From contig CDMY01000520.1 of assembly GCA_001179505.1 (NCBI GenBank), positions 62,001-126,000 on the forward strand: a DNA stretch of 64,000 nucleotides. The letters are read 5' to 3'. Below the pieces are notes generated by a model that ran no database searches, was not told the DNA's origin, and saw only the letters and a list, made by a program, of their open reading frames with translations. Within the stretch, counting starts at the first letter, position 1; every line of letters starts with the position of its first letter. The translations under genes and the position numbers were made by a program. This DNA is from Vitrella brassicaformis CCMP3155 (taxonomy: Eukaryota; Protista; Chromerida). This document shows, piece after piece, positions 1 through 64,000 of this stretch.

Positions 1-2415
1 GATGATGAGGCACTCGTGGGACGCGCCACTGTCATTTGGTAGAGCACTCACGGTGTTCGCAGCTTCATTGTGACTTGGGTGTGTGTGTGTGTGCTGTCAG
101 ATAACACGCTGGGCGAGTGGGATCTCTCCGGCGCGACCATCCCGACCAAGAGCTCTGTGGTGCTCGTGCCCCGAGTGGCCAACAGGACTGGCCAGTTCTG
201 GTGAGCATCACGCGACGAGAACTGGATGCTCATTCAGAGAATGAATGCACGTTCTGGTCTGACTGTGGTGTGGCTTGTCAGGCACAAGCAGCCCGTGACG
301 ACGGCGAACTTTGAGGTCGAGTTTGAGTTTCTCGTCGATGGGCCGCAGAGGACACAGTCCCAGGGATTTGCCTTCTGGTGGGCATAGACCGGAGGATGGC
401 CCGAGCTGCCGAGCATCTCTGCCTGTATTTTGGGTGTGTTTGTGTAGGTATGTGTATGAAGAGTATGCGAAAAGCTACCCGAAGAATGACGAGGAGGCCA
501 AGTCGTGGACACTTCACGGATACAAAGTGAATGCCTGACTGCACACAGACAGAACAGTGGAAAGGGAGCGCCACACTCGCTCTCTGGCTGCTGTGGGTAT
601 CTGCAGCAAAACTTCAAAGGTGTCGGGGTCTTTTTCAGCAACTTTGACAAGTCCAACCAGGTAACTTGAAAGAGGGAACCGCCGCTGGTCATCCACAAGG
701 CGGCTCACTCATCCTGTCCCTGCCTGTGTGTGTTCGCAGCTGAATCCGTCTGTCTCCGTTGCACACAATCCTGTCGGTGAGGGCTACTACCTCCTCGGGA
801 GAGACGTGCCGACACGAGGTCAGTCAGTCAGCCGAAATGCAGAAGAGCATGCCTGTGTGCACGTGCGTTGTGGTGACGGTGTGTCAGATGTGCTGTTCCT
901 TAAGTATCGCAACACGCAGCAGACCATTCGATTCAAGCTGAAGGCCGGACCGAAGGGTGTACTCGGGCAGGTGCGTGTGGGCACCACCCAGCAGCAAGCC
1001 AGGATAGTGCACGGTGTCCTTGCACTGGTCAGGTCCGCATGGGTCCCAATGCCGCGTGGATCGATGCATTCAGGGTGTGTAAATGCACTCACAGAGACTC
1101 ATGTGTCGAGTGCGGTCCATGTTTTGTCTCGTGTTGCCTGCAGCTGTACAACGTCCGCGTGCAGCCTCAAGGCTATATCGGATTCTCCTCTTTCACCGGT
1201 GGGCCACGGCAATCTCATCTTTCCACTGAGAGTGGTCCGTGCACGGGGTGTCTGTTGCGTGTCTGGACGTTTAGGCCCGGAAGTGCCTGACCACCAAGGC
1301 GATCGAGTAACACTATTCTCCTTCCACATGTACAATCTCGACATGACACAGACGGGGGAGGACTCAAACGTCGTCCATGACAGTGAGCTGGATGGGAGTG
1401 CAGGAATGACTTCACGTGATACGCACTCATGTATCGGGCTGCTGTGTGATCGGTCAAACAGCTTTGGGCGATATGAATGTCAACCATCTGCTCAAGGACA
1501 GCAAATTCGAGAACGACGTATGCAACCTGCATAGGCACACGTGGGATATTGGCATGGATCTGCATGTGACGTGTGTGTGCCGTGTGTGTGTGTGTGTGTG
1601 TATTGCCAGAGTGACGAGACGGCGATCATCCGTGAGCTGACCAGGATGCTGTACAAGCACACGTCTGAGGCAGCACCCAGGGAACAAACCATCTTCAAAA
1701 CACTCAAGTGCGTCAGAACGGCCAACCGCTACACAAGCGCACTGTGAGTATGTCTTGTGTCCATGGCACTCACTGCAGCCGTCTGACAGCTGAGGTCCAC
1801 ATGCTGACGCAGGACGTGCGCGAGATCGCCGCCGAGTTCAGAGTGTACAAGGAGCTCACCAGCGGCAACGACACCCTGCACAACATGAAACAAGAGGTAT
1901 TGAAGCTGAGAGAGGCAGGGGACGTGACGTCAGATGGGTGGTGGTCGGATGTGTCGTCAGGTTCTGGGTCTCCGGAGCTTCTTTTCGAAGCACGTGCAGA
2001 GCGCGACGTCCAGCGTGCAGGGTCTGCAAAGGTCCGTCATCACACACACCACACACACGCGTGATTCGCTCCATCACTGTGTGTGTGTGTTGGATGAGTG
2101 CAGGACCATATCTCTGATGCAGCGCGGCGGTAGTCAATCCGAGCAGGGCCTGAATGAGGTGCGTCAGCTGGCTTCGACACATACGTCGCTTGAGGAGGCC
2201 ATCAACTCGCAAGCCATGTTCAGCTCGTATGCTGTTGTCGGCGCCGTCGCAATGGTCACCTACACACACACACACACACACTGGAAGACAGAGCCATACA
2301 GAATTTTCGTTGAGATGATGTGTATGTGCTTTGTGTGTGTGCACTTCAGGTGTGTATTTTTGCTTTGATGATGTGGAAGAAGATGCGAGATATGGAGAAG
2401 AAACACTCGCTGTGA
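1..2415 (+). CDS. ERGIC-53/VIP36-like L-type (legume-like) lectin, type I membrane protein; multi-exon, 5' end outside window
   Basis: Spliced exons read NTLGEWDLSGATIPTKSSVVLVPRVANRTGQFW / HKQPVTTANFEVEFEFLVDG..SQGFAFW / FKGVGVFFSNF / GYIGFSSFTG (L-lectin beta-sandwich motifs). A coiled-coil stalk, a hydrophobic segment and a C-terminal ...MRDMEKKHSL* (TGA 2413-2415) follow. Confidence 0.75.
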
Positions 2416-2864
2416 TTGGATGGATGGATGGATGGATGGCTATGTGTCTTGATGTTTGTGTCCCTCCCTCTCATGTGCCCATGTGCCCTACCTGCGTGGC
2501 GTCCCTGCATGAGCCCACGCGTCCGTCCTCTTTTATCCGTCGCCTTGATCCGTGCCAGCTGGTTGACTGCATACTGCATACATATCGAACGATAAGTGAT
2601 TCATGGGTGGTGCGGTGTACAGAGGGCTGAGGGCTGACTGATCATGACATGGCTGGCTGACGTGCCGACCATCAGTGATAACATATGCGAGACCTCCTTG
2701 AGCTTTTTCTGTCGCCAGTGGCCGGCAGGCATCGATCGTTTGGCATACGTACACATGCGTACATACGAACATATTTCTTCGATCCAAAACACATAAACCT
2801 CAGAAGCGATTTGTCTCTGTTGCGCCTCTCATTGATTCACCCACTGGTTGTTGGTCTGGTCACA

Positions 2865-3559
2865 ATGGTCGGCGGTGAGGGCGACGACTCGTCCGCGAAG
2901 CGCCGCAAGACCGAGGGCGCCGAGGACGAGCAGGCTACACACGATGGCTCAGACCAGGTAGGACACAAACAGAGAGACAGACGCAAAGTCCACTGGTGCA
3001 TTCACTGCTTTTCGTGTGTCAGGTTGTGTCCAACTTGCGCGTGTGTGAGGAACGTTTGCGTGAGGACGCTGGTGGGTGTGAGTGAGGAAGCACACACGTC
3101 TCGCTGATTGACTGTCTCCTTTGTGTGTCAGAGAGTCTGCTTCGCGAGTTCAACGAGTGGGTGTCGTCGATGATGGAGCACCTCTCGCAGATCACACACG
3201 CATCGTAAGGAGAGGAAGGACACACAGACAGAGAGACATGGACAGACATGCTCTTGTGTGCAGGTGTGAGGCATTGCTGAGCGAGTTTTCACAAAAGGTC
3301 GACGAACTCGACACACTCACCAAGGAGGTATATTGCACGTCACAACCGAATGCATGGATGCATCCCTCATATATTGTGTGTGGTGTCGCGTGGTCAGAAC
3401 GACGAGGGCGACGGCCACATCATGCAGGCGAGCCAGATCGCACAGTCCTACATCCAGAACGACCTCATGAACGACAGTCAGTCACTTACACCCACCAACA
3501 ACACAAACAGAGACACGACAAGCTGTTCTTGCCTTCATACAGGCGACGAGCAGGGATGA
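2865..3559 (+). CDS. Small acidic/helical hypothetical protein, about 5 exons
   Basis: ATG 2865 MVGGEGDDSSAKRRKTEG (NLS-like KRRK). Further exons SLLREFNEWVSSMMEHL, EALLSEFSQKVDELDTLTKE and NDEGDGHIMQASQIAQSYIQ are bounded by GT/AG; TGA 3557-3559. Confidence 0.55.
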
Positions 3560-3580
3560 AGGACGGAGGATGACGACCAA

Positions 3581-3723
3581 AATGGGTGCAACAGATGCAT
3601 GTGATGGATGGATGGATGGATAAACAGACCAAACACAAACAGGTGCATGATGCTGAATGCTGTTGGCTTGTGTCTCCGTTCGCAATGATCCAGAAGCATT
3701 AAGCTCATAGAGTCATCAACCAT
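3581..3723 (+). repeat. Dispersed repeat segment A, copy 1 (direct to 10419-10556)
   Basis: Shared blocks AATGGGTGCAACA.ATGC, AAACAGACCAAAC, ATGCTGAATG, TTGTGTCTCCG.TCGCAA and CTCATAGAGTCATCAACCAT, with indels. Confidence 0.85.
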
Positions 3724-4899
3724 ACCGCGAAGAAGAGACACACAAATCGGGAAAATCACACTGGCAAATCGATATTCGCGTCTTTCTCTCTCCCATCCAC
3801 ACACAACAATGAGACAGGCTGTCACACAACAAGGAGAGATAGACCAGTGGAGTGACAACATACGCAAAGTGACAGAGACGCGCACACAGCGGTTTATGTG
3901 TGTGTTATCGCTGTGTGGCTCACAGCAGAAGTGCTGATGGGTCGTGTGGGGGTGTGCGTCCATCGCCTTCCCTCCCCCGCCCGGCAAATAAAGAGCGACG
4001 GACACAGCCACACGCTGCCACTCTAACCTCGCCATACGACTCCTCAGGAGCACACAGAGGGATCCGGACAGAGAGAGGGAATCCATCCACGCAATCCACC
4101 CGGCCACTGTGGTGTCTGTCTGTGAGACGGCCGACGGCCACCGCACACAGAGAGGGAGGACGAACACTCAATGTGTCAGATGGCCACCATCGAGGATCTC
4201 AGAGTCAGCACACCGACACACGATGCACACCAAAGAGAACAGACGCCTCTCCTCTCTCTCTTTCCTCTGTCTCCACCATAGAGAGAAGAGACACATTAGT
4301 CTCTATCGTGTGTTTGTGTGTCCATTTCCGTCTGTGGCCATCTCTGTCGCCGCCCGGCAACCCAAAAGCACCAACACTGTTCGTGTGCTGATGCTCTGAG
4401 ATTCCCGCGCGAGGCTCACGAATGCAGGAAAACCAAGGCACACACAGTACCAGACACATAAGACAGCTGGAGAGGGAAATGAAGGAAACGGATCATGAAC
4501 AACCAAAAGACAGTCAACACAGTACGGGTGCGAGTTGAGGCCTCTGGCTTGTCCTTACTCATCTGCTGAGGAGGCCGAAAACACCATCAAACACTTGGTC
4601 AGTCGCTGCATGCATGTGTGTGTGTGTGTGTGTGTGTGTGTTAGGATGACGTGAAGCGGCCGCACGAGGCAGCAGAGGCTTCACATGGTCACCACCAAAC
4701 TATCAGCCATCCTTATCTGCCTGTGTGTGTGGCTCCACTGACACAGGAGCGACGGCGGTCTGCAGTCGGCAGAGGTCTTTCGCTCCTACGCCTGGCTGTG
4801 CACGGGACCGAAACACAGACAGGCAGATAGAGACATGCGTGCATGTCGTGTGTGAGTGCAGATGGTGTCGTGTTTGCGTGTGTATGTTGGCGGCCCCCG

Positions 4900-5160
4900 G
4901 CCAACACTGCCGCCACGCAAGTCAGACCTGACGACAGGCGAGTGGGCATCGCAGCGCCCGGCCGCCAGGGCTACCCCACACAGACGCAGCTACCCCTCAC
5001 AGACGCAGCTGAACAATGCATTTGGCCATACCTACAACAAACGCACGACAGCTCGCCGGACAGATCAACTAACTGATTGGCCATCCACACGGACTGCCAT
5101 GCATTTCTGTACCGACACGATCAAATGGAAATGACACCATCAGTCAATGATTGACTCCAT
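4900..5160 (+). repeat. Dispersed repeat segment B, copy 1 (inverted relative to 10111-10360)
   Basis: GCCAACACTGCCGCCA.GCAAGTCAGACCTGACGACAGGCGAGTGGGCATCGCAGCGCCCGGCCGCCAGGGCTACCCC...CAGTCAATGATTGACTCCAT matches the reverse complement of 10111-10360 closely. Copy 1 carries an extra ~19-nt tandem duplication (GCTACCCC.CACAGACGCA x2). Confidence 0.9.
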
Positions 5161-5415
5161 TCATCCAAACAACATCCATAAGTAAGCCATATAGGATAGT
5201 GACACAAACCAACCATGCAATTGACTCATTCAAGCGGGAATCGTTGCTGCCTCTCTATGCATGTGAGGGAAACTAAGCGCACGGACGTAAGTACGCACAA
5301 TAAGGAAAAAAATACGTACGTACATCTACGTAGCATGACTAACTTGCACATTGATATTGTCAATGTGCACACTGCATTACACCGCAAAACACCACAATAT
5401 CATCATCACATCGAG

Positions 5416-8400
5416 CTATCTCCCTTCCCCCTTGTGTGCATCCCGATGGGCCAAGAGGAACAGCTTCTCTTCATCCGTCCCGTTGATCGGCCCTGTGACA
5501 TTGCCAGGGTCATTCGGTGGCGGGGGCTCCGGGCACGTGATCGTCACGTCGGCCGTAATATCACTGTCGCACATGTTGTTGATAAGAAAGGCATAGAGAC
5601 CTGGTTCAGCGATGAAAATTATGAGGCCGTCCAGAAGCGTTCCCCGCAGGACAGATGGCTCGAAGAAAAGGTCGCTCTCACATCCACGGAAGACGTGTAT
5701 CCACGTCGCAGCCATTGACTCTTCGTTGTGAAACTCCGCACCGATGAAGCTTGGTTTGTCGAGCTGGGCGAAGAGCAGCCTTTGCGCTAAGGAGGTACCG
5801 TTACAGATATCCCTCGCGAGGTCGAAAACCGGAAGGGCCTTGTCGAGAAGAGCCGATTTGAAGGCAACCCTCGTGCCGCAGATGGCCTGTGGCCCATCGG
5901 GGATGAGATTGGTAACGAATGCGCTGTTGGTCTCATCTAGGAGGCTTGCCGGGCACCCAGCTGCACACACACAGATACAAGAGCGGGAGACATATACATC
6001 TTGCCGACATGCAGGGGAGGGGAGTGCTGTTCGCTTACGTATAGGCAACTCGCGTGTGCCCGGTTTTAATCCGGTGAAGGGGACTTCCTCTTTGCCTAGC
6101 AGACTTGTAATTGGCGGCAGTTCCACAGCCGGCCGTTGTTGGAACGGGGGCACTGCACACAAACCACACCAAAGGTGTATACAGGGCCAATCTGTTATCT
6201 CTGCTTGCCTCACCAGTTACACTGCATATTCGCGTGACAATACTGCCGTCAATGGTGAGTGCATCCTTCGGCAGCGGTGGGTAGATCATGCCCACCAGCT
6301 TATCGCCCGCCCTGATCTCTCCCCTGAAGTCGTCGTAACTCAATGTTGATGAACCTCGGCTGTTCACCTTGAGCATATCAGCACGACACTTCTCGTCACG
6401 TGTCACACCGAAGTTGAGGATCATGTCAGCGGTGGAGTTTTCCGACGCAATGACGGTCACCTCCACTCCCTTGTTGTCCCTCCCAGCGTCGATCTTAAGC
6501 AGGATGGTGTCTCGCGCATCATCGTCTTCGGTAAACAATCCTCCAGTGACCTCCACTTTCCCTATGAAGGGCACTTTGCCGTCGATAACGATGTAGTCGC
6601 TGCCTCGGCCACCGGCTACTCGCATGAGATCGAGTGCTGAGCTGTCGCTGTTGATGGTGACTGAAATGCAATCGTTGCCTTCCCGGCCATCAGCTGTCAA
6701 GCTGCCTTGGCCGTCCTCCACGGAGACGCCCAGTGCATCGTCGGACGGCGTGCCTCTACAAGGCGACTCGTTATCGGCGGCGCAGGCCACTTCTTTCACC
6801 GAAGTCTCGGTCAGACACACAGGGATGTTGGCTGACATAAGGACGGAGAACAAACGGGAATGGCGACGGGTGCAGGGGATGCTCCATCCTCCATGCCTAC
6901 CGAGTGACGTGACGGCAGCGTATGCGTCCATGAGCCCATGTCCCGTCTGGTTGTCATGGCCAACGTCGAAGTCCCCTGGGCCCTGCTGGCTCAGGTCGAT
7001 GTAATCATCCATGTCAATGGCTGTCTCGAACAGGACGTCTCGGATTTCTTCGGGCGTCATGCCGGCCTTCCATTCATTCAGGAGGGCTATGACGGCCGCC
7101 ACGTGCGGGGCCGACGCAGACGTACCAAAGAAGTTGGGAAATCCTGCGATCACACCGACGATTCACAGGCTGATATTAGAAATGTCATGTCGGTTGGATC
7201 GGGGGCTGCTCACCAGAGTTGTCCACAAAGCTCCCAAAAAAGGTGGTGTGCGTACCATCCTGCACATACAAAAGGACATCAGAGCATTCCCAGCCTTTCT
7301 GCATAGCCGTCGACCGCAAGTCGTCTTACTGCAGCGGTTATGTCGGGCTTCTTTCTCATCTCGAAAGTGGGATTGCCGTCCTTGTCAAACAGAATCGGTG
7401 TTTGTCCGTGGCTTGTGGAGGGCTCAGCCACTGGCGGATCCACTGCCCCGAAACGAGGCGTGTCGGCATACTGAATGACAGGCACACACATGCGACATCA
7501 AACCTGAGTGAAACTTGTAGGACTTTTCTAACATAAGCAGCTGCTACTGCGATAGACAGCGGCACGTTTTTATGCCCGCAGACAGTCGGTGCTCCATTGA
7601 AGAACGTCTGTGGATACGAGTTACCCAGGGGCACCCAAAGGTACCGCATAAGCTCCGGAGCCGGCCCTTCAAACAGCAGAATCTTGAGTTTGAATGCGGT
7701 GTCAGGACCAGGGACGCCGTCCACATCGATATTTCCGTCGTTTGTAAACCATAACAACTCCACGGCGTCTCTGCCGATGTTCAAGTCGGTGCCGCCGGAG
7801 CCGAGGAGGAGATTCAGCGGATTATTGGCCATGTCAAATAGCATGATATCCATGTCGGAACGCGACCCAGCTGGCCCCTCTGATGCCGAGAAAAACGGCT
7901 CCGACCACTGCAAGCTGATTTCAAACGACTCGAACACCGGCACATGTATCACCTGAAACATCGGTGGACCGCAGGCGTCATGTCCGCCTGGCTTCCTGCT
8001 GCCCCATACCTGGTGGTCGACAACAGCTTCAGAATCGTCAAAGTCATGTGCAGTGTAGGTGACCACTTCTCCCGTTGGGCCTGTTATTGTCGTCGGGACG
8101 CCTGCGTCTCTGAAGCTGTCCTGGTAGGCATTGATGCCATTGCTAAAGGCACAGAGGAGGAAAGTGTCATCGGCTGAATGATGCGGCCCCATTTGCGGTC
8201 TCACTTGCCGGTCGACGAGATATATGATACGCCCTTCTCACTGGCTGTCTGGGCGGCCTGCGCAACAGTTCCATCCTGCACCACCCAGGCAACCGCAGAA
8301 ACAAATCCACACAACGCATTCAGTGCACAAAACACACGGCAGTACCTGAAAGAAAGGCTCGGCATAGTATGAAATCTGGTTGCAAAATAAATGAAGGACG

Positions 8401-9454
8401 CAGAGCATTATGGAGATGCACAGGGCGGCACAATGGTTGTTTCTCACATCGTCAACCAGGATGTCGTTGAACTCCGCCAGTCGAAGAATGTTATTCGCAA
8501 ACACCGCCGCCCCGATAAACGCTGCGGCAAAGGAAAGGTCCGCATGTGGAGCCAAGTCGTGTACCAGCTGAGCCATCGCTGACGCACACCCATACAGACA
8601 GACCACATGCACAAGACAAATGCAACACGCGCCCTTTTCCTTATGGTGTTCAGCCCTCAGCCGGCCATTCACTCACCTCTGCCTTCGTCAATGTCACCTG
8701 GCGATCCATCCTGAACCACCAATATGCCTTTGGGTGGCAGGTCGCCAGTCTCCACATCCTTAGCCATCGACCCAAAGAAGCGGCTGGTCATGTCCACACT
8801 GTCAGAGAGGAGTCCAATCTTCTGACCGCGACCAGTCAGGCCGAGTGTGGTCCTCACCACATCGACACGGTGTGCCAAATCCCCTTGACTGGTCGCCAGT
8901 CCGCGAGCCACATCGACGCTGCCGAGTGAGTCGAATGCCCCTCGGTGAACGATAAAGCTGCGGGATGCATAGTGGAGCCTCGGCAGCGACGGCAGCCTGT
9001 CGATGGCCGACACGGGCAGCCGCCCAGACACCACCTTCTGGAACGCCACACCGTTCTCCATGCCCATCTGCTCCAGCTCCTCTAGAAGCCGAGGGGCATC
9101 GTCCTTGCTCTTCGCGACGACATCAACGACCACCAGGTCATCAGCGCGGATGGTGGTGAAGCCTCTGGGGGTGCCGATGCCCTCTCGGTCAGCCTGTGCC
9201 CCCTTCTTCGCGTTGACGCGAGCAGTTCGCTGTTCCGCCCGTGACGGGGGACGCTGGACGGTGGCTGGTGCGCGTACGCCCTCGCCTTCTGGCTGGATGC
9301 CGATGAGTGATGAGAGCGTCCAGCTGATCTTGGCATCGATGGCCTCGTCCTCGGCACTCGCACTCCTGCCACTGTACTTGGACACTAGTCTGCTGTATGC
9401 TGAGTGCAGACATAGCAGGATAATCGAGAGGGCGATAGGAGACGCCCTACACAT
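5416..9454 (-). CDS. Secreted subtilase (peptidase S8/S53-like, bacterial-type subfamily) with long C-terminal extension; multi-exon
   Basis: Signal peptide MCRASPIALSIILLCLHSAYS, then a prodomain. Catalytic-region motifs: GLTGRGQKIGLLSDS, DVETGDLP, DEGRAMAQLVHDLAPHA, ILVDD-ISYYAEPFFQ-DG, YISSTGN, KPDITAA-DGTHTTFF, FPNFFGTSASAPHVAAVIALL, TGHGLMDA. All are joined by canonical introns. Confidence 0.9.
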
Positions 9455-10110
9455 TGTAACAATGTGCAACAAGAACTAACGGATTTACATACACCGTACA
9501 AACGCAGATCTGTCGCAACGGCCGCCCATGAAATGGGCGGCTCGGCACAGCACCGTGAGCTGGTGTTTCCCGGCACTGGCAGGCCCAGCAAAACCATGTC
9601 GTAAGAAGCCACATGCGTCTGCACTGTCCCTTGCCATGGCTGGCCCTAAGTCACGTACCTTTTTCCTCTGTCACAATGTCAGGCAGCTGCCCGAGGCTAC
9701 CACGGGTGCCAGCCACGAGGCTCTTCCCCCATCGCATCTGAGTAAAAACCTCTCACGTCTACTTGTGTGGTCGAAAGGACCGCATCTGCACATCAGTGCA
9801 CGTGCATATTTGTCGTGACTTGTACGAACCACTCGATTCTTCTCACATGACCGCTTCAGTAGTGTGGCGCCTTTTTCTCGTGCCAACATACGTTGGCTGC
9901 ATGCGGAGCTGCACAAGGACGGGGCGGGGAGATAAGGGCTATATGTGTGTGGACCCATTTTGTCCAGACACGCACTGATTTTGTGATGTGAAGCTGCTGG
10001 AGCACTGTGCGTGTCGGTCAAAATCAGTGCGTTTCGACATCGTTCGGTTCCATGTATGATGGGATGGACACTGCGTGGGGCGTACGAGTGAAGAACTCGA
10101 GAGATGGTAC

Positions 10111-10360
10111 ATGGAGTCAATCATTGACTGATGGTTGGTTCCTTTCATTTCCATTCGATGGTGTCGGTACAGAAATGCATGGCAATACGTGTGGATGGCC
10201 AATCAGTTAGTTGATCTGTCCGGCGAGCTGCCGTGCGTTTGTTGTGGGCCTGGCCAAATGCATTGTTCAGCTGCGTCTGTGAGGGGTAGCCCTGGCGGCC
10301 GGGCGCTGCGATGCCCACTCGCCTGTCGTCAGGTCTGACTTGCATGGCGGCAGTGTTGGC
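10111..10360 (-). repeat. Dispersed repeat segment B, copy 2
   Basis: Reverse complement of 4900-5160. Confidence 0.9.
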
Positions 10361-10418
10361 TGGTGATGCGATAGCGTCCTCCTCTGAGCCTGTCTCTGTG
10401 TGGAAGCAAACGGCAGAG

Positions 10419-10556
10419 AATGGGTGCAACAAATGCTTATGATGGATGGAATGAGTGGACAAACAGACCAAACGCAGATGAATGCTGAATGTCGCCTTGT
10501 GTCTCCGCTCGCAACTGAGCATTACTGCAAATGGATCTCATAGAGTCATCAACCAT
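10419..10556 (+). repeat. Dispersed repeat segment A, copy 2
   Basis: Direct match, with indels, to 3581-3723. Confidence 0.85.
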
Positions 10557-10641
10557 CCAAGCATCAGACACCCGAAGTATAAAATGCAGGCAGCGATTGC
10601 ACCCATCTATAGGATGCCCGGAAAAGTCTCAGGCTGTCTCG

Positions 10642-13600
10642 CTACTTTTCCATCATCTGTGCCCATCGGCCGTGCCAATAGAGGATTCCTCGCTGGTACT
10701 GCCACATGACACACCCCCAACAGTAGATATCAAGGACAATCGCGCCAACACTGAATCCGAGAGTCATTCCGACAAACGCTGCGTCGCTTTGGATATCCGC
10801 TTCTTTGCCTGTCGGCCCCCCATTCACCGATGAGGCGGAGAGTGAGGGCTCTTCAGAGTTGCTGTCAGCGTCGAATTGAGTCAAATCGTCGACCCCCAGG
10901 ACTATGAGCTCGCCCGTTCTTAGCTCGACTTGCAGCTCCACGCGAGATGGACTGTGTGCGTAAGAGAAAAGGTGCGTGTCTGTCTGTCTGTCTGTCTGTA
11001 CTGTGTGTAGTGTCCCATTTTGCCCACTCACGCATTGAAGATGAGGATGAGTTGGTGGGAGTTGAAGCTCGCCTCGGCCATGCCAGTCGACTGCACCCAG
11101 CCAGCCAGCCAGCCAGCCAGTCAAGGACGACCGCATGCTTTGTATGTGCGTCCAATCTGTGTCTGTCATGCTACGCACCGGGTGTCTCTCGGCCTTCTTC
11201 GACCACACCGGATCGCTCCACAGCATCGTGCCGTCTGGCCATTGGTAGCCCATGCGCACAGCATACTGGTCACCAACCGAGAGAGACGCATCTGCAGCAA
11301 CACACACACACACACACAGAGAGAGGCATGGTGCGGTGCATTGATGAAGGTATGTGTGTGACTCTGATCATTGCTGACCGCCCGGGCGTATGATGCGGTG
11401 GAACGCGATGTATGGCAGTCCCTCCAGACGTCTGACGTTCGTGAGGGTCAGCGAGCTATCATCGCCTAATGAACGCATGCATGTGAACACATTGGGACGC
11501 ACTCATCTGTCTGTCTGTCTGTCTGTGTGTCTGTGTGTCTGTCTGGATGCGACTCGATTGCCCACTGACTGAAGAAACGGGTGGCCTCGATTTCTGCAGA
11601 CAGCCACACAAGCAACGCCAGCTATGGATGGATGGATGGATGCAAACAAACGATGCTTTCAGTTACCCTCCATTCGGATGACGACTTCGGTGAAGGCGAA
11701 CTGGAGCAGCTGCTCAGTCCACTGAGGCAGGCCATCCTGGTCCTCGGCGAGCATGAGGACGCTTCTGGCGAAATCCGCCAAGCTGTCCTGATCGGTCAGC
11801 TCCGCCATCTGCTTCTTCAACTGGGACAACACGTCTGCATCACACACAGACACACACAAACCCACACAAACCCACACACGCACACACACACACACATGCA
11901 CACACACGGGGGAGGTGCATTCATGGGCGTGAGTGTGCATGCATTATTACGAACCAATCTCTGAGTTCGCGTCGCCGGCATGCCACAGGTTCTGCGCCCC
12001 TGCCGTGCCTCGGGCAAGCGTGCTCCACCGCACCAGCGAGTCTGCGATCAACGCAACCAGAACATGGCATTGCATCCATCCACTGATCTGGTCTTCGTTG
12101 GCTCCCTGATCCAGCTGGACACGAAGAGCTGCTGCCATTCTTGGCTGTGGTCTTGTCGCCATTTGGGGAGGTACGGTCTGCCGTCCCCACCTTTCTGCTT
12201 GACGAGACTTTTCATGGCCTTGTTGGTCCACTGCTGCCACTTGGCCACTGACGCCAGCAGCTTCCCCATGTTGGCCATACTCCGGTTGCCGATGTTGTCC
12301 ATCACGAGGAAGCCCTCCAACACCTTCATCTGGCCTGCAGTACACCAAACACCGAGACAGGCACACGGCCAATCCACACGATTGACTGCGTGCACGTATG
12401 CTTGAAGAATGCGGACAATCGGCGATAGGCATGCGCACGGCTAAAGGAAGTTCCCGTCAGCGCCTGCAACCACGCACGCACCAACTCTCAACGCATCTCC
12501 GACTATGACAAGGCCGTTGAGATGAGAGTTGCCCACCGTGGCCGACGAAGCCGCACACGCGGTCATCCAGAGCTGCACACACAAACACAAACACCAAAAC
12601 GGACAGACGTGCGTGTGCGAGCATGTGTCCGGGGCGATGGCGAGCCGTCAGATGACGGAGGACGCAAAGGCGATGGGAAGCCGTCTGCAACAGAACGCGA
12701 TGCGTCGACCACTGGGGCCGCCGCTGCGGCCGCTGCCGCATAGCCAAACGGCGATCGGTTCTCCGGCCTGGATACGCGCAACACACAGATAGACAGACAG
12801 CCAATGAGAGGAAGGAACAGAGGCAAGATCGTCTGTCTTCAGTCTTACTGTCTCAATATGGTGCCCGGTGGCTGGCCGTCATACCTGGCTACCGCGGAGA
12901 AACTGCACACGCAACACAAGCCAAATCAAACCATGCAGTGCCGCGTGGAGCACTGCGGGTCGGCTGCTCTTGCTGCCATGCACTGACCTCCCAGATGAGA
13001 CGATGTGGTGCACGTCGTACATCCGCCGCAACAGCGGGTCGTAGCTGCTGCTGCCATGGCAGTCGGTGAGTGCAAGAGACGAATATCGACGCCTTCTGCC
13101 TTCTGCTGCCTCTCTGCCGGCTTGCGAGCATCGCCAAAATAGTGGAAATCTTTCCTACGCTGATCCAAAGGAGCATCCATCCAATACAATTAATATGTGC
13201 GTACGTACGTTGGTCAGAGTGGCGGCCAGAGGCGAGAGGGTGTCATAGCGAATGGTCCGATCCTTGGCCGCCGACGACCCGCCAGATGAATTCCCTGAGC
13301 GGAGCGAGACAAGACGCACCGCTTTGTGTCAATGACAAGAGCCACGTATGTGTCTCTCCTGCCTACCTGCTGTGCTGGCCGCCTGCTGCTGCTGCGGCTG
13401 CTGGTTGTTGTGGTGGTTGTGGGGAGTGGAGAGACGGGTCACCTTCAGATCCTGAAAAACACAATACGCGGAGAAGTGTGTGTGTGGGCAAGTTGGGCGA
13501 TTGGGGGGGGTGTCCGTGCGTGATTCACCTGTGTGGTGCTTTCTTTGATAGCCTTCTGTGCGGCACCCCCGTTGAGCCAGAGGGCCGCGAGCACATCCGG

Positions 13601-13859
13601 ATGTCCGCCCGCCCTCAGCCGATACCAGTGCACCATGTGGCCGTACAGGTTGTTGACGTACCCCAGATACTTCGTGTTCGACTTGGCCCAGGACATCAAC
13701 TAAACCAACACACGCAGACAGCAGGACATCCTCCCTGCCGCCCTCACTGCATGGATGCATCCAGCTGACCACTTTCCTGAAGACCATCCAGGCGAACTTC
13801 TTGTTGGACGTCTTGGTCGGATCCATGGCCGTCTGCTTCTTGATGCCCTTGAGGCCCAT
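10642..13859 (-). CDS. Multi-exon hypothetical protein with a C-terminal hydrophobic segment (possibly two genes)
   Basis: Exon-like blocks MGLKGIKKQTAMDPTK..., LMSWAKSNTKYLGYVNNLY..., LWMTACAASS...GDALRV-AVRMPIAD, MKVLEGFLVMDNIG..., LSQLKKQMAELTDQDSL... and ...AAFVGMTLGFSVGAIVLDIYCWG...MMEK* have GT/AG flanks. No family recognised. Confidence 0.5.
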
Positions 13860-14202
13860 CTTGACACACAGCGCCGCCCGCCGGTGCGGGTCCAGTCAGT
13901 GCTACTCTACCAACACCATGTCATCCAATGACGTCATCTGCACCGGCACAGCGACGGACACCTGTGCAGATGCACTCCTTCGAATTCTGCCGTCACACGA
14001 AGGAGCATCTCGTTGCGAAATGGCGTGGATGCAACGCGGCCTCCACAGCCGGAGCGATGGCGGAAAGATATCGTCGGAGAAGACATTGTCGCAAAAATTG
14101 TCGCGGGTAAGCGTCTCATCCGTCTCGGATTTCTCGCCCCCCGGGCCAAACCCTACATCCTAAACCCTGCTCCACCTACCATCTTGTGCTGGCGCAGCTT
14201 GG

Positions 14203-14923
14203 ATGAGGCGTATGACCGCAGCCGCCTTGACCGCCAGCAGATGTGAGGTGGCCTTTCCCATGAGTGGCTACACAGCCGCAGCTGCGCGATGGTTGACATC
14301 GCCGGCAGGATGCATGAGGACAGATGCACCCGCCTCCCTCGCGGCGCTCGAGGATGAGATCATGGCTTCGCTGTCTCCCAAGAGGCGGAAGGTGTTTGGC
14401 CACGTGAGGACGTTCTTCAAGGCCAAGGGATACGGCTTCATCGGTGAGTCAAACGAGATGAGTGAGCAGAGATGATGACACACCAGCTGACTGACAGCGT
14501 GGCGTCGACTGTGCTGCTGTGTTCAGCGCCCGAGGGAGGCGGCCCTGACATTTATGTCCACCACACCGATATTGCAGCAACCGGTGGGGATAATGTCAAG
14601 TCATGGCGTCCCATTCAGTGCCTTACATGTCTGTGTGCTGGTTTCTTCAGCTGCATCGGTTGCGAGTGACCGTCGCAAGAGGCGGGCACGGCGCAAGCTC
14701 GAGTGGAAGGAGGGAGAGGACAAAGGTCAATCAGTCAGTCAGTCAGTGAGTCAGCCACCAAATGAACAGGTCAGTCACCTGAGGCTGCCGTGCCTGCGTA
14801 TGGATGCTTTGTGCAGGTGTGTATGTATTGCGGGTTGGCGAGCGAGTGCAGTTCGAGACGGTGTGGGACGATGCGGCCGCGAGGCCGAGAGCATCACTTG
14901 TGGAAACACTCATCGACCATTAG
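14203..14923 (+). CDS. Cold-shock domain (CSD, OB-fold) nucleic-acid-binding protein
   Basis: Spliced CSD reads KVFGHVRTFFKAKGYGFI-APEGGGPDIYVHHTDI (RNP1 KGYGFI, RNP2 IYVH), then a basic insert, then GVYVLRVGERVQFETVWDD..RPRASLV; TAG 14921-14923. The start codon is uncertain. Confidence 0.85.
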
Positions 14924-15033
14924 ACTAGCCCGCGACTGAGTGAGGCGGGTCACAGTACAGCGTAGAGAGGTCTCTTAGCGGTGTCAACCGTGCCGTCCAC
15001 ACCGATGCACAGCAGCACCAACAGCCTGTCAGA

Positions 15034-15097
15034 ATGAGCAAGACAGACGCGTAAGCCATACACACTAATCACACACACACACACACACAGAATGCAT

Positions 15098-15139
<42 letters not shown>

Positions 15140-15397
15140 TGTGATTAGTTTGCCAGGTGTGACGAAGGGCAATCAGCTCACTCTCGAGATACTCCCGGCT
15201 GACGACGGTACGTGACACGTGTGAAGCTGAAGCCAATGCACACACAACCGTCATTCCATGTGTGTGTTGTTGTGTGTTCCAGATGAGAATGAGGGTAGGG
15301 CAGAATTCAGACAGACCGACAGGCAGGCAGACAGGCAGACAGACAGACAGACGGAGAGATAGACAGCCAACCATCGGTGGACAGCTCACGAGTGCAC

Positions 15398-15429
<32 letters not shown>

Positions 15430-15916
15430 GTGTGTGTCTGTGTGTGTCTGTGTGTGTCTGTCACAGATTCGAGGATCTCGGTGGGTACACTTCACCATCA
15501 TTCGTGCGTGTGTACGTGTGATGCTTCACCTTCAGGTCCGGTCGCAACCAAGACGGCCGACTGACTACGTCAAGACACTCCCACTCACGCAGCCGTCGCA
15601 CCTCGGTGATGGACACAGCCACACGGGCAGCACACATGGATGGATGGATGGACTTGTGTGTGCCAGAGGCCGAACTGTCGTCTACGCCAAGATTCGGTGA
15701 GTTTTCAAGGAGAGACACACATCGATGGATGGATGGATGGATGAATGCTGCAGAGGAGAGTGCGTCGGTGACTAAGCGGAAATCGGCCGTCAGATCCAAA
15801 CAACGGTCAGTCAGTGAGTGACAGGTGGAAAGGGTGAGTACATGCACTGATGGCGCGTGTGTGTGCGCGTGACCTGTGTGTGCAGGCGTCTGGCTGTGCG
15901 GCAGAACCAAGAGTGA
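15034..15916 (+). CDS. Predicted 8-exon, 93-aa hypothetical protein with micro-exons
   Basis: Seven GT-AG introns give one phase-consistent ORF: MSKTDALPGVTKGNQLTLEILPADDENEDSRISVRSQPRR...KRKSAVRSKQRRLAVRQNQE*. Two internal exons are 12 and 14 nt. Confidence 0.55.
15064..15149. repeat. Inverted repeat (hairpin) filling an intron: ACTAATC(AC)n AG ... CT(GT)n GATTAGT around a (CT)n loop
   Basis: 15064-15090 is the reverse complement of 15121-15149 except for one extra GT unit. Confidence 0.85.
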
Positions 15917-16204
15917 CTCTGCGTCTGACATGCTGAACACTGACTCTTACTTCTGCATCAAACAAAGACCCGAAGATACTGACCGCCTCATAGAGTGGAA
16001 AATGGCCCGGACTGCCCGGCCAAAGCCTCTTTTCCAGTAGCTTGTAAACGGAGGGTCTGCTGCGAGCTAGCTCAAACAGTTTCACCATTTATGCCCTAGG
16101 CAAAAAAGGAAGGGATCCCTCTCCGCACCCAAACGCCCTCCACTGCTCACCCGCCGCACCGCCTCGTTGGATTTTCGGAGCACAGATCTCGGAGCACGCT
16201 TGAG

Positions 16205-19200
16205 ATGCCTGTGACGGAGAGTTCGTTCGAGAATGCCACTGGTTTTGACTACCTGCCGCCCAAGCAGGGTCTGTACGACCCCGCCTTCGAGAAGGATGCG
16301 TGCGGTGTGGGATTCGTCGCCGACCTCAAGAAGACACCCTCTCACCAGACCGTGAGGGACGCTCTGCATGTCCTCACACACCTGGACCACCGAGGGGCGT
16401 GCGGATGCGAGGAGGACACCGGAGATGGGGCAGGTGAGTCACTCGCCACATGCACTCACAGAGAGACATACACGCTCGACCGCAACTGAGGGCATCGCCA
16501 CTCTCTGTCTACTGTCTGTGTGTGTGATGGCGTCGTTGTGCAGGAATTTTGTGTGACATGCCCCACGACTTTTTCCGCAAGGTCGGCAAGGCCGAGTTCG
16601 GCGTGGATCTTGAGCCCTTCAAGTATGCCGTGGGCAACGTGTTCCTCTCGCGCGACGACGAGCAGCGTGCCGAGGCCAAGCAGCTGTTCGAGGACACTAC
16701 CAAGGAGCTGGCGCACAAGGGCATCGCCTTCCTCGGCTGGCGCACGCCGCCCTGCGACAACAGCGTGCCTGGCCCCACCGCCCGTAAGTTCGAGCCCATC
16801 ATCGAGCAGGCCTTCGTCATCACCACGCGCGACCTGACCAAGCAGGAGTTCGAGGCGGCCCTTTTCGTCCTGCGCAAGAAGACACAGAACGAGCTGGACA
16901 TCAACCGCGGCATCCCGTTCTACCCCTGCTCGCTCTCGTGTCGTGTCATCGTCTACAAGGGCATGCTCACCTCGCACCAGGTGCCCCAGTACTACCAGGA
17001 CCTCAACGATCCCGATTTCAAGGTAGGTCAGCACGGCATCCACTGCCCAGCCACACACCCATGGATGCACGTGTGCTGCCTGCCATGTCTGTCTGTCTGT
17101 GTGATGCATCCAGGCGTACGTGTCGCTGGTGCACTCTCGTTTTTCGACCAACACGTTCCCGGCCTGGAGTCGCGCGCACCCCTACCGCTACGTGTGCCAC
17201 AACGGCGAGATCAACAGTGTGCGCGGCAACATGAACTGGATGCGTGCTCGCGAGGGCGTCATGAGCTCCGAGGCCATGGGCAAGGAGCTCTACGACTGCT
17301 ACCCCATCGTCGAGTACGACCAGTCCGACTCGGGCCGCTTCGACAACGTGGTGGAGCTCCTGGTGCTCGCCGGCAAGCGCACGCTGCCCCAGGCACTCAC
17401 CATGATGGTGCCGGAGGCCTGGCAGAACCACGAGGAAGTCATGGAGAAGGAAAAGAGGGTCAGTCACCACACGCACACACACAGGCATCCATGAGGCCGT
17501 TGTCATGATCTCTCTTGTGTGTCTTGTCTTGTGTGTTTTGTGTGCTGCGCTGCAGGACTACTACAAGTTCATGTCGACGGTCATGGAGCCGTGGGACGGC
17601 CCTGCGCTGGTGGCCTTCACCGACGGCGATGTGGTGGGCGCCACACTCGACCGCAACGGACTGCGGCCGTGCCGCTTCTACGTCACCAACGACAACCGCA
17701 TCATCGGCGGCAGCGAGACGGGCGTCCTCCCTATCGACCCATCCACCGTCATCAAGAAGTGGCGACTGCAGCCTGGTCAGCAAGGACGAACACTCACTCA
17801 TGCGCCACTCACCCAGCACTTACTGTGTCGCTGCTCTCTGTGTGTGCATGTGTGTGTGCGCAGGCAAGATGTTTGTTGCCGACTTCAACGAGCACCGCAT
17901 CATCGATGACGGCGAGTTCAAGGGGAAGATCACCAGGGCACTGCCCTACTCGGACATGGTCGAGGAGCAGCAAATCACCATCGACAAGTGAGGAACCGAC
18001 CACACATCATCACACACACAGCCACAGCCACCACGTATGATCATGAATCATCTCCACCCTCATCTCATCTTCTACGTGTGTGCAGGATCCGCGGTCACCC
18101 CAAGGTCAAGGACACGACCGAGAGCCACCCCCGCAGCGACGCCATCGACCACCTCCGCGCTTTCGGCTTCACCTCCGAGGCGCTGGAGCTGCTCATCCTG
18201 CCGTGCGCCGCTGACGGCGTGGAGGCGCTCGGGTCGATGGGCAACGACGCCCCGCTGGCCTGCCTGTCGCAGAACCCCCGTTTCATGTACGACTACTTCC
18301 ACCAGCTGTTCGCTCAGGTGACCAACCCGCCCCTCGACCCCATCCGCGAGAGCGTGGTCATGTCGGTGTCGTGCTTCGTCGGCCCCGAGGTCAACCTGCT
18401 GTCGCCGTCCAAGCCTGACCACGCCCACCGGCTGTGGCTGCCCGACCCCACCCTCGACGAGGAGGAGATGGACGTCCTCAAAAACGTCAACTACAACGGA
18501 TGGAAGTCCAAGGTCAGTTGATGCACTCAGGGCGGGATGGATGGCAGGGAGGGAGGGAGGGAGTCAGAGACGATGCTGCTGCATCGGTGTGCCTCTCTCT
18601 GTGTGTGTCCGTGCAGGTGATTGACACGACTTATGAGAAGACCGAGGGCATCTCTGGTCTGCAGAACCACCTGGAGCGCATCTGCCGCGAGGCGAGTGCG
18701 GCGATCAAGGAGGGGTACCAGATCCTGATCCTCTCGGACCGCAAGACGGGCCCCGAGCGAGTCCACATGCCCGCTCTCCTCTGCTGTGGCGCGGTGCACC
18801 ACCACCTTGTCAACGAGAAGGACCGCCTCAAGGTATGTCGGCCACACACAACACACACATGTGACCGACCGTCATCCCCCTCACTCATCGTGTCGTGTGT
18901 GTGGTCGGCTGCTGGCTGCCAGGTCGCTTTGTTTGTCGAGAGTGGTGACTGCTACGAGGTGCACCACTTCTGCGTGTTGGCCGGGTTTGGTGCTGACGGT
19001 TGGTGCCCCTACATGGCGTACCAGGCCGTCTGGAAGCTGCGTGACGAGGGCAAGCTCAAGCCAGGGACGCCGTCGTCCGACTACGACCTGATCAAGAACT
19101 ACAAAAAGTCCATTGCCAAGGGCATCCTGAAGGTCATGGCCAAGATCGGCGTCTCCACCCTCCACTCGTACAAGGGCGCCCAGATCTTCGAGGCCGTCGG

Positions 19201-21367
19201 ACTCGCCGAGGAGGTCATCGACACGTGCTTCAAGAACACCGCATCACGCATCTCCGGTGAGCGAGGCAGTGACTGCATCGCATCACATATACACCGCCCA
19301 TTGCACCGGTGTCACTGTGTGTGTGTTTGTCTGTGTAAGGGTGTGGTTTCGAGAAGCTGGCGGCGGACTACATCCGTTTCCACGACCGCGGGTACCCGAA
19401 CTACATCCGTAAGGTGCAGATAGCGTCTCTGCCCAACACGGGGGACTACCACTACCGCAACCCCATCACCAACAGGGAGGCCGAGAAGCACCTGAACGAC
19501 CCCGACGTCATCGCCAACATCCAGGACGCCGCCAGGTCCAACTCGCGAAACGCATACCAGAAGTTCTCGGCCGTCCACAACAACATGGTCCGCGCCTGCA
19601 CTCTGAGGGGGCAGCTCGAGTTCCGCGAGCCCTGGGAGTTCGGCGGACAGGCCATCGACATCTCCGAGGTCGAGCCGGCCGCCAACATCGTCAAGCGTTT
19701 CAGGACTGGTGTGTAGTGCACACACACACACATGCACACACACAGGGAGGGAGGGAGGGAGGGAGGGAGAGAGGGAGGGAGGGAGGGAGGGGACGGATCG
19801 AGGGAGAGATGGTGAACTGAGCGTGCCTTTCTCCGTCTGTGTGGCGTGTCCAGGTGCGATGAGCTACGGCTCGATCTCTGCCGAGGCGCATGAGACGCTG
19901 GCAGTAGCCATGAACCGGCTGGGCGGCAAGTCCAACACGGGCGAGGGCGGCGAGGACGCATTCAGATGGGAGACCACATTCGACAACGGCGACTCAATGC
20001 GCTCGTCCATCAAGCAGGTGGCGTCCGGCCGCTTCGGCGTGACCATCGAGTACCTGACCAACTCTGACGAGACGCAGATCAAGATGGCCCAGGGCGCCAA
20101 GCCGGGAGAGGGCGGCGAGCTGCCCGGCTACAAGGTCTTCGACAACATCGCCAAGACACGGCACTCCACCCCCGGCGTGGGCCTGATCTCCCCCCCTCCC
20201 CACCACGACATCTACTCCATCGAGGACCTGGCCCAGCTTATCTACGACCTCAAGAACGTCAACTCGGCGGGCAACGTGTCCGTCAAGCTCGTGTCGGAGG
20301 CGGGTGTGGGCGTGGTGGCGGCCGGCGTGGCCAAGGGCAAGTCGGACCACATCCTCGTGTCGGGCTATGATGGCGGCACCGGTGCGTCCAGGTGGACGGG
20401 CATCAAGCACGCAGGCCTCCCGTGGGAGCTGGGCATCGCCGAGACCCACCAGACCCTCGTCCTCAACGGCCTCCGCGGGCGCGTGTCGCTCGAGACGGAT
20501 GGCAACATCCGCAACGGGCGTGACGTGGTCATGGCGGCGCTGCTGGGGGCCGAGGAGATGGGCACGGCCACGGCACCGCTGATCGCCATGGGGTGCATCA
20601 TGATGCGCAAGTGTCACCTCAACACATGCCCCGTCGGCATCGCCACACAGGACGTCGAACTGCGCAAGAAGTTCGAGGGCAAGCCCGAGCACGTCGTCAA
20701 CTACCTCATGCTGGTCGCTGAGGAAGCGCGCACCATCCTCGCCAGGCTGGGCTTCAGGACATTCGACGAGGCCGTCGGTGAGTCAACGCCACGGACACAT
20801 AGACAGAAGGGAGAAGCATGTGTGTGCATATGGCTACGTGTGATGTGATGTGTTGTGTTGGTCCATGCAGGTCGTGCGGACTGCCTGCGCATGAGTCCGG
20901 CGCTGCGTGATTTCCTGCACAGCCAGGGCCGGTTCATCGACCTGTCGGCCGTCATCGAGCCCGCACACCTGATGGAGGGCGCCGGCGAGATCGGCCAGAT
21001 CGAGAACCACAAACTCTATCCACAGGTGCGCGCAACACCATTCACTCACATGGGATGATGGCTGTGTGTGTGTGGGTGTGTGTTTGTGGGTGTCTGTCAG
21101 AACCACAACCTTGACGCAGTGATGGATCGCAGGCTGATCGACATGTGCGCCGCGACGTTCGCCGACCCCTCAGTGCCCACCAAGATCGAGTTGGATGTGA
21201 CCAACGTGGACCGGTCGGTGGGCACGATGCTGAGCAACTTCCTGTGCAAGAAGTTCGGCCCGTCGGCCCTGAAGGAAGACACGATCCACATCAAGCTGAA
21301 TGGCAACGCCGGCCAGTCGGTGGGCGCCTTCCTCATGACCGGCATCACCATCGAGGTCGAGGGCGAC

Positions 21368-21402
<35 letters not shown>

Positions 21403-24287
21403 ACAGATCATGGTCTACCCTCCCAAGGCATCCGACCCCAAGTTCACACCGGAGAACAACATCGTCATCGGCAACGTGAGCAGACGACACCCATACACAC
21501 ATCCGTGCTCACAACACAAGCCCTCCTATGTGATGTGATGTGTCCTCTGTGTGTGGTATCTGTGCAGGTGGCACTCTATGGTGCGACGGGGGGTAAGGCC
21601 TTCTTCCGCGGCATTGCAGCGGAGCGGTTCTGCGTGCGCAACTCGGGTGCGTCGGCGGTGGTTGAGGGTGTGGGCGACCACGGGTGCGAGTACATGACTG
21701 GCGGCCGGGTGATGATCTTGGGGTCCACGGGCATCAACTTCGCCGCCGGCATGAGCGGCGGCGTCGCTTATGTCTACGACCCCGACAAGAAGTTCCCCGT
21801 CAAGTGCAACATGGAGATGGTCGAACTCTTCGTAAGCCGCCGCACCAACCCACCCCCACACCCACGTGCAGGGTATCACGCCCTCATGCGTGTCTGATGT
21901 CTTGTCTTCAGTCTGTGGGTCAGGAGGACATTGACCACGATGAGGTGCGGCAGATGCTGTGTGATCACCGCGAGAAGACGGGCTCGTCGGTGGCGGCCAG
22001 GATCCTCGACAACTACGACGCCGAGGTGGCGCACTTCGTCAAAGTCTACCCTACCGACTTCCGCAAGGTCCGCGAGAAGCAGAGGGCCGCTGCCGCCACC
22101 CAGAAGGCCACCCTGTCCACACAGGTGTGTATCCACGCACACACAACACACTCTCACACGGACACACAAGCGAGAGAACCAATGGCGTGTGTGTCTTCGC
22201 GGTGCAGTCCACAAGTGAGGCGGTGCCGAGCCAGGCCAACACGCAGGTGGCCAAGGATATTGAGGAGTCCGTCAAGAAGGCCCCTGCAGCAGCGGAGCCT
22301 GACCGCCCCTATGTGGTGGACAAGCCCATCAAGCGCCGCGGCTTCATCGAGTACGAGAGGAGCGTGCAGGGCTACCGCGAGAGCGCCGGGCGGCTGTCGG
22401 ACTTCAAGGAGATCTACAACAAGACGGACGAGAAGAAGCTCAAGACACAGGCAGCCCGGTGCATGGACTGCGGCGTGCCATTCTGCCAGTCGACCACCAG
22501 CGGATGCCCACTTGGTCAGCGAGCATAGCAGACACATCCATCACACCTCTCCCCCTCCCTCACCGTCTCGTGTCTGTGTGTGTGTGTGTGTGTCGTCCAC
22601 CAGGCAACCTGATCCCCGAGTGGAACCAGCTGATCTACGAGGAGAATTGGAAGGAGGCCCTGGACCGGCTGCTGGAGACCAACAACTTCCCCGAGTTCAC
22701 TGGCCGCGTCTGCCCCGCCCCCTGCGAGGGCGCCTGTGTGCTGGGCATCATCGAGAATCCCGTCACCATCAAAAACATCGAGTGCGCCACCATCGACAAG
22801 GGATTCGAGATGGGCTGGATGGTCCCCAAGCCGCCTGCCCACCGCACCGGCAAGAACATCGCCATCGTCGGCTCGGGGCCGGCGGGCATGGCGGCTGCCG
22901 ACCAGCTCAACAAGATGGGCCACTCGGTGACGGTCTTCGAGCGTGCCGACCGGCCGGGCGGTCTGATGATGTATGGCGTGCCCAACATGAAGGCCGACAA
23001 GATCGATGTGGTGATGCGGCGGGTGGAGCTGATGGAGAAGGAGGGCGTGCGATACATCTGCGGGCCGGCCGGCAACATCGGCGGCAGCCCATGGCTGGCG
23101 GGCGACGCGTCCATGGTCGCACCCACGCCCAAGCAGCTGCTCGACGAATATGACGCGCTCGTGCTGGCCACCGGCTCCACCACTGCACGCGACCTCAGGA
23201 TCCCCGGCCGCGATCTCAAGGTGAGATGAGATCGAGGTGGCACATCACATGCATCAAACCAACACACGCATACTTAGCAATATGTCTGGTCTCTCTCTGT
23301 GTGTGTGTCCTGACTGACAGGGTGTGCACTTTGCGATGGAGTTCCTGCACCAGAACACCAAGGCGTTGGTGGACCAGGGCGAGGTGGGTCCCGAGTGGGA
23401 GAAGAAGTCCAGGGACGGCACGCACATCAACGCCAAGGGCAAGAGGGTCATCGTCATCGGCGGAGGAGACACCGGCAACGACTGCATCGGCACCTCCATG
23501 AGACACGGGGCCACCTCCGTCGTCAACTTTGAGCTCATGCCACGACAGCCCCCTGCACGCGCACCCACCAACCCCTGGCCACAGTGGCCATCCGTCTTCC
23601 GCGTAGGCACACACACAACTGACACCATCCATCCATCTATCCATCCCTGCTTTGCGTGTCTGTCGGTGTGTGTGTCAGGTTGACTACGGTCACGAGGAGG
23701 TGGCGACCAAGTTCGGCAAGGACCCCCGCGAGTTCCTGATCAACACCAAGGAGTTCGTGGGCGACGACGATGGCAACCTCATCGGCCTCCGCACCGTGCG
23801 CGTCGAGTGGAAGCGCGACGAGGAGACCGGCAGGTGGCAGATGTCTGAAGTCCCAAACAGCGAAGAGGTAACTAACCGTCACACTTACCACACCACAACA
23901 CGCCCACAACTGGTACACACAACGCACTCTCATTCCCTTCTGTGTGCCATCCATCCATCCATCCATCAGTACTTCGAGGCGGATCTGGTGTTCCTGTCTC
24001 TCGGTTTCCTGGGTCCCGAGAAGTTCGTGGCCGAAGCGCTGAATCTGGAGTTCGACCCGCGCGGCAACTACAAGGCGCCGTACGGCGACGTGCCGGGTGC
24101 CTTCCGCACCAACGTCGAGAAGGTGTACGTGGCGGGTGACTGCCGGAGGGGCCAGTCGCTTGTGGTGTGGGCCATCACCGAGGGCCGACAGGCGGCGACC
24201 AACGTCAACGAGTACCTCATCTCGCAGGACGAGTCGATCAGGAGCACTGTCGAGGCCAACACCACACCCAAGGCGCGTGGCGGGTGA
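16205..24287 (+). CDS. GLT1: NADH-dependent glutamate synthase (fused alpha+beta GOGAT), 19 exons
   Basis: Motifs: N-terminal nucleophile DA|[89 protein letters not shown], 3Fe-4[21 protein letters not shown] domain. Beta subunit: [53 protein letters not shown] traced 18 GT-AG introns; TGA 24285-24287. Confidence 0.98.
19745..19791. repeat. (GGGA)n microsatellite inside a GOGAT intron
   Basis: Direct reading of the tandem GGAG/GGGA run. Confidence 0.9.
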
Positions 24288-27200
24288 GCTGAGGGATCGA
24301 GATGTTGGTTGGGCCTGTGTAGAGAGAGGGCGTGTGTCTGTCGTGTGGTGTGGTGTGTGGTGCTCTTGGTGCCGGCCATGCCATCCCGATGGGAGTGGGC
24401 GTTGGCACGGTGTGGATGGATGGATGGAGTGGTTGGATCGTTTTGTTTTTTTGCTTGGTTGCTTGGTCGGTCGGTCAGTGAGTGAGTCAGTCGTTTTGTC
24501 GATTGATGGAACGAAATGGATCGTCGCTGGTTCGTCCATTCTTCCAATGGGTGTCATGTCGATAGAGGTGGCTGGGCAGCTGGCCCGTGGTGGGTTGGGT
24601 GCCAGTCGAGCCCGCAGCCGCATTCATGAGTAGACAGACAGACGGGCAGCTTTCTTCCCTCCCTCTCCTCACTTCGTACTCACTTGCCTGACCTCTCTGT
24701 GTGTGTGTCTGCGTGCGCCTCCCTCTGTCTCTATCCCACGTCTCACCTCTGTGGATGCGGAGGGAGCTCGAGCGCTTTTTGGTCCCGGGCTCGCCCACGT
24801 CACATCATGGCATGGCACCTTGTGTGTATGTGCGTGTGTATGTCCTGATCGCACTGTCACCACACGCCTTTCTTGGATCGTTGTGCTGTCTGTGTGTGTG
24901 GTGGTGTGTGGTGGGTCGGTTGTCAACCTAGCATGCTGTCTGTGCTGTGCTCGGCTGACCTGAGAGGGATCCGTTTGATGCCAACATACATACATTGATC
25001 GACACACGTGATGCACACCAGATACCATAACACTGTGTGTGTGATCCTTCGTGCGTCTGACCGTATGCTCTGTTCGCATGTGGTGTCGATTCCGCCGACG
25101 GAGAGAGCGTGAAGGCAAAGACCAGCAAGCTGACCAAGATGGAGTGTAGGCAATGCTTTCGATGGCCTTGCCTTCACTTCGTGAAGATCAGGTTGCGGGG
25201 CTGTTGCCTTCTCGCGTCTGTCGAGTGTCTGCCTGTCCGTCCTTTCACTCGTGTGTGATGTCATGTCATGCCCGCTGATGATCAGCCACTCACTGCACGC
25301 CCGATGACTAGCACTCACTGCTGGCGAGGGCGGGAGCACCGCACCCACCGCCCACTAACTAACTGACCGCTCCGCTCGGTCGCCCTCTCTCTCAGTCCAC
25401 TTGCCTCGGCGCATGCCGTCCGTGTCGGTCTGTCGTGTGTCTGCCCGGCCGGCTATCGGTCACCGAGCGAGCCGGAAAAGTGCGACACGGACGGCATCGA
25501 TCGACACTGATGCGCCAAGACCCTACCCTGTCAGTGCAGTGCAGTAAGTCTACACACTGCAGTGAAGTTGATTGCAAATCCCCATCCCATTCACTCACCA
25601 GCCGACTGACTTGTGTGTCGTCGTGTCGTGTGTGTGGTCTGGTCTGGTTTAATGTGACGTTTTTTTGGCATTTTTTGTGAGTGAGCCAACGTGCGGGTGA
25701 CTTGGTGGGCGAGTGGGTGCGCCAACGACCGACCATGATGTATGTGCTGTGGGGGTGTGCTCGTGTCTGGCTGGCGTGTCGTGGCGTGGCGTGGCGTCAG
25801 CTGACTGACTGCATTGATTGCTTTGGATTGATTGCGTTCGTTGCGCTGACTTGGTTTCGTTTCGTTCCGTTTCGTTGGTTGGACCAGATAATACTCCGAT
25901 GAGTGAGTATTTTTCGTGCGTGTATGTGTGCGTGTCCATCCATGGACGCCTGGGTGTTTTCACATCATTCACAGAGAGAGAGACACACCGTCGTGGATGC
26001 ATCACATGCCTGCCTGCATGTGTGTGAGTGTTCGTGATCGTGAGGTGGCACGTCTGTGTGCGTGGAATGAACTCAGGGATCAGTGATCAGTGCAAGGGAG
26101 TTTTCGCCATGTCGGTCGGTCGGCAATCGCGGCAATTCAATTTTCTCCCTCCCTCCCTCTCGTGGATCGACCGTCTCTCCGTGTGTCGTTGGATATCGCT
26201 CGCCGGGTGCGCTGTCGTGCCGTGCTTGGGGGTCCTCCATGCCTCCATGTTGCTCGTGACATTTTTCTCTTAAACCTTCATCTCTTCGCTCCCGTGTCTG
26301 TCATGTGTGCAGCGTGGAACCGGAATGGCTCTCTGGTGTCGATTTTGGTTTATACCCGTGTGGTGTCGTGGTGTCGTGTCGTGTGTGATGCATCTCGTGG
26401 ATGGGTGGTGTCGATGGGAACCGCGTAGGCTGTGCCGTGCCGTGCCGTTGTGTGTACGCGATTGCGTCGGTCACTCACTGCTTGTGATGGTGTGGTGCAC
26501 ACAACACGTCACATGTCGAAAGTCTTCTTCTGTCGACTCAGCCAACCTGCCTCTCTGATGAGCCAGCCACTTGGATGGACTGATGGATGGACACTGCATT
26601 CCATTCCTGTTGATGTGAACCCATTGCGATTCATTACGAGTGTATATCATATTGTCTGTCTCCACGCGTCCATTTCACAAAGGTTCCTCCCTCTCACCAC
26701 CCACACCACTCGCCCCGCCCATGCGCACCGGTCCCCTTACCCCAACGTGTGTGCAGCATGTAGTAAGAACACGCCATGGATGCGGTGAGAAAACACGGCG
26801 CTTGTCGGTCCGTATCAACCTGCCACTTGTCTGCCAGCCCCCCAGTCATTCGAGCAATCGATCGTCCGCGCGACAAGCCAGCCAGAGAGTACATACCACT
26901 CATACCTCACAAACCGACACCCACCCTTATGATGACGATGGCTGGGCAGAGGGACGGCCGCCCCGCCCTGCTCTCGAGTGCAGTGCAGGGCGGGGCGGCC
27001 GTCGCAATGAATGGCTATGCTCTCACGTCTGTCTCATCGGCTCGTTCGCTGAGCCCTCCGCCTCTCTCGCTCGCTTCGTCGTATCTATCAATTGCGTAGC
27101 ACCGACATGGACCAGCCGGCGCACACCCACACCACACACTCAGACACACACATGCAATTACAACAGACCCGCTGCAATTGCCAAAGGTGTCTGTCTTGTA

Positions 27201-28356
27201 GCTCTCTCTCTATGCTCTTCCTCCTTCTCAACTCGCTTACTCGCAGTCACACAGCTGGCCTGCCAGTGTGCGTCGCTTCTCATGCCACGATCGGCGCGCC
27301 GGCCCCACTTGACGACAGGCTACGCAACCAGAGCCCGCTTGCCCATCGCATCATGAGAAGCGACGCCGCACCTGCGCCGCGCCAGGCTGAGAGAAGTGAG
27401 TGGATGGATGGATGGATGAGGGTGGCACAGATAGATAAAGCAGAGGGGGGTCAAAGACCCGGTGGCCAGGTGGCTAGCTGCGCTGGCCTGGCCGACTCGT
27501 GGACGAACGAACACAACTATTTACTCCATGTAGGTGCATATGTATTAGGCAAGAGAGAGCACACGGATGGATGGCAGAGCAGAGCAGACGAGCTCGGAGG
27601 GGAATGGCATACACAGGCAGGCAGGCGGGCACTAGTCGGTCAGCCGAGGGTCGAAGCCACACAAGACATCAGCACATCAGGCAGGCTGTGTCTTTGGTCG
27701 ATTCGATCCCAGCCAGCACAGAACGGACAAACGGGAGACGGACGGACGGACAGACAGGGGAGGACATTCGGGCGGTATGCAGACAGGTAGACAGACAGGT
27801 AGACAGAAAGACAGAAAGACAGACAGACAGACGGGGAGGCAATCGTGCAAGTACGTACGTACGCTACGCATAAAGTTACTTACTCATTCACTCACTGCAT
27901 ACACATCAATCACATCCTACCTAGCCTAGTCCACACGGGCGGGCGTTGTGTGTGTGTGAGGCGGGCGAGGCTTTCTGGGCTGGCCAGGCAGGCAGGCAGG
28001 CACATCCGGCTGTCTGTGTGTGTGTGTCTGTCTTGGTGTGTGTGTGAATCAAGAGAGAGAGATAAAGCGTAGGTGCGTGCCGGAAGCACTCGCCCCGGTC
28101 GTTCGTACGTACGAAGTACCCCTGCCAGCCTCTTCTATCTATCGCACTGACTGCACCCCCGCCCCTTAACCCACACCACACCACACCACACCACACACAG
28201 ATCGCATTCGACGGGCAGCATCGATCGCATCACCCCCTTAAGAAGGTATGCATGTGTCAACAAGCAGGCAACGCTACGTAAACGGGCCAATACATGCATT
28301 CATGCAGCAGCAAATCAGGCTGGCCAGCCAGCCATAGGTCCACACAGATGAAAGCG

Positions 28357-28388
<32 letters not shown>

Positions 28389-28401
28389 CACATCCCATCC
28401 C

Positions 28402-28701
28402 NNNNNNNNNNNNNNNNNNNNNNNNNNNNNNNNNNNNNNNNNNNNNNNNNNNNNNNNNNNNNNNNNNNNNNNNNNNNNNNNNNNNNNNNNNNNNNNNNNN
28501 NNNNNNNNNNNNNNNNNNNNNNNNNNNNNNNNNNNNNNNNNNNNNNNNNNNNNNNNNNNNNNNNNNNNNNNNNNNNNNNNNNNNNNNNNNNNNNNNNNNN
28601 NNNNNNNNNNNNNNNNNNNNNNNNNNNNNNNNNNNNNNNNNNNNNNNNNNNNNNNNNNNNNNNNNNNNNNNNNNNNNNNNNNNNNNNNNNNNNNNNNNNN
28701 N
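28402..28701. other. Assembly gap (300 N)
   Basis: Run of N. Confidence 1.
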
Positions 28702-28798
28702 GCCCACCAACCAAAATCGACAGCCAGACAGCGACCGATCGTTCGTTGTCCGAATAAACGCATCCATCCATCCAGTCACACCACACCAACCACGTCAG

Positions 28799-31700
28799 TC
28801 ACACCTCGCTGTCCTCTCCACCCGCATCGCCCTTCTTGGGCGTGGTGCCGGCCGTCTCCGCCTCGATGTGAGCAACATTGGCGCCATTGCCATCGTCCTT
28901 GTGCAGGTCCGAGAACTCTAGGGCCGTCGTGGAGCCCTTCTGTCTAAGCGACTTGGGCGGCTTGACGGTCTCCTCCAGCCGCCACACCGTCTGGTGGATC
29001 AGCAGGCCCAGCACAAAGGCAGCCGCGCAGCAGGCGTGACCGATCTGGGTGACACACAGACACAGACACAGACACAGACACAGAGACACACAAGGGATGA
29101 TGTCTGGGGGGAGAGAGAGGGATGTGGTGTGGGTGTGGGGGCAGGTGAACTCACCACGTTTGTTCCCAGGAGTGCGCTGTATGGCCCCACCCCCATCTCG
29201 AAGCTCTCAGGCAAAAGCTTTAGCTGCACCATCACACACGAACACAAACACACATACACATACACACACGTGCATCTTGCCATATCTTCGGCAGACACTG
29301 CCTGGCTCCCTGGCTGGCTGGCTGACCTGGTAGAGTGTGCCGAAAGCCACTCCCGTGACGAAGGAGAGCAAGAAGGCGAGAGGCGACCTGCGCCAGCCCC
29401 AGGAGGACCCTCCCTCTGTGTGGGGGTCGGCGAACCGCCACACCAGCAGCCCCCACACAGGCGGACCCAAACCCATCACCATCGTCCCAGACACAGTCGC
29501 TGCACACACCACACACACACCACACACACATCCATCCATCCATCCATCCACCATAAGGCATGCACTGACTGAGATGGCGCGACGTCCTTACTTGCGTTGA
29601 GAGCCGTGGTCTCAATCATGAGGAAGCAGCTGCCCCCCACCGCGATGGCAATGATCGCCAGCCGGCCAACAGCGATGTGCCATGGTCCGATGTTGGCCAC
29701 GTCCTGTGGCGCGATGGGGCCCTTTTTGGTTCTGTTGTCGCCGGGGATGGGCAGCCAGCCGCCGAACTCTAGCGAGAAGAGCTTGGCTGTGGAGGTGAAG
29801 GTTGAGTCGAGGGTCGACATGGACGACGTCAGCATCACCAGGTTGACCATCGCTGTCGCTACCACTGGGAGGGAGGAAGCCACTGTAGCTGGGTCGCCAG
29901 ACTGACGAAAGGAGCACACAGACAGACAGACAGACAGACAGACAGGGAGGGAGGGAGGGAGGGAGAGAGAAAGGTGGGACCATCGCTGTTGTGAGTGCAG
30001 GTGGGAGGTGGGCGGTGGGGGTGGGTGTGCACAGTGCAGTACGTCTGCGGAGGCTTCGTCTGTGAGGAAGGCGCCGTAGACGCCCACGGCAGCGAAGAGG
30101 ATGATGAAGAGGGCAGCCACCAACCCTCCCCCAAAGAAGGACACAAGCCTGACACACACAAGACACGACAGCACCCACAGCAGAGCACAGCACAGCTCAG
30201 GCCATGTTGCGACATGTGATGTGTGTTAGTCATGTGTGTGCTGAGCACACACATTGTGTTAGGTGTGGAGAGGAAAGTGCGGTCGGTCAGCACGGGGTCC
30301 ATGAAGGGGTAGGAACACACGCCCTGCACAAGCCAACACGACACACACACGCATGGTGCCAGCCCGACGCCCACACGTCAGTCAGTCAGTCAGTCAGCCT
30401 GTGTGTGTAAGGAAGGGGCATAGGTACCTGTATGAGCGCAGCGGCAAACAGGGTGCTCCATCCGTCGATCCAGCCGCTGCCGGGAACAAACGTCCAGAGG
30501 CTGTTGATGCCTGCAGCCACACACACAGGCACACACACACACACAGGCACACACAGAGTGATGGCTGGAGGGATGGACAATGGACGTCTGGTCTCTCCCA
30601 TACCGTCGAAGTTGGGCTCTTGTCCGATGAACACCAGGATGAGAACCAGGAAGATAATCGCAAGGAGGGCCTGCACACAACACACAACACACACAAAGGC
30701 CGGGCCATGAGTGTGGGTGTCTGTCTGTCTGTCTGTCTGTCCGTCTGCGTCTGTCTGTCTATCTATCGTGCCTGTAGGACGTCCGAGAAGAGCGAGGTGC
30801 GCATGCCGCCGAAGCACACGTACACGGCGGGGATGCCCGTCGACGTTATCACCGCTGCCCACCACATCGTCGAGTACGTCTCACCTGCACACACACACAC
30901 ACACGGTGCGGTGCCTTCACGTCTGTCAGTCGGCTGAGTGTTGGATGGATGGTGTAGCCGCCCTCCTTCCCCTCACCGTAGAATCCTGCTACCACGACGC
31001 TGTTTGACCAGACCTCGTTGAAGAGTCGGTAGAGCAGCGCCAGCTCGAAGCAGAAGGTGGCTATGTCACCGTAGCACCGACACACGGCTGAAGGATTGTA
31101 CACACACACACACACACACACACGTGTGTGCGTTGGATGGCGGAGTGTGATGATGACATACATACCACTGGGGAGGCTCTTGGCGTTTTGCTTGACCCTC
31201 AGCACGTAGCCGACAATAGCAGCAGAGAGGAACGACACGTACCAACCGGCATACGCCACACCACCTGACACACACACACACTCGATCCTCTCCCTCTGTC
31301 CCTCCCTCCCTCCCTCCCTCACCGAGCATGCCGAATCTGCTCCCCAGAGTGGCTGAGTTGAAGATGCTCTTGGCGAATATCCACGTGATGAACGCGCTGC
31401 TGGCGAGGGTGAAGAATCCCACGTCTCCCTGATGCAGCGTGGCGCTGGATGGCATCGATGACAGCGACTGGCCGGTGGGCGACCGGCGATCGAACTGAGT
31501 GTGCCCCGGGAGGCACGACGATGTCAGCGGGATGATGGCGCGAACACGGTCCAGCAGAGAGCTGCCCTCGCCGTTGTAGAACGCCCTGCATCCGTTGCAG
31601 CGATGGACAGACAGACAGACATGTGGAGAGACAGAGAGACGGGCAGACGGAGAGAAAGGGGCTCGTACGTACCATGGGTTGGTGGTGATGCAGGACGTCC

Positions 31701-31992
31701 AGATGAAGACCACGGCATACCAGAACAGAATGTGCCAGTTGAGCCCTCCTGCGCACACACATAACACAGTCAGCCCAACTCATCTCTCTCCCTCCCGCTA
31801 TGTGTGAGTGTGTCTCAGCCCGCATGTGCGCCCACCCTGGTACAGCTCCAGCAGAGTCACGCCGAGAGCCACCACCACGACGAAGGACGACCATCTGAAC
31901 CAGGTCCAGGGCGAGATCTTGCCCCACACTGGCGAAGGGAAGGTCGGTGAGTCGGCCTGGGCGGCTGCTGGGGAGGGGGCTGATTCGCTCAT
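28799..31992 (-). CDS. Sodium:solute symporter (SSS/SLC5-like) family transporter, multi-exon
   Basis: Many TM segments. Motifs: ASSAFITWIFAKSIFNSATLG, GGVAYAGWYVSF, YRLFNEVWSNS, GGMRTSLFSDVLQ, SYPFMDPVLTDRTF, LTSSMSTLDSTFTSTAKLFS, ATTVSGTMVMGLGPP. ATG 31992; TGA ending at 28799. Confidence 0.88.
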
Positions 31993-32255
31993 GCTGAATT
32001 ACAAACCACCGCACACAGACTTTAAATAAGCAAACACACACGCACAAGCACAACACGCGGGAGAGGGGAGCCGATGCAGATCTGCCGATCGTTCCCGCGG
32101 GTGTGAAGGGAAACGACTTGTGGGCTTTTCGATGGCGCTTCTCACGTCACGCAGCCCTCTATGCAATTGCGGATCTCTCAATTCATTCACTGTCGCTTCG
32201 GCTTTCCTCTGAGGCTTTGAGGCTTTGCAGCGTCCCGGCGGCATCTGAGGGTGCC

Positions 32256-33401
32256 ATGGCGCTGCTGCTCTTCCTCGCAGTCACCATCTCAGCTTATCTC
32301 TCTTCTGCGGCTCAATGCTTCGCCGCCATCAGCCCGTCTCCATCAACGTTCATCTCACCGCCTTCCGTTGTGGAAAGCAGGAGGCTCATCAACGATCTGC
32401 AACCAAGACGGCAGCAAGGACCAAGAAGGAGGTGTCCTTGGTCCTTGACGATGACGTCAGTTGATGGCTCGTGTGTGCCGAGTGAAAAGGTTGTGGCGGC
32501 ACTGTCGAGGCGTGAGGTTGTGGCGGCGGCTTCTGCAGCTCTGGTGCTGCCACTGGTGGGTGGGGGTGGCCCTGCCTGGGGCGATAGCAGCGGTCTTGGC
32601 AACACGACCGAGGCAATCGCGACAGTGTTCGTGTGCAGGCGGGCAATGGATCCTGTGAAGGTCAGTCAGTCAGTCGGGCAGACATACCAGACACATGGGT
32701 GATGCGGTCGATAAGATGGTTGGCTGGATTGCATTTAGGGCTACATAGCCGAGGGTCAGTGGGACCGGGCGCGTTCGAATGTCAACTACTGCACGAGGGT
32801 CCTGCGGCTCAACTCTGTGCTCAAGAAGGTGTCCAACGACATCGATGAGGTCGAGGGGCTGGAGATCGCTGGCGACCTCCTGTGAGGAGCCAACCCAGAC
32901 ACACACGCACACACACGTCACATGTGACTCTCCGCTTGTGTCTGTATTTGGTATGTGTGCAGGAACACCATGTCTGACCTGGACAGCTCCATCTACACGC
33001 CGGTCGGTGACACACACAAAAACCGATAGACAACCCAGCCTCTCTGGCTTATCTCTCTGTGTTGAGCAGATCTTCGCCTTCGACACTGCGAGCGGCACAC
33101 AAAGGTCATTTGCCAAGTATCAGGTACACTTAAGAAATGGTGGGTTGTGATTGATTGGTGCATGTGTGTGTGTGTGTGTGTGCGTTGTTCTGCTGCCGCA
33201 TCCATGGCCGTTGGCCTGTTACAGAAGGAGTGCTACAGGTACTACGACGAGTCCGTGGCGCTCCTCGACCGCTTCATACAGCTGCTGCCGTCAGAGCTCT
33301 TAGCTGAGAGCTCCCAGCTGGCAGACGCACGCCCCCTCCCCAAGTTCCTCGGGATTCCACAGAGTGCAGCGGCGGCAGGGGGCAAGAGGGGAGGCAAGTG
33401 A
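32256..33401 (+). CDS. Plastid-targeted thylakoid-lumen protein, PsbQ-like helical fold
   Basis: Signal peptide MALLLFLAVTISAYLSSAAQC|F, then a Ser/Arg-rich transit peptide and a twin-Arg Tat signal LSRREVVAAASAALVLPLVGGGGPAWG. Mature helices ..YIAEGQWDRARSNVNY..LRLNSVLKKV..DLLNTMSDLD..YYDESVALLDRFIQLL. Confidence 0.65.
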
Positions 33402-33761
33402 CTGACTGATGAGGGATGGAGGGGGGCTCTATGATGGGATGTGTGAGGATTTGTGTATAGCCAGTCGGTGTGAGGAGTGAGATGAATGGACTGAAGGATG
33501 CAGTGAGTGGATGTATGCGATTCGTTCGATGCCAGCAAGGCAGGACAGCAGGCAGGCACCGAGATGAACGAATGACTTGACTTGAACCACGTGATGAGTC
33601 AGTCACTGACACCCAGAAAGCCATGTGAGCAAATCGGCATCATGAGTTGGTCCGTCAGTCAGTCAGTAATTCAATCGGTCGGTCGGTCGGTCATCGAGCT
33701 ACTTGTCCCATCAGTCAGTGTGTGTACACACAGCAAAGGAAGAGAAGCACATCAGATCAGA

Positions 33762-34504
33762 TCAGAGACGCTGCAGGTCTGGCGCTTTCGGCAAAGCCCT
33801 CTGCATCACACACACATACGCCACCAACACCAGACAGAAAGGCGCACACGTTGGTCAATTATACGCCTGGGTGGATGAGTGCGTGGCTTCCTCCTCCCTC
33901 CGTCCGTCACCTGTAGTTGCCCTATGGGGTCGTATATCTCGCACCAGTAGGTCTTCTCGCTGTGCCTGTCGTAGGCCACGCGCACATCCCCGCCCTCCCC
34001 CTTCTCGCACCGAAAGAACACGTTCGTCCCGATGGTCTCCCTCTCAGTCGCATACATTCGGAACGGACAGGCCTCACCCGCCTCCATCCGCAGGCACATG
34101 CATGGCTTCTCCTCCATCAGCTGATAGGGGTCTCCGTACTTGCCACCCAGCAGCGCCTCGGGCGGCGCCGGGGGGTACTTGTCGACGGCCTCGATGGTGT
34201 TGATTTTGCCGCCCATCTTGAAGAAGACGCTGCGGACGAACTCAGGGAACTCCATGAAGACTATCTCCTCCTCCTCAGTGTAGTCAGACGAGCTGCTGGC
34301 CGCTGCTGCTGCCGATGTTGATGCTGCTGCTGCTGCGGCTGCTGCTGCCGCTGCCGGTGTGGGAGAGGAAGTGTCATTGGATATGTCCATCGGGGATGGA
34401 CCAGAGCCTGCGGTGTCGGCTCTTGCCGATGACCCAGAGGCCTGAGGCTGTTGCTGCTGTGGCACAGCGGCCGCACTCCAATCGATGGGCACGTCCTCAC
34501 TCAT
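33762..34504 (-). CDS. Hypothetical protein, possibly TFIIIC subunit 6 (GTF3C6)-like
   Basis: Low-complexity Ala/Ser N-terminus, then YTEEEEIVFMEFP...RETIGTNVFF, which resembles the TFIIIC_sub6 pattern (acidic-YVLLD...GT.LFF). A short last exon reads RALPKAPDLQRL*. Confidence 0.4.
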
Positions 34505-34988
34505 GTCAATCAGAAAGCAGACCGATGTGCCTCACCTGCCTGTCACTGCCTTTCACGAAAGAAGAGGTCAGGGTATGAAACCCTGCTCAACAACCCTACA
34601 GCCGGCGTCAGGCCCGGGGGACACAACTACGACGCAGACGACCCCTCCACCATCTTCCCCGGCACATACATACGCCAAGTCAACACTCAGGCAAGATCCA
34701 CCACCCACTTGATGGAACACACGCGCGAAAAGGGAGGCGGTGTCTCACTCCCTCCCTGAAGGCGCATTGCCCAAAAATTACACAAACACTAATAGACTGG
34801 CCTACTAAAGGAATCACGTGTGCGTGCCGTGCATGGCCAAACCACACACGCCAGGAAGACCAAGGACGTACGTACGCCGGCAACTAAGGGAGCCGCAAAA
34901 AACGAATGTGACAAAACAGACAGGCCGCACGGACATATCCGCGCACCAGCATCCACAAAAGCACGTATACACACATGCAGCCACTCAG

Positions 34989-37900
34989 TCATCGGGGCGA
35001 CACACGGCCGTTGTTGGCCTGGTGACCCTTGTCCGCTTGCCTTGCCGTCTTGAAGGCGGTGTACACGTCCTTCCAGCCGGGGCCAGCATTGATCAGCCGA
35101 TCCACAACGAACGCCATGCTACTCTGCACGTACCACATGGCCACACGCAGAGCGACAGGGAGAACAGGGAAGCAGAGAGGATATGCGAGTCTGACACGGT
35201 GTCGCTGGTGCTTGTTTGGATACCTGGAAGTCGGTGAATGGTATGCCTTCGGTGTTGGTGGTGTCGTCGGTGACGGCCTCTTCCTGAATCGTGTTCATCA
35301 GGTCCACAAAGGATGACGAAGACGCCCTGTACAGAGAAGACTGGCCGCCCACCTGAGCATGCACACGCAACAGACAGACAGACAGACAGACAGGCCCGAC
35401 ACTCAAACGAAGGGCAGATGAACGAGGCCTCGTGCACACCCTGAGTTCCAAGGAGGGCAGGAGGACGATCCGCTCGTTGCCTGACGTCGGATCCTAAATG
35501 GTCCGCCGCCTAGCCTTGTGCACCTTAAATGTCTGGTGCCAGAGGAACTCCACAAAGTCGCATGGGATGGCCTGGATGCCCACTTGCTCGATGACCTCCT
35601 GCATCGCCTCGCTCGTCAGATTCATCACCTCAGAACACCACCGCTTCCGCCGGTCGCTCTCCACACGACGCGCACGCATAGTTCGTGACGTCAGAGTCTT
35701 GGCTACCGTCGACATGCGATACCACACCTCCTTCAGCGGATTGGCCGACCGGCCGGACGCCTCGGTCGGTATCACCGAGGATGGCTCGAGGGATGCGGGC
35801 ATTTGGGGGCTCGGTGCTTGTTCCGGTGGCAGGCTGTCAGCAGCTCGCCCGGCTTCTCCTTTCGACGCACTGGGAAGCTGGGGACCCGCCGGCGGTGGCT
35901 CTTGCGATCTCGACTCGTCTGCGATGAAGGTCGGAAACGGGCGAAGAGCATCCTCTGGCAGCCGCTGCTCGGGCTCGTAGACGCTCGCCGCGTCGTGCTT
36001 TCTCAAATCGTTGTAGCCCTCAGCTCCAGACGATCCCTCTAGTAGTGCGGCTGGTGCGCTGTGTGACGTCATCGGGACTGGAAGGGGCAGCGAAGAGGCA
36101 GGCATCGCTGCATCGACGATGTAGCTGCACGATCGCTTGCCCGGCTGACGTGAGGAAGATGTGCTTGATGGCGTGGCTGCTGCCCTCCCCTTGGCCCCGC
36201 CATCGCTGGTCTTAAGGCATATCGTCAGCTGACTGCCGTCTGCGTCGAGCCGCACTACTGGGACTCGTGCCCGCCTCCTGTCCTCAAGGTATCCGAGCAT
36301 GAAGGCAACCCGACGCATCGCCGCGAAGAGGATGCCGTCCTTCTTCTGTTCCACCCCTGGTTCATCTGGAAGATCCTGAAGCAGAATGGACGTCATCAGG
36401 AAACCTATGCACACACACATAGACGCAGGCACGCGTGACCGACCGGACGCCCTCAATCAACAGTGGTGGTTGTCTGGCTGGTGTGGCTGGCTCACCAATA
36501 GAGTGGTGTATAGTGTGATAAATGAGAGCGATGATGTGGCAGACATTGATCAGCACGATGACGCCTGTCAGCACGTATCCCAGCCCCAGCTGCACCTCCT
36601 GGCTGACAGTCGGGTGGGCGGCTGTCGACGCCAGCAGCATCAGACACCACAGTGAGACGTTCCAAATCAGCAAACCTGAAATCAATCGATCGACAGACCA
36701 ACAGACTGACGCACCCGACCATGCAGGCAGTGTGGCCTTGGCGCCTACATACCTTGCGCCTCCATGCGATTGAGAATATTGAACGATCTGCTGTCGAAGG
36801 GCCTCACCCACAGCTGCACGATGAGCGACGAGGCAGCCACGAGCTGCCAACACACCAGCTGGATCATCCCATCACCCAAAGACGCTCCCGCTTCCGCAAT
36901 GATAAGGGTGGCTATCCGCCGCAGAGCAAAACAGACATCCCAGTAGAAGAAGGACCGACGGTAGCCGTTGTAGAGAAATCCCAGGTTCTTGCGCGTCTGC
37001 CGCTTGTAGAGCCGCCCCGACCGCTGGTACGAGCACAGAATGCTCAGTGCCGCGATGACCGGGCCGAAGGACCACACGCACAGCCCCACGACGGAGACAA
37101 TGGTGAAGGTGAGGCGCTGGCCGGTGTAGCAGAGGATTGAGGGGTCGAGCAGTGAGCGGCGGACGGTTGGATAGGGCTCCTGGAGGAGTTCGCCGGGGTG
37201 CGCTGACAAGGGGATGGATGGAAAGTGTCGACAAGGGAGGATCTCCAGCAGCTGACGCGTCACGGCTGAGACACGACAACGACACAACGGCACAGCACAC
37301 CACACCGCCATCTCCTTGCCTCGTCTGTCTGCCTATCTATCGCTGCCCAGCTCACTTGGGTGGATGAACGTGAGGCACACTATCCACAGCTGGGGCGACA
37401 CGAAGTACTGCAGCAACTTGTCCCTCGCTCTCCGCCACCTCTCGCTGAGGCTGCCCGATTGTGACTGCCGCTGGCCAGAACGGTGGGTTTGGGGCTGCTC
37501 CTGCTCATGTGGGTCTGCAACATCGTCGTCTGTGTGAGGCTTGTTTGTGCCCGGGAAGCACATCTGGGAGAGGTTGGAGGCCTTGCAATGAAGAGGCAGA
37601 GTTTGCCATAGACCCCACAGCAGAGTGGCGACGGTCAGCCTGGTAATGCACAAATTGACACGATTTGAGCTGTCGCTGGCTGATTGATCGACTGACCAGA
37701 CGAGCGGGAGTGCAATCCACGAGGCCCTCCTGGCCAGCATCACGTCGCTGCCCCGCATCCCGCCATCCCTCAGAAGACACTCCCAGCTGAAACAACAACG
37801 CCAACATGCGAGAAAGGCTGGACGGCTGGCCACAGCCTTGCTTACGTGACGTCTGCCGTCGGCACTCCACCTGCATCAACACACATAAAGGCATACAAGA

Positions 37901-40900
37901 CGATATAGCCGGTAGCCTGCCTTCACTGGGCCGCGCATACTTACCGTCCCATCGGAAGGCCCACCGAAGAAGTTCGATGCCGTCCGGCGGCAGCATGCGC
38001 GAAGAATGGAGGCCAAAGAATGTCAGGGCGCTAACCTGAGTGCACAGTGGCAAACACACGCATGACAGGCACACGCAGGGGAGTCAGGCAAGCAAAGTGG
38101 TCTTATTTCGCTTGGCTTGAGGTGTCCGACAGGGCGAGTCACTGACCGCTGTGAGGTGGTAGAGACCTGTGTGAGTGACAGATACACACACACACACACA
38201 CACACAGAGGTGACAGCTTCGTGTGCTTTCTGAGTCTCTTTCACTGCTGACCGATCTTAATCAGCATCGCATGGACATGAGCACGAGGCAGCACACTCGA
38301 CCTATACACAGGCACACAACCAACGACTGGAGCCAGGCAGCAGGTCAGTCGGCCGTTTGTGTTGCCGCACCTCTGTGAGAGTGTGGTGGCAATGAATATG
38401 ACAATTAAGACGACCACATACAGGACGACGGCTCCCGTGGTGTTCCACCCGTGGCTGCCGCATCTCCTGCACAGACCCGACAGTGTCCCCACACTCCGCC
38501 AGCCCTTGACGCAGCTCCCGCACATGGGACCCGTGTGACCATCCTGATTGACCGATCGAACACACACACACACACACACGCACGGGCGCATCACACTAGC
38601 AAGTGGTTGTCCGTCGCGCCATATCGCCGTCTCGTCTTGCCTTGCATTTGTTGAGCTTTGTGACGGTCTGCGTGGCTGCGTCCCAGTCCGAGCCCTCACA
38701 GGCCTCCGGAACAGGACACCGCACCAACACAGGCCGAGAAGTCACGTGTGCATCATATCTGAACGAATCACAGCAGCACAGGTGTCGACATAGAGTGTGA
38801 TGTGCACACACACATACTTACGTTGATATCGGCACCGGCAGCCGTCGGTAGGTGACGTTCGTCTCAGGGTCCACCCACACGGGCGGCAGAGCGAGCTCTT
38901 CTGCAACAGCTTCACCGCCACCCGCCCCCCTGAGCGGCGCTCTACGCCGCTCAGGCGTCACATTTGCTGCACTGACTTCAAGCTCCGTTGTGTATGCCGA
39001 CAGAGGGATGCCGCGCACAAGACCGAGTCGCCCCAAAGGCAGAGATCGATTGCTGCTGTTGTCGGCCTCCACTCTGACGACGGCGCCATGCCGGTTGCAG
39101 AAACTTTTTAAGGGAGCCTCTGTCGACTTGGCCGCCAGCACGGGCACGAGCAGGGGCACATCCATGTCCAGCTCGTACCAGCTCGGCTGCACGAGAAATG
39201 GACGCTGAGAGTCTGTGAGCTCCATGCCCTCGGAGCTGCTGCCACGTGTGTCGCAGAGGCTTGAGCTATCCGTATGTGGCATCCGTTTCAGGCTCTCCTC
39301 TGGAAGTAGAAAACACTCTTTTGTACATGATCGCTGTGAACGAAACAAATGAAAGATCGAACAAAACAAGTAAAAGATCATCAGAACTGATGGCTGCTCA
39401 TGTCTCTCATTGTTGTTCCGCGTACATTGCGTATAGTTCTTCGCAATAACAGCCCTGTCGTGATGTGCTCGCAATCGGTGAGGTTGAGTGGAGACCAGGA
39501 CAGCGTATGCATGGAACAGTATCGCCCTGAACTGCCTTGTAGGTGCCTGAATGTGATAGCAGAATCAAACGTGTCATTGGAGCTTGCCCGCTTACCTGCT
39601 GGACACGGGCTGCATCTGTTGCCTTTGAATTCATAGCCTCGATCACACGCTGAGCAGGCTGTGCCATTTATTGCAACTGCAAACCTCAAATCACGCAGAG
39701 AATGCCGTTGATAGAGGATTGATAGGGAATCAGAGATTTTTCGATATTTACCTCGGCCAAGGGGGCATTTCTGACATTTCTGAATGCCCTGAGCATGTAT
39801 CGTCACTGAACAAACAGAAACACCCACACTCATACAGGGATGCGTGAACTGAGAGAGATTGGCTATTTGGCAGCAGTGCTCACCCTGGCCAGGCGGGCAT
39901 TGAGTGCAGTTCAGCCTTCTCCCCTCCCATCCATCCTTGCAGCGACACAATGCATCAACATTTACTGTTACATCCGCCTGGCCATAAAAGTCAAGACGGA
40001 GCGAGAGGAAAATCTGATTCATTCCTTTCTTCTTACATATACTTTGACTCCCAAGGCATTTGTACATATGTCCGTGCACTCGACGGCCGGATGGACCTCC
40101 CATACAAAGTCCTCCCAATAGTGGTCTGTATGATTCCTACGCCACTCGCTATACGGGAGATAATCTATGAATACAAACACACATTCACCATTCATCACAG
40201 CCACCTAACGTATAATGGCTCTAAATTTTCCTACCGTCATGATCGGCAACAAGCTGGGCAGCAAGCTGAAACGAATTTTCTCGCGCTTCCCTGTGAGCTG
40301 AGCACGATTTGCTGCTGTGCGGCAGTATCTGCGAAAGAAAATGCATTAAACATTGAACAGATAACTTTCTGAATCCTCCACGCACCTGAAGCCTCAGCTT
40401 TCTGTTGTGAAGAAGATAAAGATACCTCAGGGAGGCAGGAGTGGAGTGCCTAAACAGAACCATACCATGCAAGTTAAGGCACATTGCATACAGAGACTTG
40501 AGACGTGAACGAAGAACATACCATCCATCGCGTATGTCCTCAATTTCATTCACGTTCAGCAGGAGCTCACTTAATGACTCGAATCCCTTATGCGTCCTCA
40601 GGTTGATGTCTGGATATAAGTCATCAATCGTCAGCGCGTAGTCTAGCTTCTCCACATCCATCGACAGATCAGAATCGTCAGCCACACTCTCATTGGCCGA
40701 CTCCGCAGGCGACCCATAATTGTCGCTCACCATATCCATACTTGTAGCGTTCGTTTGCAACCGATAAGCCGCCATGAACGAAGCCTTGTATCGCATGAAT
40801 AAGGGCGTATTGAGGAGTCCTGTATCAAAGACCTGTTGCAAGTCGAAAGTCGTCACCGCATCTGCCGTCAAAGAGCCGTGAAGGCCGTTGACGCGCCCGG

Positions 40901-43479
40901 TCAGGCGCCGAAGAGACCTTTGCCACTTCCAGGGCATCAGAAACTCGTCTACAGTCGTATTGAAGCGGTTTCTGCTCATCTCAAGCGAGTGGAGTTGTGG
41001 CCAGTAAGGAGGCGGATTGGCTAGGACTTGAGCTACGAAGCGAGCACTCGGACCTGACACCATAGGTCATACACCCATGAATCATACTATTGATTTATCG
41101 GCTGTACTTGAGACAGCGGGAAGAGCAGATAAATGTACTCCCCATTTGAGTGGCTCCAGACGGTTGCCGGAAAGCCACAGTTCCCTTACTGCAGCAGTCA
41201 CGCAATATTGTGAGTGCATTATTGTCTGCATCAGTGCGTTGATTGTCTGTATGAAGCGCGTGCTTTTACATGTGCTTACGATTGTCTAGACGTCTCCACC
41301 CAGGAGGGATGCGTGAAAGGAGATTGTCGGAGAGAAGAAGTACCTCCAGCCTAGATGCATTACAGCAATATACATGTCTACGTGCAAGTCACTCATCGCT
41401 GACTTACTTGGACGGTATACGTCAGTCACCCTCAAAACCATGAAAGGCATTACGATTGAGGTACAGCTTTTTCAGAGAATCCATACGGCTCAGCCACGCT
41501 GGTATAACGCCTGCGAGACGATTAGTAGATAGATCAATATGCTGGACATGCCGGAGGCCCTCGAGTGTTGCAGATAGCTGATCAACACTGACAGTAGCAC
41601 ACACAAATAGCGATCCGTCGCACTCTCTGTTACAGCAACCGACCTTGTTTCTTCAATGTCGAGTCTGCGCAGTCTCCAGAGTCCATTTAGAGAATCAGGA
41701 ATAGGACCCTCAATACCCTAACAACACGGATGATGCATGAACAGCGGGAATAAGCTATAGGATTGTGTCATGTACCTTGCACTTGTGAATGACTAAGTCT
41801 CGCAGAGAAGTGACGTTGCCGTAGGCGGCCGGGATGGTGCCCGTGGCATTCTCACAGTTCTCTAGCCAAAATCTGTGAAGCTTGGGCATGTTCTTGAGAG
41901 CCGGCAGCGCGCCCGTTATGGCCGTACTGCTCATAAGAAACACTTCCAGGGACTCACAATGGTCGAAAGCATTTACAAGAGAGCCCGTGATGCTCTTGCC
42001 TGACAGCCTCACTATCCTCAAAGTGGTGCATTGAGGGGGAGGGGCGGCCGCAGACAAGTTGGCCTCTTGGCCGTGAAAGAGTGAGCGCACGTTGAAGCCC
42101 AATGGGTTGCGGCTGAGGGAGAGTACCTCCACTGATTTGCCGAACATCGTATGGAAAGATGGTGGCAGAGTGCCATTCAACTGGGTGTCATCCAAATAGA
42201 GGCCGCGTAGGTCCGGCAAAGAGACAATGGCGTCGGGCAGCGGACCGCTGAGCTGACTCTGTAACATCACAGCCAGCAATCAAGAGAGAGCGAGAGAAAT
42301 CTAGAGGCTTGGGTATCCCGCCAGCTGCCTGGTTACCCCCACCTGATGTATGTACAGCAGTCTTGGCTGCACCATCTCGCCGATCCTCTCAGACAGTCTG
42401 CCATGTACGGGGGCATCTACCAGCACGACGCCGAGTAGTCCCTTCAGGTCGTAGAGAGATGAATGTAGCTTCACACCTCCACGAGGAAAGATAAGCCGCG
42501 TTTGCTGGCCAGGGTCAAGCACCATGATGTACCCGTCCACCATCCCATCGCCCCCTTCCATCCATTCCTCAACCACATGGCCTCCCATCCTCGACGGGCC
42601 CTCGTGCGTCGTCCGGAAACGAAGGCATACAATGAAAGGCAGATCGCACACGCGGAAACCCGCAGCAGCCGGACGCCCTCTCACCTCGATGTTCAGTGAG
42701 CGAATGAACTCCCTGAGTGGCCCGCCAGCATCCTCCTCACACACCATACAATCCTCATAAATGACACCCACTGTCCCATTGGTCTCATTGGCACCATCCG
42801 ATCCCACGAGCACACGCATCGATGTTCCGGGCATCACTCGATCCTCGGGACCGAACGGCCGATACTTGCGCAGCAGCTGCAGCTTCATCATCGCTGACAT
42901 GGCATGGCCGTCCTGCTGCGGTGAAGTACTGGTCGAGATGGCGGGAGTGTCGTCTGAGACTCTGAACGGTTCCCCGTAATCGTGCAGCATTTTTGAGTCA
43001 GCCGATACGCCATCAGCTACATCTCTCGTCAGCCCGTCGGTTGGTTCGGCGACCTGCAGCTGGCGGCTTGCTGCTGCTGCTGAGCGCTGATGACGCGGCA
43101 GCGAGTGCGATTGATAGAGAGAGAGCTCATGAGTGTCGTCATCGACCTCGTCACGATAAGACAGATGAGGCGCCGGAGGAAGTGCATCGGCCGAGTCCCT
43201 CCGCTCCGCTAGCCGCCCAACGATGAAAGCAGCTGCCATCCAGGCAGACACGCGACTCCCCTTGCCCCATAACGGCCCATGAGTCCCATTGCAGACACAC
43301 TCGCAGTGGCAAGGCCTGTCACATTGATCTTCCACAGTCGTATGTCCTCCGTCAGCCGGTCTTCCTCCTTTAACCGGCGAAGCGAGAGCAGGGACGAGTA
43401 ATAGAGCAGTACACAATCTCAACAAGAAGATCCGCCGCCGTCTTCGATGCGAGTCACATCGTGAATCCATTTGCTTCAC
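34989..43479 (-). CDS. Large receptor-like protein: signal peptide, leucine-rich repeats, Cys-rich (GCC2/GCC3-like) repeats, multi-pass TM domain, cytoplasmic tail
   Basis: Signal IFLLRLCTALLLVPALAS. Plant-type LRRs: LSGPLPDAIVSLPDLRGLYLDDTQLNGTLP, IDLSTNRLAGVIPAWLSRMDSLKKLYLNRN. Cys repeats: CRCKDGWEGRRLNCTQCPPG, CSACDRGYEFKGNRCSPCPAG, GHTGPMCGSCVKG. TM region has NLGFLYNGYRRSFFYWDVCFALRR and WVRPFDSRSFNILNRME. TGA at 34989-34991. Full exon connectivity was not verified. Confidence 0.7.
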
Positions 43480-43655
43480 AGCTTGACAAAGTCTGTGGTC
43501 TGTGGGGAGGCGTAGGGCATGAAGAGGGTGCTGATGGATGAAACTCGAGCTGCGAGCTCAGGATCGCCACCTCCCTTCTTTGCTTCTGATTAGAAGGTGT
43601 CGGAGGTTCCGAAGACGGGACGGACTTGGGACAACTAGTGCGGAATGGCCCTGCA

Positions 43656-46600
43656 ATGAAGGGGGCGTCCTCTGCTGACCAGTGCGAGACGGGCGAGGGA
43701 GGGCCCTGGTACATGCCCTTCTACGTCGACAGCATGCCCTTCCGGCAGCGGAGGCGGCAGGGCGCCATCCAGACTCTCGAACGGGACGTAGAAAGGATGC
43801 GCACCGACATCGGCGAAATCTTGCAGTCCGTCCGCTCCTCCCCCGGCAGAGAGCTTCATGACGGCGACGTCTTCCCCCTTCGCGCGAAAGTGGAGCAGCA
43901 CGCCTCCCTTCTGGACGAGATGAGGCGGCAGCAGGAGTCCATCTTGCTTCAGCAGAGCGAGCAGGAGACGCTAAAGGAGGATTTGAAAAGTGTCAAGGAA
44001 GAAGTGCAGCGGCTGAGGGGGCCTTTCCTGTCCGCCGCCTGGTGGGCGGGCTGGGACGGCTGATGGCGAGGGAGGCGGGGAGGGGGAGGGGGAGGGCGCA
44101 GGCAAGGACGAGGCGATTGCCCGGATGCAGTCGGAGGTGGAGGCGCTCAAGCAGCAGATGGACACCACACTCGGCATGCTCGTAATCATGGAACAATCGG
44201 GGCTGGACGAGAACCGGTTCCGTCCCAATTGTGTGTGCGTATTGTGTGTCGTGTGCAGCTTCAGATGACTCTCACGACGGACGTATTATGGACTGGACAG
44301 CAGGAGAGAGGCCGTCCTTTCGACACGGCACATACGCGCTCTCCCTGCCTCTGTGGTGGCGTGTTGCGTTGTGTGTTTGAATGCAACGTGTGTGTCAGGT
44401 TCGGCGTCTCGAGAGTGAGGTGTCTCGTCTGTCGTACGCGCAGACTCAGCTGGAGGAGGAGGTGCGGAAGCTGGAGGAGGTGAGGGCCGACGTGGAGGGC
44501 ATACAGAAGATACTCAAACATACACCCATCACACAAATGATACTCGCACACATACAGGTCAGCCAGGGAACAGGTGGGCGGGTGAGTGTGGATGCACTAA
44601 CTGCATGGGAGCATTCCCGCTATTTCGCTGTCAGGAGGTTCAGTCATCTTCTTCGGCAGGAGCAGCAGCCGCCCCAGGCTCGGCGTCTCCCGCTCATGTC
44701 TCGCAGGTAACCCACCCGCAGATGCCAGCGACTTTTGGCAGCATACTCCCATGCAATGCTGTCTGTCTGTCTTGTGCATGTCAGGTGCAGGGCGAGCCTG
44801 CAGAGCTTCTGGACATCGCCTCAGGCGTCCAGGAAATCCAATCCGTCCTGGAAAAGCTACAGATCAAGGCAACCACACACACACGCGAACACAAACCACT
44901 ATTCCCCTTTGACGAATGAATGCATAAATGCAGGAGGGCAACACGTCGCCACCTCCTGGGCGCCACCGGACCCAGGGCACCTGCTCCACACGTGGTTACG
45001 AGTCGCCGGGAAACACCAGCCTGTGGACGGCCGGACAGGCCGACGAGAGGTCCATGAACGGCACTGCCGGGGCCGGGGCGGGGGCGGGAGGGCAGGGGAA
45101 TGCTGCCGGGTTGCCTTACGACACGTTGGCGACAGTGGCCCAGATACAGAAACTGACTGATTCAGTCAACCACCTGCATGTGAGGGAACAAGCAGCCAGT
45201 AAAGAGCACTCAAGGACATCTATCCCATACCGTCTCTCCTGATTGGGATGGGATGTCTGCAGGGCAAGCTCAATCGGCACATCGCTGTGGCGGCCTCCCG
45301 CGCGTCCTCTCTGAGGTCAGGCCGCATGAACGACCAGTACATCCCCACCCCGACCACCCCCAACACGGTCCGCCACTACCCCTCCGGCGCCCTTAAGTGC
45401 CACATCGCACCGCTGCCCACGCTGTCCATCGACGAAGATGAGCCATCCAAGGAGCAGCAGCACAAGGGAGCCGACGGATTCCTGCTGCCGCCTGCGCGTG
45501 CAGACGGCAAGGACGGAAGGTGAGCAATACACAGAGGGCATACCAGGCAGACATAAGAAATGATTGTGTGTATAAGGAATATGGCCGCGAGTGGAGCATT
45601 GGATTTTCTCCACCCGATGCCCACTGCCCCGCCCCCGTCCGTGGCAGCGTCGCTGTCGGTGTCATCCGCATCGCCGTCTCAGGGCCTGGGCGGGAAGAAT
45701 GCTCCACCTGGGGCTCAGGCGGAGGAAGACAAGGAGAAGCTGGGAGGCACCGGGGGCAAGTCGGGGGCACCCTCTACGCCTAGGGAGGACACTGATGGAG
45801 GTATTGAGGGAAAAGAATGTGTGTATTGCGGGTTGTGTGTTTGGTTGGTTGATTGATTGTTTGGTGGTTATGCAGAGCGCGGCAACAGCTGTCCATCTTC
45901 CAACCCTGGGGTCGACAGCGAATATGAGAGCTACTACTGCTCTGATGACAACAGCAACACCACTCCGCCAGCGCCCAAGCCCATGACCACTATGAGCGGC
46001 CACCACCACAGCTCCCTCTCCAGCAGAAAGACCAAGCGGAGGAGCCTCAATAACACGGACACCCACAACCTCCCCCTGGAGCCCCTGTCGGTTTCGCCCG
46101 ACAGCAGCGGCAGAGTCAAGTCTGGGGTCACTCCCCCAGTGAGCCCACGAGACGTGGAAGTCACGATGGAGGAGCCTGCAAAGGGGCACAGCGCCAGTGA
46201 AGACGAGAAGGGCGTAGCCGCGGCCAGCAACAGCGTCTCCAGGCGGCCCTCCTCCCGGGACCGCCCCTACCGCCCTCGCGGCAGCATGAAGGCCCGCCAC
46301 TCACCGGGCAGCAGCACCAACTTCGCCCAGTCGCTGTCTCGCATGTTCCAGACCTTCTCACCGTTTGCCGGCATGGACCGCCAGAGCTCCGGGGGCCTTC
46401 CCGGCTTCACCTCCCCCGCCCCCATGAGGGGGTCGGCCAGCGCCCGGTTCTCTGCGCCCGCTGCCATGTCGAGCACCAAGGATGACAGCCCCTCCGACAC
46501 GACCACCACATCCGACGCGCTTCACGCCGAGGCGGCGACCGCGGACCAAGGAGACGAGACCACACCGAGGGAGTACGAGAGTGAGGTGGCTGCTGCCGGT

Positions 46601-46663
46601 GCTGGTGATAGTGCCGTTGAGGGAGCTGCCGGGGCGAAAGGGGCGGCTGACGTGGTGGCATGA
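43656..46663 (+). CDS. Coiled-coil plus disordered hypothetical protein, multi-exon
   Basis: Heptad-rich exons (LERDVERMRTDIGEIL, RLESEVSRLSYAQTQLEEEVRKLEEV) followed by Ser/Pro-rich low-complexity exons; TGA at 46663. Confidence 0.6.
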
Positions 46664-47209
46664 ACAGACCGTCTGAGCGCGGTGTCATGGTGCGTAATCT
46701 TTATCATTTCGGCGCGAATGGATTGGTTGGATTTGTGGTGGTGCATGGTGCGGGATGCATTGCGTCCATCGATCGGTGGCTGACTGGCTGAGTGAGCAAA
46801 TATGTTGGAGGAACGGCCACACGCACATACGTTGGCCAGACAGGCGGGCAATGCCTGATGCATGCGTGTGGGAGACTGGCGTTAGACTGATTGAATTGAA
46901 CGGCGTCGGCGCATACAAATCACACTGGCCACCATCAGAGTTGAGCGATACAACACACGCACACACAGACAGACAGACAGACAGACAGACATACAGGAGC
47001 TGGTCAAAGAAAGGCGCTGCACAATCAGGACACAGCCCCGAAGCACCTCCGACCAGCACACATACAAAGGAGTGCATCCGCCATCACCAGCTCTCATCAG
47101 GGTGCATTTATTCCTCCTTCTGATCCCGGTCCCGGCGACTCGGACTGGTGTATAATGTCAATTATGGTGCATTAGGGACAAGAAAGGACACACACATAAT
47201 GAAACACAT

Positions 47210-50200
47210 TCAGGTGATGTCGCGAATAATCTGTTTCCGTTTCACCTCTCTCTGCGCCTCCGACAGCCTCTCGTACAGCCGTCTCCTCCTTCTGTCGCCA
47301 ATCGAGACGTGATCTTCGCCCTCACGTGTGTGCAGCTCGGCGCTTTCCACCGCGTCCTCCACGTGCCTCAAGTCGCTCTCGCATTCATAGCACAGTTCCT
47401 CAGCCTCCTCCTGCGTGTCCATCAGGGCACACAGCGCCCTCCGTGCCACTAGCAGATGGTCGGGTGGTCTCGCCTCCTGTGCCGTGAGGCGGGCGACGTC
47501 TGCCTGAGCCATTTTCTGCGGAGTGATTGGCTGGGTCTTGAGTCTCATCAGCCGCTGGTCGACGTCGTTGATGGCCGCAAGGGACGAGTGGAGGACCTTG
47601 TGGTACTCCATCTCCGTGTCTCTCATAACTCTGATACCGCGGCTCCTCTTGCCCCTTTTCTTGGTTTCTTCGGAAGCAGTGGAGACGAGCTCAGAGTGCG
47701 CGGCAGAAGACGGTCGAGCTGGAATGGCCCGCTCCAGCCACATGCTCTCTGGGACGATATCGCGGAGTTGGCGGTTGATGTGGTGGAGCCGCTCGCTGTC
47801 CTCTGCATCTGGCAGGAATGCGCTGATGCCTTCAGACCGTGGAGTGCTGAGGTCTGAGGAGCTGATGCTCTCCTTGCTCTCCTGGCGGGGGTCGTCTTGT
47901 GCTCCCTCTGATAATCTTGCCTCCTCCTTCTTGGATACGCCTTCAATGCTCCGTGCCCTTTGCCGCAGATGATTCCGGTTGTTCCGATGAGCAAGGCCGG
48001 CTGACGACGAGGTCTGACTCATCGACGAGACAGATGGTGACCGGCTGGGCTGGCGCAGGACGGTCGATTTCCGTGCAGGTAGAGTGGTGGGATAAGTCGA
48101 CTCGGCTCGCTCTTTTCCCCTCGCTTCAGAACTGGTTGCGGTTTGTGCTTCCCTCTCCTCGATAATGCGATCCAGCCTGTGTATCTCTTGTAGCCCCTCC
48201 TGGATCTTCGTCCGAAGCGAAGAAGAATGTGTCTCCTTGTCCTCATCGTTGCGGCCAAATTGTGTCTCTTTCCGCTCCGTGCGTTCCGCAGCTTCAATCC
48301 TCTTGATCGGTATCTCTTTCACGGTGTCCTGCATGCATCACGCATCAGAGAGAAACGGAATTGCAGTACCTAGTGAAATTCGTCGACAACACTTTCGAGG
48401 CAGTGCCACTCACTTTGTCAAAGTACTTTGTGAGAAACGATGGGACGGCGGTGCGAACAGCTGCATGATCTTCTTCTTCTTGTCGCGTCTGGTCTTGCCG
48501 CGACTCCTGCGCAGCTTCGACAGCCATGTCCACCGACTCATCAAAGTCGGCAGGGAACGCCACAAGCGCCTCTGAGGTCCCCTGCTGCCGTTCGTGGGCT
48601 GCTGGCGAGCCCCCTGTATCTGCAAGGCTGGATTCCTCTGGCCCTGGCTGGTAGAATTTCTTGCGCCTCAGCTGGGAAAGATATGCATCAAGCTCATATC
48701 TCTGTCGCTTCGACCGTTCCATGGCTGCGTCAAGGACGGTCATGATGCTTCTCGAGTTGATGGGACCTGAGGTCTCCTCTGCAGTCGACGGGTCACCGGT
48801 GGGGTCAGATGTGCGTGCAGGTCCATGAGGGACAGGAGATGGGTCGATGAAGTCGCAGGTGGTGCCTTCTGTGACGGTCACCATCTTCGTTTGTTCCTTT
48901 CGCCAAAGCGATCGTCGCGAGGTTGGCCAGAATCCACTGGCCCTACGTCCAGTTTTTACACTGTCATGCACAGCCTCCTGCCTTGCTGTCTTGCTTCCGA
49001 TCTATGACACACACAACTCACAACTGACTGCATTTCACACATGACTGCAGTTCACACACATACACATCCATCCATCAACACGAGCACACCAACTAGTAGA
49101 CACCACTCCTGTGGTGGTTTCTGGCGGCTTCGCGCCGCTGACGCTTCTGGAGAAACTCCTGCACACGCACACATACAGCAGATATCCATCCATCCATCCA
49201 TGGGCCGAGGTGAACTGCACTGCATGAGATGGCGGCTTACGTGGAAATCGAACGGTTTCCTGTGTCTCTCCTCAACCATCTGGTCCAGTACATCGACCTG
49301 ACTGCCCGACCACGTCGACGAAAAAGAACCGATGTTAAACCATCCTGACATCACACACATATACACAAAGCGACAGATAAGGATGCATCGTTTCTCTCCA
49401 TCTCCCCGCACCCCACCCCAGGTGTACCACTTTTTTGTTGCCTTGCCGCGTTGGACTCCTCCATGGCCTTCTGGTTCATCTCGACTTGGTTGAGGTGGTC
49501 GCGCATCTCCTTGATCTGCTGACTGAGGTTGTCGAAGAGCAGCCGTATCTTGTAATACGCCTCCTCGCCCTCGTCGCTCGACTGCACTGTCGCCTCACTC
49601 TCGACCGACTCACTGTCAGCGGCAGCCGATATATCCTGGTAGCTACTCGTTGCTGCTGCTGCTGTGTGCCTGGCCGTGTGGGCATCCCTCTGCCACCCCT
49701 CAGCTACATCCTTGTAGTGCTCCAGCTCCTCCGTCTGCTGCTGCAGGGCCTCTTTGACCGACGATAGCTCCATGACGAGCCGCCCGCTCATCATCTTCAT
49801 CTGCGTCAGCTCGTCCGCGTTGTGCTCGATCCTGCTCAGCAGCTCCTCACGCAGCTGCTGCAGTAGACTGTCCCTCCCGTACATGCCCGCTGTCTCCTCT
49901 CCCCACCGTCGCGCGAGCTGGTCGCTGTCCTCGATAACCAGCATCCCGTCGAAGCCATAGGGCGCTGGTGCTGATGACGAGAGCTGGAGGGCGTGCTGGT
50001 CGGCAGCGGGTGGCAGGGCGACCAATTCCACTGAAGAAGAGTTGGCGACGGCCTGCATCTGGGCTTGGGCCTGGTCGTCGAGGCTGCTGATGCCGACGAG
50101 GAACTCGTCACTCACTTGGTCGGGTGCGGCCTCCTCTATGACTATGACAGTGGGCGCATCAACATCTGACATGACGAACAGCACCAACACCCAGGCAGTG

Positions 50201-50226
50201 CGCAGTGCGTGGTTGTCACTCCGCAT
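47210..50226 (-). CDS. Coiled-coil hypothetical protein (weak FSIP1-like segment); may be the 3' part of the upstream gene
   Basis: Long exons 49351-50172, 48370-48980 and 47210-48330 are joined by small exons (KPFDFH|EFLQKRQRRE..; YFDK|DTVKEIP). The segment LRTKIQEGLQEIHRLDRII recalls FSIP1, but only loosely. Confidence 0.55.
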
Positions 50227-53200
50227 GGTGCCATGTGTATGTAAAGGTACCTTCCAGTCGATCTTGTTGCAGCCCTTCTGCCGCTCCCTCCCTGTGTGCG
50301 GGATCGACAAGGTCCCCGGCGCTCTCGAAGACCCGCGACAATGCAGCCCTGACAGACAGACAGACAGAGAGACAGGGCAGTCAACATCGTGTGTATCGTG
50401 GCCATGCAGTAACGCATCAGCCTGTGTGCAGATAGCACCCACCTCTCAGGCCAGCTCCTTGCGAGGCGCGGCATGAGGAGCGTCAGCATGTCCGTGCGCA
50501 TCTCATCTGTCATCGCACACATCACATGCATCCAAAGGATAGCTGTGCTGTCGCTGCTTGGATGAACTCTCGTCGCCACTTGCGCGAGAATCCTACCGTC
50601 TGCCTCGATTTTGTCGACGTGCTCCGCGCAGAAGGCGGCCACGGCTCTGAAGAAAGGCGGGGTTCCCATCCCTACACACACACAATGCGCATGCAGTGAT
50701 CCATCCGTCCGTCGTCATGGATGTGTGTGGTAGGTGGCTTCTCTCCCTACCCGTGTCAGCGACTTGTTTGAGGACACCCAGCACCTCTGCCGGCGCCGCA
50801 CCGCTGCCCTCGAGGTGCCCAGCCATCGCCTCCTGAGCCCGCCTGTACGCCTTGTGCAGCCACACCGGCACACGGCCTGCCTGATGCAGCCCCGCTGGAT
50901 CTGTATCGTCCTCATGCTCGGTAGTGGCGGCGTCTTGTTGAGCGCCCTGCGAGGTCTCGTCAGGATCGTCGTGGCCCTTGCCGACCCATTGTGGTATAGG
51001 TGCCGCATGGCTGGAAAGGCAGAAGTCAGTGGCGATGCGCAGCAAAGCGGACCATTCAGCCACGTGCGGCCGGGGGGACTTCTGGGTGAGGGGGATCGAG
51101 ATGGCCTGCACAAACGGAGAGGACAAATGCGGCGGCCGCAGCAGCTTCTGTTGTGTTGTGTTGTGTTGTGTCGTTGGTTTCTTTGCCCACCTGTCTGCAG
51201 CATTCCCCGAAGGCGTCTTGTGTTATGGGTGTGCGTGCGAGTGCCGCCAGCACCTCCACGGCCCCTCTGAAGTTCATCTCGCGCCAATGCAGCGTGCAAA
51301 TGCTGAGACACAAGTAGGACACACAGCACAATACAGGCAGAGGCATGCAGACTCCTTCCCTCCCTTCGTCCCTACCTGTGCAACAGATGCCTCCGGAGCT
51401 TCTCGTGAGGAATGGCGTCATGGTGTGGCAGGAGGCCCACAGAGCACCGCAGAGGGATGGGCACCCACCTCTCCCTGTCAGCCTTGCTCGCCGCACGACC
51501 GTTTGCCGTCTTCCTCACGTCGCTCAGGCACTTGCACATCTGGTCGTTCAAAAAGGCGACCACGTCGTCCGTCGCCTGCTGCTGCTGCTCGCCACCCCTG
51601 GTCGCTTGGCGGACCACCAGCCACGACTCGAGGGCGCTGGTGAGCTCATAGAGGCCACAATTCGGGTGGCTAAACTTGCTGCGCGTCAGGCTGGCGAGCA
51701 ACTCGTGGTCTGCCGGTTCCACGGTGAGGATGCCCTTGGCGCATAGGAGGGCATATGACCTCAGGGACAGGCGGATGTCACCGTGGGTGAGTGCGCCTTC
51801 CTTCTTCGAGGTGACCGACGCTCTTGTCAGCTGCTTGACAACCACCCCTTTCCACAGGTCTTGAGCGACGTGGCTAAGGAGCGCCGGCAGCTGCCTGTCG
51901 AGGCCCCCGACCGCCCGCAGCATGATGACCACATCATGGGCTCTCAGGTCCGCCTTGAAGGGCTTCAGAGGGTCCAGAATGACACTCACGATCGTGCTCA
52001 GCAGCTCCTGCGCACTCGCCCTTTTCTCGGCTTGGGAGCCGGCCACAGCTGCGGCCATCTTGAGCAGCACGCGCCAGTCGCCCTCCAGCCCCTGACCCCA
52101 GCCCTCGGACCTGTCCACTCGCCGGCATAGAGCGGAGCAGACGGCATCCCACGTGTCATCGGGCACTCGGGGGCTCTTCTTGAGTGCGAGAGCCACGCCT
52201 GTGACTGCACTGACGGACATGTCGGTCAGTTGTGCCGGGGTGAGCTGAAGCAGCTGGTCGGGGGAAGGCAAACGGGGCGAGAGGGAGGGGGAGGTGTGAG
52301 TGGGGCCGGGGTCTGACGGGGGGGAGGGAGCTGCTTCCTTGCGGAGCTGGCGCTCCATCGCCCTGCAAGACCAGACAGACCAACAGACACACGAGTGAGA
52401 CGAGAGAATGCATCGTGTGCGCTGTGTATGAGTCTCACCTGGTTTGTATCTGCTGTGCGAGTGTCTTGTCGGGCAGGTCGGCCACATACTGCCCGAACTC
52501 GGGCAGTGCGGCTAGGTGACCGATGTGCCGCGGGTCGTCCGCCCGGTCACACAGCATCTCCAGCTCCTTCTCCACCAAACGCACCATCCTCTGCCGAAAT
52601 GTCCGCACCAGACCGGGCACCTCCTCCTGCCCCTCACCGCCACTACTTCCTCTCCCCCATTCATGACGGTCTCTCATGAGCGTCCGCCTGAGCAGTATGA
52701 AGCACTTGAAGATGTCCCTCTTCTCGAAAGGATGTAGTCGGTGCTGATCAAAGTAGCTCCGACAGTGCTGACCGATGACGGTCAGGCCCTCCTGCAGCCG
52801 GCTGTTGAGGGCGATCTCGCGGATGGCGGAGTGGGGGTGGATGGGGGAGAGGACATACTGCATGAGGGAGGTGAAGCTGCTGGCGGCCAAACACAGCTGC
52901 TGCGAGCTCTGAGGGCCGGCCGACTGCATCAAGGGCAAAACCGCACCATGCCAGAGGGACAAGAGCTGCTGCGGGCCGGGCAGGCCGCTCATCGTTGCCG
53001 GGTCAGCCGCCCCCTTGACGGCATGCTCGCTGTACGCCCGCACCACAATCATGGCCTCCGTCGCGTTGAGCGCCGTCGCGTTGAGGCCCTTCTCGCCCGA
53101 TGGGAAGATCCGTTGATGGGCCGCCTCATAGACATCTCGCGCCACATCGACCAGCTCAGGTCTTGAAAAGGCTGACACAGCGCTCACGAGCGTCTGTATG

Positions 53201-53484
53201 TCCTCACGGCTGACGAAGGGGTCGTTTCTTGCACGGATCTGCTGGGAGATGGCCGCGCTGAGGCCGCGCAACGCACCGATGTCTGTGGACTTGGCGCGCT
53301 TGAGTTGGAGCGCCTGCACGACCAGTGACCCCAGATCATTGCCAGCAAGAGAAAGAGAAGAGGTAGGCCCTCCCTGCTGCTGCGGGCGGCGGGGGAGAGC
53401 AGGTGGTCGTGTCATGGACTCTGCCGCAAGCCTGGCGGCCCGTGTGGTCGTTGATGATGACGATGCTGGTACAGCAGAAACCAT
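50216..53484 (-). CDS. Alpha-helical repeat-like hypothetical protein (possible organellar RNA-binding type)
   Basis: Long helical, Leu/Ala-rich exons (52435-53484, 51372-52370) and smaller exons such as GMGTPPFFRAVAAFCAEH. An in-frame splice GAAG|gtacc...tcag|ATGTTGAT could join it to the 47210-50172 coding region. Confidence 0.5.
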
Positions 53485-53488
53485 TGGG

Positions 53489-54570
53489 ATGGCTGCAAAT
53501 CCGAATTTGACAGCAGATCTGCTGTCAGCGCATCAACCTCGTCTTCTCTCAGTCGCTTCATTCCTTCCGCGCGCCAAGCTCGCGCAGGTGTGGGCAAGAC
53601 TGGGGGCTGCGTCAACGTGTCGGTCGCCCGTGCTCTTGTAAACCAACATCCCTCCCTGCGTCAACGTCTCAAAAATGGTTCTTTCCGGCGACGTGTGGGG
53701 TCGTGTAACGACATTCTTGGCCACAGAAACAGACGACTTCACAGCTCTGGCCCTTCTTGTAGGCTGACTGCCCCATCTCGCATCCTGTGTCCATTCTCCG
53801 TGTGTCCGTGCAGGAGAAGAACAGCAGAGATGGCGTCGTTACGTGGATGGTGAGCAGGGAGCATCTGAGGAGCTGCAGGGAGATCTCCTTTCGACATGCA
53901 AAACATCATGTCAAACACTTGCAGGACATGGAAGAGCCCGCGGTGAGCGAGGAGGACAGAGGGAGAGAGATTCTCAGGGATCTTCACCTCTATGAGTTGA
54001 TCTTTGTGCAGCGTTTGACCTTGTCAGGCAGCCTCAACCCCATGCGCTATCTGACTTCATTCGTTAACCTCAAGTCACACACAAGAAATCACCTGCTGCA
54101 ATGAAACATCAATCTGATCCCATCTCATGGATGTGTGTGTGTGTCCCGAATGGCTGTATGGTGCATGCAGGCACCTGCAGATCGGCAGCTGCAAAGTCTG
54201 TGAGACGCTCTGCCGTCACATCACTACCAACGCCCCGCGTCTCGAGACGCTCCGTTTCGTTCATTGCCACAACCTGCCCAACCCAGCCTGCGTCGGGCCA
54301 CCAAGACACGGCTGTCGGGCGAGAGTCCGCTACTTTGTGGAATGGCTGGTGAATCTTCAATCGATTGTCGTCATCCACTCGCTGACACATCGGGGAAAGC
54401 GGTGTGAGGGTGGTGTGGGAGACGTGTCCTCTTCTTCGTCTGCTGCTCCGACGAGGTGTCCTTCTGAAATGGGCGAAGAGGGACGAGTGGTGGTGAAGAT
54501 CACCCGGCCCTCTAGCCAAAATACGGGAATGCTCCGCTTCCTTACCCGATGGACACTCACGGATGAGTAA
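53489..54570 (+). CDS. Hypothetical protein, possibly F-box/LRR-like; structure uncertain
   Basis: Protein-like blocks LLSVASFLPRAKL, EILRDLHLYELIFVQRLTLSG and APRLETLRFVHCHNLP. I could not build a clean splice path. Confidence 0.35.
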
Positions 54571-54986
54571 ATGCATCATGACGTGTGGGACAGTCATATG
54601 TTGTTCTGTCATGCCAGCTTCATCATGTTGAAAATGCGCAGACAAGACGTGAATCGTGAACCGAAAGAGACATGACATGTATTCGCTTGGCCTTGATGAG
54701 GCGCACAGAGAGGTCCATGCACACACGCACACTGATATAAAGGTGGTCTGGTCTGGCTGGCACCACGAGTGGCACTGCTGTATGTCTGCACACGTGTGTC
54801 CCACTGAATGTATGGATGTGATGTGGTCAATGTGGTCACTTAAGGCCACGAAGCCAAACACCAACACACAAAGATCCTACACGCGCCCCGCCCTGCCTAA
54901 GGGTAAGAGGACTGCCAATCCCGTGAGCAACCAAAAGAAGTGACCGAGCAAATAACAACACTGTCGCCCGCCCACCAACCGACCGA

Positions 54987-57487
54987 CTAATGCCCTCTCG
55001 GTTCTCGCGAGTCTCGCCTCCTACTGTCGGGAATGTCTATGGCCACCTCGCCTTCCCTTCCTCCATCTTCCCCCGCACCCACACCAACACCCTCACCCAC
55101 ACCCACACCCATCCCGGAGCCGCCCCTGTCTCCCGCCTCCTCCCCCCTGTCATCGCTCGAATCGCCCCCGTCTGTCTGGACGGGGATCGCAGCGATCGTC
55201 ACGGTCCGCTTTCTCCCTAACACCGGCTTCTCCCGTTGTCTCTTCTCTCTTTCTCGCCTGGACGAGCCCCCGCCTTCACTCCTCTCGCCCCTCTCCAGGT
55301 CTTGGAAGGGATCACGGTCTCGATCTCGATCACGGGTTCGGCTCCCGGACAGCCTCTTGAGCAGGCTATGGGATCGCTCGCTGTCGGCTTTTCTGTCTCT
55401 TGTGCGTGAGGGGGCTCGGTGTGTGTCGGGGAGGGAGGGGGAGGGTGGGGCTGGGGCTGCATCGGACCGGTTGGCCCGGGGAGGGAACAAACGTCTCTTC
55501 TGCTGTGCGGGCTTCTGGGGGGCGGCGGGAGATGACTGAGTAGTGGTCGAGATATCCTGCATGCACAGTAGAGGAGGACGATGTATGTGTAGAGCGTGTG
55601 GATGGTTTTCCTCCCTCCACTGGTGTGTTTGTGTGTGCCGTGTTTAGCTACCCTGTAGTGTGCGATGAATGCTTCCTCCTCAGGCGAGATGCTGACAGCA
55701 AAGAGAAAGCCCCGCCACCAACCCAGTATGTCGATCAGCTCCCACAACACACTGCACGGCCAGATTCGCCAGAGACACACAGAAGTGACCATTCATGTGA
55801 TTGAGTTGAGAACGGGAGGGTCAATCGCCACGGACCGGCTTGAAAATTTGCTGACGTCCTTCTCTCTCTGCTCGATGTCGGGCATCCATGCGAATGTGCG
55901 AAACAAATACTCAGATGCACCCTCCCGCCACGTGGCATCCCTAACGACCACAACCACCACATGACAGACGGCCGGACAGGGAGACCAGACTGTATTTGTT
56001 GGATGGATGGATGGCATGGCATCTCTCTCCGTGTGTCTAGGAAGGCCACTCACCTTAGGTAAGCGATTTGGTTGACGATTGCGAGATAGCTCAGAAAACG
56101 CGTGGCGCTCCACATCGCTGGGGGGCAGACAGGATCGCAGCAAGCGTGGCGCGACTTGGTTAGCGTGGGAGTGCGTGCGTCCTTTCCTCACCCACCGGGT
56201 GAGCTCGTAAGCGCGAATTGGATAGAGAACAGCTTGAGCATTGGGATAACAAAGCTCCAGGGGACCACCAGGCAGAACAACAAACGCAGAAAGAATATCT
56301 CGCAAACCCTGAACACACACACACACACGCAGCCACAGAGGGAGAGACACCTGCCCACAATCCGGGCAATGTGTCTCCTTCCTGTCTCCCTCCGCCCACA
56401 CACATGGTGCTTTTGGTGTCCTGATCGCCTCCCTTCTCCCTCCTCCCCCCGGCACGCGACAGCCTCATCGCTACATTGGGGTTCCTCCTGTGTGCGGATG
56501 CGATGAGCGTGCCATGCTGAGAAAATGACGCCGACAGCTGCTGCTGCTGCTGCTGCGCCGCTGTGCGGTCGTTGAGGGACCGCCAATACTTCTTGATGAA
56601 GCGAATCGACGGAACAAAGCTGACATGCCGGACAGAGGGAGGGAGGGAGAAAGGCCTGTGTGCTTGCATGTGTTTGCATCGGCAGTGGGGGTGTGTGACT
56701 TACACGAGCGTGGAGAATCCAGAGAGCTGGATGAGGCTCTTCTTGAGAGACAGGACGTCTCCCGTTCGGACATGGAGGAAAAGCGACAAAAGCAGCGTGC
56801 CCATCACGGCCGCTTCCAGCCTGACAACCAATGACGGCACAATCCAATCCATGCCGTTCGTCAGAAACACCGGGCTCAGCTGCAGATGGCTGATTGTCTT
56901 GCTGTCTGACTCACTGACCAGACTTGGATCATGACGCTCTCATAGTACCCCTGGAACAGCTGCGCGCTCTTCTCCCTCAGCTTGCCCGTGTCGCTGAGCG
57001 CACTGAACGTGTTGAAGATGATGAACGTTCCGTTGACAACTATCATCAAAGCCACAGCCACCCCCTCCACATAATGCGCACCGCCGTGCTGCTCCACCAG
57101 CGCCCGAATGTTGGCCTTTTGCAGGCCGCGAGGGTTGAATCGCAGCCAGAACTTCCTGTGCAGCGTCGACGGTCGGCCGCCGGCACTCTGAGGTGTCTGG
57201 GCAGGCCGCTTTCTGCGTGAGCTTCTCGCGTCTCTGCCGAGAGTGGACGATAAAGGGCCGCCCGGCAGCCCGTCGCCGACTGAGATGCTCTGGGTGAGTG
57301 CGCGGGGGTCGGCAATCTGCCGCCTCGACGGCGGGGCGGAGGTGGACGACTGGGGCGGGAAGCCGCCAGGGTGGACAGTGACTGTCGCCGCCTCGTCATG
57401 GGATGAATGGGCGGAAGTGGGCGGGTCCACATTCACGGTTATCGACTGGGGTTCCAATGCTGCTGCTGCTGGTCTGTTGGATGCCAT
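54987..57487 (-). CDS. Multi-exon hypothetical membrane protein
   Basis: ATG 57487. Disordered N-terminus, hydrophobic segments (GVAVALMIVVNGTFIIFNTF; AAVMGTLLLSLFLHV) and a basic/acidic C-terminal tail ending at 54987. Confidence 0.55.
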
Positions 57488-57676
57488 CGAAACAGGAGGG
57501 CTGCAGCAGCAGCGGTTTCACGTGAATAAACTAGGGCCGACTTGCGAGCTTTTCGCTAACAGACTTTGCCCTTCCCTGGCGCTAACGGGGAGATCATCCT
57601 TCCTCCATTCCGGTTTGTGCATCTCCCTGAGCTCTTCCCCTCAAAGATCCTCTCCCTCGCTTCCTCACTGGTGATC

Positions 57677-58666
57677 ATGCGCGCCGCCATTGTGCTCGTC
57701 GCCCTTGCCCTCGTGTGCATCTCTCGTGTGAACACGGTTCCACTCAGCACCACCAGCAGAGAAGGCCGACAGTGGGAAGAGACAGGGTGTGAGTATCCCA
57801 GCGGCTCGGGAAACAACGAGCCACTCATCTGGGTTGAGAACATTGCCGCGCCTGGCGGCGTCGCGGACAACTGGGGTAAGCAGAAGAGTACAGGCGTCTC
57901 CGGGCACGTGGGCATCATTTGGTATGTGTGGGCCTGCAGGATACATTGGATGCGGGAACAATGGCAACATCTACAGAATCTTCTCCAATCACGTCCACCG
58001 CGGCACAGAGCACAGCCTGTCTGACGAGAAGTATAAGAGGAGTCTGAAGGTGGCCACGACACACATGAGACACTCCTTATCTATCTATCTATCTACCTAT
58101 CTGTCCTCCCTCCCTGCAGGACCTTTCTGGTGAGTTCAAGAAGGATGCATACGCCAAGGTGAGTGAACATAATGGCTGCTGCACATCGTGATGCAGCCAT
58201 CCACGTGCATATATGGTGCTCTGCCTCAGTTTGCGGAGCTGCATCTCAAGGAATTCCAGTGGGACCCAGAGAAGACAAGGATGAATAGCGAAGAGGAGAA
58301 AGAACAAAAGCACATCGGTAAGTTGACATATGGGTACAACAAGAGCAGAGCAGACCTGTCCCTCCTGTGTGTGCCGTGCGCGCAGGTGTCTCTGCCCAAG
58401 ATCTGAAGCAAGCGTTTCCAGGTAAGAGATCAAACGGACACGTACGTTTCTGGCCGACATGTGATGGCTTTCCGTCTGTGACTATTTCAGATGCCGTCAA
58501 CGTGTATATGGAGGCCGCGGGCGAGGGATCCACAGCCACCGACGTCCACTACGTCGACACGGATTACATGAGCTATCTCCAGATGGCGGTCATCCAGCAG
58601 CTGCAGGCGGAGGTCGCGGCCCTCAAAGCCCAAGTGACCAAGATGGGGGAACGCTCCCTCCGCTAA
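57677..58666 (+). CDS. Secreted 215-aa protein with a phage-tail-fibre-like tip and a peptidase S74 (intramolecular chaperone auto-processing) domain
   Basis: Exons 57677-57875, 57940-58049, 58120-58158, 58230-58317, 58386-58421 and 58491-58666 total 648 nt, all GT-AG and in phase. Signal peptide, then PGGVADNWGYIG...IYRIFSN...LSDEKYK, ELHLKEFQW, HIGVSAQDLKQAFPDAV, YVDTDYMSYLQMAVIQQLQAEVAALKAQV. Confidence 0.85.
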
Positions 58667-59083
58667 TCGACATATGCATGCTTATCTGGTTGAGTGCTGC
58701 GCTGTTGGGCGTGATCGGTTGGCTGTATTGTGCATGATTCATGAATGTGTGCACCCGAATCGACTTCCTGGCTAGCTACATCGTTGTAGCGTTATTTGTC
58801 TTGTTGTTCACGAGAGGAAGGTCACACCCATGGGTGTGAACCCGTGGCTGCGTTCCCTTGCTGACCCATCCACTAGCCTTAGTACTCCTCAGTTATTTGT
58901 GAGTGACCGTCCACATTATCATCATCGTATGACTCACTCGGTCGTGTATTTGTCACTCCTAGTGCATGATGTGTCTCTGTGCTCTCGGCGACCAAACCAG
59001 GGAGTCGTACGATAGCTCAAGAGAGCCAAACCTGCCTAAACAGACAGACAGATGAGTGCGTGAGCGTTGTTCTGTGTGTGTAT

Positions 59084-59119
<36 letters not shown>

Positions 59120-59506
59120 GAGTAGTCAGAGATTCTCCAAAGCGGAGAGCTGGCAGGTCGGCAGGGACAAATTCGTGATTGGAATTCATTGTGCGTGAGT
59201 GCGTGTGACGTGGTGATGCACATTGTATGGCGCGACACACGACGGGACACACGAGACATGCATCGGGATGAGAGCACTGAATCTTCGAAGTCAACGATTG
59301 GTTCACCTGAGCGACACACCAGCATTCATTCACGAGTCAAATCAAATGAAACATAAAACGAACGCACCAAGGCTTTGCGCATTCGATCGACATTCGACAA
59401 ACTGCACACATACATTCGAAGAAGACAGGGAAAGGGCAAGACGAAACATTCCGACCCCAGCTCTAACGCGAAAAAAACGGCAAGATCTCCCTCAGCAAAG
59501 CGTCGG

Positions 59507-61718
59507 ATGGCACCAGAAACGAAGGCCTATGCGTCTGCATCTGACGTCCTCCAAGAGGAGTGGGAGAAACTGAGCCGGCAGCTTTGCGGTCGTGTGCTGA
59601 CAGAGAAAGACAAGGCGTACGACGAGGTGGGTGGCAAACACACAATGCAAGCGCCACCAGCAGGCCCCCGCAGACACGCACAGCACAAGAAAGGGATTGT
59701 CTGTCTGTCTGCCTGCCTGTCTGTCTGCAGGCCCGGCTGCAGTGGAACTTGGACCTGCTGAAGAGGCCTTCCCACATCATCAGATGTGAGAGCGTCAGCG
59801 ACGTACAGGTGGCCGCAAAGCGGCTCCCATGATCACAGGCTCTGATTGTGTGTTGTCTGGTCTTATGGTCTATCAGCTGGCTGTCAAGTTTTGCAGGAAG
59901 CACTCCCTGGAGCCCACAGTGGCGGGCGGGCGTCACAGCCCCTACTGCTTCAAGGATGATACGGTGGCCATCGACCTGGAGGGCCTGCACGGCGTGCACG
60001 TCGACACGGACAAACGCATTGCCCACGTGCAGGGCGGGGCTCGCCTCAAGCATCTGGACAGCGAGTGTGCCATCCATGGGCTGCACGTCGTGGCGGGGCA
60101 CAACTCGACGACGGGCGTTGCGGGCTTGACGCTTGGCGGCGGAGTCGGGTACCTCAGCCCCTTCTGGGGCCTCACGGTCGACTCATTCCCGTCAGCACAA
60201 CTCGTCACGGGTGCGATACGCCTCACTGACCACAGCATAGTCTCTATGTGTGTATCCATCCACTTGTGTGTCGGTTGCTGTATCAGCTGAGGGTGAGATC
60301 GTGGAGGTGAGTGACGACCTGCACCCCGAACTGATGTGGGCGTTGCGCGGCTCCGGATGGTCCGTGAGCTGCATGTCTGCGAAGCAAGACCACCCGCCGG
60401 CACCCCTCTGGGACGAGTGTATGTGTTTGCAGGAACTATGGCATCGTGACGCGCTTTGACTTTGCCCTTCGGCCAGTCACAACCGTCTTCGCCGGCGTGG
60501 CCCAGGTCAGTATACACAGACAGACACATAGCTGGGAGAAATGCTGCACCCCCCAATGGATGTGCGTGTGTCTTTCTGTGTTTGTGGATGCAGTGGCCGC
60601 TCAGTTACGAGACCAGCTCAATGATAACCGAACTTGTTCGCGTGGTCTACGACGAGTTCACCGACCTGGCGCTGACAGTGGCCTTTGCTAACCCCGACGG
60701 GCAGCAGCCGATAGCCATCTGCCAGCCGTGTGCCCTCGATCCAGAGAAGGGCCAGCAGGACTGGGAGAGCGCCAAAGCGCGCGTCGCCCTGCCGCCACCC
60801 TTGATGGAGCAGGTGGGCACATACAAACACACACGCGCGTGGCTAGGTGGTGCTGTGAACGAGCCGTGAATCAATGGGTTTTGCTGGTTGCCGTATGCAG
60901 GTTGGTCCGAGGCCTTACCGGGAGCTGCAGGCCATGATGGAGCCGATGCAGCCGCCCAGCCACATATACGAGAAGGGGTGGCTCATCCGAGACTTCACCA
61001 CGCAGGTGGCGGACGAGGTCGTCGATGGTGGGTGAGCCCACACGGCAGCAGAGGCAGAGGACAGTCGAAGATATGCACCAAGGCAGCAGCAACCGACAGA
61101 CAGGAGGGACAGTTCTGCTGGCTTCCTTTTGTGTTGTGGTGCGTTTGGTGCAGCATTGGCTGAGAGGCCCTTCCCTGGCTGCGTAATGGCTCTGGCGCCG
61201 TTCGGCAAGGCGGTGGGCACAGACATGCATCAACGAACGCATCGGGGGGTCTGGGTCATCGACGGTGACGTGTGTGTGTCTATTGGTGTGTCGTGTCGCC
61301 AATGTGTGTTTGTGTAGGCGAATGGAGTGTCTGACGAGGCGACGGCCTTCTTCAACCGCAAGTCGCGCTTCTGGCTGCTCATCTTGGGATTCTTCCCTGA
61401 GGGCGCTGACAACCGGCAAAAGGCAATGGACTGGTCAAGAAAGGTGACCAGAATAGCACGGCACAGCCACACGAACCGCCCTGCCTGCCTCCACACGCGC
61501 ACTGTCTCTTCTGTCGGTCTGTCTGTCTGTCTGTCTGTCCGCAGGCGCACGGTGCGTTTGCCGAGTACAGCACTGGCAGGTACATCAGCGTGCTTGGCGG
61601 GATCGAGGAGGACAAAATGGACAGCATCTACGGCGCCAACCTGCAGCGCCTCCAGGAGGTCAAGCGCCAATGGGACCCTCACAACTTCTTCCACCACAAC
61701 CGCAATGTCAAGCCGTAG
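59507..61718 (+). CDS. FAD-linked oxidoreductase, berberine-bridge-enzyme/vanillyl-alcohol-oxidase family, multi-exon
   Basis: Motifs RPSHIIRCESVSDVQLAVKF, VAGGRHS (covalent-FAD His), VAIDL, VQGGARL, TGVAGLTLGGGVG, PELMWALRGSG.NYGIVT and the C-terminal BBE motif YGANLQRLQEVKRQWDPHNFFHHNRNV; TAG 61716-61718. Confidence 0.92.
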
Positions 61719-62107
61719 CCAGACAAGCGGGGTGCGGGAGGGGAGTAGTTTTTCGTACGTTTAGGTTAGTCCTCGATGAATTCATTGAGCTCCCTCCCTG
61801 CCTGCTGGTGTCTGACCACAATGTTGTGCAGTCACTTTTATGTGAGCCAATGAGGAGAAACGAGACGGACGGCGTAGCCAGACGATGAACCATGAGATGG
61901 ATGGATGGATCGATCGGGGTCGACAAGGGTTTGGACCTGGCTGCATATCTTCATGTGTGTGAGAAAGGTTCAACAGGATGCACCCAAGTCGACTATAGGG
62001 TGAGCATCTTCAGCGCTTCAGCTGTCCTGGCTTACTCATTTCAGCTATCAACGTTCAACGGCAAACCCTCAGTCAGTCTGTTTCTGCCATCACCCCACCC
62101 CTTACTC

Positions 62108-62407
62108 NNNNNNNNNNNNNNNNNNNNNNNNNNNNNNNNNNNNNNNNNNNNNNNNNNNNNNNNNNNNNNNNNNNNNNNNNNNNNNNNNNNNNNNNNNNNN
62201 NNNNNNNNNNNNNNNNNNNNNNNNNNNNNNNNNNNNNNNNNNNNNNNNNNNNNNNNNNNNNNNNNNNNNNNNNNNNNNNNNNNNNNNNNNNNNNNNNNNN
62301 NNNNNNNNNNNNNNNNNNNNNNNNNNNNNNNNNNNNNNNNNNNNNNNNNNNNNNNNNNNNNNNNNNNNNNNNNNNNNNNNNNNNNNNNNNNNNNNNNNNN
62401 NNNNNNN
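62108..62407. other. Assembly gap (300 N)
   Basis: Run of N. Confidence 1.
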
Positions 62408-62421
62408 CACCCACCACCTCC

Positions 62422-64000
62422 TCACTGGCCCGCCCCTCCGCCCTTCTTCCTCCGTTTGAATGGCGGCGAGCCCTTCCCGCCCTTCTTGGGCACCTTGCCA
62501 TGCTTCGACACACCTGACGCGTCACGCGGCCTCTCCCCATCAGAAGGTCTCTTCTTGCCCTTGGCCGCCGGTGGCTGGCCCGCAGCTGCTGCCTGTTGCT
62601 GTTGGTGCTTGCCCTTGTGTTTCTTCTTGCCCTTCTTGGCGCTCTGGGGGCCACAACACCGCAACACACACGACAAGGGATGCACACAGAGAGTGTTGGG
62701 GTGGCTCTGTGCAGACTGACCGATGGTGCGCCAGCAGCTGAAGCAGATGGTGGCGGTGGCTCCTTGTCTGGGAAGGTGAGCGGTCTCTCGAGCATGTCGG
62801 CTGTGATGTTGGATTCGTCCCACGTCTGGACCGCCTCGTTGTGCTTCCGTCGGTCCTTCTTGATGCGAGACGGGATGACGTTGGACTCCTGAAACACACA
62901 AAGGAGATGCACTCGCCACACGCGTGTGTGCGTGTGTGTGTGGGTACCTTCTTGAGTTTTGCGACGAAGAAGCCGTCCATGTTGTGCACGTGGGGGTAGT
63001 ACCTGACAGACAGACAGACGGACGACATGAGAGAGGCAGCGACTCCCACCGACACACCAATCTACCTCCTGGCGTTGTCGATGGATGGATGGAAGCGACG
63101 CTCCCGGAAACGGGTCAATCCTGCACACACGTGGCCAGCCACATTTGTTTTGTTTGTGCTCTGTGTGTGTGTGGTGTCGTGTGCGTGTGTGTGTGTGTGT
63201 GTGTGGGCGCTGACCGTGGACGCCGAAGTTGGGATCGATGGCGTCGATTGGGACCACCTTGACGTGGCGAATGTGCAAGATGTGATCCTGAGAGAGAGGA
63301 AACACGTGACCATGGATGGGTGTGTGGGGTCAGGTCTGTCCTCGTGTCTGTCGGTGCGTGTCTGACTGACCAGGACGGCCTCGTTCTCCTCCACACTCAG
63401 GGAGCACGTCGAATACCTGCACAAGCAGCCAGGACACGGCAGTGTGCGAGATACACATGCGCGTGGCTGGCTGGCTGGCTGGCTTGTTTGTTGGTAGCTG
63501 CCTTACACGATGTATCCGCCCGTCTTTGAGTTGGCGTCGACCAGGTCGACGGCCACCCGCAGCAGCTCCTTCTGCAGAACCGAATGCTCCTCGAAATCCT
63601 TCGGACCCTACAATACAAAAGACACATAGCCAACACACACACACACACAGAATGAACACACGGATGTGAGGAGGGGAAGCGTACAGACCCGTTTGACTTT
63701 GACTGAAGCGTCGCGTGCAATGATGCCAGCCCCGCTGCAGGGGGCGTCCAGCAGCACCTGCACACACACACACCAGACCGCCAACCAGCCCCAGACAGAC
63801 ACACAGGGGTGCCTCCTGGAGTGTCTGGGGTGGTGTGAGAGATTTCTCACCCGGTCCACTTTGGGCAGATGCTCAGCCAGCCTGTCCAAAGAAGCCCAGC
63901 AGACAGGCAGCAGAAGCAGCCATACACACCACACCACTCCATGCCCCGCACCCCCGCGGGTAGGTACTCTCCCTGTGCTCACTCACTCACTCCTTCACTC
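62422..64000 (-). CDS. NOP2: NOP2/NSUN1 rRNA m5C methyltransferase, 3' part (5' exons outside window)
   Basis: Motifs [13 protein letters not shown] (motif IV), [38 protein letters not shown] (motif VI) and [18 protein letters not shown], plus a Lys-rich nucleolar tail. Confidence 0.95.

What the first reader, a model, noticed from the sequence alone, without database searches (positions are those of the whole stretch)
57677..58666. Secreted, intron-containing 'mini tail-spike': phage tail-fibre tip plus self-cleaving S74 chaperone in a eukaryote
Seen: a clean 6-exon ORF of 215 aa with a signal peptide, a ~70-aa passenger ending P.GVADNWGYIG...IYRIFSN...L|SDEKYK (Ser94, codon 58020-58022), then LKEFQW, HIGVSAQDLKQAFPDAV, YVD.DY and a terminal coiled coil (VIQQLQAEVAALKAQV). 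Established: SDxRxK, GxxAQE/D, VDY and a C-terminal coiled coil define the peptidase S74/ICA domain of phage endosialidases and tail fibres and of MYRF. It trimerises its passenger and cleaves itself off through a Ser-Lys dyad. The preceding P..DN...G.....IY pattern recalls phage fibre tips. Known eukaryotic examples such as MYRF are large membrane-bound transcription factors. Inference: a domesticated phage module that folds and releases a very small (~73-aa), stable extracellular trimer, possibly an adhesin, wall or extrusome fibre, or toxin. This is the best candidate for an undescribed system in the window.
Basis: partly seen in the sequence, partly recalled or inferred. Interest (0 to 1): 0.82.

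Follow-up and report, generated by a model that had tools for sequence, protein, structure and literature searches.

The report
Small secreted self-cleaving chaperone protein, Vitrella
The alga Vitrella brassicaformis expresses a spliced six-exon gene for a 215-residue, probably secreted protein made almost entirely of the trimer-forming, self-cutting "chaperone" domain known from phage tail fibres and animal MYRF; it is real but is one of about 25 unstudied paralogues, not a unique system.

Summary
The six-exon model (57677-58666, +) has GT..AG introns of 64-71 nt. Spliced transcript contigs from four runs in three studies join the exons exactly as modelled. The product equals database protein P0001 (Vitrella brassicaformis, auto-named "Peptidase S74 domain-containing protein").

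- **Domain:** residues 94-160 match Pfam PF13884 (46.6 bits, cut-off 22).
- **Fold:** residues 77-215 superpose on the MYRF chaperone crystal structure (Z 12.1, 2.0 Å).
- **Catalytic residues:** Ser94, Lys99 and GxxAQ are kept.
- **Trimer:** a three-copy model scores 0.88 against 0.02 for controls.

Residues ~44-93 of the "passenger" are not a receptor tip. They are the conserved pre-cleavage segment that also precedes this domain in bacterial proteins and MYRF. Only ~25 residues are lineage-specific.

No sequenced phage is a close relative. The nearest non-Vitrella kin are small secreted proteins encoded in bacterial chromosomes. The gene belongs to a Vitrella clade with at least ~25 loci. 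This scan has already reported that family on other DNA of this genome.

Self-cleavage, secretion and function are untested. I read it as a new variant of a known kind, of moderate interest.

The parts
57543..59102 (+). Transcribed region (approximate ends)
   Evidence: The transcript contigs start at 57543, 57570, 57579 and 57609. They run about 102 nt past 59000 (table 8).
57677..57736 (+). Signal-peptide-like leader, residues 1-20 (inferred cleavage after T20)
   Evidence: Hydrophobic core at residues 3-15. The aligned paralogues end in AXA-type sites. The leader DNA is 81% identical to the C204 paralogue.
57677..57875 (+). Exon 1: leader, variable head with Cys38, and the first part of the pre-cleavage segment (NNEP...DNW)
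57940..58049 (+). Exon 2: the GYIGCG...IYRIF segment (Cys71), the presumed scissile bond L93|S94, Ser94 (58020-58022) and Lys99 (58035-58037)
58120..58158 (+). Exon 3 (ICA domain, helix 107-118)
58230..58317 (+). Exon 4 (ICA domain, LKEFQW...HIG)
58386..58421 (+). Exon 5 (the GVSAQD motif, i.e. GxxAQ; G146, A149, Q150)
58491..58666 (+). Exon 6: YVDTDY strand, C-terminal coiled-coil helix (residues 181-214) and stop codon
58020..58663 (+). Genomic span of the ICA/S74 domain (residues 94-215, interrupted by introns 2-5)
   Evidence: PF13884 at residues 94-160. PHROG tail-fibre C-termini at residues 94-212. pLDDT 88-98. MYRF ICA match at Z 12.1.

Best explanation
This is an expressed nuclear gene of Vitrella brassicaformis. 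It encodes a minimal secreted member of the intramolecular-chaperone (ICA, peptidase S74) family. Shown: the gene model and its splicing, the S74 profile match, the ICA fold, retention of the Ser94/Lys99 dyad and the GxxAQ motif, a predicted homotrimer, and membership of a Vitrella-specific paralogue clade. Inferred mechanism: the N-terminal leader takes the protein into the secretory pathway. Three chains then assemble through residues 94-215, using intertwined strands and a three-helix coiled coil. This templates the short beta segment at residues ~67-93. Ser94, activated by Lys99, then cuts the L93|S94 bond. The products would be an ICA trimer of ~14 kDa per chain and an N-terminal trimer of ~8 kDa per chain. 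The N-terminal piece is a ~25-residue fast-diverging head on the conserved pre-cleavage segment, possibly locked by the family-specific Cys38 and Cys71. Its target is unknown. An extracellular or cell-surface binding or structural role is the most likely guess.
For: - **Splicing and expression:**
- **Identity with P0001:**
- **Pfam:** PF13884 at 46.6 bits against a cut-off of 22, profile positions 1-57 of 58.
- **Phage families:** PHROG tail-fibre families at E ~1e-12 over residues 84/94-212.
- **Conserved residues:** S94, K99, G146, A149 and Q150 are at least 90% conserved, and D95 is invariant, across 29-34 relatives.
- **Solved relatives:** the family profile hits ICA-bearing structures 6f45 (1e-21), MYRF 7dc3 (8e-21), 8jov, 8hqz and 3gud, with SD.R.K aligned.
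- **Structure model:** AF2 gives pLDDT 88-98 for residues 94-215.
- **Fold search:** Foldseek finds only ICA structures at E<=1e-3. VIA gives Z 12.1, rmsd 2.0 Å over 133 residues to the MYRF ICA, with the next unrelated fold at Z 3.7.
- **Trimer:** ipSAE 0.88 in three runs against a best control of 0.02. Runs agree in at least 70% of contacts, partner pLDDT is at least 68, and confident contacts begin at residue 77. The mark was reached by 21 of 30 solved homo-pairs and 0 of 23 single chains. Because ICA trimers are solved, this pass may be from memory.
- **Dyad function elsewhere:** the equivalent dyad is required for MYRF cleavage, and K583A blocks it (PMC3742443).
- **Divergence pattern against the nearest paralogue P0034:** leader 65%, head 30%, pre-segment 18%, rung 33%, ICA 52-58% identity.
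- **Cysteines:** C71 is invariant and C38 is present in 6 of 7 Vitrella paralogues, while bacteria have T or S at the C71 position.
Against: - No experiment shows secretion, trimerisation or cleavage.
- No signal-peptide predictor was run.
- The passenger (residues 1-93) is modelled at only pLDDT 51-69, and no confident trimer contacts lie before residue 77. It is therefore open whether a released 73-residue piece stays folded and trimeric.
- Arg at +3 and Asn at +7 of the SDxRxKxN consensus are Lys and Ser here.
- Some paralogues have lost the dyad (P0004, the C592 locus). Cleavage is therefore not essential to the family.
- The trimer score may reflect memory of solved ICA trimers.
Confidence: 0.6

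Rival explanations
1. The ICA domain is the working part and the protein is not a release device. It would act as a permanent or self-standing trimerisation scaffold that displays, or simply carries, a short head. Cleavage would be absent or incidental.
For: Paralogues without the Ser or Lys persist (P0004 has Q and T; C592 has no SD..K). The ICA part is the best conserved (52-58% against 18-33%). The passenger has low model confidence. Earlier scan notes describe dyad-less secreted members (a lead only).
Against: This gene keeps S94, D95, K99, G146, A149 and Q150. So do most close paralogues (P0034, P0033, P0002, P0006, P0025).
Confidence: 0.2
2. It is a shortened, functionally drifting copy of a longer fibre gene in the family. 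It would be expressed but without a role of its own.
For: Longer relatives exist in the genome (P0025 431 aa, P0039 309 aa, open frames of 346-393 aa). The passenger is mostly the scaffold segment, with only ~25 unique residues.
Against: The frame is intact across five correctly spliced introns. The transcript occurs in three studies. The catalytic motifs are conserved. At least five similar small paralogues have the same leader-head-rung-ICA layout (C204 x2, C905, C835, C318). Equally small bacterial counterparts exist.
Confidence: 0.1
3. It is a fibre gene of an integrated virus (polinton-like or another eukaryotic virus), not a host gene.
For: PF13884 fibres are reported as ubiquitous in polinton-like viruses of protists (PMC12220804). 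This genome has a polinton-like element on contig C484 with its own S74 ORF.
Against: The gene has five spliceosomal introns of host type. No protein-primed polymerase hit lies on contig C520. Flanking ORFs have no viral Pfam hits. The C484 viral copy falls outside the cellular clade (96/93 support). There is no IMG/VR relative.
Confidence: 0.03

Closest known systems
MYRF intramolecular chaperone auto-processing (ICA) domain (PDB 7dc3; PMC3742443)
   Same: This is the best structural match: Z 12.1, rmsd 2.0 Å over 133 residues, model 77-215 against chain 569-705. The profile match is 8e-21 and includes the stretch before the cleavage site. Both have the Ser/Lys dyad, the GxxAQ motif, a following coiled coil and a eukaryotic host.
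   Different: P0001 shows no Ndt80 DNA-binding domain and no transmembrane segment. It is 215 aa with an N-terminal secretory leader, whereas MYRF is a large ER-membrane transcription factor. The sequence is too distant for a single-sequence hit.
C-terminal ICA of phage endosialidases and tail fibres (endoNF 3gw6, T5 pb1 4uw8/8hqz, phi29 gp12 3gud, S16 gp37 6f45)
   Same: Pfam PF13884 and the PHROG tail-fibre families match. The fold matches at Z 6.1-7.4. The profile hit to 6f45 is 1e-21. Both sit at the C-terminus and both are presumed to cleave N-terminal to the Ser.
   Different: The passenger is ~73 aa instead of hundreds. The gene is a spliced nuclear gene with no virion genes nearby. There is no tblastn hit in 50,697 phage records.
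Small signal-peptide-bearing S74 proteins of bacteria (P0009, P0011, P0020, P0026, P0029, P0032; 159-206 aa) and longer kin (P0012, P0017, P0024, P0044 Ferruginibacter)
   Same: The layout is the same: hydrophobic leader, short head, the NNEP...NWGYIG..IY.IY segment, then S74. Identity is 21-29%. The pre-cleavage segment is shared at 25.5 bits. The genes lie in chromosomal, non-phage contexts. The Atlas also lists clusters of 139-160-aa S74 proteins.
   Different: They are prokaryotic and intronless, and lack the Cys38/Cys71 pair. The nine sampled form a clade of their own, separate from the Vitrella proteins (97/98). They are also unstudied.
S74-capped fibre proteins of polinton-like viruses, and the polinton-like element on C484
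   Same: Both are PF13884 domains carried by eukaryote-associated DNA. This is a possible entry route into algal genomes (PMC12220804).
   Different: They are large modular or intronless viral ORFs lying beside a polymerase and integrase. The C484 copy is only remotely similar (hhalign E 7.5e-6) and falls outside the clade.
Vitrella paralogues (P0034, P0033, P0002, P0004, P0006, P0025, P0039)
   Same: Identity is 24-45%. They share the leader, the RQW.E..C motif, the G.IGCG motif and the ICA domain. They form one clade with 96/84 support. Introns 2-5 sit at the same positions in the C204 genes.
   Different: This member is among the shortest and keeps the dyad. Others are longer, intronless (C592) or have lost the Ser or Lys.

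Membership tests
Peptidase S74 / ICA domain (PF13884) | Profile match above Pfam's gathering score | tested here: met
   46.6 bits against a cut-off of 22, E 4e-12, residues 94-160 matching profile positions 1-57 of 58. The exons searched singly gave nothing, because the domain is split over exons 2-5.
Peptidase S74 / ICA domain (PF13884) | Catalytic Ser at the domain start and Lys five residues later (SDxxxK) | tested here: met
   S94 and K99 align with the nearly invariant Ser and Lys of 29-34 relatives and with solved ICA proteins. The +3 position is Lys, not Arg.
Peptidase S74 / ICA domain (PF13884) | GxxAQ(E/D) motif and a C-terminal coiled-coil helix | tested here: met
   G146, A149 and Q150 are at least 90% conserved. 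A helix spans 181-214 at pLDDT 92-98.
Peptidase S74 / ICA domain (PF13884) | ICA fold | tested here: met
   Foldseek finds only ICA structures at E<=1e-3. VIA gives Z 12.1 to MYRF, 7.4 to T5, 7.0 to endoNF and 6.1 to phi29, with the next fold at 3.7.
Peptidase S74 / ICA domain (PF13884) | Homotrimer | tested here: inconclusive
   The model supports it: ipSAE 0.88 against a best control of 0.02. This is a prediction and may draw on solved ICA trimers.
Peptidase S74 / ICA domain (PF13884) | Autocatalytic cleavage N-terminal to the Ser | not testable with these tools
   Needs protein chemistry (wild type against S94A and K99A).
Peptidase S74 / ICA domain (PF13884) | A trimeric beta-helical passenger immediately upstream | tested here: inconclusive
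   Residues 67-93 align to the pre-cleavage stretch of MYRF and of a phage fibre. Trimer contacts begin at residue 77. Passenger pLDDT is only 51-69.
MYRF / MrfA membrane-bound transcription factors | Ndt80-type DNA-binding domain before, and a transmembrane segment after, the ICA domain | tested here: not met
   No such Pfam hit. The protein ends 55 residues after the Pfam domain. The only hydrophobic stretch is the N-terminal leader.
Phage tail fibre / tailspike gene | Encoded among virion genes of a phage or prophage, with close phage homologues | tested here: not met
   It is a spliced nuclear gene. There is no phage tblastn hit and no IMG/VR relative.
Polinton-like virus fibre gene | Lies in an integrated element with a polymerase, integrase and capsid genes | tested here: not met
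   No PF03175 hit on C520. The neighbouring ORFs have no Pfam hit. The gene has five introns. The capsid search was uninformative because its controls were silent.

The most novel reading that the evidence does not exclude
Vitrella has turned the ICA domain into a general secretory 'fold, trimerise, cut off' cassette. A conserved leader and a conserved chaperone bracket short, fast-diverging heads. The ~25 loci would then produce a repertoire of tiny covalently locked extracellular trimers, used to bind bacteria, coral host surfaces or the alga's own wall. This would be a eukaryotic counterpart of phage receptor-binding-protein diversification. The gene studied here would be the minimal, still self-cleaving form.
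Probability: 0.2. Interest if true: 0.75.

Novelty: new variant of a known kind. Interest (0 to 1): 0.5.

Why it matters
Outside viruses, the only eukaryotic ICA domain studied so far is in MYRF, an ER-membrane transcription factor. Here the same self-cutting trimeriser sits in a very small secreted protein, and an alga related to apicomplexans has expanded it into a sizeable family. If cleavage and secretion are confirmed, this would be a second, independent eukaryotic use of the module. It would also offer a very compact natural system (about 8 kDa plus 14 kDa) for studying chaperone-templated trimer folding. The shared layout with small bacterial proteins, and the S74 gene in a resident polinton-like element, make the route of acquisition testable. 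The protein is already auto-annotated and the family has been met repeatedly in this scan, so this locus adds a clean minimal member and not a new system.

Tried and rejected
- **Exon-by-exon Pfam scan:** no S74 hit, because the 58-position domain is split over four exons. This is uninformative, not negative.
- **Single-sequence phmmer against the PDB:** nothing. The family profile was needed.
- **Word searches with P0001 and with the Vitrella profile:** only Vitrella proteins and a few bacterial ones.
- **tblastn against phage records and IMG/VR:** no relatives.
- **The search for related loci in bacterial genomes, tried with two alignments:** The taxonomy of the bacterial relatives therefore rests on one named protein (Ferruginibacter), on T9SS-domain neighbours and on chromosomal contexts.
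- **NCLDV capsid search:** no hit, but the controls were silent too, so this is no evidence.
- **Bacterial contamination:** rejected on the five spliced GT..AG introns and host-like paralogues.
- **Plastid targeting through a bipartite leader:** considered. The residues after the leader are acidic (E29, E34, E35, E39), which is unlike a transit peptide. This was not tested with a predictor.
- **PHROG scan of the passenger alone:** no hit.
- **Papers:** none describes Vitrella S74 proteins.

Full report
**What is there**

The window is contig C520:62001-126000 of a 72.7-Mb, 1064-contig genome. Database names identify it as Vitrella brassicaformis CCMP3155.

On the + strand, an ATG at 57677 opens a six-exon reading frame that ends at 58666. 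The exons are 57677-57875, 57940-58049, 58120-58158, 58230-58317, 58386-58421 and 58491-58666. All five introns are GT..AG and 64-71 nt long. The total is 648 nt.

Transcript-type contigs were laid on 57400-59000 for runs X1, X2, X7 and X8, which come from three studies. Each run has one contig of about 1.2 kb that covers exactly these six blocks, adjacent in the record, with no differing letters. Four joints are reported as GT..AG. The intron-2 joint lies at a skipped repeat but is plain in the table of pieces.

The transcript starts between 57543 and 57609 and ends near 59102.

**How the spliced model was handled**

The exons were searched singly by reference and gave nothing, as expected for a domain cut into four pieces.

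I then used a stop-free window reference (57566-58021) with scoring restricted to exon 1. This retrieved the database record P0001. P0001 is 215 aa and identical to the exon translations. All later work used P0001.

**Family membership**

- **Pfam:** P0001 matches PF13884 at residues 94-160, at 46.6 bits (cut-off 22) and E 4e-12, covering profile positions 1-57 of 58.
- **PHROG:** the tail-fibre families phrog_1980, 5668 and 6921 match residues 84/94-212 at their own C-termini, at E ~1e-12.
- **Conserved residues:** across 29-34 relatives D95 is invariant, and S94, K99, G146, A149 and Q150 are at least 90% conserved.
- **Solved relatives:** a family profile hits solved ICA-bearing proteins, with the SD.R.K stretch aligned. 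These are the phage S16 fibre 6f45 (1e-21), MYRF 7dc3 (8e-21), 8jov, T5 8hqz and phi29 3gud.
- **Structure model:** an AlphaFold2 model with a 34-row alignment has pLDDT 88-98 for residues 94-215 and 51-69 for residues 1-93.
- **Fold search:** Foldseek finds only ICA structures at E<=1e-3.
- **Second look at the fold:** VIA gives the MYRF ICA at Z 12.1, rmsd 2.0 Å, 133 residues, model 77-215. T5 follows at 7.4, endoNF at 7.0 and phi29 at 6.1. The first unrelated fold is at 3.7.
- **Trimer:** three copies of residues 20-215 give ipSAE 0.88 in each of three runs, against 0.02 for the best control. At least 70% of contacts are shared and the partner pLDDT is at least 68. Confident contacts run from residue 77 through the coiled coil. 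The mark was reached by 21 of 30 solved homo-pairs and 0 of 23 single chains. Because ICA trimers are solved, the pass shows likeness more than it proves binding.

In MYRF the equivalent Ser/Lys pair and the leucine zipper are needed for cleavage, and the ~40 residues before the cut are proposed to hold the N-terminal trimer together (PMC3742443).

**What the passenger really is**

An exhaustive phmmer search of 1.84 billion representatives gave only 32 hits at E<=1e-3. Eight clusters hold Vitrella proteins. The rest are unnamed metagenome proteins.

Several of these are as small as P0001 (159-206 aa), begin with a hydrophobic leader, and share a segment directly upstream of the Ser. The segment reads NNEP.I.P...NWGYIG(T/C)(S/G)....IY.IY..IY.

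A profile built from the bacterial pre-cleavage segments alone scores P0001 residues 20-93 at 25.5 bits. The best of 2000 shuffles scores 7.9. The sequences had been picked as hits to P0001, so some selection bias applies.

The same stretch aligns to the pre-cleavage residues of MYRF and of the S16 fibre. So residues ~44-93 are conserved scaffold, not a receptor tip. That leaves ~25 lineage-specific residues after the leader.

Two cysteines are specific to the Vitrella clade. C38 is present in 6 of 7 paralogues and C71 in all 7. Bacteria have T or S at the C71 position. A disulfide lock is an inference.

Against the nearest paralogue P0034, identity is 65% in the leader, 30% in the head, 18% in the pre-segment, 33% in the rung and 52-58% in the ICA domain.

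**Origin and family**

- **Family size:** a profile of seven Vitrella members finds matches on 23 contigs, at least ~25 loci.
- **Similar small genes:** full-length look-alikes of this gene lie on C204 (a tandem pair), C905, C835 and C318.
- **Introns:** introns 2-5 sit at the same positions in the C204 genes. The C592 member is intronless across the domain and has lost the dyad.
- **Tree:** in a maximum-likelihood tree the eight Vitrella proteins form one side of a branch (96/84), and P0001 pairs with P0034.
- **Phage and viral databases:** no sequenced phage and no IMG/VR contig holds a close relative.
- **Bacterial relatives:** three that could be placed lie in ordinary bacterial chromosomes. 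One is named Ferruginibacter, and others carry or neighbour T9SS sorting domains.
- **A viral route:** polinton-like viruses of protists commonly carry PF13884 fibres (PMC12220804). This genome has a polinton-like element on C484 with protein-primed polymerase, an rve integrase and packed intronless ORFs. One of these is a 377-aa S74 ORF.
- **That viral copy is not the source clade:** it is only remotely similar and falls outside the cellular clade.

The donor is therefore unresolved. 'Phage-derived' is true of the domain's deep history, not shown for this gene.

**Mechanism and rivals**

My best reading, with confidence 0.6 for the whole chain, has four steps. The protein enters the secretory route. 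It forms an ICA-driven trimer. Ser94/Lys99 cut at L93|S94. Two small trimers are released.

The domain identity is close to certain. Secretion is likely. Cleavage is plausible but untested.

There are three rivals:

- **Uncleaved scaffold (0.2).** This is favoured by dyad-less paralogues.
- **Drifting truncated copy (0.1).** This is disfavoured by intact splicing, expression, and the existence of equally small paralogues and bacterial counterparts.
- **Integrated viral gene (0.03).** This is disfavoured by the introns and the genomic context.

**Known or new**

UniRef already names P0001 a 'Peptidase S74 domain-containing protein'. No paper in the library treats Vitrella S74 proteins.

This scan has reported the same family at several other loci of this genome. 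One such report concerns a dyad-less pair 33 kb beyond this window, and I saw a family hit at that place (C520:159922-160113).

I could not test that.

This is a new variant of a known kind, of moderate interest. Its particular value is as the minimal, dyad-retaining member of the family.

Noticed in passing
G000:C484:~49000-66000 (L025 3051-9927, L026 770-9777, all on the - strand): A polinton/Maverick-like integrated element. It has protein-primed DNA polymerase B split over two ORFs, an rve integrase, and a run of tightly packed intronless same-strand ORFs. One of these is a 377-aa ORF ending in an S74 domain (48.8 bits).
   Followed up: partly
window 57677-57750; G000:C204:115718-115790: The DNA coding for the signal peptide is 81% identical to the C204 paralogue, and the leader is 65% identical at protein level. 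The passenger is only 18-33% identical. The upstream promoter DNA does not align. This points to either strong constraint on the leader or its exchange between copies.
   Followed up: partly
window 57400-57609: A separate transcript contig ends at 57522, and a minus-strand ORF starts at 57487. The S74 transcript starts 20-90 bp further on. This looks like a head-to-head gene pair with a very short shared promoter region. The neighbour has no Pfam hit.
   Followed up: partly
G000:C592:35619-36329 (+): This family member is intronless across the whole domain and lacks the SD..K dyad, whereas the small genes carry 4-5 introns. That would fit an intronless ancestor followed by intron gain.
   Followed up: no
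P0009, P0020, P0026, P0032 (metagenome proteins); L023 8001-8570: Small (189-206 aa) bacterial S74 proteins whose hydrophobic leaders end just before a Gln. From general knowledge, that pattern is typical of secreted Bacteroidota proteins. They appear to be an unstudied class of 'mini' S74 proteins encoded in chromosomes, not prophages.
   Followed up: partly
P0005, P0010 (JGI/IMG metagenome fragments): Environmental fragments cluster at 90% identity or more with the Vitrella paralogues P0033 and P0034. Vitrella-like organisms carrying this family are therefore present in public metagenomes.
   Followed up: no
window 59073-59110: A (TG)n microsatellite lies right at the inferred 3' end of the transcript.
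   Followed up: no
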